IMG/VR virus record: IMGVR_UViG_3300028805_000081 | Location: 32,001-96,000 of that record | Length of the DNA: 64,000 bases | Strand: one strand, 5' to 3' | DNA from: a virus | Taxonomy: Duplodnaviria > Caudoviricetes | Shown here: in pieces, positions 1 through 64,000 of the stretch | How positions within the stretch are numbered: the stretch's first letter is position 1 | Layout of the letters: each line of letters opens with the position of its first letter | Notes under the pieces: model-generated | What the model was told of the DNA's origin: nothing | Seen by the model: only the letters and a program-made list of their open reading frames with translations | Database searches by the model: none | Translations under genes and position numbers: made by a program

Positions 1-167
1 TTGATTTTATAGCTTTCAAGCGTACTCTTAGTTGACTGGTTAATCCCACACTCAATAAGAAACTGATGTTCGCCAACAGATATATGAGTACAGCTGCCGG
101 TCACTTCTGTTGCATTTGTACCAACAAAAGAAACCTTGATGCCGGTTTTAACTTTCTTTTTTGCCAT
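1..167 (-). CDS. MBL-fold metallo-hydrolase (beta-CASP nuclease-like), 5' part only, runs off window
   Basis: Hand translation MAKKKVKTGIKVSFVGTNATEVTGSCTHISVGEHQFLIECGINQ matches the G-x-x-A-x-EVTGS...LIxCG N-terminus of beta-CASP proteins; GGAG RBS upstream. Confidence 0.7.
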   Translation of the reverse strand, partial: MAKKKVKTGIKVSFVGTNATEVTGSCTHISVGEHQFLIECGINQSTKSTLESYKI

Positions 168-912
168 CGCAATCTCCGTGACATTCTTCACATTCACACT
201 GAACAGGTGCACCAAAGATTTCTTCAAAGTCTATATCTTCACCGATAATATAGTCAATAACACCAAGGTCTTTAGCTTCATCAGCAAACATATACTGTTC
301 CACTCGTTTTTCATCCTGAATCTGCTTAATAGTCAGCTTGCTTCTTGATGCAAGCATCTTATCAAGTCTTTCATCAATACGATCAAAGAACTTAACTTCA
401 TCTCTGAACTTTGATGAGCTGTTGCCGATAAATGTCTGACCATCATGATTTAAGAAGATAGAGTTAGGCATAGCAAATCTCATATCACCAAGAGCTGCGA
501 CATAAAACGCCATTGAACATGCATAACCTATAACAACTGTGAATACCGGAGTGATAGACTCACGAATTACATCAACAAGTCCAAGTCCATTAAACACATC
601 TCCACCATAGCAATTAATAACAATCTTAATTGGAACACGCTGTTCAACAGGAATATTTGCATCTTCTACGTTCTTCTTGATAATAAACATGGTAAGATTT
701 CTGAATGTATCTTCAGATACTTCTTCATCAAGATAGAATATTCTTGAATCAAGATCTTCCATGACCATAAGTTCACCAAGACCATACGAAAACATAGTAG
801 CTGGTGCTGCTTCCAATGTTTCAGTTTCTTCCTGTGCCGGAGCTTCCGACAGAGTTTGTACTAAAGTTTCGATTACTTCTTCATTCTTCTTTTCGGTTTC
901 CTTTTTAGCCAT
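148..912 (-). CDS. clpP: ATP-dependent Clp protease proteolytic subunit-like
   Basis: INCYGGDV, GYACSMA (catalytic Ser), FLNHDG (His) and YMFADEAKDLGVID motifs. Confidence 0.85.
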   Translation of the reverse strand: MAKKETEKKNEEVIETLVQTLSEAPAQEETETLEAAPATMFSYGLGELMVMEDLDSRIFYLDEEVSEDTFRNLTMFIIKKNVEDANIPVEQRVPIKIVINCYGGDVFNGLGLVDVIRESITPVFTVVIGYACSMAFYVAALGDMRFAMPNSIFLNHDGQTFIGNSSSKFRDEVKFFDRIDERLDKMLASRSKLTIKQIQDEKRVEQYMFADEAKDLGVIDYIIGEDIDFEEIFGAPVQCECEECHGDCDGKKES

Positions 913-958
913 AGGAAAACCTCCCTTTTTAAAAATTAAAATTAAGCCGAAGCTTTTA

Positions 959-1030
959 TTGCAGCACCGGGAATTGAACCCGGATCTACAGGTTATGAGC
1001 CTGTTGTGTTACCATTACACTCATGCTGCG
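959..1030 (-). tRNA. tRNA-Met(CAT), initiator-like
   Basis: Cloverleaf CGCAGCA...ACAGG-CTCATAA-CCTGT...GGTTCAATTCC...TGCTGCAA; C1:A72 mismatch. Confidence 0.9.
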
Positions 1031-1036
1031 ATCTAT

Positions 1037-1077
1037 AAAAAATCACTCCCGGTAGCAGGAGTATAGACTACCGGGAA
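1037..1077 (-). terminator. Intrinsic terminator-like hairpin
   Basis: TCCCGGTAG...CTACCGGGA stem followed by a T run on the minus strand. Confidence 0.55.
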
Positions 1078-1091
1078 TGTAAAAAGGGGAC

Positions 1092-1343
1092 TTAGTTATT
1101 GCGAATTTGGTTAAGGACTTCAAGAACTGCGGGATCTTCTTCAACCCAACGCTTCTTTCTCTTAGCTTTGTGATACTTTGATGTAATCGTCATCCTAACA
1201 TCCGGTATCTTTTCCTTAATTTTTTCAAATTCCTCTTTTGTTACGAATATCATGTTACAACTTCTTTCCTGTATTTTTGGTATTATTATACCATGTATAA
1301 ACTCATGCTTATTTAAAAAGAAAATCTTCCCAAAACCACGCAA
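1092..1343 (-). CDS. Hypothetical protein (real start probably ATG near 1253)
   Basis: ORF with CAGGAAAGAAG RBS-like sequence before MIFVTKEE. Confidence 0.55.
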   Translation of the reverse strand: MRGFGKIFFLNKHEFIHGIIIPKIQERSCNMIFVTKEEFEKIKEKIPDVRMTITSKYHKAKRKKRWVEEDPAVLEVLNQIRNN

Positions 1344-1413
1344 ATACGTAGTTCCAAGAAGATTGTAGATTTTTGTTTACTAAAAGTGCACCGCCCACAA
1401 ACCCTAAGATGTC

Positions 1414-2325
1414 TTATGGTTTCTCCGATTTTTTCTTAGCTCTCGATTCTCTCATGTTACGTCTTTTCTGTTCAAGTCTTACTTCTCTTTGGCAACACTC
1501 ACAGCGTTTTCTTTTACATTTCCCTTCGGGTATTTCAAACGCTCTGCCACAAACCTCACAAACGCATACTCTTGATTTTACATGTTTATTACAATGATAG
1601 TGGTTATTTGAGTTTGGTTTAAATATCACACCACAGTCAACACAAACTCTATAAAATGCACCGTTCGCTTTTTCCCACCACATTCCAAGATTGGTAATGT
1701 TGGTGACTTCAAATACCGGTTCTCCTTCCAAATCCAAAATCTCGACTGCAATACTTGTTTTTAACATACTTCTTGCTGGCGTGATATATTTCTGCATGTA
1801 AAGATCATGAAGTATACACAAGAAGTTGTCAAAATTGTGGTTGATGTTTGCCAAATGGATAATTTCACTATCGGTTGTATTTACCCAATTATGCCTGTAT
1901 GTGATGTAATTCATCTTTGCAAGAACAAGATATGTGAACATAACTTTTTTGATTGGCTGCGTAGACAGTTCATTGATTTTATCAATTTCTTTCTGAGTTA
2001 TCGGAATTGATTCAATATCTCTAAGCGGTTTCTTATGAGCATCATTTGCAATCGCTTCCATTGTGTTATGCCATTGATTTTCATTAAAACCAGCTCTGTT
2101 TGCCTTCAAATACTCTGACACTTCTTTTACAGCAGCTTCTGGACTATACCCTTTATTATTCACATAGTATCTGATGAGTATATTCACTATTTGTCTTATC
2201 TTACACAATGAAAGATTTATGTCTTTCAGGATCAGTTCAGCTTCTTTAACTTCATTAAGGATTAACAACCTTACACTTCCTTTCAGAAAATCTGTAGCCA
2301 TTAAATTCAATATCCCCGGCATCAT
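1414..2325 (-). CDS. Hypothetical protein with C-terminal Cys-rich Zn ribbons (start probably TTG ~2268)
   Basis: CVDC, CEVC and CECC motifs; directly downstream of the RNAP gene. Confidence 0.7.
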   Translation of the reverse strand: MMPGILNLMATDFLKGSVRLLILNEVKEAELILKDINLSLCKIRQIVNILIRYYVNNKGYSPEAAVKEVSEYLKANRAGFNENQWHNTMEAIANDAHKKPLRDIESIPITQKEIDKINELSTQPIKKVMFTYLVLAKMNYITYRHNWVNTTDSEIIHLANINHNFDNFLCILHDLYMQKYITPARSMLKTSIAVEILDLEGEPVFEVTNITNLGMWWEKANGAFYRVCVDCGVIFKPNSNNHYHCNKHVKSRVCVCEVCGRAFEIPEGKCKRKRCECCQREVRLEQKRRNMRESRAKKKSEKP

Positions 2326-3349
2326 CTCTTGTGATGTAGCTCAGTTCAAAATTGTTTTTGACAAGAAGATTTTCTATGATTTGTTCTCCACATATATCCC
2401 ATGCAAACGCCTTTGTTCTCTCGCTTGTATAGCAAAGGTCAAGGATAATTTCACAAAGTATTTTTGAGTTTGGGCAGATCTCAAAAGCCTTTTCCTTGAA
2501 CTCTCTGCCTATTTCCTTGAATCTATCTGTGTAATCATCGCCTGACGTTCTCATTTCGTTCTTCTCAATATCCAGCCTTGCCTTACGCTTCGTATATTCA
2601 ACATAAAGCTTTACAATTTCAGATGCAATCTTTGGATCATATCTTGTGTTGGACTTCATAATAGTATAGTCGAAAGGAGTTTTAGCCTTTACGCTGCTTT
2701 TAAATCCTTTAAACTCATCTTCTACCATATGACAAAGGCGGTTCATAGTGCTGATGTTATCATTAACAGGATAGAGCTTTTCATACCATTCAATCCATTC
2801 TTTCTGTTCTTCAGTATGTTCAGACAGAGCAAATAATTCTTTTGTACTCATTCTGAACAGCATCTTGCACTGGCGTTCCGCAGTCTTGACAAACGACTTA
2901 TATTTCTTATCAAGATCCGGATAGATGTATCTCATAAAGTATGGTTTCTTGTCTGCACATATTGTATTATTAAATATATCTTCTTCAGATAATTCGGCAT
3001 CACCTTTCGGTTTGATAGGGGAGTACCAATATTTTGGCATATTGTAACATATAGTACCTTTTACTGCATCTATGTCGCTTTGCTGAAAGTATTCTCCACA
3101 TATAATCCTATATGTTAAAATATTTGACTCTATACTATCAGCCGGGAATAGTGGCAGCAAATCATACATGCTCGTTACCCTGTTGGTGATTGCGCCAACC
3201 TTTGAACCAAACGCCTTTTTATTTCCTTCTCTTAAAAGATCCTCTGTAACTAAAGTTTTTTCGGCTGAATTTGACGCACACATTATCGTAGGTTCATATC
3301 TCCAATTTTTAATTAGCACATCATTATTTGTTGTAAAAACAATATCGCT
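2255..3349 (-). CDS. YonO-like single-subunit (RdRP-fold) RNA polymerase, exon 2
   Basis: In frame with ORF 2255..3319; begins SDIVFTTNN, completing the DKD/SD metal-binding motif; VGAITN, QQSDIDAVKG and KKPYFMRY motifs. Confidence 0.85.
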   Translation of the reverse strand, partial: SDIVFTTNNDVLIKNWRYEPTIMCASNSAEKTLVTEDLLREGNKKAFGSKVGAITNRVTSMYDLLPLFPADSIESNILTYRIICGEYFQQSDIDAVKGTICYNMPKYWYSPIKPKGDAELSEEDIFNNTICADKKPYFMRYIYPDLDKKYKSFVKTAERQCKMLFRMSTKELFALSEHTEEQKEWIEWYEKLYPVNDNISTMNRLCHMVEDEFKGFKSSVKAKTPFDYTIMKSNTRYDPKIASEIVKLYVEYTKRKARLDIEKNEMRTSGDDYTDRFKEIGREFKEKAFEICPNSKILCEIILDLCYTSERTKAFAWDICGEQIIENLLVKNNFELSYITRDDAGDIEFNGYRFSERKCKVVNP

Positions 3350-3663
3350 CCTTGATACCCTCGGTTTCCCGATATTTATTAGGGGAGTAGATCATCTCAT
3401 CACCTTATGTCAATTCATAAGCATCACTGGGATTTCTCCGTGTTTGGCACTTGCTTTTAGGATTTGCACCTATCGCTACGGATTTCATAGGCTCATTAGA
3501 GTCCGTATATCCTGATCGTTACACCTTCAAAAACATCACTGTTTAAGCTTGGCACGGTATTTTCATGAAGTTAATTACTTTTTAGATTTCCACCGTTAGC
3601 ACGTATTTACGCACACCTTACATTTGTAAGTTCACCAAATTTTACAAGGACAATGGAATGTTT
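3350..3663 (-). ncRNA. Group I self-splicing intron (314 nt, no homing-endonuclease ORF)
   Basis: Exon ends in U; P1 ACAAGGAU/GUCCUUGU with U.G at the splice site; core elements AACGGTG, AATACCGTGCCAAG, GTAACGATCA and GAGATGATCTAC (P7 GATCA/TGATC); terminal G; removal restores the frame. Confidence 0.9.
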
Positions 3664-5298
3664 ATCCTTGTCTGCCCCGTTTAAAGCGTGACAGAAACTA
3701 TCATGACAATTCAGCATGATTAAATTTCCACAATACCTGTACCAATAATCAGCTTCAGTATTATTTGAACATACTTTCATCTTCCTGATATTTGCATGAC
3801 AGCTCATCGGACTTCGATAACAGGCTACTTCTTCAGATCCTTTATCTTTCCAAAACTTATGATAAATCTCACCCGCTTTCAGCAATCCATAATCTTCATT
3901 TTTTACATCAAGCTTAAAAATATACTGGCACAAAGCATATGGATCTCCAACGATTATACCAAAGTTGCCTTTAACCTTTACAACACCTATTTCCGCATCT
4001 TTTATTTTCTTAGCAATCAGTGAGCTTACTCTGTTGATTACATACGGATCATTCATCATTTCCGGGCAAATCTGAATTGCCTTAATCCAGTCATCTTCAC
4101 CGATAGCATTTTCATCGGTAATCTTCATGCCTTTCAGAAATAACAATGTTTTTTGCCTGTCGTAATGAATTATATCCTTTATTTCATCAACAGTAGGGGA
4201 GATGAGTTCATGTATCTGACCGTTTGTCAGCTCATAACTCTGTATAAACTGGTAATTCAGCGTCCGGACTTCATCAAGTTCCTTCGGAGTGACCTTTGTA
4301 ACAGACAGCGTATACATATTTTTATGACATTTCTGAATGTATTCGTCAATGCTATCATATGCACTCCAAAGTTTCAGCATTGAAGTAGTAAGTATAAGAT
4401 CAATGTCAAATATATCATGCTCCTTGCCCCAAACATCTGTAACAATCTGCTTGTTATGAACTCTCGCAAACTCCTTAAAATCGAACGTAGCTACCATACC
4501 TTTGGTAAAGGCATATCGTATGCAGCATCCACTCATCAGATAATCAAGATGCATATCATCTGACCATATCTGAGCCATCTCCGGACTGATTAATCCGTAC
4601 CCATCTGACTCATCAAGTTCTATTTCTGCGGTCTTATACTGCATAACAGGTTCATCGCTCTCACTGTTGTCAAGGTAAATAACATCTTCAGTGAAGTGAG
4701 TAATAAGATCATCTACAACAAGAATCCTGTCAGTATTTGTAACCGGATAGCTGCCACTCAGAGTTAAAGCCTTATAAGCTTCATACTTTGCCGGAACAAT
4801 CTTGTAATCTGATCGTCTGCCGTTCTCAACAAGCCCGTTAAGATAATCACGTATATCTTCCCGGCAGTACATTACAGTACACTTCTTTACCTGATTTGGA
4901 GAACCGATAAACCTATAATACTTCATTCCGTTTACGCTAAATCCGTCCATCCTATCTATGTCACTTGGCTTATCCATCACAACATTGATAAGCTCCGGGA
5001 TAAACTGCATAGTATTAAGTTCATCATACAAAGTCTTGATGTACTTCTTATTCTCAGGCGTATTATCTTTCTTCTTAGTATCTTTGATTATCTTCTTGAT
5101 CCGTTCGTAGCACTCCATCTCATGTGCCCGGTCTTTATGATTGTAGAAATCCAGCCATCTGACAACCTGACTGTCAGATATTGAAATCACCTGATCATTC
5201 GTTCTTGCTGTTACAAAGGGTAACTGCAATACCTTATCCGAAAGTATATCCTTGCTGTGCAGTTTATAAATATATCTCGGAAACATAATACTTTTCAT
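3664..5298 (-). CDS. YonO-like single-subunit (RdRP-fold) RNA polymerase, exon 1
   Basis: SDGYGLI, IRYAFTKGM, LNYQFIQ, GDPY, CYRSPM and LNGADKD motifs; GAGGTG RBS before ATG 5298. Confidence 0.85.
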
Positions 5299-5391
5299 GA
5301 AGTACACCTCCAAACCGGCATCATAAATACTTCACGAAGTATCTCTGCTTTTTTACGCCTTAGTTTTCTTCTCATTTTCCTTGTTTCCTTG

Positions 5392-6036
5392 TTAGTTTAT
5401 AATAAATTCTTCCGCATAAGGAAGCATTTTAAGCCATTCGCAGAACTCTCGCCATTCCGGGAGTCGATGATTTTTACGCTGTTTATATATATTTCTTAAA
5501 CATCTGTAGTTGGTTGTAAGTCTTGCTGTCAGCTTCAATCCGGTAGGGCAGCTGTAAAGTAAATTCAGATACTTTTCTTTCTTCTTCTCCGGATCTGTTT
5601 CGACTTGATAATCATTGATAAGCTCACCGATTATCTTCTTGCATCTCGGATCAACATGTCCGTCAAAGCACTTAGATAAATCAAATCTTGTAATGCGATG
5701 CATGGAACTTTCACTCGAAATAAAGAAAACAAACTTATATCTTTCCGCTTCAGTCCATGCCTTAACTGTGAATGTAAGATCGAACGATACCAAGATGCCG
5801 GTTAAGAATTGCCCATGCGCAGCGTTGTCACTCTCTACTGCTTTAATAAGAGATTTACACCTATTAATGTCAGGTGTTAAATCGTATCCTTCATGATCGT
5901 TCCAAATCCATGACGAAATATAATCTATCTTTTCTGTCCTCATAGGATAACCCGATGCCCTAAGTGTTTCATACAGGTCATAGACTCTCGCCCCGGAAAC
6001 TATATCGTTATCTGAATTTATTATTATTTCGCTCAT
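5392..6036 (-). CDS. ThyX-like FAD-dependent thymidylate synthase family protein
   Basis: HGQFL...WTEAERY...SESSMHRI...NYRCLRNIYKQRKNHRLPEW pattern of phage ThyX-like proteins. Confidence 0.65.
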   Translation of the reverse strand: MSEIIINSDNDIVSGARVYDLYETLRASGYPMRTEKIDYISSWIWNDHEGYDLTPDINRCKSLIKAVESDNAAHGQFLTGILVSFDLTFTVKAWTEAERYKFVFFISSESSMHRITRFDLSKCFDGHVDPRCKKIIGELINDYQVETDPEKKKEKYLNLLYSCPTGLKLTARLTTNYRCLRNIYKQRKNHRLPEWREFCEWLKMLPYAEEFIIN

Positions 6037-6073
6037 TTATTTTCTCCTTTATTACTTTTGTCGTAGTAATAAC

Positions 6074-6277
6074 TTAAAAGCCTGATGCTCTTTTCTCAAA
6101 CTCCGCCATCTCATCAGCATCAACTACTTCTTTAGCATACAAGACCGTCAGATCTCTGTTTTTAAAATACTTCATCAGATTGTCCATGCAATCAAATTCA
6201 AAGTAGTTAAGCACCGCTTCCGGACTGCTGTATTTCCGGTCATAATTATAAAATACCTTAAATATCATCTTTCTCAT
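6074..6277 (-). CDS. Hypothetical protein
   Basis: ORF in operon with RBS. Confidence 0.55.
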   Translation of the reverse strand: MRKMIFKVFYNYDRKYSSPEAVLNYFEFDCMDNLMKYFKNRDLTVLYAKEVVDADEMAEFEKRASGF

Positions 6278-6288
6278 ATCCCCTTTAC

Positions 6289-6486
6289 TTACTTACCGTC
6301 ACCCCAATAAGTTTCCCCAAAATTCACGTTCCATCTCAGTTTTACAAGCTTGATTCTCGGCTTCTCCGGACTGGTCACAAGGTAGGTACTGTCATTTATC
6401 TTCCGCCATGAACCGCCTTTCGCCACTGACTCTGCCTTTCTGTCAAGGAACTCTTTTGAGTTGCTTATGATCCACGTATCAATCAT
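6289..6486 (-). CDS. Hypothetical protein
   Basis: ORF in operon with GGAG RBS. Confidence 0.55.
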   Translation of the reverse strand: MIDTWIISNSKEFLDRKAESVAKGGSWRKINDSTYLVTSPEKPRIKLVKLRWNVNFGETYWGDGK

Positions 6487-6846
6487 TTAGCTTTCTCCTT
6501 GTTGCTCCAGCAATCTCCTTGCCGTGTCCATAATCTCAGGCAACCTGTACGCTTCCTGAAGGTCTGATGCTGTATCGCCTGTCCAGCCAATAAAATGTTT
6601 GTAATAAACACTCTCCTTGGCAAGCTCCGGGTACTCATCAAACAGGAATACAAGTTCTTTCGCCCAAAGATCCCACGTAGCATCATCAATAAGATTCTTA
6701 TTCAAATCCTCATAGATGTAACTGTGAACTAAAATCTGTCTTTCTCTCCGGTTTATGAACTCAACAATAAGCTTATCATCGTATGATCGGCATAACGCCC
6801 GCAGTTCATTCAGCTTCAGATTTACGTGTTCTCTGTATCTGTCCAT
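6487..6846 (-). CDS. Protein resembling NAD-dependent DNA ligase domain Ia
   Basis: QILVHSYIYEDLNKNLIDDATWDLWAKEL resembles the H-x-x-x-YY...ISDxxYD-x-L pattern of LigA Ia. Confidence 0.55.
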   Translation of the reverse strand: MDRYREHVNLKLNELRALCRSYDDKLIVEFINRRERQILVHSYIYEDLNKNLIDDATWDLWAKELVFLFDEYPELAKESVYYKHFIGWTGDTASDLQEAYRLPEIMDTARRLLEQQGES

Positions 6847-7049
6847 ATCTTATCCTTATCAATCTCACATTCAGGCAGCACATCTGTAGTATCTCCTGTA
6901 TACTCCAGCATCAGCTTTTCGACATGATCTGCACCATAGTATTCAATGATTTTTTCAAGTGCTTCTTTCATATCACTACCGTATGTAATTCCTTTTTCTT
7001 TATACATCTCATCATCGTAATATTCTACATAATAATAAAAGAAATACAT
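6822..7049 (-). CDS. Acidic hypothetical protein
   Basis: ORF with AGGTG RBS. Confidence 0.5.
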   Translation of the reverse strand: MYFFYYYVEYYDDEMYKEKGITYGSDMKEALEKIIEYYGADHVEKLMLEYTGDTTDVLPECEIDKDKIWTDTENT

Positions 7050-7084
7050 TGTTTTTCACCTAAATTCCTTAAAATTTCACTATT

Positions 7085-7639
7085 TTACACTATTTTGAAG
7101 TAATTTTTCGTATTTTCTTCAAAAATTTCAGTAATTCTTTCCCTAAATAACTGTACGCCAACACCAAAGTCATCCCAGTCCTTACACCTCAGAATCTTTC
7201 TGACTCTATCGACATCAAGTTCTTTCACTTTGTAAGAAGGGGAGTGTACCCCGTATTTATTCCGCCAGCCTGTTACATACTCACCGTTATGATTGATCAT
7301 AAGGCTATCATATTCAAATGGGAGTCCGGTAAAGTAGATATTGTATCTCTGCCCGGCATAATCAACCCAAAATGAACCGTAAAACGCCTTTCCATCCTTT
7401 ACACCAATGTCACCACGCAATGTATAGTATAAATCATAATCACCAGCAACCTTATGTGTGTAAAGATCAATAGTCATGATGCTTGAAATAATAGAATTAC
7501 CTTTTGATATTTCTATCATTTTATCGTACCATTTCTCATCACGATGTTCTTTAGGCTTATCAGCATACAGGATTTCAGAAAAGTTATTAAATGAAAAGGA
7601 AGGGAACTGTGATCTTAATTCTTCTTCAGTCTTACGCAT
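7085..7639 (-). CDS. Hypothetical protein
   Basis: 184 aa ORF with AGGAG RBS. Confidence 0.65.
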   Translation of the reverse strand: MRKTEEELRSQFPSFSFNNFSEILYADKPKEHRDEKWYDKMIEISKGNSIISSIMTIDLYTHKVAGDYDLYYTLRGDIGVKDGKAFYGSFWVDYAGQRYNIYFTGLPFEYDSLMINHNGEYVTGWRNKYGVHSPSYKVKELDVDRVRKILRCKDWDDFGVGVQLFRERITEIFEENTKNYFKIV

Positions 7640-7650
7640 AAAAATACTCC

Positions 7651-7848
7651 TTAATAAAATTTATTAACATTATGCCTTTCGTGACAATTCCTACATTCCA
7701 CAAACTGAATCAGCTTATCTCCGAACGGAACACTATCAAATATGAAGTTGTAACATTTACAGGTCTGATAGTGATATTCCATGAATCTTCTTTGTTCTTC
7801 AAGCTCGCACTGGTTCAGCTGCGGTTCGTTTTGTTTCCTTACTTTCAC
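7651..7848 (-). CDS. Small Cys-containing hypothetical protein
   Basis: ORF with CKC and CRNC. Confidence 0.45.
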   Translation of the reverse strand: MKVRKQNEPQLNQCELEEQRRFMEYHYQTCKCYNFIFDSVPFGDKLIQFVECRNCHERHNVNKFY

Positions 7849-8350
7849 AATACCATTCCTTTATTTCTATCTCTCTTTTTATCTTTGAAGCCATTCTGTT
7901 CACACTCTGAGTGCCTTTAAACTTATTAACCACCATGCTATAGCATTTCTCACAAGTGTTCTGACCGGGTAGGCGAGGATTTTTAAGGCATAAAGAGCAA
8001 ACACCGTATTCCTTTGCTTCGGATCTCGGTATTAATCCAAGTGCAGCTCTCTGTTCATTACGCTTCTTTTTAGCTTCTTCCCGGCAGTAGTTACATGTTT
8101 TATGCACTCCGTCAGTCTTACGCTTATAGCAATGCGTGCAGACACCGTTTGAAATAGCTTTCTCACGACTTCTTTTACGTGATTCTGACTGATCAACGCC
8201 ACGCATTTCTTCAGATTTGCGTTCACAGCAATCAAAACACAATGGCTTTCCTATTAAAGTCCTTGCATCCTGACCACCACAACGAACGCATTTGTGAAGT
8301 CTTTTACAAGTCTGATAATAACTGCTGTTCTGTTCGCTCTTTGTCATCAT
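7799..8350 (-). CDS. Cys-rich multi-Zn-ribbon protein
   Basis: Repeated CxxC pairs. Confidence 0.65.
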   Translation of the reverse strand: MMTKSEQNSSYYQTCKRLHKCVRCGGQDARTLIGKPLCFDCCERKSEEMRGVDQSESRKRSREKAISNGVCTHCYKRKTDGVHKTCNYCREEAKKKRNEQRAALGLIPRSEAKEYGVCSLCLKNPRLPGQNTCEKCYSMVVNKFKGTQSVNRMASKIKREIEIKEWYCESKETKRTAAEPVRA

Positions 8351-8847
8351 AGCTCTACATCATCAACTCCGTAAGAACGTGCGTATAAACGCCACGGTGA
8401 ATCGGTAAACATTTCATAAACACTATCCGGGATCTTAGTACCATAGAACATAACGTATGGATTTACAAAGTATGTGGTTACATTCTCTGTCGGATGTCTG
8501 TATCTGCCTATAACTTGTGCTTTTATCAGCTTCGTAAGAATGTTTTCCTGATGTCTTGTTGCACAATCAAGAGCAGAAAGGATTTCATTCTTTGTAGCAG
8601 CCGGGCTTCCCAGTCTGTTGAGAAGTACATTCTCATTCTTGCGCATAACCTTTATCAGACTGAACATAAGATAAATATCTGACTGGTTAAGCTTTTTAAG
8701 AAGATCCCTTAAACACCATGTTGATACATGAATGTATGCGTACTGGAATGGCTGATCAACAATTGGCGTATCAGGCAGTTTCGGCTTCGGTATGTGAAGT
8801 TCATACTTACGTTTCTTTCCGATATCCGGACGTAAAAAGTTTGGCAT
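8347..8847 (-). CDS. RepL-like winged-helix protein
   Basis: C-terminal LTKLIKAQVIGR...YFVNPYVMFYG resembles Firmicute RepL family; own promoter upstream. Confidence 0.5.
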   Translation of the reverse strand: MPNFLRPDIGKKRKYELHIPKPKLPDTPIVDQPFQYAYIHVSTWCLRDLLKKLNQSDIYLMFSLIKVMRKNENVLLNRLGSPAATKNEILSALDCATRHQENILTKLIKAQVIGRYRHPTENVTTYFVNPYVMFYGTKIPDSVYEMFTDSPWRLYARSYGVDDVEL

Positions 8848-8942
8848 ATTCTCACTTCCTTATAGAACTTTGATTACTAATAATATTATAGCAAGTATAT
8901 TTAAGAATGTCAAGTGAATTGTAGAAATTTGTTTACACGGAT

Positions 8943-10220
8943 TTATACTTTATCAAGAAATGACTCCGTTACATCCACTTTATCTGTTTTATCTTCAGAT
9001 GAAATCTCCCCAGTATTCAGCCAGTTTATCAAAAGATTTCTCATTCTTTTACTCGGTATATATATCTTTATAGGCTTTCCATCACGTATAGCTGAACGCC
9101 ATATCCATTGAAGCATCTCAGACAATGCATACATATCCTGATCAATAGGTATCTCATTTAAAACAAAGAAGTTTGCAGTTACAGGATTAACATATCTGTT
9201 GCACAGATAGGCGAGTACAGTTCTGTCCTTATAGTCATTAGATGCCCGCATATTCATTGATATGTAGGACTTTGTATATCCTTTGCCTTGTATTTTAGTT
9301 TTATAGTCCTTAAATGTAGTCCATAAAGTATCTTGACTCTTAGATTTTACGATATTGATAAACCAGTTTGTAGTATTATTCTTCAACTCTTTAAGCAAAC
9401 TGTTCCGAGTTGCTTTCTTGTACCATGCTACTGACAACGCTGTTTCAGGATCACCGATTCGATTAATCCTTTCATTATCACATATCCGAATCAGAGTCTT
9501 ATCAATCGTTTGTGGTTTATAATTGTCATCACGTTTTTTAATTATATATTTTCCGTTCTCATAAGTAGCATAGTACCACTTATAATTAACTCCATGAAAA
9601 TCATAATACCATTTCTGAATCTGCCCATCAAACAAATATGTAAGAATGAATACTTCTTTGAATGATACAAATGATTTGATAGGGAATAGCCAAATAACTA
9701 CATTTCCATTATACTCAACTACGCTGCCAATATCACATAGTCTTTTAAGATCTGAAAATCTCCCGGCATAATCAGGCTTATCCCACACAACAAAATGGTT
9801 TTCATCAATATGAGCGTACTTTGATATATTAAGAATATCATCAATATCATCCTTAGTAATGTTATACGGCTCGACTACATCAGTTACTTCATCGAGAATA
9901 AGGATGTATTCGTTATACCTTATCAGCTCAAATACTTCATCATCAAATAAGTGAAACAAGGCGTGAGTGCTTATAATGTTTTCCTTGTTACTAAGAAGAT
10001 GTTTAATTCCGTTTATCTTGCTTCCGTCCATAGCGACCGGACTTTTAAAGTTCCTGTCAGAACACTTTTCTTTGATCCTGTCTACTTCAGATAGGTATGG
10101 TGTGATAAACATAAACTTCTGTTCTTTGCTGGCATTGTTGATTGAATTAATCATTGCTGTAGTCTTTCCTGAACCCATAATGGAGTCAACTACATTAACT
10201 GTCATCTGTTTTCCTGTCAT
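8943..10220 (-). CDS. SF2 helicase-like protein (origin-binding type)
   Basis: Walker A DSIMGSGKTT, Walker B ILILDEV, QWIWRSAIR. Confidence 0.75.
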   Translation of the reverse strand: MTGKQMTVNVVDSIMGSGKTTAMINSINNASKEQKFMFITPYLSEVDRIKEKCSDRNFKSPVAMDGSKINGIKHLLSNKENIISTHALFHLFDDEVFELIRYNEYILILDEVTDVVEPYNITKDDIDDILNISKYAHIDENHFVVWDKPDYAGRFSDLKRLCDIGSVVEYNGNVVIWLFPIKSFVSFKEVFILTYLFDGQIQKWYYDFHGVNYKWYYATYENGKYIIKKRDDNYKPQTIDKTLIRICDNERINRIGDPETALSVAWYKKATRNSLLKELKNNTTNWFINIVKSKSQDTLWTTFKDYKTKIQGKGYTKSYISMNMRASNDYKDRTVLAYLCNRYVNPVTANFFVLNEIPIDQDMYALSEMLQWIWRSAIRDGKPIKIYIPSKRMRNLLINWLNTGEISSEDKTDKVDVTESFLDKV

Positions 10221-10615
10221 ATCTCTTGTTCCTTTACTTGTTAAATATTTTTACATTTTTTTGTTCGATTCTTCGCAACTCGCCCACCGAACAGGTGGGT
10301 GGAAATTTGGCTGAGAAAAAATTATAACTTCAAAAGTTATAAAATCAATTTTAAACCACGTATCTACGTTGATTGATGGGTATAGGTCTTAAAGGAGAAA
10401 TTGCAAGATTTAAAGGGTAAAAAATGTGTTTTTAAAGAATATGGTAATAATTGGTAAAAATTAAGGTTTACATAATGTTAAATAAAATACACTGTAAAAA
10501 CACGACTTTCCTTTAAATTTTCCTATTTCTAAGTGCTTTTTAAAAGTGCCTCTAACCCTATAGCTACGTGGATAGAAGCCTATTTTTAAAAAATTGTCCT
10601 TATAAAGTAATCAAA

Positions 10616-10891
10616 TTATAATATCATCAAATAAACTCCATAATCATCTTCAATACGATGCTTTAACTCGGATTTCAGCCTTTTAACATCCGCTGCCGAA
10701 TAAGTTGTTTTCGCACCATTTATAGCGTATTCAAAGTGTTCCCGGTATCTGTTGTAACCGAAGGTGATAAGAATCTTTACAAGATAGTCGTAATAGGTTT
10801 GTATTGACTTCTCAGTTAATTGTTTTTTAGTAGACATAACAATACTCCTTTCGAGTTTCAGTAAAGTATTCGTATAAAGAAGTTTATACAA
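10616..10891 (-). CDS. Hypothetical protein, paralog of 44798..45019
   Basis: Shared KxLTExSIQxYxDYLV...EHFxxAxNGAKxxxSAADxKRLKxEL. Confidence 0.65.
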   Translation of the reverse strand: MYKLLYTNTLLKLERSIVMSTKKQLTEKSIQTYYDYLVKILITFGYNRYREHFEYAINGAKTTYSAADVKRLKSELKHRIEDDYGVYLMIL

Positions 10892-11046
10892 TACAATTAG
10901 GGTTGTATATTTTTATCATAGCATATACATGCAATAATGTCAACATAACTTTAGAAAATTGTTCACTTGATAACCTAAGAAATTTCGGTAACCTAAATTC
11001 GCAGAACAGAGAAAAGAAAAGAAAATCCTTTCTTTTTAAGTCCCCC

Positions 11047-11066
11047 TTTAGGGGGATTTAGGGGGT
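11047..11066 (+). repeat. 20-bp G-rich element; exact inverted copy at 14039..14058
   Basis: TTTAGGGGGATTTAGGGGGT versus ACCCCCTAAATCCCCCTAAA. Confidence 0.9.
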
Positions 11067-11082
11067 ATACAACGTAAAAGCC

Positions 11083-11130
11083 TTGACATTGTTATGCTGA
11101 TGTGGTATCATGTTAGTAAACATAGTTCTA
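11083..11130 (+). promoter_or_regulatory. SigA-type promoter followed by 15-bp motif
   Basis: TTGACA-N17-TATCAT then GTAAACATAGTTCTA. Confidence 0.75.
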
Positions 11131-11165
11131 ACTATACACAAGAACATTGAAAAAAGGAGATATAT

Positions 11166-12263
11166 ATGAACGTTTATTACAGATTAGCCGGTGTATATTA
11201 CATTAAAAACAATATCAACGGCAAGATTTATATCGGTGAGTCAACAGATATTCCGTCAAGATGGAGATCACATATAATTGATTTAAGGAATGGGGAACAT
11301 GATAATACTGCCCTTCAGGATGATTATCTTAAATATGGGTATAATAATTTCAGTTTTGGCATTTTAGAGTATATTATAATTCCCGATGGAATGAAACCAA
11401 ATCAACATATCGTTGATTATATAAAGGTTGAAATGGTTTTATTAATGCGAGAATTTTATTATCAGAATTTATATGATAAAACGCAGACTTACAATGTTGA
11501 GTTTACACTTAGAAAAGTATATCAAACAAATGTTTTCCCTAATATTCCATCAAGCTTTCTAATTTCAGATCTTAATTGTTATGATTATCATAAAGAAATT
11601 GGTAACAATAAAAGCTTGTTTACTACTGAAAATGCTGCAATATTAATATATAATTATTTTATGTCCAAAGATCTTCTTCCGATTAAACCAAATTGCAGTC
11701 GACCTATAGAAACAGAAAATTTAAATTCTAATAAAGTACAATACAAACCTAAAAAAGCAGAAGTGCCTGATACTCTCCCGGATTTCATCAGGTTCATCAA
11801 ACCTTACAATCCATCGGATATGTTGTTTTATAAATTCCAGTTTGACGAAATAAATAAATCCCTAAATGAAAATGACGAATCAAATATACCATATTACTCT
11901 TGTTCAGTCATTTACTATTATCTTGTCGTTAATAAATATTTAGCAGTAGCAGATGGTGCCCCTAAATATATTCCTACAGATAAGTCTTTTAATGAGGATT
12001 TATTTTATTTATCGGCAACTTCAACAGATAAGAATTTTAAATTATATATTACCGGTAAAGGCAAGCAGTTTATGGATAATATTGTTTCTAATATAGAGGA
12101 ATGGATTAAAGAAATCCCGACATTTATTGAATATAATCCGAAGATTAGTAATAACATAATTAAAGCAGATTGTGATTTCTTGGATTATAACGTTATACAA
12201 ATGATACCATACAGTAAACTTAAATTTTTTTCTGAAGTCGAGGAGAAATTAAAATCATCTTAA
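11166..12263 (+). CDS. GIY-YIG endonuclease domain fused to KilAC/ANT-like C-terminal domain
   Basis: GVYYIKN...IYIGES...RWRSH...HDN.ALQ at the N-terminus; YIPTDKS...LYITGKGKQF at the C-terminus. Confidence 0.75.
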   Translation: MNVYYRLAGVYYIKNNINGKIYIGESTDIPSRWRSHIIDLRNGEHDNTALQDDYLKYGYNNFSFGILEYIIIPDGMKPNQHIVDYIKVEMVLLMREFYYQNLYDKTQTYNVEFTLRKVYQTNVFPNIPSSFLISDLNCYDYHKEIGNNKSLFTTENAAILIYNYFMSKDLLPIKPNCSRPIETENLNSNKVQYKPKKAEVPDTLPDFIRFIKPYNPSDMLFYKFQFDEINKSLNENDESNIPYYSCSVIYYYLVVNKYLAVADGAPKYIPTDKSFNEDLFYLSATSTDKNFKLYITGKGKQFMDNIVSNIEEWIKEIPTFIEYNPKISNNIIKADCDFLDYNVIQMIPYSKLKFFSEVEEKLKSS

Positions 12264-12322
12264 TTATCATCTCCTTCTGCATCCTTCATCAAATTTAGGA
12301 CTTATATACTTTTTCATTTTCA

Positions 12323-12571
12323 TCACTTCTTTTCGGGCTTCTTCGGATTCGGGCAGTATTCAGGATCAAACTGCACAAAGCAGTCATCGCATGTGCAGTT
12401 ATCATCATTGTGACTGCACTCTTTACACTTTATGCGTTCCATGCCGAAGTCTGAAGGATCGAGATCCCATCTGTCACAGGCTGCTTCCAGTGCAGCGTTC
12501 GGACAATGGGAAGAACAATTCCCGTTAATAAAGTTTTCACATTTACCGTTAGTAGGTACTTTTCTTTTCAT
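12323..12571 (-). CDS. Cys-rich hypothetical protein
   Basis: ORF with AGGAG RBS. Confidence 0.6.
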   Translation of the reverse strand: MKRKVPTNGKCENFINGNCSSHCPNAALEAACDRWDLDPSDFGMERIKCKECSHNDDNCTCDDCFVQFDPEYCPNPKKPEKK

Positions 12572-12945
12572 TCTATTACTCCTTCACACCATCTTTGATA
12601 AGCTCTGTCACGCTGTTCCGATGCAACTTTCCATTCGTCACTTTCAAAACCGGCTTTTGTAAGTGCGTAGCCGTTAATCGGAGGACTTGCATCACAAACC
12701 AGTTCTGTGTATTCACCATAACTTTCAATTGCCGGGTGTCCCTGAGAAGTATATTCTATAAGTCCATCTGCTATGAGTTCTTTCAGTGCTTTTCTCATAC
12801 GATATTTTGTGACTTCAGATTCCCATTCCAATAACCATGATATTGGGATAACTGCCCGGTCAGGTGCGTAACATGATTCATATATATCAAGTTCAGCCTG
12901 TATGATATGCGTTAATATCCGGTTTTTTACAAATTCTGTTGTCAT
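12568..12945 (-). CDS. Hypothetical protein (possible winged helix)
   Basis: MRKALKELIADGLIEY. Confidence 0.6.
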   Translation of the reverse strand: MTTEFVKNRILTHIIQAELDIYESCYAPDRAVIPISWLLEWESEVTKYRMRKALKELIADGLIEYTSQGHPAIESYGEYTELVCDASPPINGYALTKAGFESDEWKVASEQRDRAYQRWCEGVIE

Positions 12946-12966
12946 TTGATCACTCCGCTTTCTCGT

Positions 12967-13314
12967 TTATTCATGTTTTATCTCACATTCATCCGGGTTA
13001 AGTCCTTCAGCCGTGCAGAGTAATAATTTTTCAGCTTCTAACCATTGTATTTCATCATCACCTGACTTAAACCAGCCTGATTGATATTTCTTGTTGTTTC
13101 TTATAGCATAAGCACCGGCACGCATTGCAAGTTTTAACGGTTCTTTTATTTCTATAAGCTTTCCAGGTGATTTGTCTGACACATTGCAGGCGTATTCCCG
13201 AGTATATTTTTTACTAATATATTCAAGCCCTTCTATGAGTCCTAAAGTGTTGTTTTCCTCAGTCATTTTCATTCTCCTTATCTTCTGCGCTTTCCCACTT
13301 TCTACACACGTCAA
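12967..13314 (-). CDS. Hypothetical protein
   Basis: ORF in operon. Confidence 0.55.
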   Translation of the reverse strand: MTCVESGKAQKIRRMKMTEENNTLGLIEGLEYISKKYTREYACNVSDKSPGKLIEIKEPLKLAMRAGAYAIRNNKKYQSGWFKSGDDEIQWLEAEKLLLCTAEGLNPDECEIKHE

Positions 13315-13450
13315 TGTGGGCGTGAAGTGAATACTTGATGCAATTCTTTGATTTGACTCTCTTTATGCTTTTCAGACAAATAATAGGCAGCACATATCTT
13401 GTGTCAATCTTTCCGTATTTGCAATTAGCACAACACTTTTCTGTTTTCAT
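13259..13450 (-). CDS. Small Cys-rich hypothetical protein
   Basis: CANC motif; AGGAG RBS. Confidence 0.55.
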   Translation of the reverse strand: MKTEKCCANCKYGKIDTRYVLPIICLKSIKRVKSKNCIKYSLHAHIDVCRKWESAEDKENEND

Positions 13451-13648
13451 TTTTCATTCTCCTTCATTATTTCAAATAACTTCTTTTCCTCATTTTCTGT
13501 GTTCCAGTCGCAAGGGATAGAACGCCAATCCTTTTCAATACTACATCTTTTCTTTAAAACACAAAATTCACACTCACGATCATGACAGTAGTTTGATTGT
13601 TTCAAGTGCTGCTAAAACAGCCATAATTCTTTTAACTTCGTATTCCAT
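13447..13648 (-). pseudogene. Doubly frameshifted small Cys-rich gene
   Basis: AAAGGA RBS + ATG; MEYEVK / IMAVLAALETIK / YCHDRECEFC...IPCDW lie in three frames; adding one A in each of two A runs gives one ORF. Confidence 0.5.
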
Positions 13649-13716
13649 TAAGATCATCCTTTCAAATAGATTACATAGTACCATTAGTATTCGAGAACTA
13701 TGATTACATGTATATA

Positions 13717-13935
13717 CAGAAAACTCCCAACCAGTTACAGCCGGGAGCAATCTGCGATTTATCTGCTTTACCTTAAAGAGTAGGGATATAAAGAAGATAT
13801 TCTTTTTAGGAATAAAAGAAACTAAGCTGGGTAACTAATTTCTTTTTGAGGATTTCGTAGAACTGATAAAGAAATACCAAAAGCTTGGCAGCTTTAATAC
13901 CAAGGATCATCAGCTCTGTTTATCTTTAAGGTATG
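13717..13935 (-). ncRNA. Candidate structured non-coding RNA with own promoter and terminator
   Basis: TTGACA-N17-TATAAT at ~13969-13941; ACCTTAAAG/CTTTAAGGT closing stem with internal stems; CTCCC...GGGAG-TTTT terminator. Confidence 0.55.
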
Positions 13936-14038
13936 TTTATATTATAGCAGTTAGTTGTCTGCTTGTCAACATAATTATGAAAATAATTTCAGAGTAGTTG
14001 GAAATGGTAATTAAGATCTGAGAAGTAATACCTGTTTA

Positions 14039-14072
14039 ACCCCCTAAATCCCCCTAAAAAATTAGGGGGACT
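14039..14072 (-). repeat. Inverted copy of the 11047..11066 element, with local hairpin
   Basis: ACCCCCTAAATCCCCCTAAAAAATTAGGGGGACT. Confidence 0.85.
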
Positions 14073-15842
14073 AAGAGATAAGATTTTTTTGTTTGAGTTT
14101 CGTTTTTATTAAGGTCTGTAAAACACATAGGTTTGTAGAGAAGTGTAGAAATATTATTTTTGTGTAAACAGTATCCCTACCGGGTAAAATATATGCCCCT
14201 TATCAGGGATAATACCGGGGATATTATTCATATATGTTCAAAAATATCTTCGTATATATTTCATATATACTCAGAAAATATATTTCACATATACTACGTA
14301 TATGTTCAAGAATCAAGGTGTATTAGTCGGTATAGTACACATATATTACGGTCTGAAATAGGGCGGAATTTAGCAAAACAGTGAATGTGGAATGTTTGTA
14401 GGAGATGTTAGATTGGCGTATTTTGGTGTTGCTAGGGTGGAGAGGGGAGTGAGAAAGGAGATATTTTATGGTAAAACATACAGAAAAAAATGACTATTAG
14501 TCATAAATAATTGACCGTTGGTCAGTAAAATAAATCAGAAAATATTTGTCAGTATAGGTGAGATAAATTACGACCGGCAGGGCGTTACCAGTAGGCGAGT
14601 CAGGCTTTTAGGAGAGTGGCAGTAGGAATCTGACCGACAGGGCAGTGAGAATGGATTTTTGAGCGATGAGATGTGTGGGTAACATATATGATCGTTTTAG
14701 TTTATAAGTATACGTTTTGATGTAAATATAGCCCACCAAAAAGATTTCTAAGTCTAATTACATGTATAATTAGACATAGAGCGAGGCGGCTGCCGGGGTT
14801 GCAAGCTCCGGACTGTAGACGGGTACAATTGGCGGTTATCAGGTCGAAAAAATGCGGTTTTTGGGGTTGCTCCGTCAATGTCAGCACCTGATTTTTGCAA
14901 CCTCACACACATTTCCCGTCAAAATCCCGGCTATTTCCCGCCTTCCGTCCCGGCTGACTCCGCCTAATATGCCTTATATAGTCCCGCCTATAACAGAAAA
15001 TAGCCGATTGCAAGCCGATTTCAGCAGAATTGCAAGTGCATTCATACTAATTGCAACCCGTCAAGCGTGACTATGCAAACCGATAATAACAGAATATCAG
15101 CAGAATATAACTGCTTTTCAGCAGAAAGCCCCGGCTATAATAGCAGAATACACACAATATTTTCTCGTTTCCCGCTGTCGGTGCGCTTGTTCAGGTGGCC
15201 GGCTGTTCTTTCAGGTGGTCAACCCGTCGCTGTCTGTCGTGATCAATAGCAGATTAAGAAGTATAACCGACTATTTCAGCAGAACAAAACACTGATATAT
15301 AAGAAGTAGTCAAGCTGTTTCGGTGCTTTCCCGCTGTCGCTGCTCCTGATTCGGCTTTGCCGGTGTTACTGAAAACAAAACACTAATAAACCGGCTAACA
15401 TTAAGAAGTAAACACACATAAAACAGTAATATCATAACAGTAAACCGGTAACACTAACAGAATAGCAGCTACACACAAAGAGAACTGCATACTATAAGAA
15501 GTACACACACACAAAGAAGCATAACCCTGTTCGAGGCTGCCGCTTGTTCGGCTGTTTGTCGGCTTTCGGCTTTGCCGTTGGCCGGCTCTGTTCCGGTGGT
15601 TGCTCCTGTTGCCGTGTCCATGTGTTACGCCTTCGCCCTGTTGGGTGTTGTCTTCCGGTACGGGTGCATGATGTCCGGGCGTTATGCGTTCGGCTTGCCG
15701 TGTGTCTTGCGCTGTGGTCTATGTGTCGCTGCTTCTCGGTTGCTGTGCTGTGTTGTGTATGTTGTGCCGTGTGTGGTTCTTTAAGATCTTACCGCACAAA
15801 GAATATAACTATATACAGATAGCCGGTATTAATCAGAATGCA

Positions 15843-15921
15843 AGCAAGCTATAATAAGCAATAGCAAGCTATAATAAGCAATAGCAAGCTATAATAAGCA
15901 ATAGCAAGCTATAATAAGCAA
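15843..15921 (+). repeat. Tandem repeat, 20-bp unit, about 4 copies
   Basis: (AGCAAGCTATAATAAGCAAT) x3 plus a 19-nt fourth copy. Confidence 0.95.
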
Positions 15922-16443
15922 GCCGAAAACATAAACCGGATTACTGGAACGAAAACAGAAAATTAATATACCTGGCTAAAGTATCAACCCGGAAAATTCC
16001 CGGCTATAAACGGAAAATATAAAACGGCTGTTTGTGCCGGCTCTCTGTGGCTCTGTGGGCGTTCTGTGTGGCCTCTGAATAGCTTCTATCATTCAGAATA
16101 TACAGATATATTATAAATGCTTTGCTGTTGCTCTGTGCGGTCTGTGGTGACGTTTCTGAGTGAATACAGATAAACTATCTATAAGGATAATAAACCGGTT
16201 TGTATGCCGTTTGTATTGCCGTCTGTGGTGCGTTCTGTGCCGTGTCTGAGATAGATATATATAACTTGTCCCGGTTTTTGCTTGTGGTGTCCTGTCGGGC
16301 GTGCTGGTGCGGTTGCTGTCGGTGCTGGTTTAAGATCTCGCCCGGAAAACAAATATAAAACCATACGGATATAAAAAAATAGAGTATACACAATAATAAT
16401 AACTGTGCATACTCTTTAATATTAATATTAAATTGTATCAGGA

Positions 16444-16641
16444 TTAAAGATATATAACCGGGTTCGGCTGGTATCGTTTGCAAATATCGGTCGGCTTTAC
16501 TCCGTCACTGTAACAACTATTTTTATATCCCTGATATAACAAGCAAGTTTTACAAGTCGGTTTCTGTTCGTGGATCTCTGCCCGGTGTGTGGTCTGTGAT
16601 TCTGTGGTTGTCTGTGGCTTAGTGTTTGTGTTCTCGTTCAT
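16444..16641 (-). CDS. Hypothetical protein
   Basis: AAGGAG RBS; CKTC motif. Confidence 0.55.
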   Translation of the reverse strand: MNENTNTKPQTTTESQTTHRAEIHEQKPTCKTCLLYQGYKNSCYSDGVKPTDICKRYQPNPVIYL

Positions 16642-16655
16642 GGCTTCTTCGCTCC

Positions 16656-16970
16656 TTATTCAATAACAATAAATTGTTCGGGTTTCCAATAACCTATCAT
16701 TGAGTTAGTATTAATATAATAACGTGGTTCTGTCCCGTTTCCTGTGTCAGTTTGCGGTCTATATTCATAGTTTATTTTTATATACCGCTTATTGTCTACC
16801 ATGTCCTTATATAATATATCAGGGTTCAGCTTGTCCGGGTGGGCTTTTAAAAGGTCTTGAAATATCGGTTGTGATATGAATTTATCAGCTATTGCCTTTG
16901 TAAATCTTTTGGTGCTGGCTGGTACTACATAGAAACGATTTTTTAAAAATATTGCATAACCTGTTATCAT
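16656..16970 (-). CDS. Hypothetical protein
   Basis: GAAAGGAG RBS. Confidence 0.65.
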   Translation of the reverse strand: MITGYAIFLKNRFYVVPASTKRFTKAIADKFISQPIFQDLLKAHPDKLNPDILYKDMVDNKRYIKINYEYRPQTDTGNGTEPRYYINTNSMIGYWKPEQFIVIE

Positions 16971-17078
16971 GGTTTTAACTCCTTTCGGTTATGCCCGGAA
17001 CAAATACAAATCATTCCGGGCGTGGTTCGTGGGTTTATGGGTTCATTCTTCCTCGCTTGCTGGCGTTCTTGCGGTATT

Positions 17079-17813
17079 TTATGCGGTTTCTTCTTTGATA
17101 TGGTCGATAATTTCAGCGTGTCCGTTATAATCTATAAATATATCTGCATTTCCCGGTCTGCAATTAATCGGCATGATAATTGCAATTGAATTGCCGTTAA
17201 TGAGTGCCGCCGGGCGTTTGTTCTCCTGAATGTGAATTGTTTTTGCTTCTGTAAATAGCATAGCGTCAATTAAATAATCAAGTCTAACCACAATATTATT
17301 ATTAATATTAACTTTCAACGGTTCAGATTTTAATTTTCTGTTGGTGCTTTTATACTGGGCTTTTAAGATCTTTTCAAGGGCTTTCAGGTTTTCAGGGCTT
17401 TGTAAATAGTCCTCCGTTATCATGTCCGAGATTGAATTTAAAGAACTTTGGAAAGTGTTTAAATATTCGCTTTTAACGTCTGTTTGTGTTTCGTGGTCAG
17501 TATAATTCATAGTGGCGTATAATCTCCAAGGACTCGCAAATATTTGATACTGTTCTATTGTAAACGGCTTCGTCATAAATTTCATTTGTTCGGCTCTGTC
17601 TTGCTCGCCTCTACAATAAAGTTTTTCATAATTATTCAGGCTTTCGTCAAGTACATTTTTAATTGCTTTTATGCGTCCATTGCTGCCGGTTTTCTTCTTG
17701 TCTGCTTCTTCAATAAGTTCTGTTTGAAGGTCATTTATAATTGCCTGAGCTTCAAATAAATCATGATTTTTAATAACAATTGTTAGGCGTTCAATAAGTT
17801 TTTCATTTTTCAT
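17079..17813 (-). CDS. Hypothetical protein; C-terminus resembles beta-clamp domain III
   Basis: LDYLIDAM...RPAALINGNSIAIIMPIN. Confidence 0.55.
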   Translation of the reverse strand: MKNEKLIERLTIVIKNHDLFEAQAIINDLQTELIEEADKKKTGSNGRIKAIKNVLDESLNNYEKLYCRGEQDRAEQMKFMTKPFTIEQYQIFASPWRLYATMNYTDHETQTDVKSEYLNTFQSSLNSISDMITEDYLQSPENLKALEKILKAQYKSTNRKLKSEPLKVNINNNIVVRLDYLIDAMLFTEAKTIHIQENKRPAALINGNSIAIIMPINCRPGNADIFIDYNGHAEIIDHIKEETA

Positions 17814-17908
17814 TTTAATTTCATCCTTTCATACTGTGCCGGGATCGCTCCGAGGCGTGTTTATCGCTTGAGGCTTTCCCGGCTGCTGTGGCTTCCTGAT
17901 TGTTTATA

Positions 17909-18946
17909 TTATAATATCGGGTTTAATTCCTTTGTATCTGCACTGTATAACCAAACTTTATTGCTTAGTGTGTCATCACCTCCGAAAATTCTATTAGTTT
18001 CTGTCACGTTTCTTTTTATGTTTTCGGGTTCAATACTGCCTTTTTTATGTGTCATTGCTTCATGTACACTAGTAAACGCTAAATAAAAATCAGAATTACC
18101 ATAGAGTTTTGAAATCCTTTCAAGCGTTCCCGGAAGGAATGCCGCTATTGCTCCGTTTGTCTTTCGGTCTGTTGTCAAGAGTGCAATTCTGTCCGGGTTC
18201 AGCTCTTTAACTGTATAGCCTTTTTCCATTAATGCGCATTCTTTAAATGGTGCGCCTTCAATGTCAAAAATATTAGTGTATAATCTCGGCTTGTAAATTC
18301 TGTTTGTGTTTTCAAGTGCGTTATTCAAAATTTCTTCGGTGGTCTTGCCCCATGTTTCTGTAATGATTTCCGGGACTTTGATTGTGTTTAAAATGCCGTT
18401 TCCCTGATCGTCAAGAACAATTGCGTATAATGTTAGTGCAATATCACCGATTTTATTATAAATATTTCCGTTTAACTTGCTTGCATTAATGTCATAATTA
18501 AGTGGTCTTAATATTAAACGGTCTTTTATATTTTCGTACTTGTCGAGGCTGTTTGCTGTGTCGTTTGCCTGATCTCTGATAAAAAGTGCATACTTTATAT
18601 TATCTAATACTGTTTTAATAACTGCGCTTTCTCCGGCTTCGTTGTAAAGCTTTTTCAGGCTGTCAACCTTTAAAAATACGCTGTTTTTTGGCTGCTCCGG
18701 TGTGATTGAGTATACAAACATACTTATTAAAAGGCTTTCGCTCTCGGTATCGTTGCAATACTTTTTATTAATCACCTTAAAAAGCTCTTTTTCTGCTTCT
18801 GTCTGTGGCTCTGTGCCTTTGTAATAGCTTGTTAACTCTGCACCTGTATCAAGTATATCAGCGTTATTCATAAGTAAATCAATAATATAATTATATGTGC
18901 TGTCTGCTGTGGCTGCTGTTGGTCTGTGTTCGTTGTGGTTTGTCAT
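17909..18946 (-). CDS. DUF5688-like protein
   Basis: LILRPLNY...IGDIAL..ALENT...NGAIAAF.PG..FTSVHEAM...LSNKV; paralog of 26590..27168. Confidence 0.65.
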   Translation of the reverse strand: MTNHNEHRPTAATADSTYNYIIDLLMNNADILDTGAELTSYYKGTEPQTEAEKELFKVINKKYCNDTESESLLISMFVYSITPEQPKNSVFLKVDSLKKLYNEAGESAVIKTVLDNIKYALFIRDQANDTANSLDKYENIKDRLILRPLNYDINASKLNGNIYNKIGDIALTLYAIVLDDQGNGILNTIKVPEIITETWGKTTEEILNNALENTNRIYKPRLYTNIFDIEGAPFKECALMEKGYTVKELNPDRIALLTTDRKTNGAIAAFLPGTLERISKLYGNSDFYLAFTSVHEAMTHKKGSIEPENIKRNVTETNRIFGGDDTLSNKVWLYSADTKELNPIL

Positions 18947-18987
18947 GGTTAAATACCTCCGTTATAATTGTTTGTGGTTTCTTGGTT

Positions 18988-19428
18988 TTAATCTTCAAAA
19001 TAATTAATTCGTGGCGGTTCTGTGTATGTTGTGTTATCGGTTGCCCTGATCGTCTGCACTTTGTACCGTGTCAAGCTTAAAATGTAGTTTAATTCCCATG
19101 TATACGGCTTTGCAATTGCCTTTAAATTTTCAGGGACTAAATTATAATTATGTCCGTCTGCTATTAAACTTTTACGCCTTTTATTTTCTTCAATTCTCCA
19201 AAGCTTAACCGCCTTTTTTAGCTTCCGAGGGTATGCAGTAAAGGTTGTTATTTTCTCGCCTGTTTCCGTGTCAATTAATAAATAATCTACGGTAAAAGCT
19301 AATCTAAACCGTCTGAAAAAAGGATCTTGTAAATCCGTTTCAATAGCTTTTCGTGTGGCTGGTTTAATGTAAGAAGTATAACTATAATTTTCAAGCGCTT
19401 TTTCTTTGAATTTTTCGAGGTGGTTCAC
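18988..19428 (-). CDS. Hypothetical protein
   Basis: AAGGAGTG RBS. Confidence 0.6.
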   Translation of the reverse strand: MNHLEKFKEKALENYSYTSYIKPATRKAIETDLQDPFFRRFRLAFTVDYLLIDTETGEKITTFTAYPRKLKKAVKLWRIEENKRRKSLIADGHNYNLVPENLKAIAKPYTWELNYILSLTRYKVQTIRATDNTTYTEPPRINYFED

Positions 19429-19580
19429 TGTGTTTTCACTCCTTAACTTTATTTACTGTAACATAATAACCGGTAAATGCTTCTGCGGTTGCTTTGACTT
19501 CTTCGGCTGGTTTGTATAATCTCGCTATTAGTGCGGGGCTTGTTGCGTCCTTGTATATGTCTATTCTATACATAATCAAT

Positions 19581-19862
19581 TCACTCCTTTTCAAGTTTCA
19601 TTAGTTCCCATGTTTCGAGGTCATAATAATTCAATATTTCATCATCCTCAATATAAAACGGTGTATTGTTATCACTGAGAATTATTATATAAGTTTCGCC
19701 CGGCTGGAGGCGGTCTGCGTATATCTCAAATATCTCACCATTAATATTAAAGCTTGTGTCGCTGGCTGCCGTTCCGGTTTCCTGATATATGCCCGGTTCG
19801 ATGTATTGGCATGATGTGCAAGCGGTTGCAATTAAAGCAAGTAAAGCAATTATTTTTTTCAT
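19581..19862 (-). CDS. Putative small lipoprotein
   Basis: MKKIIALLALIATAC signal/lipobox-like N-terminus. Confidence 0.55.
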   Translation of the reverse strand: MKKIIALLALIATACTSCQYIEPGIYQETGTAASDTSFNINGEIFEIYADRLQPGETYIIILSDNNTPFYIEDDEILNYYDLETWELMKLEKE

Positions 19863-19877
19863 GGTCTTTTCATCCTT

Positions 19878-20165
19878 TCACTGTATACCGATTTTAATAT
19901 TAAATTCTGCGTGCCTTGCGAGGTCGTAAACTGCCGAAAAATTAATATCAAACGTATAATATAATTCTTCTTTCTGTTCTTCTGTCAGATTGTAAATGCT
20001 GTTTGTTATCGCTGCCCGTCCGCCTTCATAAGCTTTGTCAAGCTGTTTTTGTGCCTGTTTTACTTCTTCAATGCTGTGCAAGTTCTCGAATATTGGCGAG
20101 GCTTTTGTGATAAGATCTTGAATATTTGAAATTATCCCGGCTTTTAATTTTGAAATGTCTTTCAT
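19878..20165 (-). CDS. Hypothetical protein
   Basis: GGAGG RBS; overlaps upstream stop. Confidence 0.6.
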   Translation of the reverse strand: MKDISKLKAGIISNIQDLITKASPIFENLHSIEEVKQAQKQLDKAYEGGRAAITNSIYNLTEEQKEELYYTFDINFSAVYDLARHAEFNIKIGIQ

Positions 20166-20671
20166 GGTGTCATTGCCTCCCGCTGTATTTTCAATTCTGT
20201 TTCGAGTTCTTCAACGAATTTATAAAGATTTTCTATCCCGTCTATGTCGTTTTCTTCTATGCTTTCTTTTATTTCTTCCTGATAATCATTTAACTTTGTT
20301 TCAAGCTTCTTAATATATTCAATGTGCCTGTCCGGGTGTCGTGTGTATCGGCTTTTTGCACGGTCTTTCATTTGCTGGAGTTTTTCAGCCTTGTATGCTT
20401 TGTTTGTTTCTTCGATTTCTGCCGGTGTCAAGCTAAAATTAATGGTGCTGCAACCATTTAATTTTGAATAGCTTAAAAATACTTGTCTGCCTTCCCACTG
20501 ATAATAATAATTATCATGTTTATATGTTCCGCTGGCTGTTTCAATGTGTGCCGTGCTTCTCTGCATGTACTTAATACAAATAGCTGTTTGTTTCGCTGTG
20601 ATCCATTTATCCCGGTTTGCTCCGGTCTGATCAAATAAAGATCTTAAAAAAACATCATCAAACCATTTCAT
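20162..20671 (-). CDS. Hypothetical protein with C-terminal coiled coil
   Basis: GAGGAG RBS; promoter upstream. Confidence 0.65.
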   Translation of the reverse strand: MKWFDDVFLRSLFDQTGANRDKWITAKQTAICIKYMQRSTAHIETASGTYKHDNYYYQWEGRQVFLSYSKLNGCSTINFSLTPAEIEETNKAYKAEKLQQMKDRAKSRYTRHPDRHIEYIKKLETKLNDYQEEIKESIEENDIDGIENLYKFVEELETELKIQREAMTP

Positions 20672-20744
20672 TTTTTAACACTCCTCAAACCTGTTGACGT
20701 GGTGGCGGTTTCCGGATCGCTCCGGATTTTCTTTTACTATCATT

Positions 20745-20776
20745 ATTATATCACTTTCCTCCGTCCACGTCAACAC
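20745..20776 (-). promoter_or_regulatory. Early-type SigA promoter, family GTG-TTGACR-TGGRCGG...TATAAT
   Basis: GTGTTGACGTGGACGGAGGAAAGTGATATAAT on the minus strand. Confidence 0.75.
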
Positions 20777-20920
20777 TTTTCAGGCGTGTTCTGTATGGTT
20801 TATGAGTTATATAATTATAACCTAAACTATATAACTTTGTTTACTTCTTAAACTGTTCTATCGTTTCTAAAATGCTGGTGATGCTGCAAAAAATCAGCGA
20901 GGATATTAATAATATTAGTG

Positions 20921-21748
20921 TCATGCTGTTTTATCCTCCTTGATGGCTTCAATGTTTTTCTTGATAGTATCAATAAAGGACTTTAATATATTAAAATCTG
21001 CATGATTTACAACTGTTTCTGCGGTTGCTGGGTTTAAGATCTCGTTTTCTATGTCCTTTATAAAAGGCGTATTTTTAAAAAGGTTTTTATTATTCTGCAT
21101 TGATACATAGAAATAATTATATAAATTATTCAAATGTACTTTTGTTAGTTGCTTCTGCTGTTCGGGCGTCAACCCGTTAAATTCTGCTGTTCTGTTGTAC
21201 TGGGTATTATCCCACAAAGCTTTAAAAACTGTATTATAATCAGGTATATTAATAAATATATGCTTTTCTTCTCGTTCTTCCTCGGTTAGTCTGCTATTAG
21301 CAAATATATTTATATTGTACTGCATACAATCAATATAGCCTTTTATAATAGCGTCCTTTAGTTCGTCGGCTGCCTTTGGTCGCTTGTCGTGTAAACAGAT
21401 TACGGTGTCATTATATCCAATGTTTTCATATGTTTTTCTGATAGTATAATTATTTATTTTTGCGTCCCTCCATATTTTTAATACTTCTTTTTCGTATGTT
21501 CTCGGGCGTGTTTCAGAATTATAAAACCATTTGATAACTGTTATATTAATATCTCTTTCTTTTAAAAACTTTGTGGCTTTTTCTATAGCTTCGTGCATTT
21601 CCTGTATGTGTCCCGGGTTTGCTTCAATCCATGCTTTCACGTGGCTTTCAAGCCCTTTTACAGTTGCAATATAGTCAAGTTCTATTAATAACTTCCATTC
21701 TTTCATAATTGTAGTACCTCCGTTTATTCTGATCACATTAGGCAACAA
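20921..21748 (-). CDS. Hypothetical protein (start probably ATG ~21706)
   Basis: GGAGGT RBS before MKEWKLL. Confidence 0.65.
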   Translation of the reverse strand: MLPNVIRINGGTTIMKEWKLLIELDYIATVKGLESHVKAWIEANPGHIQEMHEAIEKATKFLKERDINITVIKWFYNSETRPRTYEKEVLKIWRDAKINNYTIRKTYENIGYNDTVICLHDKRPKAADELKDAIIKGYIDCMQYNINIFANSRLTEEEREEKHIFINIPDYNTVFKALWDNTQYNRTAEFNGLTPEQQKQLTKVHLNNLYNYFYVSMQNNKNLFKNTPFIKDIENEILNPATAETVVNHADFNILKSFIDTIKKNIEAIKEDKTA

Positions 21749-21943
21749 ACAAAGATTATATTTCCCCGGTCGGGTTGTCTTTTGCTCGCTGCCTGTTGTG
21801 ATTGTTGGTGTGTCTTACTTCTTTAAATCAACCTTTTTCTTTAAATCAACTCGGTACGGCTGCGGGTGCTGTCTGTCTGTGCTGCGTGTGCGTTTGGTCA
21901 GTGTGACCGGTTTTTTTAATGTTACCATAGTTTTAAACCCCTT

Positions 21944-22180
21944 TCATACTCTGTTTAAATAGTCCTCGATAAATGCGAGGGCGCTTTTCTGTGTCAGGTC
22001 GTGTGCGCTCGGTGTCTGTAGTCCGTCAATCTCAAAACGGTAAACACTGGCTTTTGTTCTGTCCATCCATAATTTTAATCCGACTTTGTGCCCGTCAACT
22101 GTGTAATACTGGTTTATCCATGAGTTTTTACAGTTTTTCATGTGGTTCTTGATGTGCTGCATAAATTCCGCTTTTGTCAT
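21944..22180 (-). CDS. Hypothetical protein
   Basis: GAGGT RBS. Confidence 0.6.
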   Translation of the reverse strand: MTKAEFMQHIKNHMKNCKNSWINQYYTVDGHKVGLKLWMDRTKASVYRFEIDGLQTPSAHDLTQKSALAFIEDYLNRV

Positions 22181-22199
22181 TGTCTAATACCTCTATTAA

Positions 22200-22583
22200 T
22201 TATTTCTTAACTTTCATACTAATTTCTTTAATATCATTAAAATTGATATGTGGGCTGTATGGCTTCTTTGTTTCGTCAAGTTTCATTTCTATAAAATGTG
22301 GGTAAACTGTTTTTAAGTGTTCTATGTCTTGCATTAACTCGGTGTATTCTTCCGGGCTGAGATCCTGAAGGTGTTTATGATCCCATTTTAACCACATTTT
22401 CCGGGCTGTACCTTTTAAAAGTCTGTCTTGTGCCTGCCCGCCTGTTTTATAATCGGTTTTGGGTCTGTTGAATTCGTTTGCCGATGTGCTAAAATGTGCG
22501 CGTTTGTTAGTTGATAATGTATAGTAATGTATTTCAAATACTATCATTCTTGATACCATAAAGGCGTATAAAAATTCTTTCAT
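22200..22583 (-). CDS. Hypothetical protein
   Basis: GGAGGT RBS. Confidence 0.65.
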   Translation of the reverse strand: MKEFLYAFMVSRMIVFEIHYYTLSTNKRAHFSTSANEFNRPKTDYKTGGQAQDRLLKGTARKMWLKWDHKHLQDLSPEEYTELMQDIEHLKTVYPHFIEMKLDETKKPYSPHINFNDIKEISMKVKK

Positions 22584-22683
22584 ATTCTATTTACCTCCAT
22601 TAATCACTTCTATAATTCAGCTGTACCGGGCTAACGCTCCGGTATCAGCTAAACTATAGATTTTTGTTTACTGGTTTTTAAAA

Positions 22684-23148
22684 TTAATCTGCATCGGCTG
22701 CCGGTTCAATGTTTTTGTAGGCTGCCTCGCCCATGTTGCACTGAATTTCAGTTAATACGTTACTGTATGCCGTGCCGAAGTGCTGAATACCTAACAAATA
22801 CATGTCAAGTTTTTCATTATAGTAAACAATTTCATTTGTAAAGTCTTTCAGGATATTTGCACCGGCTTCTGAGATAATAAACCATGTGTAAATCTCGTTA
22901 TATTCCTCATGGTCATAATCCTCGCCCGGCTCAACTTCGTTCCCGTCTGCATCGTAATATGTGCAATCGCTGCCGTTTTCTATTTCCCAATAATCGCAAA
23001 ATTCCGGAAGGGAAATAATTGTATTATTCATTACGGCATCGAATGACTTTAAAAGTGTTGCATAATCAACCCGGTTATGCTCGATCCCATAGTCAGAAAT
23101 TTTCTGACCGCAAAAATAAACTCCTGATACACCTTTTAATCTTGGCAT
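22684..23148 (-). CDS. Acidic hypothetical phage protein, first gene of the leftward operon
   Basis: AGGAGG RBS; promoter upstream. Confidence 0.7.
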   Translation of the reverse strand: MPRLKGVSGVYFCGQKISDYGIEHNRVDYATLLKSFDAVMNNTIISLPEFCDYWEIENGSDCTYYDADGNEVEPGEDYDHEEYNEIYTWFIISEAGANILKDFTNEIVYYNEKLDMYLLGIQHFGTAYSNVLTEIQCNMGEAAYKNIEPAADAD

Positions 23149-23222
23149 AATAAATTCCTCCTAAAAATTAACATGTGCGGCTTGTATTCGTTTCGGGCGT
23201 TCTATCCTTGCCCTGTGATTAT

Positions 23223-23254
23223 ATTATAAATCAATTTCCCGTCCATGTCAACAC
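23223..23254 (-). promoter_or_regulatory. Early-type SigA promoter (same family as 20745 and 25030)
   Basis: GTGTTGACATGGACGGGAAATTGATTTATAAT on the minus strand. Confidence 0.75.
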
Positions 23255-23908
23255 TTTTAAATAAAAATATATTGCTTGTGAGTAATAATATTATAACCTA
23301 ACAGTTATATATACTATTATATAGGCTTTTCGTGGTTAGTTTGAGAAGTCCGGAAGGTTGCGGGTTCAGCTCTTGCCGGGATCAGATCAGCGGTGCATCG
23401 TGTGTGGCTTCTGCATCTGCTCCGGTGATCGCTTGCGGGTGTCGGGATAATGCCCTCCGGGGTGTACATCTGCAAAAGCTCCGAATGTTTCCGGGTTGCT
23501 TCTTGCCGGGGTCAGTATTTCCGGGCGCATGATCTCCGGTTGTCGGTGTCAGTGCTTAAAGAGTGCCGCCTTAATTGCTTGAGGTGGTGCGGTCTTTGCC
23601 GGCTGCCGTTGGTGCTGTCGGTATCTGCTCGGACTGGTTCAGGCGTTCCCGGTGGTTTCTGTGGGTTCTGTAGGCGTTCCCGGTGGGATCTCCGGAAGGT
23701 TTCGGGCGTTTCCGGGACTTCTGCCGGGTTTCCGTGGGTTTTCTGCCGGGGTTTCTGTCGGTGGTTGTCAACCTGTCCGAGATCTTGACCGGGATTTATT
23801 GGCATTTGGTTGGTAACTATAATACGCTATAACTGGAGGAAAATGGATTGTCTAAGGGACTGGTAGGATGTGGGACTGCTGGTGGGTTGCGGCAGCTCCG
23901 TCCTTCTC

Positions 23909-23955
23909 TTGACAACCTAAAATATTTATGCTACAATAAAGCAAACATAGTTCTA
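23909..23955 (+). promoter_or_regulatory. SigA promoter + 15-bp motif
   Basis: TTGACA-N17-TACAAT then GCAAACATAGTTCTA. Confidence 0.7.
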
Positions 23956-24037
23956 TAGATGAGCGATAATTCGGCAATCTATAGGACATTAAACCACAAT
24001 AGATTGTCGCAAGACAGAAAATGAGGGAGGATCTCAC

Positions 24038-24877
24038 ATGAAATACCAAAAGGAATTTCTGACAGACTTCACGAGGGTTCACAATGAATTTCTTCGTGAT
24101 AAGACACTTAGTTTACAGGCACGAGGAGTTTTGATAACTCTGCTTCAGCTGCCGGACTCATGGAATCTCAGTGAAAAGACTATTATGAGCATACTACCTG
24201 ATGGTCAGAAGAAAGTTTCAACAGCTCTGAAGGAATGCGAGAAAGCCGGTTATCTCTGCCGGGAGCGTGTTGTTGATGAAAAAGGGAAAGTGGTAGATAT
24301 GATTTATCATATCAGTGATCAGAAGCTTCCCAGTAGCGTGCTTGAAAAGTCATTTAGACACGGAGTTAACAAAGTGATTAATGCTGTTAAAAATTTTGTC
24401 ACTTCAAAACAAAGTTCCTCAAATGAAGAAAACCCACAATTTAAAAAAGTAAATGTGGTTGACGCAAATACGGGAAACCGGAGTAATATCATAACAGATA
24501 ATACATGTAATAAAAATGCATGTAACAATCAATCAATCAACCCGGATGAGATTGAAACTGAAATAAAACAGAATGTCAGCTATGATTACTTGTGCGATCG
24601 TTACGACAAAGAGCGAGTCGATGAGGTAGTAGGGATTATGACCAGCGTTTTACTCAGCACGGCAGATAAGATCCGCTGCGGAAAGCAGGACATGTGCACA
24701 TTCAGCGTCCAGAATACTTTTAAGAAGTTGAATCACATGCACATAGAGTATGTTTTTGAATGTTTTAGTAAGCTAACAACAAAGATCAATAACGTCTATA
24801 ACTACATGGTCACAGCACTTTACCGATCTTATTTTACGATGAATCACTACTATGACTCAGAATGCCGGCTGCTTTAA
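24038..24877 (+). CDS. Replication initiator-like protein (N-terminal HTH, DUF6017-like C-terminus)
   Basis: FTRVHNEFLRDKTLSLQARG...LPDSWN; VSYDYL...HIEYVFEC...NVYNYMVTALY. Confidence 0.7.
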   Translation: MKYQKEFLTDFTRVHNEFLRDKTLSLQARGVLITLLQLPDSWNLSEKTIMSILPDGQKKVSTALKECEKAGYLCRERVVDEKGKVVDMIYHISDQKLPSSVLEKSFRHGVNKVINAVKNFVTSKQSSSNEENPQFKKVNVVDANTGNRSNIITDNTCNKNACNNQSINPDEIETEIKQNVSYDYLCDRYDKERVDEVVGIMTSVLLSTADKIRCGKQDMCTFSVQNTFKKLNHMHIEYVFECFSKLTTKINNVYNYMVTALYRSYFTMNHYYDSECRLL

Positions 24878-24884
24878 GATTTAC

Positions 24885-25140
24885 GGAAAAATCGTTTCAG
24901 TTTCTTGGAAAAATCAATCCTGAAAGTACGGAAAAATCGTTTCCATATTTTTGGAAAATCAGTATCTTGACAATTGAATAGGCGTTTTTAAAATTTCCTG
25001 AAAATATTTCTGAAAAAATTTAAAAAAAGGTGTTGACATGGGCGGAGTTCAGTGATATAATAAACTCAATGAAAGAAATGAAGTCCGATAAAACCGGAAC
25101 TTACGGGAAAAATCATTCGGATTTCTTGGAAAAATCGTTT
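24885..25140 (+). repeat. Iteron-like direct repeats GGAAAAATC(G/A)
   Basis: About six copies immediately after the initiator gene, with further copies near 25898, 26267, 27138 and 29497. Confidence 0.7.
25030..25061 (+). promoter_or_regulatory. Early-type SigA promoter
   Basis: GTGTTGACATGGGCGGAGTTCAGTGATATAAT. Confidence 0.75.
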
Positions 25141-25167
25141 AGAAATATTTGACAGATTATTGAAAGG

Positions 25168-25818
25168 ATGTTTACTATGAAACTTAAAAACCATGAAGCA
25201 GTACTTGAAGCACTTATTGAACAGATTAAGGAATTTCAGTGTGATCTTAACAAGTATCAGACAGATGTTTACCTTTACATCAAGGACGGGAACGGAACTG
25301 TTGATACTTTTACAAACGTAGGTGGTAACAGCTGGCTTGATGATGATCACTTCACAATCTACACCGACAAAGAACACACAACTACAATTATAGACGAGCT
25401 TTCTGATGGTGAATCGTTTAACTGGCTTATTGATGAGCTTGAAAGTAATTATAATCTTTCAGGAATTAAGGAAAAAGCATATAAGGATATTACAGCTGCG
25501 ATAGATGACGAGGACTATCTCGATGATATAAGTACCTTTGATGATCTTGACTTATATGATGTCGAGATGTACCTTAAAAAGAACTATAGCACTCAGATTG
25601 AGGATTATTATAAGAAATATTTTATCCCGGACTGTTGTATGGATTATATCTCTGAAGCTGCTGACCATGTTTTAGATGAATTTGAAGAAACACACAGCTA
25701 TGTAGTTCTTGATGATGACCGTGAATTTGTTTCAAAACACGATGACTATGACGATGCTGTAAAGGCTGCTGAAGATCTTGGAAACAATGCAATAGTCACT
25801 GTATGGCTTGATGACTGA
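25168..25818 (+). CDS. Highly acidic protein, paralog of 29554..30243
   Basis: Shared LNxYQTDVY...TFxNVGGNSW.xDDH...WLIDELES. Confidence 0.7.
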   Translation: MFTMKLKNHEAVLEALIEQIKEFQCDLNKYQTDVYLYIKDGNGTVDTFTNVGGNSWLDDDHFTIYTDKEHTTTIIDELSDGESFNWLIDELESNYNLSGIKEKAYKDITAAIDDEDYLDDISTFDDLDLYDVEMYLKKNYSTQIEDYYKKYFIPDCCMDYISEAADHVLDEFEETHSYVVLDDDREFVSKHDDYDDAVKAAEDLGNNAIVTVWLDD

Positions 25819-25878
25819 TTTTTTTTAAATCCAGTATAAACAAAATCTATAGATATATCATTAAGATTTGCCAGTCGG

Positions 25879-26259
25879 TTGATAACGGTGTATTTATGGA
25901 AAAATCAAGGAGAAATAATCATGAATAAGAAGTTTGATTTACTGCCGCCTGATGTTCAGGATGAAGTCAAAACCGCTTTAAAGGCATATAACAAGGCTTA
26001 TGTGATATACGAATACGGAAAATATAACGTGTCTGTCGGCATAGCTATCAAGAATCATTATGCAGACGATCATGAGTTCATTGGAACATATTATGCCGAT
26101 GATGTTTTCAGTCCGGAAGAACGCATTATAAACTATGTCGAGTCGTTTCACTCATATCCGGGTGAGTACAAAGGCAAGCGTGATTACAATCTGATTAACA
26201 GTCTGTCTTGGAATGATCATGTGATGTTTGATGCTGCCGGGAATATAGTAAAGGTTTGA
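25879..26259 (+). CDS. Hypothetical protein (start probably ATG 25921)
   Basis: AAGGAG RBS. Confidence 0.6.
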   Translation: MITVYLWKNQGEIIMNKKFDLLPPDVQDEVKTALKAYNKAYVIYEYGKYNVSVGIAIKNHYADDHEFIGTYYADDVFSPEERIINYVESFHSYPGEYKGKRDYNLINSLSWNDHVMFDAAGNIVKV

Positions 26260-26287
26260 TTATTATGGAAAAATCGTAGGTGATTAT

Positions 26288-26593
26288 ATGAACTTAGATG
26301 ATGTTAAGAACCTTATAAACATTCAGAAAACTATCTTTATGAGAAGGCTGCTTGTTGATGATGAGGACTTCAATGAAAGATTTAAGGCTTATTGCATTGG
26401 AGTGTTTGAAACATTCCAGCTTTACAAAGGTATTTATCCGCCTAAAGATCTTTTGTCTAAGCATACAGATTCTGAAGTAAATGAATTAGACACATTTATA
26501 TTCAAGCGTTGTGTAGAACTTTCAAGAGAACATACGCATAAAGAAGTATCAAACAGAATTTTTCAGAATATTGAAAAGGAGTTACAACCATGA
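26288..26593 (+). CDS. Hypothetical protein
   Basis: AGGTGA RBS. Confidence 0.6.
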   Translation: MNLDDVKNLINIQKTIFMRRLLVDDEDFNERFKAYCIGVFETFQLYKGIYPPKDLLSKHTDSEVNELDTFIFKRCVELSREHTHKEVSNRIFQNIEKELQP

Positions 26594-27168
26594 CATATGA
26601 TTCAATCCGGGACAAGATCGTTTTAATCCCACGTAAAGTTGACATTAACAGTGTAGAAGTTATCGGAGATTATCTGTGGGATCAGCCGATAAAAAATGCA
26701 GACTTTGTTTTCCTGTACGGTTATATTGATACCGAAGGTGAGATCCAGCCGATAGAAAAAGATCAGGTAAAACAGTGGGGATGCCAGCCTACATATGAGT
26801 ATGCTTTAAAAAACACGGAAAAATTGTTCCCGTCTAAGTATTTTGCTGAGTTAGACAGGGAAATCAAGATAGAAAACTGTCATTCAGATATTGTAGCTGT
26901 GTCAAATTCTAAAAGCAGACTCGGAGCTGTGTCTATCTTTTATCCGGGAAATGCTGATAAGGTTGCTAAGAATTTTGGCGGTGACTTCTATTTCTGTTTC
27001 ATATCCTTGGATGACTGTATGTGTCATAAGATTGGGACGATTGAACCGGAGAAGATTAAAGAGTTTGTTACGACTACAAACAGCATATATAATGATAGTT
27101 ACGGACTCAGCAATAAGGTTTACAAGTACAATTTCTTGGAAAAATCATTTGAAATGATTGATATTTAA
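26590..27168 (+). CDS. DUF5688-like protein (short paralog)
   Basis: ALKNT...GAVSIFYPG...DFYFCFISLDDCMCHK...LSNKVYKY. Confidence 0.6.
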   Translation: MTYDSIRDKIVLIPRKVDINSVEVIGDYLWDQPIKNADFVFLYGYIDTEGEIQPIEKDQVKQWGCQPTYEYALKNTEKLFPSKYFAELDREIKIENCHSDIVAVSNSKSRLGAVSIFYPGNADKVAKNFGGDFYFCFISLDDCMCHKIGTIEPEKIKEFVTTTNSIYNDSYGLSNKVYKYNFLEKSFEMIDI

Positions 27169-27301
27169 TAGTGATTGTATACAATTATGATATAGGTGAT
27201 TTAGTTATAATATACAAATATTAAATATTAAAGTTCTAAAATAACATTAACACTTTAAAATATATCAAAAATCGTGTATAATAAAGAATAGAGGGTTTGA
27301 A

Positions 27302-27928
27302 ATGAACGCTGCTACAAATACATATGTATGTAAGTATACTAAAAAAAGGGGAAAATTTAGAACAATGATAATAAACCAGTATTATCTTGGCTTGATGTGG
27401 TGTATAGGCAGCTTGGCAAAAGACAAGTCGATATATGTACTTCAGAGTTTCGAGCCGGATAAGATTTATTACATGAACCAGCTTAGGAACATCACATTGG
27501 CTGATGTGAATACTCGCACACGTAAATACCGGGGCGATGACAGAGAAATCAAGATCCTTCGCTTCACAGATGGTGTATATGCCGAACGTCTGAGAGAGTT
27601 AGGGTATGATGATCCTGATGTCGAATATCCGGATGTTAAAAACATTGAATTTATCTGTGCTGTACTGGAGTGCAGAATTAAAGTCGCTAATACTAACAGC
27701 AAGACCATACTGTTTAACGCAAGTGTCGCAAATGTAGAACAGTGGAACAGGCTTGTCGGTACATATCTGACAGCTTCTAAGCCACCTGTCGTACATTACA
27801 GGGACAGAGATGATTATAGGATTTGCTACACAAGAGAAGAAATGTATGCATGTGCAAAAATCATGGTTCTTCAGGAGTGTAGTAATAAGGATTTTTGGAA
27901 TGGAATTATAGAACTTTGTGAAAAATAA
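27302..27928 (+). CDS. Degenerate LAGLIDADG-like protein, paralog 1
   Basis: YYLGLMWCIG...YAERLRELGYDDPDVEYPD. Confidence 0.5.
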   Translation: MNAATNTYVCKYTKKRGKFRTMIINQYYLGLMWCIGSLAKDKSIYVLQSFEPDKIYYMNQLRNITLADVNTRTRKYRGDDREIKILRFTDGVYAERLRELGYDDPDVEYPDVKNIEFICAVLECRIKVANTNSKTILFNASVANVEQWNRLVGTYLTASKPPVVHYRDRDDYRICYTREEMYACAKIMVLQECSNKDFWNGIIELCEK

Positions 27929-27939
27929 GTTCTGAATCA

Positions 27940-28518
27940 ATGAGGGTACAAGGAAAGATGGAAATAATTAATGACTATAAACTTGGCATTATGTGGGCAA
28001 CAGGTACACTTGCCAAAGGGACTGATCGTTATGTGTTACAAACGAGCAATAAAGATAAACTATACTTTTTGGAAAAATTATCTGAGATTAACCAATCCGA
28101 AATAGTAGAAAAAGAACGCATCGTCCGAGGTCAAAAACAACCTTTATGGATGGTGCGTTTTTCTGACGGTTTATATTCTGCCCGGCTGAGAGAGCTGGGA
28201 TATGATGATCCGAATATTGAATATCCTGATTATAAAAATCAAGACTTTGTAGCAGCGATACTTGAATTGAAGCTTAATCCGATTGTTACTCGCAATAACA
28301 ACCTTTACTTCCGGGTACACTGTACAAAGCCTGATCAATGGATGCACTTCACAAAGAGATACTTGCCTGAGAAACCGATAAATCTTTGTTTGGAAAACAC
28401 TTATAGAATTACATATACTCGCTCCGAGATCTATATTCTTGCTACAATTATGCATAACATAAGCAAGAATAAAAAGCTGTGGAGTTCATACATTACCATG
28501 TGCAACCCATACAAATAG
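27940..28518 (+). CDS. Degenerate LAGLIDADG-like protein, paralog 2
   Basis: YKLGIMWATG...YSARLRELGYDDPNIEYPD. Confidence 0.5.
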   Translation: MRVQGKMEIINDYKLGIMWATGTLAKGTDRYVLQTSNKDKLYFLEKLSEINQSEIVEKERIVRGQKQPLWMVRFSDGLYSARLRELGYDDPNIEYPDYKNQDFVAAILELKLNPIVTRNNNLYFRVHCTKPDQWMHFTKRYLPEKPINLCLENTYRITYTRSEIYILATIMHNISKNKKLWSSYITMCNPYK

Positions 28519-28626
28519 TTTATCATAAATTTGTATGCAAGTCAAGTCCTAAACCGTTGACATTGGTAACTGATAAGAGTATAATAATATCATGGGTAAC
28601 AATTTCGTCAACACTTTGAGGAGGAT

Positions 28627-29484
28627 TTGACTATGAATACAAATGTTTTAACTGCTGCAAATTATTATGATGTATCGAATCTGAATGAACCTACGATAAA
28701 GGTTATCAGTAGAAATCCGCATATCAAGAAGTTTCAGGCTCATACGTCAGAAATCCAGTCACGTTCTGCTGATGCCGTTCGTGATCGTGAAATCATTAAC
28801 AAGGCAGTAGAGGACTTCATGATGAATAAGGCTTATTATAAGGCACTTTACATCATCATGTCATCAAACTGCGGTCTGAGATATTCAGATCTTGTAACGT
28901 TGCGAGTATGTGATGTTCTACTTCCTAATGGAGAAATCACTGATGGTTTCTGTTTGGAAGAATCAAAAACAAGTGCGCTTCGTTCGGTTTACTTCAATAA
29001 AGCAATGAAGTCCGTTCTGAAGTTTATTATAAATTTTAAAGATCTTTCAGCCGAGTCATATCTTTTCCTCACCGATGGCAACAGAAAATCCTACTTCAAA
29101 GAGTGGGTTTACGATGACGATGGAAATATTGTTGATGTTGTCAAGACCGGGGAAAAGTATGATGCAAATGGCAAGGAAAGGCAGTATGCTCCGGTTTCAT
29201 GCAAACAGGCTTCACGCTGGTGGTCAGAGTTACATGATTTTGGTGCAGACGGCAAGCTTTCCTCTCATAGTGCGAGGAACACATTCAGGTACTTCATCAG
29301 TACCAGCGGTGTGTCTGACGAAGGTGACATTGCGTTAGCTTCACAGTGTATGGCTCACTCATCTGTGGCTATTACTGCAAAGCATTACGCTAATATCACT
29401 GAGTCTATGAAGAAAAGAGCTGCCGATACTTTAAATCTCGGTCTTGAGGCACTTGAAAGATCGTTAAGTAGTATGTTAATTTAA
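28627..29484 (+). CDS. Tyrosine recombinase/integrase family protein
   Basis: Catalytic residues R (GLRYSDL), K (ESKT), HxxR (HSAR), H (MAHSS) and Y (KHY). Confidence 0.85.
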   Translation: MTMNTNVLTAANYYDVSNLNEPTIKVISRNPHIKKFQAHTSEIQSRSADAVRDREIINKAVEDFMMNKAYYKALYIIMSSNCGLRYSDLVTLRVCDVLLPNGEITDGFCLEESKTSALRSVYFNKAMKSVLKFIINFKDLSAESYLFLTDGNRKSYFKEWVYDDDGNIVDVVKTGEKYDANGKERQYAPVSCKQASRWWSELHDFGADGKLSSHSARNTFRYFISTSGVSDEGDIALASQCMAHSSVAITAKHYANITESMKKRAADTLNLGLEALERSLSSMLI

Positions 29485-29553
29485 GAAAGGGTGGTCGGAA
29501 AAATCATTTATTAAGGGTGAATTGTTGATGTACAGTAAAAAAGTTCTACAATT

Positions 29554-30243
29554 TTGTTGATAAAGGGAGTGTTACGGTTGATAATTAGGAATTTTGCTGA
29601 AGTAAAGAAACACCTCGCAGATATTATCGTTGGTTTTGAACGTCAGCTTAACGACTATCAGACTGACGTGTACGGTTATCTTAATGATGACGGTACGATC
29701 AGACTTGAAACGTTCATTAATGTTGGCGGTAACTCTTGGAAAAATGATGATCATATCTTGGTGTATTCAGATTATGAACACACTGATGACATGATGTCTA
29801 ATCTTTCCAATGGTTGTGACGGGGGCAGCTGGACTTGGCTTATTGATGAGCTGGAGTCCCTTTACAACAAATCAGGAATTGCAGACGAGATAATTAATGC
29901 ATACAGAAACACCTCTGATTACTCCGGGGATAGTGTCGTTTGTATTGAAGATCTTGACGTAACTGATGTAGAACGCTATTTGGTTGAACATTTTCTGCCT
30001 GAGATAACTGATTATTATCAGAATGTCTTTGTGCAGAAAAATGTTATTATCGTCGATATTGTTGACGATGCTTTAAAGGAGATCGAGAAGAACTTTTGTT
30101 ATGTTGTTCTTCGGGGGAAGAAACTTGTCGGTGATGCGGAAAATTATGATAACGCATGTAAACTGGCAGAAGAATTTCCGGGCAGTACAATAGCTGTTTG
30201 GAAAAATATAGCGATTATGTCAGCGAGGGTTGCAGCCATGTAG
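29554..30243 (+). CDS. Acidic protein, paralog of 25168..25818
   Basis: Shared motif blocks. Confidence 0.65.
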   Translation: MLIKGVLRLIIRNFAEVKKHLADIIVGFERQLNDYQTDVYGYLNDDGTIRLETFINVGGNSWKNDDHILVYSDYEHTDDMMSNLSNGCDGGSWTWLIDELESLYNKSGIADEIINAYRNTSDYSGDSVVCIEDLDVTDVERYLVEHFLPEITDYYQNVFVQKNVIIVDIVDDALKEIEKNFCYVVLRGKKLVGDAENYDNACKLAEEFPGSTIAVWKNIAIMSARVAAM

Positions 30244-30278
30244 CTCTTGCTTTTAAGGAAGAAAGGGGAAAAAATTAA

Positions 30279-30485
30279 ATGAAAAATTTTGAAGAAGTCA
30301 TCGAAGTAGCTGAAGCCATAGGCGTCCAGGAAGTAATTAATGAATTTGTGAGTCGTGGGGTTATCAAGGTAGATCCGGACTCAGACGATGACGAAATTTT
30401 CCAGTGTTTAATCGCTGAACATTGGGATGAATTAGAGGAGTATACAAATTCCATTAGAAAAACTGTTACTACTCTACGTGATTAG
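30279..30485 (+). CDS. Small acidic hypothetical protein
   Basis: ORF with purine-rich RBS. Confidence 0.55.
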   Translation: MKNFEEVIEVAEAIGVQEVINEFVSRGVIKVDPDSDDDEIFQCLIAEHWDELEEYTNSIRKTVTTLRD

Positions 30486-30537
30486 GCGATTAGGAAGTCA
30501 AATCCTTGACGTTTTAAACAAAAATGAAGAAAACCTA

Positions 30538-30594
30538 TTGCAAAATAGACTGAGTTATATTATAATTAAGATAGTTATAGTGAACATAGTTCTA
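30538..30594 (+). promoter_or_regulatory. Repressor-gene promoter + 15-bp motif
   Basis: TTGCAA-N17-TATAAT then GTGAACATAGTTCTA. Confidence 0.7.
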
Positions 30595-30651
30595 TGAAGC
30601 AATAGGAAAACTTCATGTGAACTTTTAAACCACTATGAGAGGAGTTAAATT

Positions 30652-31686
30652 ATGAAAAGTAAGTTATTTGACAAAGCTTTTGATACGTATGTCTTAACAC
30701 TCTCTGCGGTTAATCAAAAACGTATACCAAGATTACGGAAAAGCGTTGAGATGTTTGAGAGTCAAGGATATGATCTTTCTAAAATGACAAGATCGGAAGC
30801 AAAAGAATTATCCAGCATAATATGTGACGGACTGTCTTATACGTCTGCGGTTTCATATTGTGCAGTTCTTAACCGATTTCTTAAAGACGTAGAGGATCAA
30901 ACAGGCAAACAATACGAAAAGGTTTATGCAACGAGAAGTGTAGTAAACTGTCCAACATATGCTTCAGAAGATCAATTTCTTGATGAAGTTGAAAATCAAA
31001 TTGAAGCATTTACATCTGAGATGCAACGTGACAGAAATTTGAATGAGGAATTTACTCAGGAATACAGAAATGGTTTGAATTACATCGCTGTGTATTTAAT
31101 TCTTAGATTTTATGGAATTACAGCTGATGAATGTGTGAACATTAAAATGGAAGATGTATCTGAAGAAAATCAAATCATTATTCTAAACAGAAACGGTAGA
31201 CCGGTACTAAAGAAGTTTAATGATCGAGCGTGGAAACACATTTTAGATCTGAAAAATCAAACTTATGTAGTACATTTTTGGGCGCACATTATTAGAAATC
31301 CGCTGCCGAATACAGGTTATCTATTTAGGAATAATCGAGCAAAGAATAAAGCGGATTACAATGAGAAAAAGCCTATCAGTAAGATTCTGCTATCGTCTGC
31401 ACAATACCGATTAACTAAAGGAAGTAATATAAAAAAGAATTTATCTTTATCAGGAGCTTTTATTTCGTTCCCGAAAAGAATTAGTGATGCTAATGACTTA
31501 TTAGACTATGTACATGATTATATCGGAGATGAACCAATATCTGATGCATCTATTAAAAAGAACTGGTTGTTGTTTTTGGATTATGAAAACGAAATGATTA
31601 AGCAAGCCGAAGCGAAGAAAACGGCTCAGACTAAGAAGAAGCCGGGAAGAAAGAGAGCTGGTAATGCAATAGCAACTACTAATTAA
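30652..31686 (+). CDS. Catalytically degenerate tyrosine-recombinase-fold protein, MrpR(YopR)-like repressor
   Basis: LILRFYGITADECVNIKMEDV box-I-like segment without the catalytic Arg; no HxxR; GYLFR; SPbeta-like context. Confidence 0.55.
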   Translation: MKSKLFDKAFDTYVLTLSAVNQKRIPRLRKSVEMFESQGYDLSKMTRSEAKELSSIICDGLSYTSAVSYCAVLNRFLKDVEDQTGKQYEKVYATRSVVNCPTYASEDQFLDEVENQIEAFTSEMQRDRNLNEEFTQEYRNGLNYIAVYLILRFYGITADECVNIKMEDVSEENQIIILNRNGRPVLKKFNDRAWKHILDLKNQTYVVHFWAHIIRNPLPNTGYLFRNNRAKNKADYNEKKPISKILLSSAQYRLTKGSNIKKNLSLSGAFISFPKRISDANDLLDYVHDYIGDEPISDASIKKNWLLFLDYENEMIKQAEAKKTAQTKKKPGRKRAGNAIATTN

Positions 31687-31962
31687 TATTTAAAAATATA
31701 ATTAAAGTGTTTTAAAAGAATTACAAAGGATGTTTTAAAATTTATAAAAGAATTTAATTAAAAAGTAAGTATATCAAAATGTATAGTAAGAGGGTATTAT
31801 AATGAAAAATGAACGATTAACAAACAAGCTGCTTTTAATGCAATGTAATAGGGATATAATGTGGAAAATAGGGTGAAGTGTACTTCTGTATACGGATAAT
31901 TTTGAAAACAATCCGGGATGATTCCCGTTAGCGAATATCTTTTATATAAAAAAATGAAGATC

Positions 31963-31998
31963 TGACCAGTGATTTTAGATTGCTGGTCATTTCTATTT
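31963..31998 (+). terminator. Intrinsic terminator-like hairpin
   Basis: TGACCAGT...GCTGGTCA followed by TTTCTATTT. Confidence 0.55.
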
Positions 31999-32040
31999 AA
32001 AATTAAGTGCTAAAAGTTCTATAATTTTTATAGAAAGGTA

Positions 32041-32069
32041 TTGACAATCAGTTGGAACTGTGCTATACT
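32041..32069 (+). promoter_or_regulatory. SigA promoter of the RNA operon
   Basis: TTGACA-N17-TATACT with TG extended -10. Confidence 0.8.
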
Positions 32070-32075
32070 ATTATC

Positions 32076-32220
32076 AGTGGCAGAGAGATATGAGTTCTTG
32101 ACAAGCCATTAAACCTCCATTTTACATACGCAGATTAATATCTGCGACTTTCATATTCTTACCTCTTTTGTGTGTCGGGTTTTTACATGCGTGCGGTAAG
32201 ATAGTTTTCCCGGCACACAA
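32076..32220 (+). ncRNA. Candidate sRNA: hairpins joined by anti-SD/anti-AUG linkers
   Basis: Stems GTGGC/GCCAT, CGCAGAT/ATCTGCG and TGTGTCGGG/CCCGGCACA; linkers CATTAAACCTCC and CTTTCATATTCTTACCTC. Confidence 0.5.
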
Positions 32221-32225
32221 TATAC

Positions 32226-32297
32226 TGCGGTATCGTCTAATTGGTAGGACAAAAGAATTTGGATCTTTTAGTTAGGGTTCGAGTCCCTATGCTGCAA
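32226..32297 (+). tRNA. tRNA-Gln(TTG)
   Basis: Cloverleaf; anticodon arm AAAGA-ATTTGGA-TCTTT; GGTTCGAGTCC T arm. Confidence 0.85.
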
Positions 32298-32804
32298 TTC
32301 ATGAGTTACAGTTTTTCATACAATCTCTATCATCCCTAAAAAGCTACTGTGACTCATGACTGTTTTAATTTATTTCTTTCTTTTTGTAGACCTCATGTGT
32401 TGCTCCGGTTCGACTCCGGAGTGATGCAATCATTACCTAATACCTGTTATTCATGGTAAACTCCTATTCAAATTAATCATGGGATTATGGACAGATCCCA
32501 GCATATTGTAGTATGTCAAAGTCCGTTGAAGTTATGGTACTGGCGTGCGGTTCGTCAGATTCGGTTCGACTCCGGATGCTTCAATCAGGAGAAGGGGAAT
32601 ATCTTCTTTAGTCTGAAGTCTTAGTGCGCATAAGATTTAATACAGATAGACACCTGTCGTAATACATGATGTTGCGTGATGTATAATTCGTGCCACGTTG
32701 AGTTTGATAAAATGCTTTTCTCAGTTCTTCGGAATAAAAAACGCAATATGTGGTTTAAACGGAAGGCTTTTTTCACAGAATAAAAAATAAAAGCCTCACA
32801 CAAT

Positions 32805-32878
32805 GGGAATTTAGCTCAGTTGGTTAGAGCACCTGACTGTTAATCAGGGTGTCACTGGTTCAAGTCCAGTATTTCCCG
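32805..32878 (+). tRNA. tRNA-Asn(GTT)
   Basis: Cloverleaf; CCTGA-CTGTTAA-TCAGG anticodon arm. Confidence 0.92.
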
Positions 32879-33052
32879 TTAGTTGCTCCAGCTATCGTGT
32901 TGGTTTGAAATTAGCCACATTCGTGTGTAAAAGAGAACTTCAATTAAACCTTCTGATGAAAACACCGGTTAAGTAGTCGGAAGCTTGCTTTCACATAATC
33001 GCCCAGCTATGGTGAGAAGTTCTGTTAGCTATTGGTGTGGAGGCAAGTATTT

Positions 33053-33135
33053 GGCGGGGTAGTTTAACAGTAGAACATCCGGGAATCTATAATAGATATT
33101 CACGGAAAACGGTGGTGCGACTCCACCCCCTTTCT
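33053..33135 (+). ncRNA. tRNA-like element with anticodon arm replaced by a long irregular hairpin
   Basis: D arm GTTT/GAAC; T arm GGTGG-TGCGACT-CCACC; weak acceptor stem. Confidence 0.5.
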
Positions 33136-33251
33136 TCAGAGGAAACCACATAACAGTCCCGTTCTTTAAGAGATGCAGCAATGTGTGTGATTCGTTTCGC
33201 ACCGGGACTCTTGTAGATTGTCACCTTTATTCATTTAAGGAAGTGTTATAA

Positions 33252-33995
33252 TTGAATATTTTAAAGATTTCAGGAAGCAGATTTGAAGAAGTCATCGCTG
33301 ATGTTCAGAAAGAACTGGGTATCAGGAGAACTAATAATTATGATGATTTCAACAATTCAATTAAAAAACTTATTCGTCCGGAAAATTTCTTATTCAATTC
33401 CTATGTTCTTAGAATTGATGGATTTGAATATAAGGTAAACAGGTTGGAAAATACATTCAGCTATGGTACTACCGACAAAGCTTTTATTCGAGTTAAGATT
33501 GATGCTAAAGATGCTAAAAATGCTATTTATACTGCTACTGAAGTGTCGGGTACTCTTTATGATGAGTTAAGAAAGAAAAGAGATATGCCTAAAAGCAAGA
33601 AGAACGATATGATGACTGAAGGAGTTTACAACACAGTTATCCCAGTTATCTGCTTTGAACGTTATATCATGCAGCTCATGGAGTCCCGGAACGTTACTAC
33701 AGTGGATCTTGAAAAAGTTCAGACTATAGTCAAGACCAGTAAACCGGGGAATAAGGCTAAGAAGAAAAACAAGCCAAGAGTTACTAAAGAAATAACACTT
33801 AATTTTAAGGACATTGAAAGAGTTGTGTATTCACGTCCTGAATTACCGAGAACATACACACATCACGTTGAGTCCTTTGATGTTGCCGGGCATTACAGAC
33901 ACTATAAATCCGGTAAGGTTGTGTTTGTAAAAGGCTATACAAAAGGAAACAAGGATGCTAAAATATCTGATAAAACCTATAAAATAAATCTCTAA
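33252..33995 (+). CDS. Hypothetical phage protein
   Basis: C-terminal VAGHYRHYKSGKVVFVKGYTKG basic motif. Confidence 0.7.
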   Translation: MNILKISGSRFEEVIADVQKELGIRRTNNYDDFNNSIKKLIRPENFLFNSYVLRIDGFEYKVNRLENTFSYGTTDKAFIRVKIDAKDAKNAIYTATEVSGTLYDELRKKRDMPKSKKNDMMTEGVYNTVIPVICFERYIMQLMESRNVTTVDLEKVQTIVKTSKPGNKAKKKNKPRVTKEITLNFKDIERVVYSRPELPRTYTHHVESFDVAGHYRHYKSGKVVFVKGYTKGNKDAKISDKTYKINL

Positions 33996-34011
33996 TGCTG
34001 AAATCCATTTT

Positions 34012-34043
34012 GCCCACGTACAGGAAGTAGTTGTACGTGGGTT
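34012..34043 (+). terminator. Terminator-like hairpin
   Basis: CCCACGTACA...TGTACGTGGG. Confidence 0.6.
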
Positions 34044-34127
34044 GATAAAATGGTATTATTTTTTACAATTGAGTAAACAAAAGTCTACAATTTTAATTAT
34101 AAATCGAATAGTAAAGGAGAATGAGAA

Positions 34128-34391
34128 ATGAAGTTTGTTGTAGATGATAAGTCCTTTGATAACTATGATGATGCAAAGGCTTATGAGGAAGAAGTCAAGA
34201 AACCACAGGATGAAGAACTGAAGAAGGTTCAGGATCAGCTGACTAAGCTTAATGCTGAGTATAAGACACATCATGAAGCACTCACTAAGCTGTCAAAGGA
34301 AATCTTTGAACTGGAAATGCAGAAGTTAAAGCTCACAGGTGATAAATCTAAGAAGCTTAACGGTATTTTATCAATTTTAAATTTAATTTAA
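34128..34391 (+). CDS. Coiled-coil hypothetical protein
   Basis: AAGGAG RBS. Confidence 0.6.
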   Translation: MKFVVDDKSFDNYDDAKAYEEEVKKPQDEELKKVQDQLTKLNAEYKTHHEALTKLSKEIFELEMQKLKLTGDKSKKLNGILSILNLI

Positions 34392-34406
34392 GAAGGAGTA
34401 AAATGT

Positions 34407-35633
34407 ATGGATAACTTTACTTTTATTGGTACAATCAGACCTATTAAGGACAGTGACAAGCTGAAGGGATACGAAGAAAAGACCTTTGATTCAGGCTGGA
34501 CTAACAGACAGCTGAAGTTTAATGTTACATCCGGGACGAATTCTTTAATCGTTCAAATTAAGGGTGGATGCTTTACAGACAGCAAGGGAAATCCGAAGTC
34601 AGATAACAAGGTGTACACTTCTGTTAAGGGCAAGGATAAGGCTGAAAAGGCTGAAATCCCGTGGAATGATCGTAAGAAGGCAAGCTGGCTTGAAAAGGTT
34701 GTTGTTTGGAAGAAGTTTGTTATTGACACTGAACTTCCTGAAGATCGTAAGAAGATATATGCAATTCGTAAGTCACTTGACGAAGGCACAGCTCTTACAG
34801 ATGACCAGTATAAGTTTTTAAATGTTGGCACAATTGAAGCTGCAAAGGAAGCTATCGAAAAGAGAGCAAGACATGAATATCTTTCTGAATGGGACTATGC
34901 GGAAATCGTAAACAAGTATATCGCAAAGGTCGGCAAGGACGATATGTTCAGGGTAAGCGGTAATATTGAAATCAGCTACGATGCTGAAAACAATACGGCT
35001 TATAAGAACTACATTGTAACTAAGATCGAGAAGATGCCGGCTGATACTACACCGACAGCTACTGCTGTAATTGATGTGTTCTTTAACAAGGAAGCGTTTG
35101 ATGCTACTGACTGGACTGAAACTCCGGTTGAAGGAAGTAATCTTCCGAAGTTATCAGGCGTGGGTATTGTTAATGCAAAGCAGAGTTATTTTGCAAGCAA
35201 TAAGAAGTATAATATCAAGGGCACATTTTATACAGATATTGTATTTGAAGTCCCGGCTTCAACAGTTGGTTATGCTTTAAAGTTTAAGATGTCAGCTGCG
35301 TTCGATAAGGATGTTACATGGAAGCACATCCCGGTCAGAGTTAAGGTTATTGACGGAGCACCAGTAGTGGATCTTACACCTGATATGCTCACTGATGAAC
35401 AGAAACTCGATATTGAGTGCGGATGCTACACGCTTGAGGAACTTCAGAAGTCCATGAGTAATGTATACGGAGAAAAGGTACGTAAGTATGTATTTGATAG
35501 CCTTATCCCTAACAAGGTTGCTGAAGATACAGCATTTACTGATGAGGATATGGTTGAAGCACATAGCACAGAACAGGAAGAAGTAGCTATTACCAAGGAA
35601 GAAGAACAGGACGTATTTGAAGATATTCTTTAA
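34407..35633 (+). CDS. Putative ssDNA-binding protein (YorF-like position)
   Basis: OB-like N-terminus, acidic C-terminal tail, first gene of the replication module. Confidence 0.5.
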   Translation: MDNFTFIGTIRPIKDSDKLKGYEEKTFDSGWTNRQLKFNVTSGTNSLIVQIKGGCFTDSKGNPKSDNKVYTSVKGKDKAEKAEIPWNDRKKASWLEKVVVWKKFVIDTELPEDRKKIYAIRKSLDEGTALTDDQYKFLNVGTIEAAKEAIEKRARHEYLSEWDYAEIVNKYIAKVGKDDMFRVSGNIEISYDAENNTAYKNYIVTKIEKMPADTTPTATAVIDVFFNKEAFDATDWTETPVEGSNLPKLSGVGIVNAKQSYFASNKKYNIKGTFYTDIVFEVPASTVGYALKFKMSAAFDKDVTWKHIPVRVKVIDGAPVVDLTPDMLTDEQKLDIECGCYTLEELQKSMSNVYGEKVRKYVFDSLIPNKVAEDTAFTDEDMVEAHSTEQEEVAITKEEEQDVFEDIL

Positions 35634-35719
35634 TGCAGTCCGACAGAGAGCTGCCGGTGAGTGAGAGTAGCCGGGATACGAGATGAGAAGAACAAATTTC
35701 AAGGAGATATTAAAAACAT

Positions 35720-36502
35720 ATGAGAAAGATAGATTTAACTGGTCAAAGGTTTAGCTATCTTACTGTCATAGAAGAAGATCTTGAAAAATCCACTCCGGGA
35801 AACATCAAATGGAAGTGCCGTTGTGATTGCGGAAACATTGTTACAGTTAAAGGTGGAAATTTGAAATCAGGGAACACTACGAGTTGTGGTTGTAATCAGA
35901 GAAGAATTTGCTCTGAAATGTTAAAACAATATAATCGCTATGATCTAACTGGAGAATATGGGATTGGCTATGACAATAATGGGAAAACATTTTCTTTTGA
36001 CTTAGATGATTATGACTTAATAAAAGATTATTGCTGGAATGTTCATAAAGAATACAGGAAGAAATCAAATGGAGAACAGACAGGCGTAGAATATTATGTA
36101 ACTGGCTTTTATAGAGATTCTGCTAACAATAAAAGGCGTATGAGGTTACATAGATTAATAATGGGCGTTGTTGATAATCCTGAAGTTTTTATTGATCATA
36201 TAGACGGAAACGGATGCAATAATCAAAAATCAAACTTAAGAATTTGTACTTGCTTAGAAAATGCGTGGAATGTTAAGCCGAGAAAAAATACATCGTCTAA
36301 ATATAAAGGTGTATATTATCATTCGCAAACACGTAAATGGCAAGCTCGTATAAATAAAAATAAAAAAGCATATTATTTAGGTTTGTTTGAAACTGAAGAA
36401 GCAGCAGCAGAAGCATATAACAAGGCTGCGATAGAGTTATTCGGTGAGTTTGCTCGGTTAAATGAGATTCATTATGACAATGAAATAAAAGAAGCTATTT
36501 AA
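35720..36502 (+). CDS. HNH homing endonuclease with C-terminal AP2 domain
   Basis: DLTGQRF..WKCRCDCG; LHRLIM..IDHIDGNGCNNQKSNLR; SKYKGV..WQARI..YLGLFETEEAAAEAYN. Confidence 0.9.
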   Translation: MRKIDLTGQRFSYLTVIEEDLEKSTPGNIKWKCRCDCGNIVTVKGGNLKSGNTTSCGCNQRRICSEMLKQYNRYDLTGEYGIGYDNNGKTFSFDLDDYDLIKDYCWNVHKEYRKKSNGEQTGVEYYVTGFYRDSANNKRRMRLHRLIMGVVDNPEVFIDHIDGNGCNNQKSNLRICTCLENAWNVKPRKNTSSKYKGVYYHSQTRKWQARINKNKKAYYLGLFETEEAAAEAYNKAAIELFGEFARLNEIHYDNEIKEAI

Positions 36503-36520
36503 ACAAAGGAGAGATTAATT

Positions 36521-37636
36521 ATGGTAAGACCTAAGATTAATAAGATTAAAGCCGATATTAAAAATTGTAGCATATATTTACGTTCTACAAAGAAATTCGG
36601 TAAAACGTCACTTTTTAGAGATGTCATCATCGAAAAGTATGGTGATCCATCAAGAGGACTTTTAATCGGATGCGGTTCTGAACAGGGTTATACAATGCTT
36701 GATAACATCAATGCAGTTCAGGTTACAACTTACGATGATCTTGTAGAACTTGTTGATTGGCTTGTTACAAAAAAAGGTATTGAACATAACATAGAGATCT
36801 GTGCCTTCGATACCGCTGACGAGCTTGTGCTTATTACTGATGCTGAAACAATCAGAATACACAACAAGGATAATCCTACTAAAAAGGTAAAATCAATCAA
36901 GGCTGCTATGTCGGGTTACTCAGCTGGCGAAAAGTATTCAGCAAACAACCTTATTAAGCCATTAATGAATAAAATTAAAGCAGCAGGAATAGGTATATGG
37001 ATCATATCGCATACTAAATTTAAAAATATCAAACAAAAAGGCACAACAGAACTTGACGGTTGGATGCAGCTTACTTCATGCCTTGGAGCTGATTATGAGT
37101 CTGCCTTCGGTGATTGCATGGATGTCGTTTTGACCGGGGTTGTTGATAAGCCGATTATTGAAAAAGAAGTTGGAGATGAAACCAAAAGGTTTGTAAATGG
37201 CGAAACTGTAAGAAAATTATACTTTAGGGAGACTGAACTTATAGATGCTGGCGGAAGATTTAGCTATGGAACTGTACCGGATTACATGATTTTCGATAAG
37301 CCTAATATGGCGGCAGACTTTATCAGAGTTATTGAAGAAGGTATGGAAAAATCAAAGACTGTTTCAGTAACATCTAAACCAGTCCCGGCAGAAACACCAA
37401 AGGCTGAACCAAAGCCTGAACCGAAAGAAGAACCGGCTGACATTGCCGATCTTGCTGAACAGTCTGATACTGAAATGGAACTTGATGAACTCAGAGAACA
37501 GGCAAAACAGGCGTTCACAGACTTAAAGGATCTTGATAAGAAGAAGGCTGCGGTCGCATTTGTCAAGGAAAATGGCGGCAAGATAACAGAGCTTGACTTA
37601 CAGGCTTGCTATCAGCTCCTCGAAATGCTGTCATAA
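36521..37636 (+). CDS. AAA-family ATPase (Sak4/YorG-like)
   Basis: STKKFGKTS Walker A variant, AFDTAD, IISH. Confidence 0.7.
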   Translation: MVRPKINKIKADIKNCSIYLRSTKKFGKTSLFRDVIIEKYGDPSRGLLIGCGSEQGYTMLDNINAVQVTTYDDLVELVDWLVTKKGIEHNIEICAFDTADELVLITDAETIRIHNKDNPTKKVKSIKAAMSGYSAGEKYSANNLIKPLMNKIKAAGIGIWIISHTKFKNIKQKGTTELDGWMQLTSCLGADYESAFGDCMDVVLTGVVDKPIIEKEVGDETKRFVNGETVRKLYFRETELIDAGGRFSYGTVPDYMIFDKPNMAADFIRVIEEGMEKSKTVSVTSKPVPAETPKAEPKPEPKEEPADIADLAEQSDTEMELDELREQAKQAFTDLKDLDKKKAAVAFVKENGGKITELDLQACYQLLEMLS

Positions 37637-37698
37637 TTATAACTCGTTCACTTACTACATAAGGGCGTTCAGAGATGTTCGCCCTTTAAATTAAAGGA

Positions 37699-38202
37699 GT
37701 GATTATTATGGCTTCGTGCAAATGTGTTGCTTGTGGTAAAAGATTGTCAACTACTCAGGCATACAGTATGCCGAAAGGATCTAAAAATCAGTATTTCTGC
37801 TCTGAACAGGAGTATAAGGAATATACTCAGAAGAAGATATTTGCTGTCCGGGACGAAAGAAGATTGTTTGAAGTCTGCGAATACATTCTCGGTCATCACA
37901 CTACAAACTTCACACTAAGAAAGTATGTCAAGGAATGGATTTCTGAGCCTTATGCTGTCGATGTGATAGATGAACACAAGGATGAGGTTTACGATTTACT
38001 CAGCAGAAAGTATTTTGATAATGAATATGTTGCTATCAAATATCTTCAGGCTGTGATCAATAATAACTTATATGACTGGACTAAAGAATACAAGGATTGT
38101 TTAGAAGCGGAAAAACCGATCAAAACTAATCCTGATGATATGTATTTGTCTAAAGGTTTTCAGAAGCGAAAAACTAAGTGTTTGGCTGATTTTGATATTT
38201 AA
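37699..38202 (+). CDS. Zn-ribbon protein (YorH-like position)
   Basis: CKCVACG...YFCSEQEY. Confidence 0.6.
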   Translation: MIIMASCKCVACGKRLSTTQAYSMPKGSKNQYFCSEQEYKEYTQKKIFAVRDERRLFEVCEYILGHHTTNFTLRKYVKEWISEPYAVDVIDEHKDEVYDLLSRKYFDNEYVAIKYLQAVINNNLYDWTKEYKDCLEAEKPIKTNPDDMYLSKGFQKRKTKCLADFDI

Positions 38203-38403
38203 ATTATAAAAGATTTGCTCAACAAATCCTTAATACATAGCTCCGCTATCCACACAGATATGTGGTTTGTGAGAGTTGAAACAGATTAATCAACCAGTTT
38301 TCTGACTTGTATTGTGATAACATATCAGTAAAACCGATGTATAACTGCGATTTCAGAAGTGATTATCCTGAAGTCATGGGTGAACGAACATTGGCTGCCC
38401 TAC

Positions 38404-38500
38404 AAAGTAGGCGTGGCGGATGCTACCTGTATTTAAAGAGTTTGTTGACTTTATAGAATATAAAATCCAAAGGAAAGTAGGCGTGGCGGATGCTACCTGT
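38404..38500 (+). repeat. 27-bp exact direct repeat, 70 bp apart
   Basis: AAAGTAGGCGTGGCGGATGCTACCTGT at 38404 and 38474. Confidence 0.9.
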
Positions 38501-39682
38501 TGGCTTGACAATGGATTTATTAAAGCTTTCACTTCTGACGGAGTTTTACATAAATTATATAAATATAAAGTTAATGATGATTTAAGTGTAGAACTTACTA
38601 AGCATAAAGATTACATTGACATAGATCTTGAAACGTGGGATCAGACTATCGCCCGGCTGACAGATAAACTTGATATAAAGGTTAATGAAAGCCTTGATGT
38701 TATCAAAGATACAATAGAGAAGTATAATACTTCTGAAATGTATGCATTAACTTCTACCGGGAAAGACAGTGCAGTAGTAATTGATCTTGTAAAGAAAGTT
38801 AAACCTAATATTCAGGTAATGTTTAATAATACTTCAATGGACGTTGCTGATACCTACAGAATTGTAAAATCACATCCGGAATGGATTGTTACTAATCCGG
38901 ACGAAGGATTCTATGTGTGGAGTAAAAGAATTAACTTTGTTCCTACCCGGTTCACAAGAGCTTGTTGCCGTATATTTAAGGAAGAAGCAAGCATGAAATA
39001 CTTTAAAGAACATAACATAGACAAGCTCATGCTGTTTATGGGCGTTCGTAATGATGAAAGTAGTGCAAGAGCAAACAGACAGTTTATAGAACATAATCCT
39101 AAATGGAGCAATCCAAACTGGCTGAGTTGCCTTCCAATACGTAAATGGACAGATTTAGATGTTTGGTTGTATATTTTAAGAGAACATCTTGAAATAAATC
39201 CTAAGTATCGTAAGGGTTATAATCGTGCTGGATGTGCGATAGTATGTGCTTTTGCTGCAAAGGGAACGTGGGTGTTAGATCAGTATTGGTACAATAACTT
39301 ATACAACAGATGGCATAATCAGCTGACAGATAAATTTATTGATACTAAAGGCTGGGCAAGAGTGAATTGTACGATTGATGAATATCATTCATGCTGGAAC
39401 GGTGGTTTACTCCGATCAGAACCAACAGAAGAAGTCATTCAGGAAATGATGCAATACACTAAGCTGCCGAGAGATACGGTAATAAAATACTTCAATAAAA
39501 CTTGTGAATGTGGTGCAAATGTGCGTAACCCGGAAGTGTTAGGTATGAATTATAAATTCTTCGGAACTGATGTTAATGTAGTTTATTGTAAAAAGTGCTT
39601 AAAGAAAAAGTTAAACATGAAAGAATCTGACTGGAAATTTAATATAAATAAGTTTAAAGAACAAGGATGTAATCTGTTTTAA
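38420..39682 (+). CDS. PAPS reductase family protein
   Basis: PP-loop STGKDS, RACCRIFK, GVRNDES, PIRKW, GYNRAGCAIVC. Confidence 0.85.
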   Translation: MLPVFKEFVDFIEYKIQRKVGVADATCWLDNGFIKAFTSDGVLHKLYKYKVNDDLSVELTKHKDYIDIDLETWDQTIARLTDKLDIKVNESLDVIKDTIEKYNTSEMYALTSTGKDSAVVIDLVKKVKPNIQVMFNNTSMDVADTYRIVKSHPEWIVTNPDEGFYVWSKRINFVPTRFTRACCRIFKEEASMKYFKEHNIDKLMLFMGVRNDESSARANRQFIEHNPKWSNPNWLSCLPIRKWTDLDVWLYILREHLEINPKYRKGYNRAGCAIVCAFAAKGTWVLDQYWYNNLYNRWHNQLTDKFIDTKGWARVNCTIDEYHSCWNGGLLRSEPTEEVIQEMMQYTKLPRDTVIKYFNKTCECGANVRNPEVLGMNYKFFGTDVNVVYCKKCLKKKLNMKESDWKFNINKFKEQGCNLF

Positions 39683-39770
39683 TAATAATACCAAAGTAAG
39701 TTATAAGTATCATGTGAGTTTATATTTTATAATCTACTTTGGTATTTTTTATGTAAGGAGATGATGAGAA

Positions 39771-41351
39771 ATGGGACTGATAAAAGGTATTGAAGATAAA
39801 TATCCGGAAGAAATAATTTATAAGCGTGAGTTTTTTGAAGGACAGGTAATAGGTCTGTTAGCAAAAGATTTACTATTTATTGATGAATGTAACCTTAATC
39901 TGACTGACTTTAAGACAGAAGAAGGCAGAGTGTTCTTTAAAATAGAACAGGAGATCCGTAATAAAGGATATAACCAACTTGATGAAGTCACAGTGCTGTC
40001 TAACATCCCGGAAAATCTTCAGGATAAGTTTGAAGAATATGGTGGATATGATGCAATGGCTAATCTGTCCGAGATAGTTGATACTAAAAATGCAGATTCT
40101 ATATTTGATGCACTTCACAGAGAGAATATCTTTATGAAGTTATATGATAACGGGTTCAATTTATTAAAGTCTATTAAGAATGACAAAGGAATTGAATTTG
40201 TCCCGATAGAAAAGTTCAGAAAGCTGCCTTCAGAAAGTGTTGTATCATGGTATGAAGTCGAATTAAACAAAGTTGCTGTCGGATATAATACTAAGATCCT
40301 TGAGGAAGGAAATCTTAATATTGATGATGAGTTTTTGGAAAGCCTGTATGCCGGTGATCAGTGTGGTGTGCCGTATTCCAGCTGTAGTATTGATATACAG
40401 GGCGAAGAGGAAACGGTATATCCGTATACTACCCGACAGACTAAAGGCTTGCTACGTGGCTCTACAACGATTTTAGGGGCATATTCATCTGTAGGTAAAA
40501 CAACATGGTGGACTGGCTTAATTCTCAGCCTGTTAGAACAGGGAGAAAAGGCTTTAATCTTCAGCAATGAACAAAACTCTGCCGTATTCAAAATAAACGT
40601 TATTATTTGGCTGGCGTATAAACACTTCAGATATTACAAGATCACTAAATCCAATCTGATTAATGGTAATTTAACTGATGATGATAAATCAAAAATCAAA
40701 GAAATCCGGGATTATTTTATGAAGAAATATTCTCAGAGCATTATGTTTATACATCTTCCGGATATGGATATATCAACGATCAAAAAGAAAACAAGATACT
40801 ATGCATTGCAATACGGCTATACAGTATCGCTTATTGATACTTTGAAGATGGATTATTCTGACGGTGTTGCTGATGCATCATATCACAAGCTTATCGAAGA
40901 TACAAGAACACTGGATAGCCTTGCAAAGAGATTCAACCTTATTGAGTTATGCAGCTTTCAGCTTGCTCCGAGTACGTTAGGTAAGCTATTTCTTGATGTA
41001 ACTTGTTTGTCCGGGGCAAAGGCAGTTAAAGATACATGTGAAAACCTGTTCTTGATGCGTGTTGCTTATAAGGATGAACTTGATAAGGAAAGTAAAAAGT
41101 TTTATTGTAGTCCGTTCAGAAGGAAAATGGTTGAAGATATTGATGAAAACGGTGATATAAAAAACACATGGATAACAGAAAAGTTTGAACCTAATCCTGA
41201 TAAGATTTATCGCATATTCTTCATTGATAAGTGCAGATCCGGGCAGAACTCCGGTGATAGTGGAGAAGCGATGCTTTTAGAATTTGATGCTAACCATAGT
41301 GTCTTTAAGGAAGTAGCGTATTGTAAGCCGAAAAGACTGCTTATTCAGTAA
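39771..41351 (+). CDS. dnaB: Replicative DnaB-like helicase
   Basis: GAYSSVGKTT, FSNEQ, LIDTLK, FQL and IDKCRSG motifs. Confidence 0.8.
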   Translation: MGLIKGIEDKYPEEIIYKREFFEGQVIGLLAKDLLFIDECNLNLTDFKTEEGRVFFKIEQEIRNKGYNQLDEVTVLSNIPENLQDKFEEYGGYDAMANLSEIVDTKNADSIFDALHRENIFMKLYDNGFNLLKSIKNDKGIEFVPIEKFRKLPSESVVSWYEVELNKVAVGYNTKILEEGNLNIDDEFLESLYAGDQCGVPYSSCSIDIQGEEETVYPYTTRQTKGLLRGSTTILGAYSSVGKTTWWTGLILSLLEQGEKALIFSNEQNSAVFKINVIIWLAYKHFRYYKITKSNLINGNLTDDDKSKIKEIRDYFMKKYSQSIMFIHLPDMDISTIKKKTRYYALQYGYTVSLIDTLKMDYSDGVADASYHKLIEDTRTLDSLAKRFNLIELCSFQLAPSTLGKLFLDVTCLSGAKAVKDTCENLFLMRVAYKDELDKESKKFYCSPFRRKMVEDIDENGDIKNTWITEKFEPNPDKIYRIFFIDKCRSGQNSGDSGEAMLLEFDANHSVFKEVAYCKPKRLLIQ

Positions 41352-41388
41352 AAGACTGATGGTTCAGTAAGCAAAGTTGCATAATTCT

Positions 41389-41440
41389 GTTGACAATTTG
41401 AAAAATACGTGATATACTGTAGTTAGTGAGCATAGTTCTT
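41389..41440 (+). promoter_or_regulatory. SigA promoter + 15-bp motif
   Basis: TTGACA-N17-TATACT then GTGAGCATAGTTCTT. Confidence 0.7.
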
Positions 41441-41486
41441 TAAAAACTACAGTATATTTTTTATTCAAAAGGGAACGGTAACAGAA

Positions 41487-42515
41487 ATGATTATCGAGGA
41501 AATTAAGAAAACACTACTTGAAAGTCCGGAAATTATATGCAATATATTAGAGTATTTCGGATTTTATCATATGAAGATTTATAGTAATCGTATCAGTTTT
41601 GCTAACAGTGAGGACGGAAACAGGAACGGTATCAGCCTGAAGCTGGATGAGTCACTTGTTGTAAAGGACTTTGTACGTGGGCACAAAGGAGATATATTTT
41701 CATTTCTTATTAAATCCCGTGGCGTTTCATTTAAAGAAGTCCTTGACCGTGTAAAGTATGAACTCGACATTGAGTGTTTTGATTTCGCTCCGAAAGTTGA
41801 ACCTTTTAGCGGATTATTTTCTAAGTGCAGAAAGAAGAAAAATACACTTGAATATAAGATATATCCGGAAACGGTACTTGACCAGTATGAAAGAGGATAT
41901 TCTAAGAAGTTTTATGATGATCATATATCATTAGCGACTCAGGAGAAATTCGGTATCAGATATGATCCATTAAACTGTTCTATAGCTATTCCGATCAGAA
42001 GTCCTACAGGTGACTTGATAGGCAGTAAGCTGCGTAGGAACTACAAAGTATCTGAAGATGAAAGCAAGTATATTTATGATATACCATGCCCGGCTTCACA
42101 AACATTGTTTGGCTATTTTCAGAATTACGATGCGTTATACGGGAATGACATCATCATAGGTGAAGCAGAAAAGTTTGTGATGCAATGTGATTCATACGGT
42201 TACAGGAACGCTGTAGCTCTTGCAAGCAGCAATTTGTCTATTACACAATGTAAACTGATACTTTCACTGAATCCAAACTCAGTGACGTTTATGATGGACG
42301 TGGGACTTAACCCGGAAACATTATTAAGGAATATGGAATTATTAAAGAGTTATTCTTCAATGCTATGTATCGAGATCCGTTATTGGAACGGGAATAACTT
42401 TGGTGACAAGGAAAGTCCTACCGATAGAGGCAAGGACGAATTTGAGAAAGCATTATTAGACTGGAGTGATATGAGTGTTTTGTGCAAACGACTTAACAAC
42501 AAAGGAAATATGTGA
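41487..42515 (+). CDS. dnaG: DNA primase (TOPRIM)
   Basis: IAIPIRS..G.LIG, IIGEAEK, FMMDVG; located between helicase and RecJ. Confidence 0.75.
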   Translation: MIIEEIKKTLLESPEIICNILEYFGFYHMKIYSNRISFANSEDGNRNGISLKLDESLVVKDFVRGHKGDIFSFLIKSRGVSFKEVLDRVKYELDIECFDFAPKVEPFSGLFSKCRKKKNTLEYKIYPETVLDQYERGYSKKFYDDHISLATQEKFGIRYDPLNCSIAIPIRSPTGDLIGSKLRRNYKVSEDESKYIYDIPCPASQTLFGYFQNYDALYGNDIIIGEAEKFVMQCDSYGYRNAVALASSNLSITQCKLILSLNPNSVTFMMDVGLNPETLLRNMELLKSYSSMLCIEIRYWNGNNFGDKESPTDRGKDEFEKALLDWSDMSVLCKRLNNKGNM

Positions 42516-44076
42516 CAAAATATGTGAACAGAGAGGAATTAATAATCCGTATGAGTTTTTCTATCCAGCGGGATCTTGGATTTTAGATCCGCTTGAATTA
42601 AAAAACATGGATAAGGCTATAGCCAAAACTATGGCTCATAAAGATGACAATATAGGCGTATTCTTTGATACTGATGCTGACGGTATCTGTTCAGGGACAG
42701 AAGTAACAGAAGAACTCCGGGCGTTAGGATTTAAGGTACAGACCTTTATCAATAGCGGTAAGGCTCATGGTTTACTTCAGGGCGATCAGCTGAATACAAT
42801 CAAAATAAGTGGCATTAAGCTACTTATCATTCCGGACAGTCTTGACAGCACAACTGACGGATATAAAGAGCTTCATGATGCTGGCATAGATATTATCATT
42901 CTCGATCATCACGATGTGAGAATTGATTATCCGGATGATATAGTTACGCTTGTATCATCAAATGTGGATTATCCAAATCCTGACTTATCGGGTGCGGGCG
43001 TAGCACTGAAATATTGCTTGGAACTTGATAAGGTATTTAAGACAAATCATGCGTATAACCTTTATGATCTTGCTGCGATAGGCATATTAGCAGATGTATC
43101 AGACGTATATAGCAGTATGGAAAACAGAGCGATTATTCACAAAGGACTCAGCAATCTGAATAATCCAGCTGTAAAGAAGATACTTGGCAGCTATGAGTTT
43201 AATGCAAAGAGTGTGCTGTTCAGTATTGCCCCGGCAGTAAACGCCTGTGTGAGAACTAATGCTACCGGGTTAGCAAAGGACTTTTTCTTGGAAACAGAGA
43301 ATAAGAAGTTACTTGCTATGCGTAAAGAAATAGAAGCTCAGAAAGTTATTCAGGATGAAGAAAAGAAAGCACTTCTTGATATAGTTAGGGAACAGTTAGA
43401 TTCTCAGACAGAGTTAGATTTTGGTTATGCTATTATAAATACTAAACTCGGTGTATCAGGGTTAATCGGTAACACTGTTCTTGATGAGTATAACAAGCCT
43501 ATCTTTATCTTCAATGATACCGGAAGTGACGTATTTATTGGCTCTATGCGTAGTGTCAAGTACGGTAACTTTGCAGACATAGCGAATAGTACCGGGCTAA
43601 TAAGTTGTAAGGGACACGGTGAAGCTGCGGGTGTTATAATCCGTAAATCAGACCTTGATGAGTTTGTCAAAAAGTTAACTGCGATTTTAAAGAATACTCC
43701 GGTAATTAATGACGGTGTAGGTGCTGACCAGTATGATTTTGAGATAGATGTGGATTATATTGACAGAGAATTTTCAGATCTTATGTGCAGAATTAACCGT
43801 ATAACTGGAAATGGATTCAAACCAGTGACTGTCAAGGTAAATAACATTACAGGCTATGAAGTAGGAAGTTTCAAGGACGGAAAGCACCTTACTCTTAGTG
43901 TTCAGGGTACAAACATCATGGTAATAGATTGGAATACCACAGAGGATTTTGATGAGTGGGAACTCCACGCTATGTGTGATGATCCGTTTGATGTGGTCTG
44001 TGAAATAGAACATGGATACTTCGGACGTAACTTTACTATCAAACTTATTGTTAAAGAATTTTGTTGGGAGAGATAG
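42475..44076 (+). CDS. recJ: RecJ-like ssDNA exonuclease (DHH family)
   Basis: DTDADG, ILDHH, SGAGV, ILADV, GSMR, KGHGEAAG. Confidence 0.9.
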   Translation: MFCANDLTTKEICDKICEQRGINNPYEFFYPAGSWILDPLELKNMDKAIAKTMAHKDDNIGVFFDTDADGICSGTEVTEELRALGFKVQTFINSGKAHGLLQGDQLNTIKISGIKLLIIPDSLDSTTDGYKELHDAGIDIIILDHHDVRIDYPDDIVTLVSSNVDYPNPDLSGAGVALKYCLELDKVFKTNHAYNLYDLAAIGILADVSDVYSSMENRAIIHKGLSNLNNPAVKKILGSYEFNAKSVLFSIAPAVNACVRTNATGLAKDFFLETENKKLLAMRKEIEAQKVIQDEEKKALLDIVREQLDSQTELDFGYAIINTKLGVSGLIGNTVLDEYNKPIFIFNDTGSDVFIGSMRSVKYGNFADIANSTGLISCKGHGEAAGVIIRKSDLDEFVKKLTAILKNTPVINDGVGADQYDFEIDVDYIDREFSDLMCRINRITGNGFKPVTVKVNNITGYEVGSFKDGKHLTLSVQGTNIMVIDWNTTEDFDEWELHAMCDDPFDVVCEIEHGYFGRNFTIKLIVKEFCWER

Positions 44077-44285
44077 TCATGATAGCTAAGATTACTTATA
44101 AGGGACTCGGCAAATTGGATGACTGGTACGGACATGTGGATTATCACAAAGGCAGGACTATTAACGGTGCTAATGAGATTAATGTTTTAGGCGATGTTGT
44201 TTTAATCAAGGTCAGAGGAGAAACGATTATGGAAAGCCTTAATGAGATAGAGTCGATCAGGATTGTTGAACCACTGGAGGAATGA
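44061..44285 (+). CDS. Hypothetical protein
   Basis: ORF in operon. Confidence 0.5.
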   Translation: MLGEIVMIAKITYKGLGKLDDWYGHVDYHKGRTINGANEINVLGDVVLIKVRGETIMESLNEIESIRIVEPLEE

Positions 44286-44476
44286 TTATGGATTGGGAAT
44301 ACATTGAAGATGAAAATGATGATGGTTCTAAGACGTGTGTAAGCTGCGAACACTACTCAATTGACATGGATAATGACAGATTGCCTAACTATTGTGATGT
44401 AGACGGTCACTATGTTGGTTATGTAGATTGTTGGACTCGGACGTGTAAGTATCACAGGCTAAGAAAGGAGAGTTAA
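44282..44476 (+). CDS. Small Cys-rich protein
   Basis: GGAGG RBS; CVSC motif. Confidence 0.55.
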   Translation: MIMDWEYIEDENDDGSKTCVSCEHYSIDMDNDRLPNYCDVDGHYVGYVDCWTRTCKYHRLRKES

Positions 44477-44477
44477 T

Positions 44478-44786
44478 ATGAGTTATTACGGTGATAGCAA
44501 TAAAGAGTGGCTGCGTGATGAGATCAATGACTTCTTATCAAAAGGATACGACTTAGCTATATTAATGGACGTGGTTGCAGATTGTATCCGGGACTATGAA
44601 GTAGAGAATAAAGTTAAGCATGGTAAATGGATAGCACAAGATCCATGTAGAGGTTACAGTGAAACCTATAAGTGTTCTGCGTGTGGGGAAGTTGTTATTC
44701 TTAATACTTATACAAGAGGTTGCAGCTATGAATACTGCCCGGAATGTGGGGCTAAGATGGATGAAGGAGAAATTGTTTATTTATAA
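44478..44786 (+). CDS. Zn-ribbon protein (HGKW...CxxC...CPxCGAKMD type)
   Basis: Motif common in phage small proteins. Confidence 0.65.
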   Translation: MSYYGDSNKEWLRDEINDFLSKGYDLAILMDVVADCIRDYEVENKVKHGKWIAQDPCRGYSETYKCSACGEVVILNTYTRGCSYEYCPECGAKMDEGEIVYL

Positions 44787-44797
44787 AGGATGATTTT

Positions 44798-45019
44798 ATG
44801 AAAAAGGAATTAACCGAGGAGTCCATACAGAACTACTTAGATTATCTTGTTAGTATCCGTATTTGTTATGGTAATGAACGCTGTCATGAACATTTTAAAC
44901 ATGCAATGAACGGAGCTAAACATTCTTTTTCAGCAGCGGATTGTAAGAGGTTAAAGGCTGAATTATTAAGACGTATAGATGACGAATATAAAAGGCGAAT
45001 AAGTTTATCAGCAATATAA
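44798..45019 (+). CDS. Hypothetical protein, paralog of 10616..10891
   Basis: Shared sequence blocks. Confidence 0.65.
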   Translation: MKKELTEESIQNYLDYLVSIRICYGNERCHEHFKHAMNGAKHSFSAADCKRLKAELLRRIDDEYKRRISLSAI

Positions 45020-45033
45020 AGGAGTTGTAAGAT

Positions 45034-48000
45034 ATGTATTGTAATTTTCATAAGCACACGATGATGTCAAATATTTCCAGCCTTGATTGTATCTCTAAAC
45101 CTGAAGAATACATGAAAAGAGCTGCCGAGTTAGGGCATACAGAATATTTCACTACAGAACACGGCTATCAAGGTAATATTTTTGATGTATATACTCTTTG
45201 TCAGAAGTATAATCTGAAGTGTGTTTATGGAGTTGAAGCATATTATGTAGACAACAGGTATGAAAAAGACAAAGGTAATTATCACATCATCCTTATAGCA
45301 ATGACCGAAAACGGAAGAAAACAGATAAATAAGATCATATCTGAAGCTAATATTTCCGGTTTTTATTATAAAGCAAGGATTGATAAAGAATTATTACTTA
45401 CTCTTAATCCTAAAGATGTGGTAATTACTACTGCCTGTATTCAATCAAGGCTTTTCAAGGGAGATAATTGGTTAGAAAATTTCTTTCTGCCTGTTTATAA
45501 TCATTTCGGACAGAGTTTATATCTTGAAGTTCAGAACCACAATTCAGCTCCACAGATAGAACACAATAAGAAGATACTCGAATTATCTGAAAAGTATGGC
45601 GTAAAGATTATTCATGCTAATGATAGTCATTATATTTTCCCGGAAGATGCAGAATATAGAACATTATTTCTTCATGCTAAAGGGATTAATTACGGTGACG
45701 AAGATACATTCATTCTTGATTACCCGGACGAAGAAACTATCATCCAACGTTATTATCAGCAAGGAGTTTTGAGTAATGATCAGATTAAAGAAGCACTTGA
45801 AAACACACTTATCTTTAAGAAATCATCCGGGATTACTCTTGACAAGGAATTTAAGATCCCGAAAGTGACAGCTGAGAATGAAGATTCTGATAAAGTTCTC
45901 GCACAAATCATTAATGAAGCTTGGCGAAAAGAACGTAACAATATTCCTAAAGAGCTGCATGAGAAATATATTAATGAAATCAAATATGAATATGGCATGA
46001 TAAAAAAATGTGGCATGAGTGATTATTTCATTCTTGACCATAAGGTTGTTAAAAAGGCAATTGAAGAATATGGTGGCGTTCTTACTCATACTGGCAGAGG
46101 ATCAGGCGTATCATTTTATATTAATAAGCTTTTGGGGCTTACAGAAGTTGATAGAATATGGTGTCCGGTAAAGTTATATCCGTCAAGATTTATGACAGAT
46201 GTCAGAATATTAGACACTAAGTCAATTCCTGATTTGGACATGAATTGGGCAGACGTAGAACCGGCTCTTAAAGCAAGTGAAGATTACCTTGGTAAAGATG
46301 GTGTAAGACAAATGATTGCCTTTAAACCGCTTCAGGTTGCATCTGCTTTCAGATTATGGTGTAAAGCTAAAGGATTAAATATAGATGAATATGATGATGT
46401 AGCAAAGAAACTCGGTGATGATGAACATTGCTTTGATAATGATGAAAAATGGTCAGGACTTGTTGAAGGAAGTAAGATATTTCGTGGTGTAATCGAGTCT
46501 GTAGCTCCTTCACCATGTAGTTGGTTACTTTATGACAAGCCTATATCTGAAGAAATAGGACTTATTTCTATAGGATCTGAAACTAAAAATACCAAAGTTA
46601 TGTGTTGCGTTCTTGATGGTTATAACTGCGATTATTATAAATATCTTAAAAATGACTATCTTACTGTAACTGTTTGGGAGATTATCAGTGAAGTTTATAA
46701 GAAAATCGGCAGACCTATTGATGATATTAAAACACTTATTGATCTTTGTGATGATGATGTATGGCAGTTAATTGCAGATGGAATTACCAGCACAATAAAT
46801 CAGTGCGATTCTGATTATGATAAACAGATATTAGCTAAGTATAAGCCTAAGAATTTCATGGAAATGTCTGCTTATGTTGCTGCAATTAGACCGGGATTTG
46901 CAAGTAATCTCGATAGTTTTGTAAATAGAGAAGATCATACAACTGGAGTCCCGGAGCTTGATGAGATATTAAAAGATTCAAAGTCTTATTTGATGTATCA
47001 AGAAAATCTAATGTCATTATTTGTATGGCTTGGTATTCCTGAAAAAGATTGTTATGATATTATCAAGAAAATCAGTAAGAAAAAATTTAAAGAAAAAGAG
47101 CTTAAAGATTTTAAGACTCGTTTATCGGAAGCATGGATCAAAAATGTCGGGAATCTTGATTTATTTGAAAGAACATGGACTGATGTGGAAAATTCTTCCA
47201 GATATTCCTTCAATGCATCGCACAGCGTGTGCGTCTGCTTAGATGGTATGTACGGAGCATATCTTAAATCTCATTACCCGGTAGAATATTATGCTACTGT
47301 ATTTGAAATCTATTCAGATGATATGATAAAAACTACAGCTCTTACTAATGAACTGCCTTATTTCAATATCAAGCTAGAATCACCAAAGTTCAAAACATCA
47401 GGCAAACATTATTCTTATGATTTGGAAACAAGAACAATCTATAAGAATATCCAGTCAATCAAATTTCTTAATGAGAATGTAGCCGAAACTCTGTATAATA
47501 TGCGTGATCGGCACTTTGATACATTTCTTGACTTCTTAAAAGTAAATCCGTGCGATAGCAGACAAACTGAAATACTTATCACACTTGACTTTTTCAGTGA
47601 GTTTGGACAGTCCGGAAAGCTCATGAAAATCTTTGAATTATATCAAGCAAGATACAATAATAAGAAATTCAAATCAATCATCAAGAAAGAAACTAATCCT
47701 TATCCGGTCGAGATCTGTGAAAGATACGGCAAGGAAACTGATAAGCAGTTTAAAATCACAGATGAAGAAGGATTCATGAATGAGATTATCACTACAATCC
47801 CGGACAAAGAACTGCCAATCAGTACACGTCTTGAAGCTCAGTTAGAGTATCTTGGCTATATCGAATACACCAATCCTAAAGCTCAAAACTGGGGATTTAT
47901 TCTTGGCATTGATACAAAGTATTCACCAAAGCTTAGCATTTACAATCTTGACACAGGTAATACTGTTACAATTAAAATGAATAAAGCCGATTATGCTAAC

Positions 48001-48135
48001 TCTGGTCTGAAGCCTAAACAGGTTATTAAATATATCACAGATGATCGTCCGAAAAAGAAGATAATAGATGGTCACTGGACAGACCTTGACGAAACAGAAC
48101 CTTGGATTAAAGCATTTAATATTTATCGGGCATAG
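45034..48135 (+). CDS. dnaE: DNA polymerase III alpha subunit (PHP + polymerase core)
   Basis: FHKHT, TEHG, NDSHY (PHP); GRGSG, PDLD, AIRPG, YQE, YSFNASH. Confidence 0.93.
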   Translation: MYCNFHKHTMMSNISSLDCISKPEEYMKRAAELGHTEYFTTEHGYQGNIFDVYTLCQKYNLKCVYGVEAYYVDNRYEKDKGNYHIILIAMTENGRKQINKIISEANISGFYYKARIDKELLLTLNPKDVVITTACIQSRLFKGDNWLENFFLPVYNHFGQSLYLEVQNHNSAPQIEHNKKILELSEKYGVKIIHANDSHYIFPEDAEYRTLFLHAKGINYGDEDTFILDYPDEETIIQRYYQQGVLSNDQIKEALENTLIFKKSSGITLDKEFKIPKVTAENEDSDKVLAQIINEAWRKERNNIPKELHEKYINEIKYEYGMIKKCGMSDYFILDHKVVKKAIEEYGGVLTHTGRGSGVSFYINKLLGLTEVDRIWCPVKLYPSRFMTDVRILDTKSIPDLDMNWADVEPALKASEDYLGKDGVRQMIAFKPLQVASAFRLWCKAKGLNIDEYDDVAKKLGDDEHCFDNDEKWSGLVEGSKIFRGVIESVAPSPCSWLLYDKPISEEIGLISIGSETKNTKVMCCVLDGYNCDYYKYLKNDYLTVTVWEIISEVYKKIGRPIDDIKTLIDLCDDDVWQLIADGITSTINQCDSDYDKQILAKYKPKNFMEMSAYVAAIRPGFASNLDSFVNREDHTTGVPELDEILKDSKSYLMYQENLMSLFVWLGIPEKDCYDIIKKISKKKFKEKELKDFKTRLSEAWIKNVGNLDLFERTWTDVENSSRYSFNASHSVCVCLDGMYGAYLKSHYPVEYYATVFEIYSDDMIKTTALTNELPYFNIKLESPKFKTSGKHYSYDLETRTIYKNIQSIKFLNENVAETLYNMRDRHFDTFLDFLKVNPCDSRQTEILITLDFFSEFGQSGKLMKIFELYQARYNNKKFKSIIKKETNPYPVEICERYGKETDKQFKITDEEGFMNEIITTIPDKELPISTRLEAQLEYLGYIEYTNPKAQNWGFILGIDTKYSPKLSIYNLDTGNTVTIKMNKADYANSGLKPKQVIKYITDDRPKKKIIDGHWTDLDETEPWIKAFNIYRA

Positions 48136-48212
48136 TGCTCAAAGTTCTATAAAAGCCTTGACATTTCTTTATCTATATGTTATACTTAACTTAGCAAGTG
48201 AACATAGTTATA
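48136..48212 (+). promoter_or_regulatory. SigA promoter flanked by two 15-bp motifs
   Basis: GTGCTCAAAGTTCTA, TTGACA-N17-TATACT, GTGAACATAGTTATA. Confidence 0.7.
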
Positions 48213-48247
48213 TAATTTTGGATGAAAGGAGTGACAAGGCTTAAATA

Positions 48248-48445
48248 ATGCAAGGTGATAATGAGAGAGGGATGACACTCAGAGAATATCTGAAGTTTGA
48301 GGAATGGATTAACTATGTAACTATTCAAGCGATATTAAAAAATCTTTGTACAGAAGTTAAAACATATAAAGCGGAGAATGAGAAAGATTTAAGAGAAAAA
48401 CAAAGCGAAGGACTTGATGAGTCATGGATAAAGATCTTAGATTAA
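48248..48445 (+). CDS. Hypothetical protein
   Basis: First ORF after promoter. Confidence 0.45.
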   Translation: MQGDNERGMTLREYLKFEEWINYVTIQAILKNLCTEVKTYKAENEKDLREKQSEGLDESWIKILD

Positions 48446-48645
48446 AAAAGATAATGTTCAAGGACATCATCAAAAAAGATGGACTTGGTAAAGTGTTTAT
48501 TGACAATGATGTAGCAAATGTAATTAAAGAAGCCGGTTTTGTAATAATGACAGATGAACTGGCAAAGAAGTTTTTAAATGAGAGCTTGGAATTAAGCAAG
48601 CTGAAAGTTAAATGGGAGAATGAGAAAAATGGTAATAATACTTAA
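48424..48645 (+). CDS. Hypothetical protein
   Basis: ORF in operon. Confidence 0.5.
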   Translation: MDKDLRLKKIMFKDIIKKDGLGKVFIDNDVANVIKEAGFVIMTDELAKKFLNESLELSKLKVKWENEKNGNNT

Positions 48646-49159
48646 CGGGATAGGTCGTTCCGGGAAAGGAACTGTCTATAAATTTATGAACCAATATCTG
48701 CCGGGCGTTCAATACTCTTGGGTAGAACCAGTAAGAGATATGTTACGTGAAAAGGGTATTGATGTTGATGATAAAACACCTGAAATGCGTAAGTGTTTAG
48801 CTGATATTTGTGCTGCACTTGATGGTATCGACTACAATTACAAAGATATAACAGGCGTAATCAAAGACGTAGAAAACGGCATGATTGAAGGATGCAATAC
48901 AATCTATATTGATGTAAGAGATCCGAAGAATATTGACAGGCTCAGAGTATTCTGCCGGGAATACGGCATTGATTTCTGTACAATATATGTCAAGCGTGAT
49001 GTTGAGTGCCCTAATAATCAGGCAGACATTGCGGCTAAAGATCCTACCGGATATGACTATGTAATTGATAATAACGGTACGTTTCAGGAATTAAATCAGA
49101 AGTGTATGAACGTTGCACATTGTATTCAGACAGATTATAAGGTGATCCGTAATGAATGA
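48620..49159 (+). CDS. Nucleotide kinase-like P-loop protein
   Basis: GIGRSGKGT, IDVR, DYVIDNNGT. Confidence 0.7.
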   Translation: MRKMVIILNGIGRSGKGTVYKFMNQYLPGVQYSWVEPVRDMLREKGIDVDDKTPEMRKCLADICAALDGIDYNYKDITGVIKDVENGMIEGCNTIYIDVRDPKNIDRLRVFCREYGIDFCTIYVKRDVECPNNQADIAAKDPTGYDYVIDNNGTFQELNQKCMNVAHCIQTDYKVIRNE

Positions 49160-50198
49160 AATTGCAACAACTCATATAACAGCTATTGAATGGAATATTG
49201 GTAGACAAGGATTACTCCAGCCTTCAGTAATATTCGATCCGGTTCAGTTTGGTGATTATACATCTTCAAAAATAACACTTCACAAATGCTCTGATATACG
49301 TAAGTTAAAGCTCGGTATTGGCGATGAAATTGTCATTTATCATACTAAAAATGGCGTATCAAAGATAGTTGAGAACAAAACAGAGTCGGATAGTTACGGC
49401 ACAATAACCCGCTGTCCGTTCTGCAATACGCTTGTAAAGCACTTAGGCGATGATATTTATTGTAATTATCCTTGGTGTAAGGAGTCAAGAGCAAAGGTTT
49501 TATTACACTTTTGTAGAGCTATGGGCATTAAAGGAATGGACATTGAGTCTATCCGAAAACTTGTAAAAAGTGATGGTAAAGGAACGACTTGCAGAACACC
49601 ATTACAGCTGCTAACTACAGATGTAAAGAAGTTCAGATACTTTCTTGGTAAAGCAGACGGAGAAGCAGTTTATCAGAGTATTCAGGATGCAAAATATACA
49701 ACGCTGGCAAAGTTTATTTGGGCGTTAGACATAACTGTTGAAGAATATGCTAAACGATTAGCTGATGACTGTAATGAAGATATTGATCTGTTCCTTGTAA
49801 GATGCCTAAATGACTATGACTGGAGTCATATTCCGGACTTTGCAGAGTTTAAGAGTAAGCAAATTAACTCAACAGTAAAGCTTCACTACAATGAAATCAA
49901 GGAACTACGTAAACACTTGATATTCTGCATTGATGATAAGCCTGAAGAAGTTGACTTTGTAAATAACAAGGAGTTTGTTGTAACAGGCGATTTACATATC
50001 TTTAAGAACAGAAATGCTATTCTGAACTATATAGATCTTCATGGTGGCAGAGTAAGGGGGATTATCACAAAGAAAACAAACTTCCTTATAAACAATGACA
50101 CACGTAAAAGTCATCCTAAGAACAAAGATGCAGCTCTTTTTGGAGTCCCGGTTATCACTGAAGATGAATTTGTGGCTCGCTGCAAAGGAGAGATGTAA
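49152..50198 (+). CDS. C-terminal half of NAD-dependent DNA ligase (OB, Zn finger, HhH, BRCT) lacking the adenylation domain
   Basis: IEWNIGRQG...FDPV...TLH...LGIGD; CPFC...C; FVVTG...RN...GG..ITKKTNFLI..GVPVITEDEF; no KxDG motif. Confidence 0.8.
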   Translation: MNEIATTHITAIEWNIGRQGLLQPSVIFDPVQFGDYTSSKITLHKCSDIRKLKLGIGDEIVIYHTKNGVSKIVENKTESDSYGTITRCPFCNTLVKHLGDDIYCNYPWCKESRAKVLLHFCRAMGIKGMDIESIRKLVKSDGKGTTCRTPLQLLTTDVKKFRYFLGKADGEAVYQSIQDAKYTTLAKFIWALDITVEEYAKRLADDCNEDIDLFLVRCLNDYDWSHIPDFAEFKSKQINSTVKLHYNEIKELRKHLIFCIDDKPEEVDFVNNKEFVVTGDLHIFKNRNAILNYIDLHGGRVRGIITKKTNFLINNDTRKSHPKNKDAALFGVPVITEDEFVARCKGEM

Positions 50199-50378
50199 AT
50201 GACGGTTGTAATATTTATTGGTGTTCTTTACATGATCTTCGGCATATTTGTGTATGCTTATTGCGAGTCGAAGTTTGATAATTTAAATGATGAAAAACAG
50301 GATTACATTGTGAGCTGTTATCTTTGGGGAATGGTATTTTACTATATATTTTTACTGTGTTTAGTGTTTGGAGATTGA
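50199..50378 (+). CDS. Small membrane protein (59 aa)
   Basis: Hand translation MTVVIFIGVLYMIFGIFVY... with two hydrophobic stretches; AGGAG RBS. Confidence 0.5.
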   Translation: MTVVIFIGVLYMIFGIFVYAYCESKFDNLNDEKQDYIVSCYLWGMVFYYIFLLCLVFGD

Positions 50379-50976
50379 TATTATGATCGAAACAAGTATT
50401 GTGGACGGGTTAGCTTATATCAAACATTCGCATAAGATAACGAGTACAATTTTAATCAGAAGCGATTATGAGAAGTCAAGACCGGAAAAGCTTATTGAAC
50501 CGGGATTAATATCAAACAGGGAACGTAAGAAGATCAAGCCTGTAAAGTTCTATGAAGATAAAGAGTATGTTTGTTATTACAAGGATAAGCAATTTTGGGT
50601 AGGCATAAAGCCTTGGAAACCGGGTAACATTAGACGTAAACTTTGGAATACGTACAAAGATACAGGCGAGTGCTGGTTTGTCCCGGCTGATTATAATAAT
50701 CGTGCTGGATTCTTCAGAACAGAAAAGGAAGCACTTGATTTTATCAGTGAATCAAACAGTAAAGAAAAACCTAAATATATAAGAGTAAGAAATCCGGAAG
50801 ATATAAAATGGATTATCAAGTTGCCTTGGGTTTCATTACTTCTTGAGGATTTTGATATTGCTAAAGAATGGAACGAATACACATTCAATAATCATTTTGA
50901 ATATGCTGATTTATCAGATTGGATCAAGATAATTAAAGCTTTTAGGGAATGGGAAAAAGGAAATGATAACACATGA
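50368..50976 (+). CDS. Hypothetical protein
   Basis: 202 aa ORF. Confidence 0.6.
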   Translation: MEIDIMIETSIVDGLAYIKHSHKITSTILIRSDYEKSRPEKLIEPGLISNRERKKIKPVKFYEDKEYVCYYKDKQFWVGIKPWKPGNIRRKLWNTYKDTGECWFVPADYNNRAGFFRTEKEALDFISESNSKEKPKYIRVRNPEDIKWIIKLPWVSLLLEDFDIAKEWNEYTFNNHFEYADLSDWIKIIKAFREWEKGNDNT

Positions 50977-51157
50977 GAATAATTGCGTAGATTGCGGTTT
51001 CCCGTGCAGACATGAGGAATGTCCGTATTATAGCCAGTTGACATTTTACTGTGACAAATGCGGTGATCAGACTACAGACCTGTATGATCATAACGGTATG
51101 CAGCTATGTAAACATTGTTTGCTTGACACAGCTATCATCAGATTAAGTGAAAAATAA
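50963..51157 (+). CDS. Small Cys-rich protein
   Basis: Several CxxC motifs. Confidence 0.6.
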   Translation: MITHENNCVDCGFPCRHEECPYYSQLTFYCDKCGDQTTDLYDHNGMQLCKHCLLDTAIIRLSEK

Positions 51158-51197
51158 TCTATAAAAGAGTTGACAAAGTAGTGTAAGAGGGTTTATA

Positions 51198-51506
51198 ATG
51201 GTAGCAAGAGAATATTTTAAAAAAGTTATAAAAGGATATATCAAGAAAAGAAAAGAGTTCAATGAATGGTATGATAAGCTTGAAGAAGTTCTCAGACCAG
51301 CTCCGGAAATGATATTAGATCATTCTTATGAAGATGAGTTCATAGAGCTATTGATGTACGTCATGAATGATAAGTATGAATGGCTTAGTTACTTCGTTTA
51401 TGAGCGTGATTGTAAATGGTTTTCATATGAGTTTGCTGGCAAAGAAATTCAGATAGACAGTCTTGATAAACTTTATGATTTAATTACCGAGGATGAGAAA
51501 AAATGA
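51198..51506 (+). CDS. Hypothetical protein
   Basis: ORF with RBS. Confidence 0.6.
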   Translation: MVAREYFKKVIKGYIKKRKEFNEWYDKLEEVLRPAPEMILDHSYEDEFIELLMYVMNDKYEWLSYFVYERDCKWFSYEFAGKEIQIDSLDKLYDLITEDEKK

Positions 51507-51868
51507 GGGTTGAGTACAGTTCGGACAACCGAAACAATAGCTATTTAGTTTGTGAACAGATTATAGGATTTGATGGCAGAAATAATTATCTTAATTATAT
51601 AGCTTATCCGGGCAAGATTTATCAGTACGGAAAAATAAAAGGTATTACTTCAGCTACAATCGGCATCCCGGACTTAGGATATAATCTTAGCGTGCAGCTG
51701 AAATATTATCCCGGAACTGTAAGTGCTAATCGCTGCCCTGAAATGATAACAGGTGTATCAGTAGTCAGAATATTCTTACAGCCTGAATATGATCTTGTTA
51801 TCATTGAAGCTATTGGCGGTACATATCATATAAAAGCATCGGATATAAGAGATTTGACAGTAAAATAA
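51503..51868 (+). CDS. Hypothetical protein
   Basis: Overlapping-stop ORF. Confidence 0.55.
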   Translation: MRVEYSSDNRNNSYLVCEQIIGFDGRNNYLNYIAYPGKIYQYGKIKGITSATIGIPDLGYNLSVQLKYYPGTVSANRCPEMITGVSVVRIFLQPEYDLVIIEAIGGTYHIKASDIRDLTVK

Positions 51869-51878
51869 GGAGAAAAAG

Positions 51879-52199
51879 ATGAAAGATAATAATATTTTAA
51901 AGGAGATTGAGGCGGTTAGCACTTGGCTTGAACATCCGGATGTCGGAGAAAGACTTAAAGAAGCCGGCATGAGTGCGATGATTGTAACGTATGATAAGCA
52001 TGGTGATTGTGGGTCGGTCGGTTATTCTACTCCAGCAGGACTGGAGAATATGGTTAAGTGTCTTATTCAGTCAGGGATAGATACACTTGATGAGGAAAAC
52101 GCTTGTATATTTATTTCCAATATAATAGATTACATCGGTAATTTCTTTGATTTTGAAGAAGATGAAGAAACTTGTGAAGTGGAAGCTCAGGATGAATGA
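51879..52199 (+). CDS. Hypothetical protein
   Basis: AAGGAG RBS. Confidence 0.6.
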   Translation: MKDNNILKEIEAVSTWLEHPDVGERLKEAGMSAMIVTYDKHGDCGSVGYSTPAGLENMVKCLIQSGIDTLDEENACIFISNIIDYIGNFFDFEEDEETCEVEAQDE

Positions 52200-52446
52200 C
52201 GGTCTTGACAGATTAATTGAAATCTTTAAGGATCATGATGTTCAGATCCCGTGTCCCGGAGAACAGAGCTGTTTGTTAAAGTATCTCAAAGAGTTACGGG
52301 ACTGGCGTACAAATCCTTTTAAGATGATAAAAGAGAAGTGCCAATCTGAATTAAGATGCACTGAATGTGACTGGGATAGTTGCTGTTGTAATACTCAGTC
52401 ACGTGTTCCTGAAGATTGGAAGTTTAGCGATGAAGAATCTCAGTAA
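52147..52446 (+). CDS. Cys-rich hypothetical protein
   Basis: ORF in operon. Confidence 0.55.
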   Translation: MILKKMKKLVKWKLRMNDGLDRLIEIFKDHDVQIPCPGEQSCLLKYLKELRDWRTNPFKMIKEKCQSELRCTECDWDSCCCNTQSRVPEDWKFSDEESQ

Positions 52447-52501
52447 AAAAGCGAGTTCATAAACGTGAACTCAGAAAAAGTAAGAAAGGTAGGGGTTTAT
52501 T

Positions 52502-52999
52502 ATGAGTAAAAAGTTTATGTTTGCAGCAACATTAGGTTTTATGGCAACTCTTACAGCTTGTTCATCCAATCCGGACAGCTCGGTATCAGAAGTTTCTGTA
52601 ACAGAAGAACCGGTAACTGAAGTTACAACAGAATTAGTTACATCGTTCTGTGCAGCTTCATCAGCTGCCGAGGTAGTTACTACAGCTGAAAAAGTAACAA
52701 TTGAGATAGAACCTGATGTATACGATCTTCTTAAACATGTTGCTGGGAACTACATAACCTTCAGCATTGAAGATCAGGCTAAGATTATGGCTTGCATCAT
52801 CACTCAGGCTGAGAATAATGGTGGTAATATTTATGATATTATAAGAGATAAAAACATAGATATTACGTCTATTTATTACGGTGATGAGCACACAAACTAC
52901 AGTGATTTAAGCGAAGCGGTCAATTATTACTGTGATAACAGAAGTACATTTGACTGTACGGACTATGAAATCAAGGATAATGAAGTAATTTTTAAATAA
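52502..52999 (+). CDS. Putative lipoprotein with degenerate SleB-like domain
   Basis: LTAC lipobox; Thr/Glu linker; YDLLKHVA..QAKIMACIITQ resembles the C-terminus of 61387..62247. Confidence 0.55.
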   Translation: MSKKFMFAATLGFMATLTACSSNPDSSVSEVSVTEEPVTEVTTELVTSFCAASSAAEVVTTAEKVTIEIEPDVYDLLKHVAGNYITFSIEDQAKIMACIITQAENNGGNIYDIIRDKNIDITSIYYGDEHTNYSDLSEAVNYYCDNRSTFDCTDYEIKDNEVIFK

Positions 53000-53004
53000 T
53001 AAAG

Positions 53005-53412
53005 GTGAATAATATGTTAAAAATGGATGTTGAAAAAAGTTTGCACGCAATTCTTAACTGGTTACAGTTACCACAGACTCACGAAGGTATTAAAGATAGT
53101 CAGTCTGAAGTTCTATATGCGCTTGCACAGAAAGATCGTTTGTGGATGAGTTGTAGCTGTACAAGAAACGGGAGAATCCAATTTATTAAGGCGTTAATTA
53201 AAGCAGAATTTGAAAGTGACGATCCAAATTTAATGAAAGCTTTATTTTGTGCAGAAGTCAACGATTGCTTAAAATCTAAAATGGAAGAGTTGGATAAGTC
53301 CATTGAAAAAGATTTAGAAGAAAAGAAGAAAGAAGTGCTGGGTTCAGATGGCTTCTTAGATTTTCTTAGAAATCTTTGCGATGAACTGACCAAAGAAGAA
53401 GATGACGATTAA
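53005..53412 (+). CDS. Hypothetical protein
   Basis: ORF in operon. Confidence 0.55.
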   Translation: MNNMLKMDVEKSLHAILNWLQLPQTHEGIKDSQSEVLYALAQKDRLWMSCSCTRNGRIQFIKALIKAEFESDDPNLMKALFCAEVNDCLKSKMEELDKSIEKDLEEKKKEVLGSDGFLDFLRNLCDELTKEEDDD

Positions 53413-53426
53413 AAGGGATTTGAGAT

Positions 53427-54005
53427 ATGAGAAGAATAATTGTAGCAGTCGATATTGATAACTGCCTGTGTAATACAACCGAAGCTGCATTATCAGTGTA
53501 TAATGAAGATTGGAACGACAACCTTACGGTCGATGACATTAAGACTTATTGGATAGAAAACTATGTAAAACCTGAAGCAAAAGAAGTGTTTTATAAGTAT
53601 TTCCTGTCAAAAATCATGTGGAAGCGTGTGAAACCAATCAACATTGATGATATACAGCGACTTATAGATGATGACAGATTTGATGTTTACTTTGTAACAG
53701 CAACCGCAGCTGAGAATTGTGCAAAGAAAATATCATTTCTGTCTAAGCATCTGAAAAGAATCAACGTATCTGATAAGTTTATCAGAACGACACATAAGGA
53801 ACGTGTTGATGCTGGTGTGCTTATTGATGACTGCACAGATAACCTTAATGCTAATCCGTATAGAATTAATCTTTGCCTTGCCTACCCATGGAATTGTGAC
53901 TTCTCAGGCAGAAGATTTGATACTATGAAGGAAATAGTTGACTGGTTAATAAACAATGTAAAATTTGATGAACATAGTTGGAGTTATTTTATTTACAAGG
54001 AGTAA
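53427..54005 (+). CDS. 5'(3')-deoxyribonucleotidase (NT5C, HAD family)
   Basis: VAVDIDNCL, FVTA, LIDD, YPWN. Confidence 0.8.
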   Translation: MRRIIVAVDIDNCLCNTTEAALSVYNEDWNDNLTVDDIKTYWIENYVKPEAKEVFYKYFLSKIMWKRVKPINIDDIQRLIDDDRFDVYFVTATAAENCAKKISFLSKHLKRINVSDKFIRTTHKERVDAGVLIDDCTDNLNANPYRINLCLAYPWNCDFSGRRFDTMKEIVDWLINNVKFDEHSWSYFIYKE

Positions 54006-54008
54006 ACC

Positions 54009-54341
54009 ATGAAAATATGTGATGAAATGATTAAGTTTCGGGAAGGCTTAGATAAGCGTAAGATCAGATGGAAAGATGACAGCACTATCTGACCGGACGA
54101 ATATATTCATCTTATGATGAGCAAGGGATTTTCCCGAATTGATTCAGATATTACGATATACAGAACTCATTTTACACATAAAGATAAGCGGTATAGTGTT
54201 GTCTATGGTTATGGCACTTATGGCGGAGTAAGACCATTTGAAAATCCTGCTGATCGGGGTTTGCTTGAAATAATGGTCGAAGATAAAATTACAGGCTGGC
54301 TTACAGCTGACGATATATTTAAAATTCTTGACAAGGAGTAA
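54009..54341 (+). pseudogene. Hypothetical gene interrupted by in-frame TGA (54090-54092)
   Basis: AAGGAG RBS + ATG 54009, in frame with ORF 54114..54341. Confidence 0.55.
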
Positions 54342-54343
54342 AT

Positions 54344-54793
54344 ATGAATACCGATAAGATTAAGATAATTAATGATCTTAAAAAGAAGTATGATTTTATT
54401 GTTGCTGAAACAAAAGAGGCGGTAATGAGAGCTGGGAATCTCTATGTAGCTAATTATGCAAATCTTATTAAAGAAATTTTTGCTGAAAACGGCATTGTTG
54501 TTATTAAGTCTGATGAAGACGTTGAAAAGGCAACAAGAGTAAAAGTATGTGAAATTGAAGGGATATTGAAAATTGACTTCAATGTAAGTAGTCTTTGGAT
54601 GTATTCTCCACTTGATGTTATTAAATTCTATCCGATTACTAAGACTGGCAAGGTGTCAATGGTATCTAAAAATATGTGTGTTTATAATCTTAAACGTACT
54701 TTAAAAGATTATGGATTTGATAAAGACATTCCAAATTCAGTGTATTGGTATGAATTAGAAGCCTTTGCAAAAGCTATTGAAAAAGTAAATTAA
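54344..54793 (+). CDS. Hypothetical protein
   Basis: AAGGAG RBS. Confidence 0.6.
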   Translation: MNTDKIKIINDLKKKYDFIVAETKEAVMRAGNLYVANYANLIKEIFAENGIVVIKSDEDVEKATRVKVCEIEGILKIDFNVSSLWMYSPLDVIKFYPITKTGKVSMVSKNMCVYNLKRTLKDYGFDKDIPNSVYWYELEAFAKAIEKVN

Positions 54794-54810
54794 GGCAACG
54801 AGGTAAGAAT

Positions 54811-55572
54811 ATGTTACTTAAAATCACTGAAAAGTGTTCTATGGGATGCACGCACTGTATGAATAATGCAACTCCGGACGGTCAGCATATGTCTGAAAAG
54901 GTGTTTGATGATAGTCTTGACTTCTTAATTAAAAATAATGTACATCAGTCTATTATCTTATCAGGCGGTGAACCAACCGAACATCCGGACTTCGTATTTC
55001 TCATTCAGAAACTTATATCTAAGTTTGAATATGAAAAGAAGCGTACTATTGTAAGTATCACAAGTAATGGATTTTGGTGTCTTGACAACCCGGAAGTATC
55101 TAAGACAATTGCTAAAGGATCTGAATATGTAACTGTCTTTTGGCAGATTTCAACTGATAAAAGGTTTTATCCAAAAGAGCTGCCTTTACACAAGAAGTTA
55201 TGGCGTGAAGAAAACTTTACCTTTTGTGAAGATTGTTGTGAACGAATCTATCCGCAAGGTAGAGCATTAACAAATAATATTCCTTGGCAGTCTAAAGCCT
55301 CAAAATGTTTTAATGTCCGGGCGATCACAAAACAATTGCCAAATCCTACTATAGAGTCTGTAGTAAATGCTCTTATGCAACGTCAAAAGTTCTGTACTCC
55401 AGCAATCAGAATTGATGGCAGTATAGGTGTCGGTGAGTCTGATTTATGTCCGAAAGTAGCATCAATTTATGATAGTTCTGATGAGATCATACGTAGGATA
55501 AAGGAATTTAAGTGTCATCAGTGCGATCATATCAATGATAAGTTACCGAATTTATATAAGAGATTTTTATAA
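54811..55572 (+). CDS. Radical SAM protein
   Basis: CSMGCTHC (CxxxCxxC), SGGEPT, TSNG; Cys-rich C-terminus. Confidence 0.85.
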   Translation: MLLKITEKCSMGCTHCMNNATPDGQHMSEKVFDDSLDFLIKNNVHQSIILSGGEPTEHPDFVFLIQKLISKFEYEKKRTIVSITSNGFWCLDNPEVSKTIAKGSEYVTVFWQISTDKRFYPKELPLHKKLWREENFTFCEDCCERIYPQGRALTNNIPWQSKASKCFNVRAITKQLPNPTIESVVNALMQRQKFCTPAIRIDGSIGVGESDLCPKVASIYDSSDEIIRRIKEFKCHQCDHINDKLPNLYKRFL

Positions 55573-55870
55573 GGAGAGAATTATGAAATCAACTAGTAAT
55601 TTCACAATTCTTAGAGGTAATACTGGTATTGTTGTTGCAGTCAATGGTACTAGAGTAACTTCAAATAAAGTCTATGGCGAGCTAACAATAGTGAATAATT
55701 TTGTTATTGACGATGATTCTGTGCTTAAAGCTGTCACTGAAAAGCTGACAACAAAAGAAAAGTTACAAAAGATTCAGCAATGGTTATTAAGCAATAGGGA
55801 TAATTTTAAAAAAGAAGAGCTGACAGACGACCTTAACCGTATTGTAACAACGATCAATGAAATAAGGTGA
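55535..55870 (+). CDS. Hypothetical protein (start probably ATG 55583)
   Basis: AAGGAG RBS. Confidence 0.55.
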   Translation: MISYRIYIRDFYKERIMKSTSNFTILRGNTGIVVAVNGTRVTSNKVYGELTIVNNFVIDDDSVLKAVTEKLTTKEKLQKIQQWLLSNRDNFKKEELTDDLNRIVTTINEIR

Positions 55871-56049
55871 TTTTGATGACTATTGACGAAGAAATGAACC
55901 AGATTGTCACTTGTAAATACTGCAAAGGCAAATCACTGTACGGTGAGATGATGTGGCTTAATGGTAAAGAAATGTGCCCTAAGTGCTACATGAATGAAAG
56001 AGCAGCCGAAGATGCTAAGATGAAAGAACGTGAACACAATGAACGCTAA
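55867..56049 (+). CDS. Small Zn-ribbon protein
   Basis: CKYC...CPKC. Confidence 0.55.
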   Translation: MILMTIDEEMNQIVTCKYCKGKSLYGEMMWLNGKEMCPKCYMNERAAEDAKMKEREHNER

Positions 56050-56554
56050 ACAGTTAATGGTTTGTGCAGCAATTATTGAGATCCTTCAGATATTTGCAGA
56101 TACAGAGATAGGTGGTCACTATGAAATCGACTATGATAAGATAGCTGATTATGTTAATTCTTTCCGATGTTCTGCGGAATACTTTGAATGTTTAACTAAA
56201 GAAGATGTTTATGAGCGATTCACACAGGATATCTATGCCGGACTTCCGGTTTGGAGATGGCTGAAATTACCGGAATGGACTGTGAATATGGTAGAGCGCA
56301 CATTTGAAGATGAGTGTCAGGCTGAGTACCAGGAGATGTGTAGGATATATAAGTGCCTTACCTGTAAGCATTATGAAGCTCAGAATACAGAGATTGGTGT
56401 ATTTCAGAAGTGTAATTATCGTAAGGAAGAACCTGATAGAATGTATAAGCGACATTCTCATGCTCTTAGACGTGACGATGGATCGTTTGAGTTGAAGAAA
56501 AAGTGCAAGAATTATGAAGTAAAGGTGGCTGAAGAATATGGTAACACCCGTTGA
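56030..56554 (+). CDS. Hypothetical protein
   Basis: ORF in operon. Confidence 0.6.
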   Translation: MNTMNAKQLMVCAAIIEILQIFADTEIGGHYEIDYDKIADYVNSFRCSAEYFECLTKEDVYERFTQDIYAGLPVWRWLKLPEWTVNMVERTFEDECQAEYQEMCRIYKCLTCKHYEAQNTEIGVFQKCNYRKEEPDRMYKRHSHALRRDDGSFELKKKCKNYEVKVAEEYGNTR

Positions 56555-56735
56555 TGTTTGTGACGATTGTTTTAATTGTTATTTCTATAAAGAACATAAT
56601 GAACACGGTAAGTGGGAAACTAATAAGGTTGCGTTTATGAAAACCTGTTCATTATGCGATAAGTCTGTTGATCAATCACACGATTACAATTATTGCCCGA
56701 ACTGCGGTGCAAGGATGGATTTAGAGGGAGAGTAA
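56538..56735 (+). CDS. Zn-ribbon protein (HGKW...CPNCGARMD type)
   Basis: Same motif as 44478..44786. Confidence 0.6.
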   Translation: MVTPVDVCDDCFNCYFYKEHNEHGKWETNKVAFMKTCSLCDKSVDQSHDYNYCPNCGARMDLEGE

Positions 56736-56736
56736 T

Positions 56737-57222
56737 ATGGAAACAACGAACGAACAGATTAAAAAGCTCGAAGCTGATAATCAGGCTCTTAAAGAAGGTA
56801 TACACGTTATGACAGAGCAGTTAGTTGACTTACAGAATGCCAATGAACAAGCTGAGTATTATAAAGAGAGATATGAGAAGGCATTTGAAAAGTTGCAAAG
56901 TCTTAGTGCCGAGAATGAAGATTTAAAAAGACAGAACGAGGACTTTCAGACTATCTTACACGAGTTTGCGGAGAGAGTAAGGGAGAAACGCAAACTACAG
57001 GAAAAGAAGTCCAATAATCCTTTGTGTGAACATATAATGGCTGTCAAAGAGAAACAGAAAAATAATGAAGAAGCACATTGGACTGAGCATTATGATTCTC
57101 AGAGTGGTATCACTTTTGAATGTTCTAATTGTGGTTATGATTCATTGAATGAAGAAAAGGTGTGCCCTCAATGCTTTAAAACAATGGGTAAAACTGTAGT
57201 TCATAAGTCATGTTGGCATTGA
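56737..57222 (+). CDS. Coiled-coil protein with C-terminal Zn ribbon
   Basis: Heptad-rich N-terminus; CSNC..CPQC. Confidence 0.6.
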   Translation: METTNEQIKKLEADNQALKEGIHVMTEQLVDLQNANEQAEYYKERYEKAFEKLQSLSAENEDLKRQNEDFQTILHEFAERVREKRKLQEKKSNNPLCEHIMAVKEKQKNNEEAHWTEHYDSQSGITFECSNCGYDSLNEEKVCPQCFKTMGKTVVHKSCWH

Positions 57223-57386
57223 TAGCAGAATAGGATTTCATAATCCTGATTGTATGGATGTCCCGGAGAATTGGTGTAGTTTTGCATCCGCATATTTCTG
57301 CCGGGATGTATTGCCGAGGGATTTGATTATCGAAAAACTTGATAAGTATAACTGCCCACTTATGTAAACAAATTTCTTTAATATCA

Positions 57387-57472
57387 TTGACAATCAGAAA
57401 TGTATATGATATAATATTAGTATCGGATATTTGTTTCCGATTTTATTTTACGACTATGTAATCATAGTTCTA
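57387..57472 (+). promoter_or_regulatory. SigA promoter of the MTase operon + 15-bp motif
   Basis: TTGACA-N17-TATAAT; GTAATCATAGTTCTA just before the RBS. Confidence 0.75.
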
Positions 57473-57497
57473 CAATATAAGGAGAAATGAGAAAAGT

Positions 57498-58374
57498 ATG
57501 AGAGTTCTTTCACTATTTGACGGAATCAGTTGTGGTCGTGTTGCCCTTGACAGAGCCGGTATACCTGTTGAAACTTATGATGCATATGAGATAGATCCAA
57601 ACGCTATCAAAGTAAGCACTAAAAATTACCCTGATATTAAACAGCATGGTGATGTAGTTGATGCTGATTTTACTCAGTATAAAGGCTATGATCTGCTTAT
57701 CGGGGGAAGTCCATGCCAGTCACTTTCTATTACATTAAGTAAAACAAGGACACATTTAGAAGGCAAAAGCAAGCTGTTTTATGAGTATGTAAGAGCTAAA
57801 AATGAAATAAATCCTAAATGGTTTTTATTTGAGAATGTAGCCAGTATGAATGATGAGAGCAAGAAAACGATTTCTGAATTACTTGGCTGCGAACCAATCT
57901 TTATTGACAGTGCTGATTTTTCTGCTCAGACTCGTCCACGTTTATATTGGACTAATATACCGGTAGCTGAATGGGTTAAATCTAAGGCGGTATTAAAGGA
58001 TGTTTTAGAAGATAGTGTTGATGAAAAGTATTATTACTCATATCCGGTGAAAGATATTGATATGAGCAAACAGGTATGTGCAACATTAGATTGTAAAAAT
58101 CATGAAATGCATAAGCGTGTTTTTAACCCTCATTTTAAATGCCATACATTGACCTGTGTCAGCGGGGGGGCAACAAAAGAAAGTTATGCAACATGGCAGA
58201 GTGAGAAAGCTAACGCCTGTTGAATATGAACGACTTCAAACATTGCCTGATAACTATACTGAAGGAATATCAAATACAGCAAGATATACGGTTTGTGGCA
58301 ATGGCTGGTCTGTAGATGTGATTGCTCATATCTTCAAAGGATTAAGAAAGGAAAACACTAATGAGAATACTTGA
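57498..58374 (+). pseudogene. DNA cytosine-C5 methyltransferase frameshifted at a G7 tract (58164-58170); possibly phase-variable
   Basis: LFDG, GGSPCQ, ENV and QTRPR in one frame; RKLTPVEYERLQ and CGNGW (motifs IX-X) in another. Confidence 0.8.
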
Positions 58375-59551
58375 ATTATTTGGTGGGATCGGGGCGTTTA
58401 CTCATGCATTAAAACGCCTTAATATCCCGGTAGAAGTAGTAGATTATGTGGAGATAGATAAGTATGCAAATACTTCATATAATGCTATGAACGGAACAAG
58501 CTTTCCGTGTAAAGATATAAGACATTATAGCGGGGGGGGTACGCATGATGTTGACATAATCATGCACGGCTCGCCTTGTACTTCGGTGTCACTGGCTGGT
58601 AAACAATTAGGAGCAAATGAAAACAGTGGAACACCATCAAGCCTTATGTATGAATCAATCCGCATTATAGGTGAAGTTATGCCAAAGGTTGTTATTTGGG
58701 AGAATGTAAAGAATCTTCTCTCTCCAAAGCACAGACATAACTATGACGAATACCTTAAAAGACTTGAAAAGCTTGGTTATAAAAATTATTATAAAGTGCT
58801 AAATGCTAAGAATTATGGCATACCACAGAACAGAGAACGTATATTTACCATTAGTATACTCGGAGAACACAAACCGTTTGAGTTCCCGGCAGAAATAGAA
58901 CTTACAACGAAACTTGTTGATTTACTTAAACCCGATGTTCCTGAAGATTTCTATATCTCACAGGAGAAGATAGATAAGTTGCTCTCGAAAGAGATATATC
59001 AGAAGCATCCGGCAGTTTTGAAAGATGGCACTGTCAGTGCCATCTGCTCACGGGACTACAAAGATCCTAAATGCATTGTAGTAGGTGCTGATACTCTTGC
59101 TATTAAAGAAGCTACCAAAAAGGGATATGCATTAGCGGGGGGGTATGACTCAGTGAATCTTGAACAGCCTAATAGTGAAACAAGACGTGGCAGAGTTGGT
59201 CACGGTGTCGCTCAGACATTAACTACATCATGCAATCAGGCAGTAGTCGAACCTGTAAATGTTTATCCGGACGGAACATCAAGAACAATTAAGGCTCAGT
59301 ATGCGAAAACAAGTGCTGCAAACTTTGTAAGAGAAGGCACATTTGGTGCTACTGGTGTAAAGCAAGGTCTGCGAGTTAGAAAGCTTACTCCAAAAGAGTG
59401 TTGGCGTTTAATGGGATTTACCGATGAAGTCTACGAAAAAGCTGAGAAAGTAAATTCTAAAACGCAGCTCTACAAACAGGCGGGCAACTCAATTGTAGTA
59501 AATGTACTGATGGAAATTATAAAGCAACTTATGAAATCAGTTGAATTTTAA
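58361..59551 (+). CDS. DNA cytosine-C5 methyltransferase
   Basis: LFGGIG, GSPC, ENV, QNRER, RKLTPKECWRLMGF, QAGNS. Confidence 0.92.
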   Translation: MRILELFGGIGAFTHALKRLNIPVEVVDYVEIDKYANTSYNAMNGTSFPCKDIRHYSGGGTHDVDIIMHGSPCTSVSLAGKQLGANENSGTPSSLMYESIRIIGEVMPKVVIWENVKNLLSPKHRHNYDEYLKRLEKLGYKNYYKVLNAKNYGIPQNRERIFTISILGEHKPFEFPAEIELTTKLVDLLKPDVPEDFYISQEKIDKLLSKEIYQKHPAVLKDGTVSAICSRDYKDPKCIVVGADTLAIKEATKKGYALAGGYDSVNLEQPNSETRRGRVGHGVAQTLTTSCNQAVVEPVNVYPDGTSRTIKAQYAKTSAANFVREGTFGATGVKQGLRVRKLTPKECWRLMGFTDEVYEKAEKVNSKTQLYKQAGNSIVVNVLMEIIKQLMKSVEF

Positions 59552-59571
59552 CGTTCTCTTTTAAGGAGAAA

Positions 59572-59910
59572 ATGAGAATGACAATTGCAGAAGCAGAAGA
59601 ATATATATCAGAAAACCTTGAGGACATAACTGAATTTATCCTTGAAGATGAAGATGATCACGCAATCATATTGTATAGTCCCGGATATGAAATCCCGGAT
59701 TACAATATAGTCTGTTACGAAGGCTATTGGTATGATAAAGCTGAAGATCAGGCAGACTTCTCTTTGACAGCTATATTTAAAGATGGTGAGTTTGATTATT
59801 GGGAACAGGATTGTATAGCGGTCACACTTCATAATTACTTTACAGAACAGGGTATAGATATAGATGTTTATTCACTTCAATGTGAGATAAAGGAAGGATT
59901 TATAGAATGA
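59572..59910 (+). CDS. Highly acidic hypothetical protein
   Basis: AAGGAG RBS; rich in Asp/Glu. Confidence 0.6.
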   Translation: MRMTIAEAEEYISENLEDITEFILEDEDDHAIILYSPGYEIPDYNIVCYEGYWYDKAEDQADFSLTAIFKDGEFDYWEQDCIAVTLHNYFTEQGIDIDVYSLQCEIKEGFIE

Positions 59911-60866
59911 AAAACTCTAGCCTACATAAAGCTAAGATGCTAAAAAATGACGAATATTATACTTTATATCAAGATATAGAAAAAGAACTTAACGATTATA
60001 AAGAGAATTTTGAAAACAAAATAATTTATTGTAATACCGACAACCCCGACACATCAATGTTTTGGAAGTATTTGCATTTTAACTTTGCAGAATTTAAACT
60101 CAAAAAAATAATATGCACATTTTATAAGCAAGGAGAATTAAGCTATAAAACCGAATACACAGGCGGCGATGATAGCAATCTTTCTGCCGGGATAAAAACA
60201 CAATTAACCTCTGATGGAAATTTCTCAAACGAAGAATGCATTGGAATCCTTAAAGATTGTGATTTAGTAATAACTAATCCGCCATTTTCTTTATGGAAAC
60301 CTTATATAGATATGCTTATTGAAAATAAAAAGAAATTTCTTATAGTAGGGGATTTGAATTGGATTGCCTATGAACATATATTCCCTCTAATCAAAAATAA
60401 TTTAATGTGGACTGGAAACAATTATATTAAAGCATTTCTTCAACCTGATGGAAATCTCGCAAAGTTTGGAAATAAATTATGGTTTACCAACATTCAAAGT
60501 TGTAAAAAACGTGATTATATTCCTTTAAAACAGAAATATCTGCCTGATTTATATCCAAAATATTTGAATTACGATGCCATTAATGTAGACAAAGTATCTA
60601 ATATCCCTTGTGATTATGATGGAGTTATGGGCGTTCCAATTACTTTTATAAATAAATTTAATCCTGATCAGTTTGAGATAATTGGTGCTAATTGCGCTTG
60701 TCTTATTGAAGAATTAGGCATAAAAGAAATGAGTCAAGAGTGGATTGATTTATATTTTTTACAAGGTTCTAAGGGACATTATACGGCTAATATGCATTGT
60801 TTTTGTTATATAAAAGATGGTAAGGCTTATGCTCCGTTTAGGCGTATCTTAATAAAAAGGAAGTAG
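59907..60866 (+). CDS. Adenine-specific DNA methyltransferase, EcoRI family
   Basis: KNDEYYT, IYCNTD, ITNPPFS, NYDAINV, GVMGVPITF. Confidence 0.85.
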   Translation: MKNSSLHKAKMLKNDEYYTLYQDIEKELNDYKENFENKIIYCNTDNPDTSMFWKYLHFNFAEFKLKKIICTFYKQGELSYKTEYTGGDDSNLSAGIKTQLTSDGNFSNEECIGILKDCDLVITNPPFSLWKPYIDMLIENKKKFLIVGDLNWIAYEHIFPLIKNNLMWTGNNYIKAFLQPDGNLAKFGNKLWFTNIQSCKKRDYIPLKQKYLPDLYPKYLNYDAINVDKVSNIPCDYDGVMGVPITFINKFNPDQFEIIGANCACLIEELGIKEMSQEWIDLYFLQGSKGHYTANMHCFCYIKDGKAYAPFRRILIKRK

Positions 60867-60880
60867 AAAGGACAATATTT

Positions 60881-61144
60881 ATGTGGTTAAATTTTGGCGA
60901 ACATTATGCTGGCAATAAAGATAAGCATTATTTTGTTAGATCAGAATTAATTAATACAAATTCAATTTCACAAATCATTTTAAAGGAAGTAGAAGGCAAA
61001 TGGTGTATTGAATTTTTAAGGATTGATGGAAGTTATATAACATCATTTGATTATTATGATGAAGAAAAGGCTAAAAAGGCATATGAGGAAATAATGGAGA
61101 AGGTTCTTGACGGAGATACGGTGAACGTTTGGATGTTAAGTTAA
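60881..61144 (+). CDS. Hypothetical protein
   Basis: ORF with RBS. Confidence 0.55.
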   Translation: MWLNFGEHYAGNKDKHYFVRSELINTNSISQIILKEVEGKWCIEFLRIDGSYITSFDYYDEEKAKKAYEEIMEKVLDGDTVNVWMLS

Positions 61145-61386
61145 ATAATAATCAAAAAAAGTAGTGATTAAAATGTCAGAATTATACGTATCTTTAGATG
61201 AGGTTTTAGACCTGATAAATGCAACAAATGAAACAAATGGTTTTTCAAACTATAACGCTTATTCAGAATTATTTGATGCGGTTGATAGTTTAAACGTTAT
61301 CGTGAAAGGTGGTGATTAATATGCTTGTAGGTTGCTGCGTAATCGCAATTAGTACAGCTTTAATGATATGACGAAAGGACGATGAA

Positions 61387-62247
61387 ATGAAGAATAAAGA
61401 AAGAATAATATCGGCTGCATTTATTACACTTGTCATAGTAGGACTGTGTAAATGGTGCTATGATGATGTAAATAAGGTTGAAGCTCCGGATGTAGCAGTA
61501 ACTGAAGTGACAATCACAAACGTAACTACTGAAACAACTACTGGTGTAACAACTTCTTGTACAACATCTTGTGCAACTACATTAAATACTACGATAGAAA
61601 CTACAGAAATATCTACCGAACCAACAACAGAATTAGTTACTGAAGTTCCGGTTACTGAGATCCCAACTGCTGAAGTAATAATTGAAGAACCTAAGAATGA
61701 ACCTGTAATTGAAGCTCCGGTTGCAGAAGAACCAGCTCCTGTAGAAGAATATCTTGTGTATAAGCCGAGTAGCTATTACATTCACAAGAATACATGCCGA
61801 TGGAACAAGGATGATGCATACAGAGTTGATGATGTAACAGGTCTTGAGGCAAGGTTATGTACTGAATGTAACCCGATATGTGAAGGCTATACAGAGTATA
61901 TACCGCCTGAACCAAAAGTACCGACTATTTCGGATTACGATTATACGCTTCTTTGTAAGATAGTTGCTTGTGAATATGGTGGTATGCCTGATGTTTATGA
62001 GAGAGCCAAGATTGTAGCATCTGTGATAAACCAATCAAAATATACCGGTGACTCAATAGAAACTTGCTTGTATCGTTCGTGTGTTCCGTGGGGATTTTGC
62101 CCTTGGAATGATTACTTTTGTGGTGTTTACTATGGAAATATGAGTGACGCTGTAGATTATTATTTCAATAATTTGGCTGAATTTCAATATTGGGATTGTG
62201 ATTCATGGTATGGCGATGGTGTATATAACCATTTTTATAAAGCATAA
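61387..62247 (+). CDS. Membrane-anchored protein with Thr-rich stalk and SleB-like cell-wall hydrolase domain
   Basis: N-terminal TM segment; T/E/P linker; LLCKIVACEYGG...VASVIN resembles SleB LAR.I.AEA.GE...VA.V..N. Confidence 0.6.
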   Translation: MKNKERIISAAFITLVIVGLCKWCYDDVNKVEAPDVAVTEVTITNVTTETTTGVTTSCTTSCATTLNTTIETTEISTEPTTELVTEVPVTEIPTAEVIIEEPKNEPVIEAPVAEEPAPVEEYLVYKPSSYYIHKNTCRWNKDDAYRVDDVTGLEARLCTECNPICEGYTEYIPPEPKVPTISDYDYTLLCKIVACEYGGMPDVYERAKIVASVINQSKYTGDSIETCLYRSCVPWGFCPWNDYFCGVYYGNMSDAVDYYFNNLAEFQYWDCDSWYGDGVYNHFYKA

Positions 62248-62266
62248 ATTTAAAATGAGAAAATAA

Positions 62267-62761
62267 ATGGGACACAAAAAAAAATATAGTGATAAGGAAC
62301 TGAGAAATATGAGTAAAAAATACTTTAGAAACTTCACGGTTATCAACCCTGAGATAAAAGACTATGAAATCATTGATTATGAAACCAAAGGCAATGTGAT
62401 CAGATTCTATCTCGGCAAGAATGGTGGACAATGGGGCGATGACTGGGACGATCCATTAGATAATGCCGGCAAGGTGTATAATGAACATATCGGTTCAACT
62501 CTTGACATGTTCATTCCTTACGATGACTATGTTCTCACTCCGACAGACTGTTTATCAAGTTATTACAACAGTCATCTTTGGCAAAATAAAGCTATGATGA
62601 TTGAACGCAAGCTGCCATGTGTATTAATCGTTCCTGAAAAACTTGCTGAAGATCGCTGGGATATTACTTTTGAGTCGTTTGTCGGAGATGATAATATTCA
62701 GAAATTTTACTTTGGCGATGATCTTAAAGAACAGGTTGAAGCTGGCGAGGGATGGTTTTAA
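62267..62761 (+). CDS. Hypothetical phage protein
   Basis: RFYLG..WGDDWDD.P..NAG motif. Confidence 0.65.
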   Translation: MGHKKKYSDKELRNMSKKYFRNFTVINPEIKDYEIIDYETKGNVIRFYLGKNGGQWGDDWDDPLDNAGKVYNEHIGSTLDMFIPYDDYVLTPTDCLSSYYNSHLWQNKAMMIERKLPCVLIVPEKLAEDRWDITFESFVGDDNIQKFYFGDDLKEQVEAGEGWF

Positions 62762-63231
62762 TTATGAGTGTAATTGATAATCAGATCCTTTCATTACAGG
62801 GCAGACTTCACGATGCTGAAAGAGAGATGCATTTAAAGAGAGAACAGTATCTGAATATTGGCGAAGAAATCATTAAACTCAAACAGAAAAAACTATCCTG
62901 TCTTGTCGGAAAGGCGTTTAGGAATAAGCGATATGATGAGTATTTTATCGTGTCTGAAGTCCCGCAGTATGGCAGAATTAAGACCGGTGATTTTGTTTGC
63001 AATCTATACCAAATCCCGATTTTATTTGCCGGGCAGTCAGCTACAAATAAAGGCGAGATCTATATAGGAAAAGATACAGTGTTCTCTAATGCTGTAGATG
63101 CTGATGATGTACTTAAAGCCTTTCTTTCTGATAAGTATGAAGAAATTTCTGTTGATGAGTTCTATGATGCAACCTGTGAGTTAATAAAGAACAGGATAGA
63201 TAATATCAAAGGAGATAATGATGGAACATAA
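62752..63231 (+). CDS. Hypothetical protein
   Basis: ORF in operon. Confidence 0.6.
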   Translation: MVLIMSVIDNQILSLQGRLHDAEREMHLKREQYLNIGEEIIKLKQKKLSCLVGKAFRNKRYDEYFIVSEVPQYGRIKTGDFVCNLYQIPILFAGQSATNKGEIYIGKDTVFSNAVDADDVLKAFLSDKYEEISVDEFYDATCELIKNRIDNIKGDNDGT

Positions 63232-64000
63232 GAAGTACAGAGATATTGAACGTTTAAAGGAAAATAACAGTGACACTTTTAAACCCGGTGATCACATTAT
63301 AATCACAGAAAAGATTGATGGTACTAATGCTACAATCGGCTACGATAACGGCATTGTGGCAATGAGCCGAAACAGAATCCTTACTTTTGATAATACAAAC
63401 AGAGGATTTTATGAATTTGCTAACCGTCTTGATGCTGAAAAGGTAAATAAACTGCTTGGTAGTAGGTATTTATTATCAGGCGAATGGGCAGTCCCACATA
63501 CAGTTGTTTATCCGAAAGAATCACAAGATAACATGTATGTGTTTGATCTGTACGACACAGAAACAAAAACTTATCTTGATATGCATCAGGCGTTCTTGGT
63601 AGCAGACACACTTGGTTTACCAAAGGTTGCTGTGTTCTATGAAGGTGAGTTTATATCTTGGGAACATTGTATGTCATTTGTAGGTAAGACAGCTTTAGGT
63701 GGAGAATATGGCGAGGGCATTGTTATTCATGGTGATGACGGTAAGATTATCAAGATTGTATCTGACAGATTCGCAGAAACAAAGAAGGTAAAGAAAACTC
63801 CGACTCCTGAAGAACTGGCTGCACAGAGTCAGGCGTATGAACTTGCTAAGACTATTGTTACAGAAGCAAGAGTGCGCAAGATTTTAAATAAGCTCGTTGA
63901 TGAAAATATTCTCCCGGAGAAGTGGGACGAACATGATCTTAAAACTGTGTCACAGCACTTACCTAAGAGAGTGTATGAGGACTGCATGAAGGAAGAACCG
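63221..64000 (+). CDS. RNA ligase (Rnl2-like nucleotidyltransferase), truncated by window end
   Basis: Hand translation MEHKKYRDIERL...ITEKIDGTNA...SGEW...YVFDL...GEGIV. Confidence 0.8.
   Translation, partial: MEHKKYRDIERLKENNSDTFKPGDHIIITEKIDGTNATIGYDNGIVAMSRNRILTFDNTNRGFYEFANRLDAEKVNKLLGSRYLLSGEWAVPHTVVYPKESQDNMYVFDLYDTETKTYLDMHQAFLVADTLGLPKVAVFYEGEFISWEHCMSFVGKTALGGEYGEGIVIHGDDGKIIKIVSDRFAETKKVKKTPTPEELAAQSQAYELAKTIVTEARVRKILNKLVDENILPEKWDEHDLKTVSQHLPKRVYEDCMKEEP

Follow-up and report, generated by a model that had tools for sequence, protein, structure and literature searches.

Organization of the interrupted polymerase gene

The minus strand of the 64-kb stretch of phage DNA analyzed here (the window) encodes a YonO-like two-barrel RNA polymerase whose coding sequence is broken by a 314-nt insert (Table 1). 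The upstream ORF is open from TTG 5313, with ATG 5298 at the start position also found in homologues P0001 and P0003, and extends to 3607: it reads ...HALNGADKD, with GAT at 3666-3664, and then runs through 18 codons of the insert up to a stop. The downstream frame is open from 3349 (SDIVFTTNNDVLIKNW...) to 2255 and begins with Ser, followed by the third catalytic Asp at 3346-3344. Deleting the 314 nt from 3663 to 3350 joins GAT to AGC in frame and yields ...NGADKD-SDIVF... (hyphen at the junction), 909 aa from ATG 5298, which are the boundaries and product given in an initial annotation of this DNA; the last base removed is the G at 3350, the terminal G that it had also named, and no other boundary preserves both the reading frame and collinearity with intron-less alleles. 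Inside the insert (3663..3350) there is no sense-strand ORF of 40 aa or more, in agreement with the earlier claim that it lacks a homing-endonuclease ORF. On the other strand, an antisense ORF of 115 aa (3168..3515) spans the intron/exon boundary and was set aside as presumably spurious.

Exon 1 matches the Pfam RdRP family (PF05183) above cut-off (E=1.9e-12) and phrog_25339 end to end, and exon 2 matches phrog_35857 (E=1e-60). By tblastn, exon 1 is 40% identical to its counterpart in phage c-st and 26% identical to SPbeta YonO (E=1e-21), and exon 2 has matches in c-st, PMBT24 and BUCT082. The polymerase has more than 3800 homologues at E<=1e-10, the closest being Lachnospiraceae and Clostridium phage genes; its identity to YonO is ~26%, and the source phage is not SPbeta-like. 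No solved structure is related to it by sequence.

The Asp triad of YonO is essential for catalysis (PMC5467207), and the insert lies between the codons for the second and third Asp of this metal-binding triad. Only after its removal does DKD-SD align with DNDGD of YonO, DFDGD of PMBT24 and DFDYD of BUCT082. The joined protein aligns collinearly across the junction with homologues that have no intron (26-91% identity), namely PMBT24, BUCT082, SPbeta YonO and two 908-aa genes, one from a Lachnospiraceae MAG (L009; 66% identical, motif DADGD) and one metagenomic (L010; 91% identical, motif DKDSD), which is the outcome of the alignment that the initial annotation had suggested. The departure from DxDGD that it had pointed out is real: among 74 homologues that read through, the fourth position of the motif is Gly in 59, Ser in 14 (i.e., DxDSD) and Ala in one, and on these alignments DKDSD is a natural minority variant, present also in the intron-less L010.

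Exon 2 has just two in-frame start candidates, ATT 3343 and GTG 3319, both downstream of the third Asp codon, and because codon 3346-3344 is upstream of every in-frame start, an independently translated exon-2 product would lack that residue. Since the insert separates the second and third catalytic Asp codons, an active enzyme would need the spliced mRNA, which bears out the proposal that splicing is obligatory for activity: the third Asp is predicted only in the joined frame. The overlapping cistron downstream is probably a separately encoded C-terminal part of the polymerase, because its Cys-rich end matches the corresponding residues of YonO (Table 1); the same arrangement occurs in c-st (CST177), PMBT24, L009 and L010.

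Table 1. Features of the polymerase locus in window coordinates, with predicted RNA elements of the insert; intron nt n corresponds to window position 3664-n.
Feature	Position	Strand	Details
Downstream overlapping cistron	1414..2325	-	303 aa; Cys-rich C-terminus matches YonO residues 790-819
Exon 2	2255..3349	-	364 codons + stop; first codons AGC GAT
Putative intron, group IA-type	3350..3663	-	314 nt; no ORF
Exon 1, YonO-like two-barrel RNA polymerase gene	3664..5298	-	545 codons from ATG 5298
P1	3644..3671	-	Exon ACAAGGAU (3671-3664) with internal guide GUCCUUGU (3651-3644); MFE fold
P3 5' strand	3633..3639	-	UUUGGUG; nt 25-31; partner 3449-3443
Two small hairpins, P3 5' strand to J3/4	3601..3630	-	nt 34-47 and nt 52-63; both covary
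P4 (P/Q elements) around P5/P5a	3554..3596	-	P4 = nt 68-73 with 105-110
P6 hairpin	3528..3547	-	nt 117-136; GUGA loop; alignment + constrained fold
P7 5' strand	3513..3517	-	GAUCA; nt 147-151; R element AACGAUCA
P7.1 and P7.2	3458..3512	-	P7.1 nt 152-184; P7.2 nt 192-206
P3 3' strand	3443..3449	-	UGCCAAA; nt 215-221; upstream of P8
Extra hairpin, then P8	3404..3442	-	Extra hairpin nt 222-239, loop AGAAAU; P8 nt 243-260
P7 3' strand	3390..3394	-	UGAUC; nt 270-274; S element GAGAUGAUCU
P9/P9a	3350..3384	-	nt 280-306; GAAA tetraloop; tail UAUCAAGG; terminal G (omega-G) 3350

The insert has a group I intron fold

The 5' splice site claimed in the initial annotation, a U.G wobble in P1, falls at the last exon base, U3664, paired with G3651 (intron G13), and in relatives with an intron at the same site P1 compensates for exon changes (AUAUGGAU/GUCCAUAU in L019, CAUGGAU/GUUCAUG in L020). 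P3 is 100% paired across 27 sequences, with 14-17 double changes in each of its three variable pairs. Group I introns do not usually have hairpins where these two lie, between P3 and J3/4, and it is uncertain how they should be named. Farther on in the intron, the P5a loop at ~nt 88/89 (window 3576/3575) is the site at which the relative L011 carries an HNH endonuclease gene, and P6 is directly followed by the conserved J6/7 sequence AAGGUGUAA.

The P7 pairing was also correctly identified, GAUCA/UGAUC being a compensated variant of the GACUA/UAGUC usual in the intron family and recurring in family member L133; by analogy, the guanosine-binding pair would be G147-C274, adjoining the bulged C146. 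P7.1 has a conserved AUAC/AUGAA internal loop and an outer helix that varies across the family as GGAU/AUCC, AGAC/GUCU, CCGG/CCGG and GGGC/GCCC, and P7.2 also covaries. The presence of P7.1 and P7.2 between P7 and the P3 3' strand is a hallmark of subgroup IA, and the intron is classed as IA and IA2-like, an assignment that is only approximate because the P3-J3/4 hairpins are absent from the textbook IA2 layout. The extra hairpin before P8 is lineage-specific: in most aligned relatives (e.g., L019, L020, L007) P8 directly follows P3'. A 55-nt 3' block that includes P9 has counterparts of 87-92% identity in over 200 phage records, located in interrupted genes, among them those for DNA polymerase and terminase.

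P5 and P10 are weak, and the MFE of the whole insert is not unusual (z=-1.5). Some candidate pairings were rejected: ACGGA/UCCGU as P4 and CGGAG/CUCC as P7, which relatives show to be segments of P7.1 and the extra hairpin, and CUU/AAG as P6, paired in just 52 of 108 cells of the family alignment and replaced by C117-G136 with A120-A124/U129-U133. A group II intron, an intein and an IS element were rejected on account of the 314-nt size, the lack of an ORF or terminal repeats, and the group I core.

A widespread family of phage introns

We used an nhmmer profile of related introns and counted base pairs in an alignment of the family. A profile built from five other introns matches the 64-kb window once (3653..3361, E=2.1e-35), which excludes chance resemblance. 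In the 27-sequence family alignment, 98.1% of the cells in 30 pairs are paired, versus 78.5% after shuffling and 30-45% in slid controls; 19 of the 30 pairs show double-sided changes, and none of 500 shuffles reaches the observed score. P7 complementarity was a selection criterion for this alignment, so the 100% pairing of P7 is not independent evidence, but P3, P4 and the hairpins were not selected for: in 56 of 61 family members chosen by a 5'-only pattern, the 3' strand of P3 is complementary throughout. The present intron retains 63 of the 65 core columns that are near-invariant in the family, and the two departures are both sides of a single P7 pair. The family is widespread in phages, with more than 118 sites in IMG/VR.

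The Infernal search with the group I model that the initial annotation had suggested came back empty: RF00028 (gathering score 50 bits) has no match in the 64-kb window, even at E<=10. On an Agatevirus DNA-polymerase intron the model reaches 41.2 bits (E=1.7e-7), and on RNA polymerase introns in the same motif 37.4, 34.2 and 25.4 bits, all below gathering. Given that these relatives likewise fall short of the gathering score and that phage introns are under-represented in the Rfam model (PMC11878797), we do not count this result against the intron.

Relatives and mobility of the intron

The same intron, 98.6-98.9% identical, is present in L011, whose exons are only 84% identical, and there its P5a loop holds a 728-nt insert encoding a NUMOD4+HNH_3 protein. 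Against the intron-less L010, identity is 90-100% over most of the gene but only 55-78% in the ~330 nt that flank the insertion site to either side; these low-identity flanks, relative to a 91%-identical allele, point to homing with co-conversion. Occupancy is patchy: 66 of the 120 best homologue matches are full-length, i.e., intron-less, as are most of 80 IMG/VR loci, which were obtained with an alignment-based query (a single-protein query against viral contigs gave none).

The two free-standing ORFs named in the initial annotation are endonuclease-like genes, GIY-YIG at 11166 and HNH+AP2 at 35720. A tblastn search of the window with the NUMOD4-HNH endonuclease of L011 found no homologue, and a free-standing copy of that enzyme was rejected on this ground. 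Because neither the 11166 nor the 35720 product resembles the L011 enzyme, mobilization in trans by either is a conjecture.

Group I introns in T4 td and nrdD and in Twort orf142 (subgroup IA2) likewise lie in conserved catalytic codons of phage genes and have the core order seen here: P7, P7.1, P7.2, P3', P8, P7'. They have in common with the present family the R/S elements (ACGACUA/UAGUCU) and a bulged nucleotide ahead of the G-binding pair. Unlike these introns, in which P3 leads straight into J3/4, the family has two covarying hairpins inserted between P3 and J3/4.

The best DNA match is an intron of the Agatevirus (phiAGATE) DNA polymerase gene (PMC11878797), with 80% identity in two stretches across intron nt ~11-308 at 43% query coverage, and both share the layout of P3, two hairpins, P4, P6, R/S and P9-GAAA. 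They differ in that the phiAGATE intron lies in a family A DNA polymerase gene and has another P1 guide, the consensus P7 GACUA/UAGUC, a longer P7.1 and no extra hairpin before P8.

Clostridium phage c-st (AP008983) has the same polymerase (CST179/CST178, 36-40% identical), interrupted between exactly the same two codons (DMD-GD) by 317 nt that include the R element AACGACUA and end in G. The c-st intron shows only distant similarity outside the 3' core and does not match the family sequence patterns, and its flanking ORFs are annotated as unrelated ('YonO-homolog N-ter only' and 'hypothetical'). In SPbeta itself (Forrest et al. 2017, PMC5467207), yonO, whose product shares PF05183 and whose triad DND-GD aligns with DKD-SD, is a single 839-aa ORF with no intron; here, in contrast, the Cys-rich C-terminal part has a cistron of its own, Ser replaces Gly in the motif, and the source is a gut Clostridia-type phage of ~110-180 kb. 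YonO is a single-chain two-barrel DNA-dependent RNA polymerase, and within the family DNA-dependent RNA synthesis and late-gene transcription are established for that enzyme only (PMC5467207).

The PhiPA3 gp210 intron (Birkholz et al. 2024, PMC11620839) is likewise of group I and lies in a phage RNA polymerase gene, that for the beta subunit of the virion enzyme, where it immediately follows two conserved Asp residues of an essential motif; the HNH endonuclease of this intron nicks alleles without the intron in competing phages. The polymerase of PhiPA3, a jumbo Pseudomonas phage, is however multi-subunit, the Asp motif is on the beta side rather than a beta'-type DxDGD triad, and the intron retains its endonuclease, whereas the intron described here has none. 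Searching the literature for yonO-like genes with an intron brought up nothing relevant. Such insertions are a well-known kind of phenomenon, but none appears to have been described for the YonO-type polymerase family.

Discussion

Judging from its sequence, the insert at 3663..3350 is very probably a splicing-competent, ORF-less, mobile phage IA group I intron that the gene for a YonO-like single-chain polymerase acquired by homing. By homology with characterized introns, the exon end ACAAGGAU would pair with the internal guide GUCCUUGU in the pre-mRNA, and free guanosine bound at the P7 G-C pair would attack after the wobble-paired U; the terminal G314 would then occupy the guanosine site, and ligation of the exons would create GAU-AGC. 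Only the spliced mRNA is predicted to encode the 909-aa enzyme with a complete Asp triad, and unspliced mRNA would give a truncated product of 563 aa (from ATG 5298) without the third Asp. Infected cells splice the introns of the DNA polymerase gene of phiAGATE, one of which resembles the present intron, but these introns do not self-splice in vitro (PMC11878797), so splicing of the present intron may, by analogy, require a cofactor. Its arrival would have been by endonuclease-mediated homing with co-conversion of the exon flanks, the endonuclease gene still being present in the close relative L011 and now missing from the intron here.

Were the gene truly split, the product of ORF 5298..3607 would assemble with an exon-2 product while the 314-nt spacer stays in the RNA. 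An AAGGAG at 3353-3348, across the 3' junction, and a GTG at 3319 that opens a 354-aa ORF are consistent with this, as are the public annotations of c-st and other phages as two ORFs, the separate PHROGs families for the two halves, and the C-terminal part of the polymerase being indeed a separate cistron. However, the placement of the third Asp codon upstream of every start argues against it, the group I fold of the spacer is conserved and covaries, homologues of 66-91% identity are continuous at exactly the same codon boundary, and the AAGG of the SD-like motif belongs to a conserved intron tail, UAUCAA(A)GG, that is present in other host genes; a split gene is thus barely credible. A decayed relic that no longer splices, leaving the polymerase a pseudogene in the source phage, would account for the lost endonuclease gene, the RF00028 miss, the extra hairpin before P8 and the non-consensus P7, but is itself highly unlikely: no break disturbs the 909 codons of the two exons, which are collinear with homologues, the core is retained apart from the P7 change, which is compensated on both strands and shared with L133, and a near-identical intron persists in L011 despite the divergence of the exons.

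A different matter is whether regulated splicing (slow, or dependent on a cofactor or translation) times the polymerase and hence late transcription. YonO transcribes the late genes of SPbeta (PMC5467207), for some Bastillevirinae genes mature spliced transcripts are not seen before the middle or late part of the cycle, and certain Bastillevirinae introns splice in vivo only (PMC11878797); the apparent absolute dependence of polymerase activity on splicing here would fit as well. We nevertheless regard such a role as unlikely: no regulatory element was identified, many close homologues lack the intron, a patchy occupancy that one would expect if the element is selfish and not regulatory, and the mosaic flanks and the endonuclease-bearing twin in L011 point to mobility. 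Improbable as a whole, too, is a combined reading in which the Asp-triad codons of YonO-type genes are a contested homing hot spot. One atypical IA family, marked by two P3-J3/4 hairpins and largely invisible to Rfam, would have entered at three different positions in a stretch of four codons and once more 92 codons downstream, bringing along three or more types of endonuclease; the ORF-less copy would be kept because it destroys the target site, shielding the gene from the endonucleases of co-infecting relatives, a protection modelled on PhiPA3 versus PhiKZ, and the rate of splicing would also set when the late polymerase appears.

Our preferred reading, a homing-acquired group I intron, bears on annotation well beyond this phage. 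YonO-type polymerase genes in large Firmicutes phages, e.g., the botulinum-toxin-converting phage c-st and phi3T-type relatives of SPbeta, often appear in annotations as two or three 'hypothetical' ORFs unrelated to one another; recognizing the intron restores a single essential gene and corrects protein-family boundaries, the two halves now being separate in PHROGs. The family alignment could also seed a better model for this family of phage introns, most of which escape the curated Rfam model. Targeting of conserved catalytic codons in phage genes has long been known as a general principle for group I introns, and the find extends known biology without overturning it. With an intron-less allele, an intron bearing an endonuclease gene, an ORF-less intron and mosaic flanks, the locus provides a natural series for homing and phage-phage interference at the active site of an RNA polymerase.

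Two reading frames of one polymerase

Removal of 314 nt (3663..3350, minus strand) joins two RNA polymerase ORFs in frame at GAT/AGC, with a predicted spliced junction of ...GACAAGGAT/AGCGATATT..., and the resulting 909-aa protein agrees with the initial annotation, which had proposed a product of about this size joined at DKD/SD. The favored start codon of exon 1, ATG 5298, is the start position of homologues P0001 and P0003, and exon 1 matches the Pfam RdRP family that includes YonO (PF05183, E=1.9e-12) as well as SPbeta yonO itself (tblastn, 26% identity, E=1e-21). The nearest named polymerase relatives come from a Lachnospiraceae MAG (66%), Enterocloster phages (44%) and Clostridium phage c-st (40%); judging by these relatives, the phage, whose IMG/VR record spans 109.9 kb and is estimated to be 60% complete (CheckV), is not SPbeta-like. 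A 303-aa cistron (1414-2325, minus strand) overlaps the polymerase stop codon, and its Cys-rich C-terminus aligns with YonO residues 790-819. Because this layout is common to c-st, PMBT24, the Lachnospiraceae MAG locus (L009) and an intron-less metagenomic locus (L010), the YonO equivalent of this clade appears to consist of two polypeptides.

No gap opens at the junction when the joined protein is aligned with four kinds of intron-less gene, as had been expected of collinear homologues: PMBT24 (NGCDFD/GDAIYSTNN), BUCT082 (GSDFD/YDIIATT), YonO (DND/GDKALI) and the single 908-aa ORF of the Lachnospiraceae MAG (NGADADGDIFLTTDN). The reading of the motif as DKDSD instead of DxDGD also holds: in the 74 homologues whose sequence continues through the motif, the residue after the second Asp is Gly in 59, Ser in 14 and Ala in one. 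Since P0002, the product of a continuous gene in L010 with 91% protein identity, likewise has DKDSD, the serine belongs to the lineage and is no artefact of the junction.

The insert divides the catalytic triad: exon 1 contributes the first two Asp codons, exon 2 the third (3346-3344). Exon 2 offers just two candidate start codons in frame, ATT 3343 and GTG 3319, and since both lie downstream of the third Asp codon, any product translated independently would necessarily lack this residue. The triad is required for catalysis, as evidenced by the inactivity of the YonO 3D>3N mutant (PMC5467207), and the earlier claim that splicing is obligatory for an active enzyme is supported, since only the joined reading frame has all three Asp codons. 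The 3' splice site lies within an AAGGAG (3348-3353, minus strand), made up of the conserved tail of the intron (AAGG) and the first two bases of the Ser codon (AG). This sequence resembles a ribosome-binding site; no in-frame start that follows it takes in the third Asp.

Evidence for a group I intron

We consider it very likely that the insert is a group I intron that has to be removed to make the enzyme. The proposed Infernal search with the Rfam group I model (RF00028) returned no match to the insert, either at the gathering score (50 bits) or at E<=10. However, a nhmmer profile built from five related introns, none of them from this phage, has a single match in the 64-kb window (3653..3361, E=2.1e-35). 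In P1, intron nt 13-20 (GUCCUUGU) form a helix with the exon end ACAAGGAU that sets a G against the final exon U, and the intron itself terminates in G. Where relatives have an intron at this boundary, the guide tracks the exon (L019, AUAUGGAU/GUCCAUAU; L020, CAUGGAU/GUUCAUG). The 3' 55 nt are 87-92% identical to sites in >200 phage records, located in split DNA polymerase genes, terminase genes and unannotated gaps. The best overall match is to the intron in the DNA polymerase I gene of Agatevirus SDFMU_Pbc (80% identity in two stretches), whose score against RF00028 is 41.2 bits (E=1.7e-7); Asp-triad introns in further homologues of the polymerase reach 37.4, 34.2 and 25.4 bits. Phage introns are under-represented in the Rfam model, and those of the phiAGATE polymerase gene undergo splicing in infected cells, though only in vivo (Weglewska et al., PMC11878797).

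A pattern search that specified part of the 5' region only retrieved >118 IMG/VR sites, and 56 of 61 distinct members have, further downstream, an AAG-YGCY-NNN element that forms the full complement of the variable NNNGGUG. In an alignment of 27 ORF-less cores, six helices (P3, two hairpins, P4, P7 and P7.2) are together 98.1% paired, versus 78.5% when shuffled and 30-45% with partners slid; complementarity in P7, and not in the other five, was a criterion of family selection. Double-sided changes occur in 19 of the 30 pairs, and none of 500 shuffles reached the observed covariation score. The window keeps 63 of 65 core columns that are near-invariant among the other 26 sequences, its two departures being both sides of one P7 pair; the adjacent, less invariant P7 pair also differs on both strands. 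The resulting P7 (GAUCA/UGAUC versus GACUA/UAGUC in the family) recurs in family member L133. The P1 pairing, profile match, covariation and core integrity together bear out the original description of a group I intron with a U.G P1, a P7 and a terminal G.

The presence of P7.1 and P7.2 places the intron approximately with subgroup IA. In canonical group I introns, P3 leads straight into J3/4, but all members of this family have two covarying hairpins between the P3 5' strand and J3/4 (window 3601-3630, minus strand; alignment columns 14-56), outside the textbook layout. We found no description of such hairpins in the literature, and report them as an observation, without claiming a new class. 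RF00028 detects this family of >118 IMG/VR sites poorly.

Features of the window, the predicted intron and the source genome (intron nucleotide n corresponds to window position 3664 - n)
Feature	Position	Strand	Remarks
Exon-1 ORF	TTG 5313, most likely ATG 5298, to stop 3609-3607	-	...CHALNGADKD, then 18 codons into insert
Exon-2 frame	3349 to stop 2257-2255	-	AGC GAT ATT = S D I
GIY-YIG protein	11166-12263	+	Homing-endonuclease-like; E=4.7e-7
HNH_3+AP2 protein	35720-36502	+	Homing-endonuclease-like
tRNA gene	960-1029	-	The three tRNA genes score 57-71 bits (RF00005)
tRNA gene	32226-32297	+
tRNA gene	32805-32878	+
nrdD intron	L212:1880-2250; own genome G000:C1 ~97380-97750		Outside window
P1	exon -8..-1 with intron nt 13-20		U.G at 5' splice site
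P3	nt 25-31 with 215-221
Hairpin A	nt 34-47		Between P3 and J3/4
Hairpin B	nt 52-63		Between P3 and J3/4
J3/4	nt 66-68		UAA
P4	nt 68-73 with 105-110		P5/P5a inside
P6	nt 117-136		GUGA loop
J6/7			AAGGUGUAA
P7	nt 147-151 with 270-274		C146 bulged
P7.1	nt 152-184
P7.2	nt 192-206
Extra hairpin	nt 222-239		Lineage-specific
P8	nt 243-260
P9/P9a	nt 280-306		GAAA loop
omega-G	nt 314

Occupancy, mobility and possible function

Of the 120 best homologue matches, 66 are full-length proteins, 30 stop at the triad and 21 stop about 90 residues beyond it. Of 80 IMG/VR loci, nine have an insert at the triad, 17 at a second site (QQx/DID..KG) and two at both. Insertions within the triad occur at three points (NG/D.., D/KDGD and DxD/GD). 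The second site lies ~92 codons downstream in a conserved Q..ID..KG motif (L012, L039, L050, L074, L077 and others) and usually holds introns of ~1 kb that encode an HNH or GIY-YIG enzyme; it is unoccupied in the window (~3079-3071, QQS/DID). Across both sites, the endonuclease genes are of several types (NUMOD4-HNH, HNH/AP2-like and GIY-YIG). So patchy a distribution argues for a primarily selfish intron and weighs against the earlier suggestion that splicing gates late transcription; some spliced Bastillevirinae transcripts do appear late (PMC11878797), but we regard such gating as improbable.

In a relative, L011, the same intron is 98.6-98.9% identical, whereas exon 1 has diverged to 84%; a 728-nt insert in the P5a loop of the L011 intron encodes a 225-aa NUMOD4+HNH_3 protein. 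The window copy, in which no homing-endonuclease ORF had been noted at the outset, is by this comparison the ORF-less form of the L011 intron. Over most of its length, the window gene shares 90-100% nucleotide identity with intron-less L010, but this drops to 55-78%, without indels, for ~330 nt on either side of the insertion site, and with L011, identity reaches 93% between 30 and 90 nt ahead of the junction. Such mosaic flanks are what co-conversion of flanking exon during homing would leave, the alternative being recombination with a diverged allele. L010 also has, upstream of its polymerase gene and close to where a 103-aa ORF begins, a 58-nt stretch (1430-1487) that matches the P9 end of the intron (81%; 27 nt at 96%) and may represent another intron or a remnant.

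The L011 enzyme has no homologue in the 64-kb window, and neither free-standing homing-endonuclease-like protein resembles it. These proteins instead resemble endonucleases of second-site introns in other phages (11166 ORF, 41% over 70 aa; 35720 ORF, 30% over 242 aa to that in the polymerase intron of L012). Mobilization of introns in trans has precedents (PMC2790892), and its operation here through either protein is a conjecture.

Related introns in other phages

Conserved catalytic codons are a classical location for group I introns in phage genes. A detailed study exists of one that immediately follows two conserved Asp in the RNA polymerase beta-subunit gene of a jumbo phage (PMC11620839); for YonO-type polymerase genes, we found no description of introns in the literature. 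In Clostridium phage c-st, a 317-nt insert occupies the very boundary that is interrupted in the window (DMD/GD; L001:4166-4482, AP008983 ~165561-165877), and CST179 and CST178, annotated as separate ORFs, are exons 1 and 2 of the same polymerase; CST177 is annotated 'YonO C-ter only'. In phi3T-type relatives of SPbeta, yonO is split by a ~415-nt intron of the same family (L005:4483-4897, between phi3T_60 and phi3T_59; P3 GUCAGUG/CGCUGAC, P4 ACAGG/CCUGU, P7 GACCA/UGGUC), but at a different site (~codon 620), whereas yonO of SPbeta (SPBc2) itself is intron-less. Goe11 and Goe14 have yonO annotated as yonO_1 and yonO_2. The source phage has a second intron of this family, which splits the anaerobic ribonucleotide reductase gene nrdD (nhmmer E=1.7e-7) between ORFs matching Pfam NRDD positions 1-263 and 286-562; the classical T4 nrdD/sunY intron has this same host gene. 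The main value of these findings lies in annotation and in a natural system for homing at the active site of a polymerase.

Follow-up and report, generated by a model that had tools for sequence, protein, structure and literature searches.

Between two protein genes of an uncultured large phage of Clostridia type (its DnaE polymerase and the DnaE of Clostridium phage c-st share about 50% identity) lies a stretch of tRNAs and conserved RNA hairpins whose single-stranded linkers are nearly invariant among relatives, and three of four such tracts resemble the 16S rRNA 3' tail. The best explanation that we can offer, tentatively and from sequence comparison, is that these tracts may be generic Shine-Dalgarno (SD)-pairing seeds on RNAs that would be released by tRNA processing. 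The window (the whole stretch of DNA that was analysed, 64,000 nucleotides) contains a gap of 1.56 kb that holds tRNA-Gln and tRNA-Asn and is flanked on both sides by co-directional genes. Judged by its sequence, 32041-33251 is a plus-strand noncoding RNA operon, and the features of its first part, in window coordinates, are as follows.

31963..31998, plus strand: terminator of the upstream 344-aa gene, a 12-bp hairpin followed by a T run
32041..32069, plus strand: sigma-A-type promoter, TTGACA, a 17-nt spacer and TATACT with TG before it
32076..32110, plus strand: P1, 5'-terminal stem-loop, AGUGGC (32076-81) with GCCAUU (32105-10)
32110..32121, plus strand: tract 1, UAAACCUCCAUU, unpaired anti-Shine-Dalgarno sequence, 16S-tail-like
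32129..32146, plus strand: P2 hairpin, pairing kept, two compensatory pairs
32148..32165, plus strand: tract 2, CUUUCAUAUUCUUACCUC, antisense of an SD, a 7-nt spacer, AUG and AAAG
32168..32220, plus strand: P3 long stem, 32168-79 with 32209-20, 29-nt interior
32226..32297, plus strand: tRNA-Gln (UUG), called by ARAGORN, Rfam tRNA score 56.9 bits, CCA not encoded
32300..32360, plus strand: P4 hairpin, 14 bp, with a 33-nt loop that holds segment 3 of the first-pass annotation
32363..32375, plus strand: U/A-rich trailer UUUUAAUUUAUUU, 12-13 of 13 positions identical in all relatives
32396..32428, plus strand: TL1, tRNA-like minihelix, a 13-bp acceptor/T-arm stack with T-loop UUCGACU
32428..32439, plus strand: tract A, AAUCAUUACCUA, unpaired, directly 3' of TL1
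32449..32465, plus strand: segment 4 of the first-pass annotation, UUCAUGGUAAACUCCU, its conserved part being the ACUCCU anti-SD core only
32481..32501, plus strand: P5 hairpin, weakly supported (83% of cells paired)
32526..32585, plus strand: TL2, D-armless tRNA-like element with a 7-bp acceptor, a 6-bp anticodon-like stem and a T arm

The terminator of the upstream gene sets the RNA operon apart as its own transcription unit, and its hairpin is retained in the related loci L018, L020 and L022 with both arms changed. The first-pass annotation had placed a strong promoter at 32041; the hexamers found there match the consensus at 11 of 12 positions and are unchanged, together with the TG, in the window and in five syntenic metagenomic relatives (L016, L147, L018, L020 and L022), and two further loci, L014 and L015, have similar promoters at the equivalent place. 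The transcript would start near A32076. Flanking genes, tRNAs and conserved promoter all have the plus direction. About five independent sequence types were sampled for all of the conservation tests described here.

Stable stems had also been proposed for this transcript, and they are borne out by pairing and compensatory changes in the syntenic relatives. P1, P2 and P3 are 100% paired over five sequences with four compensatory pairs, while slid controls give 30-50%. One G-U to G-C change falls in P1, for which L014 and L015 have equivalent 5' stems of different sequence; P2 keeps its pairing with just 7-10 of 18 positions identical in L018, L020 and L022; and P3 has 11 pairs, two of them compensatory, including U-G and G-U pairs that exist on the plus strand only, with a conserved insert of about 95 nt in place of its interior in L018, L020 and L022. 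Farther downstream, the helices, those of TL1 and TL2 included, show 95% pairing and nine compensatory pairs (slid controls 35-49%). TL1, which has neither a D arm nor an anticodon arm, has 98.7% of its cells paired, 6 of 13 pairs compensatory and several plus-strand-only G-U pairs; the three helices of TL2 are 92-100% paired with three compensatory pairs, and its anticodon-like stem is capped by a 7-nt loop. Because so many pairs are G-U, the fold works on the plus strand only. RNAalifold also offers an alternative closing stem, CAGUG with UACUG, whose columns are invariant and hence give no covariation signal.

Neither ARAGORN nor Rfam calls TL1 or TL2 a tRNA, and as neither forms a full cloverleaf we describe both as tRNA-like. 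TL2 lies outside the region to which the first-pass annotation was confined (32076-32470), and bounds the third of the RNA units proposed below. We rejected the idea that TL1 is an attP core or the remnant of a host tRNA, since its 5' strand co-varies with its 3' strand (six compensatory pairs), as would not be expected of an attP core. The stem of P4 has compensatory changes in L018 and is missing in L020 and L022, and its loop, UCAUCCCU included, is not conserved among relatives; a role for P4 as an intrinsic terminator is unlikely, given the 33-nt loop, its absence from L020 and L022 and the lack of a call by the terminator scan.

The four tracts (UAAACCUCCAUU, CUUUCAUAUUCUUACCUC, AAUCAUUACCUA and ACUCCU) are free of G and lie between the conserved hairpins. 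The operon as a whole is 61-71% identical among relatives and the tracts are near-invariant: in the same alignments identity falls to 40-55% in flanking hairpins and is 83-100% in the tracts, so that the spacers of this operon are better conserved than some of its helices. Its most conserved element is tract 1, identical at 12 of 12 positions in L016, L018 and L020 and at 11 of 12 in L022, and invariant also in L014 and L015, where the leaders are otherwise different and almost nothing else aligns; its predicted probability of being unpaired is 0.78-0.99 in six leader folds. Tract 2 is identical at 18 of 18 positions in L016, L018 and L020 and at 15 of 18 in L022. Its predicted accessibility is mixed (0.03-0.9), with low values (0.03-0.24) both for several homologs and when the unprocessed transcript is folded locally, and L147, elsewhere about 99% identical, has the CCUCU of tract 2 deleted and UUCAUAUUCUUA intact. 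A candidate internal partner for tract 2, the 5' GAGAUAUGAG with UCAUAU, amounts to 6 bp and was set aside, there being no matching change in L022. Tract A is identical at 12 of 12 positions in all four relatives compared (L016, L018, L020 and L022), and ACUCCU is kept in L016, L018 and L022 and shifted in position in L020. L014 and L015 carry further tract copies, for example UCUCCUUUCUUA and AACUCCUAUU. Anti-SD 5-mers number five in 32076-32612, as compared to 1.0 in dinucleotide shuffles (P about 0.01), a moderate enrichment in which some of the CTCC count falls in T arms. Within the 110-kb record, ACCTCC occurs on the transcribed strand at this site only.

In the reading that we tentatively prefer, the consensus sigma-A promoter would drive one precursor transcript, which host RNase P and RNase Z would cut at tRNA-Gln, at the TL1 minihelix and at TL2 to give three products, namely a leader RNA (32076-32225, about 150 nt) and two spacer RNAs of about 100 nt each (32298-32395 and 32429-32525). 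The tRNA and tRNA-like elements are so placed that these two enzymes could release discrete RNAs. The leader has no terminator at its end and tRNA-Gln stands directly next to it; its 3' end would presumably be set by the RNase P cut at the tRNA-Gln 5' end. Once free, the tracts would pair with the SD regions of many mRNAs and hinder 30S binding, and tract 2 would pair with AUG-AAA as well. The general complementarity to start regions that this calls for is present, the median pairing to 123 phage start regions being -9 to -11.5 kcal/mol, which is as strong as that of true start-region complements (-10.4 kcal/mol). Several observations tell against generic seeds: no target stands out, L147 lacks CCUCU, and the accessibility of tract 2 is low in places. 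An anti-SD RNA of this kind would, moreover, hit the phage's own SD-dependent genes too.

A rather unlikely alternative, to be taken seriously all the same, is that the tracts act in cis on the operon RNA and that their anti-RBS likeness is incidental. The roles proposed are processive antitermination (P2 being boxB-like and UUCUUAC boxA-like), RNase cleavage or tRNA maturation, and RNA stability. This is a long untranslated operon in which hairpins are followed by U-rich runs, and P2 with the U-rich CUUUCAUAUUCUU after it was flagged as terminator-like by the terminator scan; the operon lies upstream of co-directional protein genes, so signals for read-through would make sense. In the leader P2 is followed by AUUCUUACC, where UUCUUAC resembles CUCUUAC, which we take to be the core of the lambda nut boxA; the tract is invariant and hence gives no covariation signal. 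The trailer UUUUAAUUUAUUU stands 3' of tRNAs in two different contexts, as it is found also 3' of tRNA-Asn in L014, which indicates that processing-related motifs are conserved here, and the CCUCU deletion of L147 spares UUCAUAUUCUUA. On the other hand, tract 1 (AAACCUCCAUU) and ACUCCU are unlike boxA, yet tract 1 is the element most strongly conserved; several dispersed 16S-tail-like copies would not be expected of one antitermination site; and Rfam matches no known cis element.

It is unlikely, too, that the tracts are G-poor linkers without a function of their own, single strands kept free of pairing because the hairpins, tRNAs and tRNA-like elements could not fold otherwise, with conservation that stems from recent cassette recombination and an anti-RBS likeness due to chance and composition. 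The region is indeed mosaic: L016 is 95% identical over 31687-32804 and its neighbouring protein 66%, which points to exchange of cassettes. The small number of sequence types, the tolerance of L147 for the loss of CCUCU and the modest, partly T-arm-derived 5-mer excess are all compatible with idle linkers. Linkers that merely needed to be unpaired would drift, however, and these do not, as they hold their sequence in the very alignments in which the adjoining hairpins diverge, and tract 1 survives in the hardly alignable leaders of L014 and L015.

More doubtful is a third possibility, that the operon might be a factory for abundant mimics of the 16S 3' tail. A single, strongly transcribed precursor would then be divided by tRNA-processing enzymes into several stable RNAs, whose exposed ACCUCC and ACUCCU tracts would titrate SD sites genome-wide or decoy a factor that recognises the tail. 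If so, the phage would have a means, made of RNA alone, of influencing translation globally, the host's as well as its own.

The first-pass annotation had taken its segments for guide-like RNAs that block initiation; that each of them is a guide which silences particular phage genes at a set time we regard as very unlikely. The four strings that it quoted (at about 32105, 32148-32165, about 32313 and about 32450) are all present, and so is its 14-nt exact complement: GAGGTAAGAATATG occurs exactly twice, at 32152-32165 (minus strand) and at 54800-54813 (plus strand), the latter directly on the ATG of a 253-aa radical-SAM ORF (gene start 54811). Tract 2 also reaches -23.5 kcal/mol with the start region of the early gene 22200..22583, a region that also has 9 nt in common with the tract 1 complement. 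These matches, like that to the start at about 54011, are nevertheless no better than those of random RBS complements. Sharing of at least 14 nt with another start region of the same phage is seen in 4 of 80 real start regions, and the four segments reach, at best, duplex energies of -20.3, -23.5, -17.3 and -23.0 kcal/mol, all of them within a null made by reverse-complementing real start regions (mean -20.8, sd 2.9 kcal/mol). In L145, a phage of the L020 type, tract 2 is identical and the radical-SAM start reads GAGGAAGATTAATTATG, so that the complement is lost. The segments had been described as anti-SD plus anti-start sequences; segment 2 keeps its anti-start codon, but segments 1, 3 and 4 do not, the CAU of segment 1 being variable and inside stem P1, and that of segment 4 becoming CGU in L018 and L022. 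Pairing showed no preference for either gene arm or strand (p > 0.3). Targeting of a class of genes was considered and rejected: GGAGGT SDs occur on minus-strand genes only (6 vs 0), yet the pairing energies show no difference by strand.

It is scarcely credible that the minus strand is read, with the RBS and ATG motifs starting mini-ORFs of 5-11 codons for leader or micropeptides, since the short frames after each motif (MACQELISLCH, MKVADINLRM, MKNCNS and MNNRY), although the second of them stops immediately ahead of the first one's SD, are not conserved (the frame that begins at the tract 2 motif has 10, 15, 9 or 30 codons with only MK in common, and relatives have lost the segment 1 and segment 4 start codons), the conserved plus-strand G-U pairs would be C-A mismatches on the minus strand, and the nearby genes, tRNAs and promoter all point the other way.

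Searches for known families and for more distant relatives gave little beyond tRNAs. With cmscan at E up to 10, the matches besides tRNA were to unrelated families and all below gathering scores, none of them a bacterial sRNA family, and the C4 covariance model had no match at E up to 10 in 31600-33400 and six related loci. The 17-mer TATACTATTATCAGTGG has two viral and 119 metagenome matches, which we judge to be chance because none has a promoter or tRNA context; the pattern AACCTCCATT...TTCATATTCTTACCTC had no match in genome contigs or viral contigs, and a search with a T-arm 27-mer gave none. The two flanking proteins gave no match in viral or genome contigs. The IMG/VR relatives found through a Sak4-like gene (L002-L008) lack tRNAs and do not resemble the operon region, and INPHARED phages and PLSDB plasmids gave tRNA matches only, or none. 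For the closest relatives, the Logan contigs end within tRNA-Asn and so do not cover 32076-32470. Our literature search found no bacterial-virus operon in which a minihelix and a D-armless tRNA-like element punctuate anti-SD-bearing RNAs.

The tRNA cluster of phage T4 yields small stable RNAs, species 1 and 2, for which we know of no function. The c4 antisense RNA pairs with a ribosome-binding region and so represses phage genes. In phages P1 and P7 the c4 precursor is a substrate of RNase P, as cited in PMC4919922 (from Hartmann et al. 1995); in the present operon the arrangement of tRNA-Gln, TL1 and TL2 as flanks is compatible with RNase P maturation. Unlike c4, this operon comprises more than one unit and includes genuine tRNAs as well as minihelix punctuation. 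The target sites of c4 are defined, co-evolving and located in its own operon; for the RNAs described here no particular target is supported. In E. coli 3'ETS-leuZ (PMC8166272) a piece of a tRNA transcript becomes an RNA in its own right, but one that sponges sRNAs and not SD sites. Non-decoding tRNA-like folds mark cleavage sites in mitochondrial transcripts, in plant t-elements (PMC1920247) and in the MALAT1 mascRNA, much as TL1 and TL2 might do.

The proposed mechanism is like that of the C-rich or UCCC-bearing sRNAs of Firmicutes, among them S. aureus RsaA/C/E/G/H and RNAIII, B. subtilis RoxS and Listeria LhrC (PMC2790875, PMC4132741, PMC5419742). In the S. aureus Rsa RNAs, conserved unpaired UCCC motifs block initiation by binding to SD sequences (PMC2790875). 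Features in common with the Firmicute sRNAs are a hairpin at the 5' end, several further helices whose pairing is kept through sequence change, conserved unpaired pyrimidine- or C-rich linkers, often in several copies, and, by analogy, the proposed action of unpaired C-rich motifs on SD sites. An unpaired C-rich motif between helices, as in RsaE and RoxS, is found here as ACCUCC, ACCUC and ACUCCU in conserved linkers. These phage motifs are full anti-SD sequences, in contrast to the UCCC or CCCC of the Firmicute sRNAs. The latter are also stand-alone genes with their own terminators, whereas those described here are encoded by a phage within a tRNA operon, from which tRNA-processing enzymes would presumably release them.

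The usual view of a phage tRNA cluster is that of a device for codon supply, with its spacers left out of account; in this one the spacers carry the ribosome's own mRNA-docking sequence. Even if SD pairing should prove to be false, the invariant tracts would point to processing or antitermination signals, so far unrecognised, in phage RNA operons. If it is true, the RNAs of the operon may damp translation, tRNA operons would also serve to deliver translation regulators without dedicated processing machinery, and the acceptor/T-arm minihelix would be a bacterial-virus case of tRNA-like punctuation. With SD pairing by such RNAs, the control that phages exert on translation in Gram-positive hosts would gain a further layer, one based on RNA.

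The RNA operon lies between two plus-strand genes, in a stretch of 1.56 kb (31687-33251) that holds no long ORF. It belongs to a virus record of 109.9 kb (IMG/VR; estimated completeness 60%), of which bases 32001-96000 form the window. Since its DnaE-type polymerase shares 51% identity with that of Clostridium phage c-st and 46-47% with those of phiCD211-like phages, the source is, judged by sequence, a large phage that infects a low-GC Gram-positive bacterium; its genes have strong Shine-Dalgarno (SD) sites. SD flavour differs between the two gene arms: counted across the entire record (window -32000 to 78000), sites of the GGAGGT type are confined to minus-strand, left-arm genes (6 versus 0), and plus-strand genes prefer AGGAG (26/54). 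A search of the gap against Rfam matched no family besides tRNA. The features of the locus are as follows.

Features of the RNA operon locus (window positions; identities are to four relatives)
Upstream neighbour, plus strand: 344-aa ORF, no PHROG match
32041-32069, plus strand: promoter TTGACA-17-TATACT, near-consensus, with TG before the -10 hexamer
32110-32121, plus strand: tract 1, UAAACCUCCAUU, identity 12/12, 12/12, 12/12 and 11/12
32148-32165, plus strand: tract 2, CUUUCAUAUUCUUACCUC, identity 18/18, 18/18, 18/18 and 15/18
32226-32297, plus strand: tRNA-Gln (ARAGORN and Rfam)
32396-32428, plus strand: tRNA-like element TL1, 13-bp helix with T-loop cap UUCGACU, compensatory pairs 6/13
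32428-32439, plus strand: tract AAUCAUUACCUA, identity 12/12 in all four
Near 32450, plus strand: ACUCCU core of segment 4, the fourth unchanged linker
32526-32585, plus strand: TL2, D-armless tRNA-like fold with covariation support
32804-32879: tRNA-Asn (ARAGORN and Rfam)
33053-33135: odd tRNA whose anticodon loop carries a 21-nt insertion (Rfam at relaxed threshold, 35.7 bits)
Downstream neighbour, plus strand: 247-aa protein, phrog_10678

Viral, metagenome and genome collections queried with the flanking proteins or motifs mostly gave no relatives; syntenic contigs spanning the whole gap were reached via homologs of the 247-aa protein. Across the operon region two of these contigs (L016 and L147) are 95-99% identical to the window, L018/L019, L020 and L022 are 61-71% identical, and L014/L015 carry an operon of different build at the equivalent place. 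All syntenic relatives have tRNA clusters, of variable content. L016 matches the window at 95% up to tRNA-Asn (31687-32804) and at 78% beyond it (32805-33995), and identity falls to 66% for its 247-aa protein; the tRNA genes look like recombination break-points. Logan contigs of close relatives also stop within tRNA-Asn. The odd tRNA lies in a 104-nt segment (33051-33154) that BLAST leaves unaligned to L009-L013, L016 and L017; L009-L012 have ~26 nt in its place. It is therefore probably dispensable or was inserted recently. The stretch that separates it from tRNA-Asn, 32928-33042, is 82-87% identical in L018/L020/L022, above most of the operon. The L014/L015 type has a conserved, GC-richer structured stretch of ~230 nt upstream of its tRNAs (L014:3420-3650, L015:3490-3725), with a weak tRNA match (39-42 bits) and no other Rfam family.

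The strong promoter at 32041 called by the first-pass annotation is borne out: it immediately follows the upstream gene's terminator (hairpin and T-run), and its hexamers and the first transcript bases are invariant among relatives. Downstream of it, helices P1 (32076-81/32105-10), P2 (32129-46) and P3 (32168-79/32209-20) are fully paired (100%) across five sequences, four of the pairs being compensatory, whereas slid controls are only 30-50% paired, and P2 retains a sequence identity of 7-10/18 in distant relatives. The helices farther downstream are paired in 95% of cells with nine compensatory pairs (slid controls, 35-49%). G-U and U-G are common among the conserved pairs and would be C-A mismatches on the opposite strand; it is therefore the plus-strand RNA that is functional. 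TL1 is an acceptor/T-arm minihelix; a decayed tRNA or attP remnant was ruled out by covariation between its 5' strand and the 3' strand, which is acceptor-like. In L018/L020/L022, P3 holds a well-conserved structured insert of ~95 nt (GGUCAAGCAUUAAAAGACGGUAAGACAAUAGCUGAUGCC...; L018:2866-2960, L020:2822-2916, L022:2549-2643) without an Rfam match, where the window has 29 nt (32180-32208).

While the surrounding helices drift in sequence, four linkers stay unchanged, and tract 1 is invariant even in L014/L015, although the rest of those leaders barely aligns; these operons have extra 16S-tail-like tracts, UCUCCUUUCUUA and AACUCCUAUU. Five anti-SD 5-mers occur in 32076-32612, against 1.0 in dinucleotide shuffles (P ~0.01), and ACCTCC is found on the transcribed strand at this site alone in the 110-kb record. 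Tract 1 is predicted to be unpaired (0.78-0.99) in all six leader folds; the openness of tract 2 is less clear-cut. The motif UUUUAAUUUAUUU lies some distance 3' of tRNA-Gln in window-type operons (32363-32375) and immediately after tRNA-Asn in L014 (3730-3745); it is perhaps a conserved trailer 3' of tRNAs, or a context for RNase Z.

We tentatively take the tracts to be generic seeds for SD pairing, because the design matches Firmicute C-rich sRNAs and resembles c4 antisense RNA. A role in cis, in antitermination, processing or stability, is somewhat doubtful, and it is rather unlikely that the linkers are conserved but functionless in themselves. Gene-specific guides, as first proposed, are highly improbable. 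All four quoted segments are present at the positions given, and the 14-mer GAGGTAAGAATATG has exactly two occurrences, one at 32152-32165 (minus) and one at 54800-54813, on the radical-SAM ORF's ATG; at least 14 nt are shared with another start region in 4/80 strong start regions of the phage. Mock sRNAs made by reverse-complementing 123 real start regions had a best-target energy of -20.8 kcal/mol on average (sd 2.9); the segments' values of -20.3, -23.5, -17.3 and -23.0 kcal/mol are thus no better than random RBS complements, and the proposed guide-target pairs are at chance level. Pairing showed no gene-arm preference. L020-type phage keeps an identical tract 2 while its orthologous radical-SAM start reads GAGGAAGATTAATTATG, so the 14-nt complement is lost. 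An anti-start codon is conserved in segment 2 only: the CAU of segment 1 (near 32105) belongs to P1 and is CAC or missing elsewhere, that of segment 4 is CGU in L018/L022, and the segment 3 loop (near 32313), including UCAUCCCU, is not kept, its whole hairpin being absent from L020/L022. In L147, a metagenomic variant ~99% identical across the operon, a clean 5-nt deletion (262-275; window equivalent 32157-32175) removes the CCUCU of tract 2, giving ...UUCUUAUUUUGUG versus ...UUCUUACCUCUUUUGUG. Minus-strand mini-ORFs are scarcely credible and were rejected: a frame of 5-11 codons follows every motif on that strand, but among relatives these frames vary in length (10, 15, 9 and 30 codons behind tract 2) and in sequence, starts have been lost, the peptides are not conserved, and the G-U pairs, promoter and tRNAs all favour the plus strand.

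In the picture with the best support, a precursor transcribed from the sigma-A-type promoter would be cleaved at tRNA-Gln, TL1 and TL2 by RNase P and RNase Z; this would yield one leader RNA (~150 nt) and two spacer RNAs (~100 nt each), each placing conserved G-free tracts resembling the 16S tail between hairpins. Where transcription starts and where the precursor is cleaved are inferred, as are the RNAs as discrete products and any repression. In Firmicute sRNAs, unpaired C-rich motifs pair with SD sequences and block initiation (PMC2790875); the operon has the same design, with hairpins joined by SD-complementary tracts that may pair likewise. The c4 antisense RNA of P1/P7, RNase P-processed according to work cited in PMC4919922, would be alike in that processing. 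By comparative evidence, the noncoding RNA operon of this phage is real and conserved; it combines anti-SD tracts with punctuation by tRNA-like elements, and a phage operon of such design has apparently not been described so far.
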